Shown: positions 1 to 21,380 of the stretch, in pieces
Position numbering within the stretch: the stretch's first letter is position 1
Layout of the letters: the number at the start of each line of letters is the position of its first letter
Assembly: GCA_031414595.1 (NCBI GenBank)
Contig: JANNVX010000071.1
Span: 1 to 21,380 of the forward strand
Direction: 5' to 3'
Origin: Deinococcales bacterium
GTDB taxonomy: Bacteria; Deinococcota; Deinococci; Deinococcales; JAAFIG01
DNA length: 21,380 bases
Program-made: the position numbers and the translations under genes
The notes under the pieces: generated by a model
Databases searched by the model: none
Seen by the model: the letters and a program-made list of their open reading frames with translations, nothing else
What the model was told of the DNA's origin: nothing

Positions 1-188
1 TTCATTAAGTGACTGGTACAGCCGTAACATCATATTTTTGACTTTTAGTGAGTAGGTCTGCATTCAAATGACTTTACCAAACCGAGAACCGAATGACACT
101 ATTCTTGAAATCGGGAAGTTATTCTGGGACAAATCCTAAGATTCTTCCTATCGAATTATTTGAAATGGGTATGTTGTACAAAAATTAA

Positions 189-215
189 AGAACGAAAGCA
201 AAATGCTTTCGTTCT
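189..215 (-). terminator. Intrinsic terminator downstream of the RNase R-like gene (possibly bidirectional)
   Basis: Perfect 12-bp stem AGAACGAAAGCA/TGCTTTCGTTCT with a 3-nt loop, A/T runs on both sides, 12 nt past the stop codon at 228. Confidence 0.8.
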
Positions 216-227
216 ATTTTAATTATT

Positions 228-3200
228 TTATGCGGCTGGTGTTTTACGGACGTTTGGACGGCGGCGTGAACGGTAGGCTGGCTTGGTCACTTCGGTGGTC
301 TCGAGAATAACAGGTTCAGCAACTGGGGCTGGAGCATTCTGAGCGCGGTTAGCATTGCGTTCAAGCGCTTGCATCTGGCGTTGCCTTAAGGCTTCGATTC
401 TCGAGTTGCGGCTGGTGTCTGGTTGGGCAGCAGCAACATGGCTTGGGCGGCGCGGCGGAGTTGACACGGCGGCGTTTTCAGGGCGCAGTGGGTGCGGACG
501 GCGTTGATTGGGATTATTTTCGACTCTAGCAGGGCGTGGTTGACTTCCAGCGAGACGTGGTTCACTTCCAGCGAGACGTGGTTCACTTGGGCGGCGCACT
601 TCGGCATTGCCTTTTTGGGGCGGTCGGTTGTGGCGCGGGGCGGGGCGTGTCCCCATTTCAAACTCTGGATTTTCGCCCTCGAGTTCGACAAATTTTTCTC
701 TGCTCCATTCACCAAAGTAAAGTTTGCGAGCGGTGATTCTGACTGGACGGGGATATTCGGCTCGAGGGCGGTTGCCTAAGACAACCACGCCCCTTCGGGT
801 GATGGTTTTGCCTACGCTTGGTTTAGCTCCTGCTATTGCAGGGCTACTCGCGTTTGCGCCCGGTTTACGGCGGCGCAATCTACTCATGTGGGACTCCTTT
901 TGGTGCAAGACAAGTTGTGCCTCGCGGGTGGCAGGGCGGGTTTTTTCAACCACAACCCGAACAATACTGCCCGGCTTAAAGACCCTGCCGAGGCGGGTTT
1001 TCCATTGGTGTGGCGAGTGCGTCGCTTCTTCACCAAGGTCTTCTAAAGTTAATTTACCAATTGCGCCGTTCTCGAGAACAATTTCTAAGGCAAATTCGGT
1101 AATCCCAATCACCACACCACGCATTGGATAGGTTTGGTTGAGGTTTTTAATCAGTTGAAACTGCTCTAAATTCGCTTGGGCATTTTGGACATTTTGTTCT
1201 AAGCGTTGCAAATTGGCAGCAATATTTGGCAGATTCTCGAGCAAATTCTCGCGTTTGCGTTGCGATAATTTGGTGGCACACCAGCCTAGGATTCGGATAT
1301 TGATAAAGTCGGCGGCTCGAGTCAGTGGGTTTTGCAGCACCAAACCTTCACTGGCTGCACTTGAATGAATGGCTTGTAAACTGCTGGGTTGAGTCAGCTT
1401 GTAGTTCAGGGTACGAATCACAAGGCTATTTGGGTCAAAACCACTCGAACGCTCCAAAGCCGATGGCAGTTCTGGACTGGTTTTACCTGCCACGCGGTAC
1501 AGTGCCGTCACATCCGAAGCCGCGATTGCTGTGGCACAAAGTCGGGCAGCAAGGGTTAAAGCACTGTCTAAACCACCAATTTGTTTAATCAAATTCTGCT
1601 CGAGTTCGGTGGCTTCTTTTAAGTATGCCACCACGCCAACCACACTCGGACGCACCACATAATTGACCAAATCGCCAGTGCTGCTGGTTTCGATTAAAAC
1701 CGACAAGGCTAGGCGCTCAGAATCTGGCACAAACTGGATTGCGTTTAGAAGCGAACTTGGAAAAAGTGGAATTTGAAAGCCCCCAAGGTTGCAAGCTGCG
1801 CCTCGTTGCAGCAGTACCTTCTCGAGGGCAGTGTTTTCGTCTATCCAGTGTGGCGCATCGGCATAATGAATCGCCAGTAAAACATTGCCGTTGCCCAAAG
1901 GTTCAATTTGTAAAGCAAGCTCTAAACTGGGCAGGGTATAGACCCGTTTGCCGCGTAAATCAATGCGTCCTTTGAGGTCTTTAGCCGTGATGATGCCAAG
2001 TTTAGGCAGTTCTTTTAGTACCTCACTAGAAAAGGCTTCAGGTAGCCCAAAGCGTGTCATTACAGCCGCCCGTTCAGCTTCGATAGAACTGGCATCCCCT
2101 AGAACACTTTTGACTCGAGCCACAGCTTCATCTTCGCCCGTGTCTTCTGGGTAGAGAATATCGGCAACCAAACGCGTTCCCGCACTTAAATCGTTTGCCT
2201 CTAAGGTCAGGCTTGGCAGATGGGTTTCATCTGGGCGCAACAGCGCATAACCTCGTTTATACTCGAGTGTTCCAGTCAGGGTTTCTCTGGCGCGTTCCAA
2301 GACCCGAATCACTTCGCCTTCGCTCTGCCCATTGCGCCGCAATTCCCTTGCGACCACACGGTCATTGTGCCAAGCAAATAAAAGCGACGCACTTGGAATC
2401 AGCATTGAACGCAACCCCGGTGTATCTGGGGTAAACCAACCTGAGCCATCAGCACGAATCTCGAGCCGCCCGACCACTGGTATCAATTCACGACTTGGTT
2501 GAAACATCCCACGTTTTGGGGCAATTAAATAGCCCATCCGTTCAAGACTTGCCACCGCATCCTCGAGTCCTTTGCGTCCGCCTAGCCGTTCAAGCAAGGC
2601 TTGGTCAAGGTCAGCCGATAATTCACGGCTATTTAAGCCATTTGGATTGGCTCTAAAATGCTCGAGCAGTGCTTCAAAGGGGTTATACAACGCGCCTTGG
2701 TAGGAAAAAAGATGTTCCTTGGCTTCGCGCCGCAAGCGCACCAATTTTTTAGCGATTGGCGCTTCGGGGATGACTTCTAGTGTTTCTGGATTCAGGGTTG
2801 GGGTACTGGTTTCGGACAATTCTGGGTCTGGCAAACCCTCGAGCGCTTCTGGCTTGGGTAGGTTTGGCTTGCGCCCTCGAGTCTTAACCACTGGAATAAC
2901 TGGTGTGGGGTCAGCGACTTTTTTGGGTCTGCCTCGAGTCTTGGCTTTGGGGGCTTCTGGGATTACTTCAACAGGCTGTATTTGGATTGGTTCTGGAATT
3001 GGTTCAACAACTTGTTTTGGAATTGGTTCAACAACTTGTTTTTTGGCTCTACCTCGAGTTTTTGCTAGAGGTATGATGGTTTCCGTCAATATTTCTGGGA
3101 CTTCAATCACCTTTGGGGCTTTTTTCGCTTCTTGTTCTAAGGTAATGCTTGGCAATGTCTCTTTTTTTAGTCGTCTTCGCTTGACTGGCTCGAGAACTGG

Positions 3201-3395
3201 CTCAGACACAAGCTCACTAACTGGCTCAGACACAGGCTCAGAGACCGCCACTTTACGCCGACGCACTTTTGCAACAACCTCTTTTGGATTAAGGGTTACT
3301 TCTGGTATGGCTTGGAGAGTGGCTTCAAAAAGCGGCTTGACTTCGGACTCTTCTGGTTTTTTACGTTTACGAACAGATTGACTTGAGGTGCTAAT
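228..3395 (-). CDS. rnr: RNase R-like (RNB-family) protein, apparently catalytically degenerate, with long low-complexity N- and C-terminal extensions
   Basis: HTH-like segment (LERMGYLIAPKRG), cold-shock/OB domains (GRLEIRADGSGWFTPD; AWHNDRV..GEVIRVLERA..LTGTL), RNB landmarks (RFGLPEAFS, RIDLRG, IHYADAPHWI, ERLALSV) and an S1-like domain (GVVIGITEFALEIVLENGAIG). ORF-track start is GTG at 3266, but the frame is open up to ATT at 3395, 5 nt after a TAAGGAG Shine-Dalgarno. Confidence 0.8.
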   Translation of the reverse strand: MSTSSQSVRKRKKPEESEVKPLFEATLQAIPEVTLNPKEVVAKVRRRKVAVSEPVSEPVSELVSEPVLEPVKRRRLKKETLPSITLEQEAKKAPKVIEVPEILTETIIPLAKTRGRAKKQVVEPIPKQVVEPIPEPIQIQPVEVIPEAPKAKTRGRPKKVADPTPVIPVVKTRGRKPNLPKPEALEGLPDPELSETSTPTLNPETLEVIPEAPIAKKLVRLRREAKEHLFSYQGALYNPFEALLEHFRANPNGLNSRELSADLDQALLERLGGRKGLEDAVASLERMGYLIAPKRGMFQPSRELIPVVGRLEIRADGSGWFTPDTPGLRSMLIPSASLLFAWHNDRVVARELRRNGQSEGEVIRVLERARETLTGTLEYKRGYALLRPDETHLPSLTLEANDLSAGTRLVADILYPEDTGEDEAVARVKSVLGDASSIEAERAAVMTRFGLPEAFSSEVLKELPKLGIITAKDLKGRIDLRGKRVYTLPSLELALQIEPLGNGNVLLAIHYADAPHWIDENTALEKVLLQRGAACNLGGFQIPLFPSSLLNAIQFVPDSERLALSVLIETSSTGDLVNYVVRPSVVGVVAYLKEATELEQNLIKQIGGLDSALTLAARLCATAIAASDVTALYRVAGKTSPELPSALERSSGFDPNSLVIRTLNYKLTQPSSLQAIHSSAASEGLVLQNPLTRAADFINIRILGWCATKLSQRKRENLLENLPNIAANLQRLEQNVQNAQANLEQFQLIKNLNQTYPMRGVVIGITEFALEIVLENGAIGKLTLEDLGEEATHSPHQWKTRLGRVFKPGSIVRVVVEKTRPATREAQLVLHQKESHMSRLRRRKPGANASSPAIAGAKPSVGKTITRRGVVVLGNRPRAEYPRPVRITARKLYFGEWSREKFVELEGENPEFEMGTRPAPRHNRPPQKGNAEVRRPSEPRLAGSEPRLAGSQPRPARVENNPNQRRPHPLRPENAAVSTPPRRPSHVAAAQPDTSRNSRIEALRQRQMQALERNANRAQNAPAPVAEPVILETTEVTKPAYRSRRRPNVRKTPAA
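535..588. repeat. 21-bp in-frame tandem repeat (about 2.6 copies, SEPRLAG)
   Basis: CGTGGTTGACTTCCAGCGAGA, CGTGGTTCACTTCCAGCGAGA, CGTGGTTCACTT. Confidence 0.9.
2994..3041. repeat. 24-bp perfect in-frame duplication (KQVVEPIP x2)
   Basis: TGGAATTGGTTCAACAACTTGTTT repeated twice. Confidence 0.9.
3183..3246. repeat. Degenerate 12-bp in-frame repeat (VSEP-like x5)
   Basis: Protein VSEPVSEPVSELVSEPVLEPV; DNA units such as CTGGCTCAGACA. Confidence 0.75.
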
Positions 3396-3533
3396 GGTAA
3401 CTCCTTACGCAATACATCAGTCTGGCGCGTGGCTGGACACGCGGCGCATAAGACCAAATGCGCGTTTTACAGTTGGCATTGTCAGGGATTACGATAACTC
3501 GGCACAAGTGACGCAAAGCCCTATCGAGGGTAG

Positions 3534-3542
3534 AGTATAGCA
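3534..3542 (-). promoter_or_regulatory. Extended -10 promoter for the RNase R-like gene
   Basis: TGcTATACT on the minus strand, predicting a 5' leader of about 130 nt. Confidence 0.55.
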
Positions 3543-3552
3543 TAATTTGGTA

Positions 3553-3954
3553 CTACTCGAGCAATTCACGTAAATACTGGGGAATTGGAATGGCTCTTTT
3601 CTCGAAATCGGTGGCGATATGTTCGGTTGAACCCTCCGCAATCAGTGCCGAGTCGGTTTGACGCTCGATGGCATATTCAAAGCGCACCAAACGCGATTTT
3701 AATGCACCAACCCGAGTGGTCAGTAGCAATTCATCATCAAAAACGGCGGCTCGGCGGTACTTAACGGCTGCACCAGAAACCACCAATAAGACCCCCCGTT
3801 TTTCGACTTCGCGGTAAGGCAACCCTAATTGGGTAAGAAAATCCACCCTGCCCATCTCGAGCCAAACCAAGTAATTGCTGTGATGAGCGATTCCCATTGC
3901 GTCAGTCTCGGCGTAACGCACCCGGAACCGAGTTTGTGATTGTTTAACTGGCAT
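3553..3954 (-). CDS. Acyl-CoA thioesterase, YbgC/FadM (4HBT hot-dog) family
   Basis: Motif RVRYAETDAMGIAHHSNYLVWLEMGR and YRRAAVFDDEL. Start chosen at ATG 3954 (TATGCT + 7 nt, leaderless pattern); the ORF track starts at 3966. Confidence 0.9.
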   Translation of the reverse strand: MPVKQSQTRFRVRYAETDAMGIAHHSNYLVWLEMGRVDFLTQLGLPYREVEKRGVLLVVSGAAVKYRRAAVFDDELLLTTRVGALKSRLVRFEYAIERQTDSALIAEGSTEHIATDFEKRAIPIPQYLRELLE

Positions 3955-4045
3955 GTGCAGCAGCATACACCGCTTAATGGCTTAGACTACAAAGTTTGCA
4001 AAAGTAAAGAAGCATGTCATAATCCCCATCAATGAGGAATACAGG

Positions 4046-4843
4046 GTGTTAAAAGGGAATGTCAGCGATTTTCCGTTGGTCAGCATATTGCAAATGCTTG
4101 AACGCGACACACGAACCGGTTCGGTGCGGCTCGAGTATGCCCAAGGCGCACTGATTAGCGTCATTGCTGGCAAGGTTGTCCATGCTATCTACCCACCTTC
4201 TAAGGGTGAGCGAGCTTTAAGTTTAATCTCGAGTTTTCAAAGTGCAGCTTTTGAATTCTTTGAGAATAAATTACCCAACGAACAAACGATTAAACGCCCA
4301 ATGCAATTATTACTGATGGAACTACACAGCGAAAACCTCGAGTGGAAAAAAATTCGCCATCGCCTAAAAAATTGGACACTCGCCCCACAATGGGTTGGGG
4401 CAATCCCGAGCGGTAACAACCCTGAACGGCTCGAGGTCATCGGCTTAATAGACGGAATACGCAGCATCGAAGATATTATTCATATTTGTGATTTACCGCC
4501 ACGCCGCACTGCCGAAATTTTAGTCGAATTTACCAATGAACGCCTTGTGCTGCTTGGCAGTGCCAGTCAGATTACCCAGCCGCTCGAGTTGATGGTCTTA
4601 CCGATTTTTGCCCCAGATGAAGCCACGATTTTTGTAGACCAAACCTTGTACGACCAATGGAAAGCCATTTATGGGACAGTTCTCGCCACCGTCATCAGTC
4701 AAAAAGGAGACCGACAAATGTTTCGAGTCAGGGGACGCGAAAACAGTTTAGGGCGAGTCCAAATGGCTGAAATTGCGGTTAGAAAACTCAAATTGGCTCG
4801 CGGTGTCAAGGTCAGAATCGTTCCATCTGGCGGTACACGCTAA
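4046..4843 (+). CDS. DUF4388 (PATAN-like) domain protein
   Basis: N-terminal LKGNVSDFPLVSILQMLERDTRTGSVRL..GKVVHA; central wHTH-like IDGIRSIEDI; GAGG SD before GTG. Confidence 0.8.
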   Translation: MLKGNVSDFPLVSILQMLERDTRTGSVRLEYAQGALISVIAGKVVHAIYPPSKGERALSLISSFQSAAFEFFENKLPNEQTIKRPMQLLLMELHSENLEWKKIRHRLKNWTLAPQWVGAIPSGNNPERLEVIGLIDGIRSIEDIIHICDLPPRRTAEILVEFTNERLVLLGSASQITQPLELMVLPIFAPDEATIFVDQTLYDQWKAIYGTVLATVISQKGDRQMFRVRGRENSLGRVQMAEIAVRKLKLARGVKVRIVPSGGTR

Positions 4844-4872
4844 AAAGTTGCTTAAGAAAGCACCGCAAATGC

Positions 4873-4878
4873 TACAGT
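4873..4878 (+). promoter_or_regulatory. Extended -10 element, leaderless start of the symporter gene
   Basis: TGc-TACAGT followed by 6 nt and ATG 4885; no SD. Confidence 0.55.
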
Positions 4879-4884
4879 ATAAGC

Positions 4885-6333
4885 ATGAGTCCCGATTTGC
4901 TCCGCGCCTTGATTTTGGTTGTACCAGTATTACTGGCTGCTATTTTGTACACCGTCATCAGTGGTGGAATTCAATTCAGCAAACTTGGTTTTATTATTAC
5001 CGAAACAATTGGCGCTATCCGCGAACGACACTTTGGCTCGAGTGGACAAATCAGTGCTTATCAAGCCACGATGATTGCCCTATGCGGCACAGTTGGCACT
5101 GGCAGCATCATTGGCGTGACGGCTGGAATTTTACTCGGCGGTCCTGGGGCAATTTTATGGATGTGGATTTTTGGTTTACTGGCAATGGCATTAAAGTTTG
5201 GCGAAGTGGTTTTAGCCCAGCACCTGCGGCGCATTTACAGCGATGGCAGTGTCCTTGGAGGACCATTTTTGTACATTGCTAGGGGCGTACTCCCCGCCCC
5301 ACTCGGTAAATTTTTGGGCGCAGCTTTTGCTTTACTCTCTATTATTGCCGCCTTTGCGCTTGGCAACCTCGCCCAAATTTCAGGGGCAACCACTGCCCTA
5401 GAAGCCAGCTTTGAACTTCGCCCAGTCTTCTCGAGCCTGATTTTAGCAATTGTTGTCTTAATTATTCTTGGCGGCGGGGCAATTAGAATCGCTCGAGTGG
5501 CACAAGTTTTATTCCCCTTGATGCTTGGCTTATACACCATTTTAGCCTTGGGTTTAATCATTAAAAACATTGGGGTTCTGCCTAGTGCTTTTATCAGCAT
5601 TTTCACCAGTTCGGTGTCGTTTAATGCTGCTGCTGCTGGAGGAACTGGCTACGCCCTTTTTGCGATTGTTTCTCAGGGTTTTGCCCGAAGTATTTTTGCC
5701 ACCAACGCTGGCTTTGGCATCTCGAGTATCGCTCACGCCCAAGCCCAAGTAGACCACCCTGTCAGGCAAGGATTTTGGGGTGTGGTTGAAGTTTTTGTGG
5801 CGATGTTTGTCTCGAGCCTGACTGCCTTAGCGGTACTGACTGTCCCCGCAGCTTGGCAAGGCATGTCCGAAGCGATTCCAGCCGAAGCCGTGACCAGTGC
5901 TTTTCGCAGCCTTGGGGTGGTTGGCACAAACTTCAATGAACAATGGGCTGGCTTAGGGACTGGCACATTGGCTGTGGCATTAACGCTTTTTGCGATTGCC
6001 ACCACGATTGCTTGGGCATTTTATGCCGAAGAAGCCTTTGGGCATTTATTTGGTGACGGAATGCGCTGGTCGGTACGCCTCGTTTGGGTCGGGATGATTT
6101 TCTTAGCCCCGTTTATTGTGGTTGAGTACGGTACGTTTATCTCGAGCGCCGAGTTTTTACTGGCAATTATGGCAATCCCTAATATTATCGCCTTGTTTGT
6201 GCTGATGCCTGTGGTACAAAAATTAACCAGAGGTTTTTTCCAAGGCGAATTTTACCAAGCCCCAGACGCACCAACATCTCGTCCAGTCACCCAAGAAGAT
6301 GCCTATGACAGTATGGAATTTAATTTGGACTAA
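4885..6333 (+). CDS. Alanine/glycine:cation symporter (AGCS) family amino-acid carrier
   Basis: ALCGTVGTGSIIGV, GGPGAILWMWI, GGPFLYI, GFARSIFATNAGFG, HPVRQG and MAIPNIIAL motifs; multiple TM segments. Confidence 0.92.
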   Translation: MSPDLLRALILVVPVLLAAILYTVISGGIQFSKLGFIITETIGAIRERHFGSSGQISAYQATMIALCGTVGTGSIIGVTAGILLGGPGAILWMWIFGLLAMALKFGEVVLAQHLRRIYSDGSVLGGPFLYIARGVLPAPLGKFLGAAFALLSIIAAFALGNLAQISGATTALEASFELRPVFSSLILAIVVLIILGGGAIRIARVAQVLFPLMLGLYTILALGLIIKNIGVLPSAFISIFTSSVSFNAAAAGGTGYALFAIVSQGFARSIFATNAGFGISSIAHAQAQVDHPVRQGFWGVVEVFVAMFVSSLTALAVLTVPAAWQGMSEAIPAEAVTSAFRSLGVVGTNFNEQWAGLGTGTLAVALTLFAIATTIAWAFYAEEAFGHLFGDGMRWSVRLVWVGMIFLAPFIVVEYGTFISSAEFLLAIMAIPNIIALFVLMPVVQKLTRGFFQGEFYQAPDAPTSRPVTQEDAYDSMEFNLD

Positions 6334-6405
6334 TACCGTCTTTATTTAGATACTATGCAATCCGCAAAAAACGCGGATTGCTCCGTACCTGTCAAAGACG
6401 GTATT
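6332..6405. repeat. Nested inverted-repeat element (MITE/REP-like or terminator structure)
   Basis: Outer arms AATACCGTCTTT (6332-6343) and AAAGACGGTATT (6394-6405); inner stem GCAATCCGC (6357-6365) and GCGGATTGC (6373-6381). Confidence 0.65.
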
Positions 6406-6478
6406 TATTGATACTCCTTTTAGTCGGGAAGTTCTACGAACTTCCTCAATTTGGTATAATCCTTAAGAAATTCCATGT

Positions 6479-6484
6479 TAATCT
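6479..6484 (+). promoter_or_regulatory. Extended -10 element, leaderless start of the DinB operon
   Basis: TGt-TAATCT + 6 nt + ATG 6491; a second TGgTATAAT at 6452-6460. Confidence 0.5.
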
Positions 6485-6490
6485 AGCCCT

Positions 6491-6973
6491 ATGGATGCAA
6501 AAACCCTTTTGGTTGAACAAATGACACGAACATCTAAAGTATTCTTAAAGACCTTAGAAGAATTCCCCGAAGAAAAATTTTTTGCCGACTTACCCAGTGG
6601 CGGTAATAGCGTGGCGTGGAATGCGCTGCACCTTGCAGACTGGGCGCAAATTCTTGTACCCGCCAAGCTCGAGTCTGTGGATACAGCCTTAAAATTTGCT
6701 TACCTTGGTTGGGAAGAAGCTGATTTTGCCAAAGCAGTCTACGGTCTTGGGTCGGTGAGTCTAAACAGCAGCAAAGCCGAAATTATTGCCCACACCAAAC
6801 TGCAACTCGAGCGAGCCGCCACTGACTTAGCCCAAGCCGAACCAACCCAACTCGAGGAGATGGTGCAAACCCCCATGGGTGAGCGTAAATTGTTGGCAAT
6901 CATCATCACCCATGTGGCGCATGTACCGTATCATTATGGACAGATTAAACTTAGTGGTAAGCAACTCCTGTGA
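6491..6973 (+). CDS. DinB/YfiT-superfamily protein
   Basis: NSVAWNALHL and C-terminal HVAHVPYHYGQI give the His triad pattern of DinB four-helix bundles; 160 aa. Confidence 0.85.
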   Translation: MDAKTLLVEQMTRTSKVFLKTLEEFPEEKFFADLPSGGNSVAWNALHLADWAQILVPAKLESVDTALKFAYLGWEEADFAKAVYGLGSVSLNSSKAEIIAHTKLQLERAATDLAQAEPTQLEEMVQTPMGERKLLAIIITHVAHVPYHYGQIKLSGKQLL

Positions 6974-7599
6974 GTCTGATTTTAGAAGTCGAGAACTTAA
7001 ATGTCACCCTGTCTGGTACAAAAATTCTCGAGGAGATTGGTTTTAATGTCGAAGCTGGGGCGTTACTGCGTTTTACGGGTCGAAATGGCGCAGGCAAGAG
7101 TACCTTGTTACGGGCAATTGCTGGGCTAATTCCGTTTGTCGGGCAGGTGCTGATTGACAGAGCGAAACCGATGACCTTAGCCGCCAAGAAAAAAACTTTG
7201 TTTGTGCCGGACGAAGCAGCCCTCTATGAGGATTTAACGGTTTTAGAACACGCCCAATTTGTGGCACGGCTGTACGAGCAACCGCAAGCCGAGATGCAAA
7301 TTCAGCTTTGGCTCGAGAAGTTTTTTTTAACCAACCGCCTTAAAGATGTGCCTTCCGAGTTCTCGAGGGGAATGCGACAAAAATTATCGTTATCTTTAGC
7401 CCTTGGTTTAGAAGCACCACTGTTAATGCTCGACGAACCTTTTAATGCCCTTGACCAAGATGCCCAAATTGCACTGGGCGCAGCCCTCGAAGCCCGAGCC
7501 GAGGCAGGGGGCTGCGTGCTTTTTAGCGCTCATCAGTTGGATTTACCTTTTTCTAACGCCAGTGTTCTAGCCCTCGAGAACGGGCGGTTGCTCGAGTGA
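6970..7599 (+). CDS. ABC transporter ATP-binding protein (EcsA/CcmA-like)
   Basis: Walker A GRNGAGKST, signature FSRGMRQ, Walker B LLMLDEP, H-loop SAH; GTGA overlap with the DinB gene. Confidence 0.92.
   Translation: MSLILEVENLNVTLSGTKILEEIGFNVEAGALLRFTGRNGAGKSTLLRAIAGLIPFVGQVLIDRAKPMTLAAKKKTLFVPDEAALYEDLTVLEHAQFVARLYEQPQAEMQIQLWLEKFFLTNRLKDVPSEFSRGMRQKLSLSLALGLEAPLLMLDEPFNALDQDAQIALGAALEARAEAGGCVLFSAHQLDLPFSNASVLALENGRLLE

Positions 7600-21380: not shown

Follow-up and report, generated by a model that had tools for sequence, protein, structure and literature searches.

Loss of the catalytic motifs in a conserved RNase R ortholog of uncultured Deinococcales

RNase R is an RNA-degrading enzyme that is normally near-universal, and a homolog of it encoded on a Deinococcales contig of 21,380 nucleotides (the window, meaning the whole stretch that was analysed) raises the question of what such a protein does when its active site appears to have been erased. 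The coding sequence of this degenerate RNase R ortholog spans 228..3266 on the minus strand, as 1012 amino acids from a GTG start to a stop codon at 228-230. An initial sequence-only reading had described an intact frame of more than 1000 codons with two degraded catalytic motifs; the frame counts 1058 codons from stop to stop, and both motif remnants lie inside it and translate exactly at the positions claimed for them (the segment 1905-1967, minus strand, reads RIDLRGKRVYTLPSLELALQI). Searches of sequencing runs recovered 13 DNA runs with the gene and no RNA runs with the gene. Source names of the degenerate relatives include “exoribonuclease R”, a family-level annotation that mislabels the proteins of the degenerate clade.

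The residues of the DxxxxxDxDD motif serve as Mg2+ ligands and contact the 3′-OH. What is left of this motif I is TLPSLELAL (aa 444-452, 1911..1937, minus strand), in which P stands at D201, a deletion has removed five residues, D207 is gone, and D209 and D210 have become E and L, respectively. A HMMER match to B. subtilis RNase R (8cdu_C; E 1.6e-30, aa 232-545) aligns TID-GADAK-DLDD of the reference with TLP-----SLEL, bearing out the earlier claim of a motif I devoid of Asp. Motif IV survives as LQNPLTRAADF (aa 644-654, 1305..1337, minus strand), with VLQNPLTRAAD in place of HFTSPIRRYPD and FTSPIRRYPD of 8cdu_C aligned with LQNPLTRAAD, so its description as a degenerate HFTSPIRRYxD was also correct; both remnants were located by HMMER alignment, translation and the clade alignment. 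The DxxxxxDxDD motif is absent from all 20 full-length clade members, and its four Asp are replaced or deleted in these 20 proteins and in 13/13 clade rows of alignment A2. Because the same motif substitutions recur across 20/20 full-length members, the erosion is not due to chance.

Further residues of the active site have gone as well. The invariant Tyr of SVY is lost, as is a Tyr 58 residues downstream (13/13 clade rows, alignment A2), the former Tyr columns holding N/Q/H/D/S/A and E/S/N/R/G/D, respectively; judged by its spacing, this pair probably corresponds to Y253 and Y313 of RNase II. In the clade, SPIRR is also without its first Arg and HFTSP without its His, and invariant HFGLA residues are replaced. 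The residue table for motifs I and IV comprises 22 protein rows, with P0031 and P0033 left out. Separately, 19 other proteins keep motif I without matching the pattern for motif IV; their lengths are 335-749 aa, and most look fragment-like.

These replacements of catalytic and substrate-clamping residues sit in an RNB domain that is itself reduced (aa 419-707, 1146..2012, minus strand; delimited by Pfam and alignments, pLDDT mostly >90). The RNB segment measures ~272 aa vs 368 aa in the intact ortholog P0020, so that ~95 residues are missing, and motifs I and IV are 200 aa apart, whereas 133 intact relatives have a median spacing of 295 (range 286-308), which agrees in substance with the ~215 vs ~300 estimated beforehand. 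Alignment to the family profiles, proposed earlier as a check, shows that the catalytic core is gone: the protein passes the gathering threshold of PF00773 (RNB) with 61.2 bits vs 29.3 over profile positions 20-123 of 326 only, and fails the TIGR02063 equivalog cut-off with 128.8 bits vs 597.85, matching profile positions 30-362 of 711 only.

Outside the catalytic core, the architecture of RNase R is retained, with the order HTH-CSD1-CSD2-RNB-S1 and a basic tail (Pfam OB_RNB, CSD2 and partial RNB; model). An AF2 (AlphaFold) model (pLDDT 88.7, pTM 0.78) matches 8cdu_C in Foldseek at E 3.2e-39, and VIA-align superposes it on M. genitalium RNase R with Z 29.8 (rmsd 3.5 A, 518 residues), on E. coli RNase R with Z 29.0 and on Ssd1 (7am1_B) with Z 27.7; the superposition suggested by the sequence-only reading thus confirms the fold (Z ~30). 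The structural alignment to 8cdu_C places model residues 9..605 onto chain residues 4..710. A helical HTH/winged-helix domain (aa 186-262, 2481..2711, minus strand) is supported by the model, the structural alignment and TIGR02063, whose match begins at aa 225; in the model, this region has helices at 2-59 plus strands and aligns with the N-terminus of 8cdu_C. Cold-shock domain 1 (OB_RNB, aa 263-328, 2283..2480, minus strand; PF08206, 29.9 bits, aa 266-322) and cold-shock domain 2 (aa 329-418, 2013..2282, minus strand; PF17876, 28.2 bits, aa 358-413) both score above the Pfam cut-offs, and the HTH and cold-shock modules are therefore kept, as had been claimed. The claim that the S1 module persists holds for the fold, with a sequence score that stays low: the region aa 708-790 (897..1145, minus strand) is modelled as an S1-like beta-barrel (Z 12.0 to S1 domains) and contains the clade-conserved stretch QWKTRLGRVFKPGSIVRV, but several S1 consensus residues are changed and the Pfam S1 score stays below threshold (17.2 bits vs a cut-off of 22).

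Both termini extend beyond this core. The N-terminal extension (aa 1-185, 2712..3266, minus strand) is rich in Pro, Lys and Arg (pI 9.8), carries three K/T-RGR-(P)KK motifs and short peptide repeats, and occurs in intact orthologs too. We take its KTRGRPKK motifs to resemble the AT-hook consensus; a Pfam scan of the protein listed no AT-hook family with an E value of 1 or less. The C-terminal basic region (aa 791-1012, 231..896, minus strand; pI 11.7, 45 K+R) includes a SEPRLAG repeat, a conserved ALERNANRA stretch and the motif RRGVVVLGNRPRAEYPRPVRITARKLYFGEWSREKF (aa 825-860, 687..794, minus strand), which is common to degenerate and intact orthologs and is probably linear, because the model has low confidence there.

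The degenerate form is not confined to one genome. We found 20 full-length relatives, 41-97% identical, with the same erosion; they include six full-length genomic orthologs with an intact ORF and metagenome proteins down to 41% identity. Seven genomes from two genera (L002-L007, L009) have open frames of 972-1137 codons, and the other g3 genome, G013, has a frame of 1178 codons. In trees built by quick searches and supported by SH-aLRT only, all 14 degenerate rows fall on one side of a single branch (SH-aLRT 100) as sister to the intact g5 proteins and embedded among the family's intact orthologs, and this placement is the same with all columns and with the RNB columns removed. A single nested degenerate clade implies one loss, on a stem branch of length 0.69 (0.50 without RNB columns). 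By genus, g2, g4 and g5 have an intact protein, that of g3 has lost the Asp but is longer, and that of g1 is more deleted.

Synteny points to the same origin. A 4HBT thioesterase gene (3553..3966, minus strand) lies upstream and co-directional in the window, and the same gene is directly upstream in G000, G006 and G003 of its own genus and in the intact G011 of the sister genus; because this neighbour is conserved, it supports a positional orthology between the gene and the sister genus's intact rnr. The conserved neighbour suggests no function. At one locus of the sister genus, rbfA and the thioesterase gene come before the intact gene; rbfA linkage was not seen at the g1 loci examined, and the neighbours differ at the g3 locus. 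By position and by phylogeny, the protein is the RNase R ortholog of an uncultured Deinococcales family.

Across the 19 genomes of this family, nine carry the degenerate form only (7/8 in g1 and 2/2 in g3, the single-contig G013 included), seven have one intact RNB each, and three, at 57-82% completeness, are without an RNB match. No second RNB gene was detected in any of the nine genomes with the degenerate form, nor did the intact P0020 as query recover a second copy in G000, G006, G009 or G013. The search for a second, intact rnr that had been proposed earlier thus yields none in the genome of origin nor in the eight others. PNPase (964.7 bits) and RNase J (524.8 bits) are encoded in the same genome.

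Selection acts on the degenerate gene. Ratios were computed by NG86, and only three closely related pairs (dS 0.18-0.23) are reliable, because dS is saturated in deeper pairs (1.4-4.6 or undefined). In these three unsaturated pairs, whole-gene dN/dS is 0.15-0.19, which speaks for purifying selection and not for the neutral decay for which the same comparison had been proposed as a check. In the same pairs, the RNB remnant, taken as two halves, gives 0.07-0.10 and 0.04-0.18, against 0.025-0.040 for the intact domain in the sister genus; because constraint on the remnant is weaker by a factor of ~2-5, part of it may be mere spacer. Ratios in close pairs are 0-0.04 in cold-shock domain 1, 0-0.05 in the S1 region and 0.28-0.44 in the N-terminal extension.

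Very low RNB family scores and a long stem branch (0.69, or 0.50 without RNB columns) would be expected of a pseudogene in slow neutral decay, or of an assembly artefact in a single MAG. This explanation is already contradicted by the open frames in seven genomes of two genera and in G013 (1178 codons), by the recurrence of the degenerate form among independent metagenome proteins, by the dN/dS values (0.15-0.19 overall, at most 0.18 in the RNB remnant) and by the confident fold prediction, and we assign it virtually no probability. It is also highly improbable that the protein is still an exoribonuclease acting through relocated or alternative acidic residues. The overall fold is retained, D436, D470, D653 and E690 are invariant in the remnant across the clade alignment, and by sequence one acidic residue is left in motif I, a Glu at the D209 position in 18/20 clade members. 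Against such a migration, this Glu is Gln in P0015 and P0016, the other three motif I positions are P, S, L or a deletion, both putative clamp Tyr and the Arg and His of motif IV are gone, and the catalytic domain has lost ~95 residues. Moreover, mutation of these Asp abolishes the activity of prokaryotic and eukaryotic RNB domains alike, and RNB domains without them are described as unambiguously inactive (PMC8097288).

RNase R also unwinds RNA, and the protein might have kept only this helicase-like function, serving as a helicase or chaperone of RNA: overexpression of RNase R relieves an E. coli csdA mutant of its cold sensitivity, possibly by a helicase function, and helicase activity of the E. 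coli RNB domain is on record (both cited in 10.1101/2023.06.01.543265). Unwinding has been placed in a tri-helix wedge at residues 487-545 of E. coli RNase R (PMC5714204), but the region between YR.HE.P and LRS..A.Y, which we equate with the wedge by position and not by E. coli numbering, lacks 31 alignment columns vs P0020, and in the model of PMC5714204 unwinding is powered by RNA hydrolysis, which is lost here. We regard this as a rather remote prospect, while passive strand separation or chaperoning may persist. Somewhat less improbable, if still unlikely, is that the protein serves mainly as a scaffold or ribosome-bound factor (for the 30S subunit or other RNases), with its conserved tails doing the work and RNA binding secondary. 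In its favour, conservation of RPVRITARKLYFGEWSR near the C-terminus and of the basic tails extends across degenerate and intact orthologs, the E. coli RNase R binds ribosomes (PMC3942186) and that of B. subtilis binds 30S subunits (8cdu, PMC10901742), and rbfA and the thioesterase gene precede the intact gene at the sister-genus locus; the absence of rbfA linkage from the g1 loci examined weighs against this reading.

The explanation that we prefer, and hold to be likely, is that the sole RNase R of this lineage has become a non-catalytic RNA-binding, possibly ribosome-binding, derivative that is kept by selection, which is also the direction in which the sequence-only reading had pointed. 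Given its motif losses, the protein is predicted to be without 3′-5′ exoribonuclease activity, and from the retained domains only we infer that it binds RNA. Exoribonuclease activity would have been lost in the common ancestor of the two genera, after which selection would have maintained the protein in a non-enzymatic state. A ring of HTH, CSD1, CSD2 and S1 around the shrunken RNB scaffold could hold RNA, with contributions from the basic, lineage-specific N- and C-terminal tails, and RNA would be bound without degradation, the most plausible targets being single-stranded 3′ regions or ribosomal 30S RNA. Its role would then be that of an RNA binder, a chaperone or a ribosome-associated factor instead of a nuclease, and PNPase could take over 3′-to-5′ decay, RNase J being present too. 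More tentatively, and at well under even confidence, the two genera may do without any RNB-family exoribonuclease, their single RNase R converted into a dedicated non-catalytic factor that isolates a cryptic, nuclease-independent role. If so, the gene would be a natural separation-of-function allele for the nuclease-independent role of RNase R proposed in P. syringae, namely stress and DNA-damage protection, or ribosome and RNA chaperoning. The phylum to which these Deinococcales belong is known for stress resistance.

Our literature searches found no published bacterial RNB-family pseudonuclease; natural cases are documented in fungi. With its catalytic Asp lost, its RNB-family fold retained and purifying selection in three unsaturated pairs, the Deinococcales protein is a probable member of this pseudonuclease class. 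It resembles fungal Ssd1/Sts5, conserved RNB-family proteins that, as described in PMC8934651 and PMC8097288, have lost the Asp of DxxxxxDxDD and kept the CSD1-CSD2-RNB-S1 fold (7AM1). However, its origin is bacterial and independent, from RNase R and not Dis3L2, because in trees it groups with the bacterial RNase R of its own family, and its genome is without an active RNB paralog, whereas ascomycete yeasts keep Dis3, according to PMC8097288. RNase R counts as a core bacterial RNase in a 2025 review (PMC12320835). With the bacterial enzymes (B. subtilis 8CDU, E. coli 5XGU, M. genitalium 7DIC/7DID), the protein shares orthology by tree and synteny and the same domain order, at Z 29-30 over ~520 residues; it differs from them in failing the TIGR02063 cut-off, in having neither motif I nor motif IV nor the putative clamp tyrosines, and in its terminal extensions of 185 aa and ~220 aa.

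Because the genome's only RNB gene has been conserved since its inactivation, its product must have a cleavage-independent function, the kind of “cryptic” role that was inferred from point mutants of P. syringae (10.1101/2023.06.01.543265). The nuclease-dead RNase R of P. syringae Lz4W (D284A and double or triple Asp mutants) described in that work is engineered and has a complete RNB domain, whereas in Deinococcales an ancient and natural loss came with large deletions. The genera, from g2, g4 and g5 through g3 to g1, represent ordered intermediates and a series for mapping the non-catalytic parts of RNase R.

The degenerate RNase R gene of the window (228–3266, minus strand) is a single open reading frame of 1,012 aa from a GTG start (1,058 codons stop to stop), in keeping with the intact frame of more than 1,000 codons described in the sequence-only reading. 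Translation of 1905–1967 (RIDLRGKRVYTLPSLELALQI) and 1305–1337 (LQNPLTRAADF), both on the minus strand, gives the remnants of motif I (DxxxxxDxDD, the metal-binding aspartates) and motif IV (HFTSPIRRYPD) exactly as that reading had them. Pfam recognizes OB_RNB (aa 266–322, 29.9 bits), CSD2 (aa 358–413, 28.2 bits) and a partial RNB domain (aa 448–550, 61.2 bits) that covers only profile positions 20–123 of 326, and S1 scores 17.2 bits, under its threshold of 22. The match to PF00773 is therefore partial, and that to TIGR02063, the RNase R equivalog model, reaches 128.8 bits, far under the cut-off of 597.85. The protein falls outside the equivalog by score and by both catalytic motifs, and belongs to it by architecture and descent.

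The best solved relative, B. subtilis RNase R (8cdu_C, E 1.6e-30), aligns TID-GADAK-DLDD opposite TLP-----SLEL and FTSPIRRYPD opposite LQNPLTRAAD. In motif I, Pro thus stands in place of the first aspartate, Glu of the third and Leu of the fourth, the second has disappeared, and the loop is five residues shorter. RNB domains without these aspartates are described as unambiguously inactive, and mutating them kills activity in prokaryotic and eukaryotic RNB domains (PMC8097288). We aligned the core of the protein with 12 members of its clade and 47 intact relatives (60 rows) and listed every column at least 85% conserved among the intact set. Beyond motif I, the clade no longer has the Tyr of SVY (N/Q/H/D/S/A instead), a second invariant Tyr 58 residues further on (E/S/N/R/G/D instead), the HFGLA block, the His, Thr-Ser and first Arg of HFTSPIRRYPD, and the His of the HR that follows motif IV. 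Judging by their spacing, 43 and ~100 residues past the last aspartate, the two lost tyrosines probably correspond to Y253 and Y313 of RNase II, described as a substrate clamp in a 2025 review (PMC12320835). Motifs I and IV lie 200 aa apart, compared with a median of 295 (range 286–308) among 133 intact relatives, so that the earlier estimate of ~215 versus ~300 was right in substance, and the stretch that runs from RxDLR up to the helix preceding S1 measures ~272 aa, compared with 368 aa in P0020, an intact ortholog.

Of 26 matches from a word-indexed search of 5.8 billion proteins, 18 (P0002–P0019, 41–97% identity) have the degenerate site in common with the window protein. In P0020 (32% identity, 1,089 aa) both TIDGKDAKDFDDA and HFTSPIRRYPD are intact, and the N- and C-terminal extensions are the same. 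When 1.84 billion cluster representatives were searched exhaustively with HMMER, 4,243 matched at E up to 1e-3, with the core in one unbroken stretch only in P0003, P0015, P0029 and the fragments P0032 and P0034. Of 174 proteins of at least 300 aa that were compared, all have motif I except the 20 full-length members of the clade and these two fragments. Rather than a broken gene, the clade represents a conserved family of proteins, in two grades: 16 of the 20 proteins carry the 5-aa deletion and have 196–198 aa between a QxEP landmark and motif IV, and the other four, of the kind found in genomes of a second genus (g3), keep the loop length without its aspartates (e.g., AARIYADAPLEVGV) and have 208–215 aa, versus 284 aa in intact P0020 and P0030. 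Glu occupies the third aspartate position in 18/20 members and Gln in P0015 and P0016.

In its own genome (94% complete, 120 contigs), which also encodes PNPase (964.7 bits) and RNase J (524.8 bits), the degenerate gene is the sole RNB match. The sequence-only reading had called for a check for a second intact rnr; with P0020 as query, none was found here beyond one weak 15-bit match to another gene, whose frame was also hit by the PNPase model through its S1-like C-terminal end, nor was a second RNB copy found in three other genomes of the family (G006, G009 and G013). Across the 19 genomes of the family, nine have the degenerate form only (7/8 of the window's genus, g1, and 2/2 of g3; 55–74 bits, or three pieces of 24–33 bits in G013, whose 5.1-Mb genome is a single contig), seven carry a single intact RNB (genera g2, g4 and g5; 363–381 bits), and three, 57%, 74% and 82% complete, have no match, although in two of these the ortholog shows up as N-terminal fragments where contigs end. 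All 22 genomes from the other four families of the order have an intact RNB.

Such a gene could be a diverged paralog of rnr or a pseudogene in decay, and the evidence goes against both. A maximum-likelihood tree of 35 proteins (19 database proteins and 16 of the 20 loci L002–L021, omitting L004, L008, L010 and L014 as near-duplicates or fragments; quick search, SH-aLRT support only) splits off 14/14 degenerate rows by a branch of support 100, as sister to the four intact rows of g5, the sister genus (support 98, stem 0.69), and removal of the RNB columns (623 columns kept) leaves support at 100 and the g5 sister relationship at 96 (stem 0.50). Because the degenerate rows form one branch in both trees, a single loss suffices. 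A co-directional 4HBT thioesterase gene lies directly upstream in the window's genome, G006, G003 and the intact G011, and neighbours differ at the one g3 locus examined (G013); this conservation and the trees identify the gene as the rnr ortholog rather than a diverged paralog. As to decay, Nei-Gojobori estimates on codon alignments of six genomic g1 orthologs gave three unsaturated pairs (dS 0.18–0.23), deeper pairs (dS at least 1.4) being saturated and set aside. In these three, dN/dS was 0.15–0.19 for the whole gene, 0.07–0.10 and 0.04–0.18 for the RNB remnant (aa 419–560 and 561–700), 0–0.04 for CSD1, 0–0.05 for S1 and 0.28–0.44 for the N-terminal extension. Compared with the intact RNB domain of g5 (0.025–0.040 at dS 0.44–0.66, six ortholog pairs), the remnant is ~2–5 times less constrained, yet far from neutral; this purifying selection contradicts neutral decay and, with clade-wide conservation, makes a pseudogene very unlikely.

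In the intact G011, of the sister genus, locus L024 (G011:C50, 10516–11213, minus strand) reads phosphoglucomutase-like, an unassigned 113-aa ORF, rbfA, thioesterase, rnr; no rbfA linkage was found in the g1 loci examined. A divergently oriented DUF4388 protein gene (window 4046–4843, plus strand) adjoins the thioesterase–rnr pair; G006 has this neighbour too, with a Na:alanine symporter gene after it, and DUF4388 is likewise adjacent in G003. Elsewhere in the window, an 802-aa ORF (12012–14420, minus strand) combines Tectonin (47.7 bits) with a thiol-activated cytolysin match (110.3 bits, aa 316–606), an unusual pairing with a cholesterol-dependent-cytolysin-like pore-forming domain for an environmental Deinococcales genome. 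A 952-aa ORF (8999–11857, minus strand) matches only DUF7223, and weakly (28.5 bits), and a 457-aa ORF past an ABC ATPase gene (7596–8969, plus strand) has no Pfam match.

An AlphaFold2 model of aa 186–870, built with the 60-row alignment, has a mean pLDDT of 88.7 and a pTM of 0.78, with confidence falling only past ~aa 790. Foldseek ranks RNase R top (8cdu_C, E 3.2e-39; 7dic_A, TM 0.65/0.68), and VIA-align superposes the model on RNase R of M. genitalium (Z 29.8, rmsd 3.5 Å, 518 residues) and E. coli (Z 29.0, rmsd 3.6 Å, 492 residues), on the yeast pseudonuclease Ssd1 (Z 27.7) and, by its C-terminal barrel, on S1 domains (Z 12.0). These matches show that the HTH, CSD1, CSD2, RNB and S1 arrangement is retained around a smaller RNB, including each module that the first reading had listed as kept, S1 among them despite its sub-threshold Pfam score.

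Outside this core, the N-terminal extension (pI 9.8) is Pro-rich and carries three K/T-RGR-(P)KK motifs (window 2856–3065, minus strand, aa 68–137: AKTRGRAKKQV, AKTRGRPKKVA, VKTRGRKPNLP), which resemble the AT-hook core; Pfam gave no AT-hook match in the protein at E up to 1. RGR-type motifs also occur in intact orthologs (e.g., SRQRGRPKKAV in P0020). The C-terminal tail has a pI of 11.7. A C-terminal motif, RPVRITARKLYFGEWSR, is common to the degenerate proteins and to intact P0020, P0030, P0031 and P0040 (848 aa); in the longer form RRGVVVL..PR.EY.RPVR.TARKLYFGEWSR (window 687–794, minus strand, aa 825–860) it occurs in every degenerate protein that extends that far. Model confidence is low over aa 825–860, and the motif may serve in docking and be specific to the RNase R lineage of this order. 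Close orthologs carry different numbers of the short peptide repeats found at both ends (window 231–560 and 3150–3266, minus strand): SEPV/SEPVSE N-terminally and two SEPRLAG in the C-terminal tail, where P0003 has EPRHAGT-type copies.

The protein has lost its catalytic machinery, selection maintains its fold and accessory RNA-binding domains, and no other RNB enzyme backs it up, all of which supports the original pseudonuclease reading. We infer RNA binding without degradation; the CSD1/CSD2/S1 ring, together with the basic tails and the C-terminal motif described above, would make the contacts. A link to the ribosome is plausible, since RNase R is reported to bind ribosomes (PMC3942186) and 30S subunits (PMC10901742). 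A role purely in unwinding seems less likely, because the region that we equate with the tri-helix wedge (E. coli RNase R residues 487–545, PMC5714204) is shorter by 31 alignment columns than in P0020 and the same paper models unwinding as driven by hydrolysis. Experimental precedent for a nuclease-independent RNase R function comes from P. syringae Lz4W, where the RNB domain alone with D284A is reported to give moderate protection (10.1101/2023.06.01.543265).

The window protein is thus a conserved and almost certainly nuclease-dead form of what was the only RNase R in two genera of an uncultured Deinococcales family. Full-text searches found no natural bacterial pseudo-RNB in print, the pseudonuclease papers they returned concerning fungi or eukaryotic complexes. 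Compared with fungal Ssd1 and Sts5, the protein is bacterial and of independent origin, from RNase R, and has lineage-specific tails. Its site was eroded by deletions, whereas that of Ssd1 is described as blocked by loop insertions (PMC8097288), and it has replaced the only RNB gene, whereas Ssd1 and Sts5 coexist with an active paralog.
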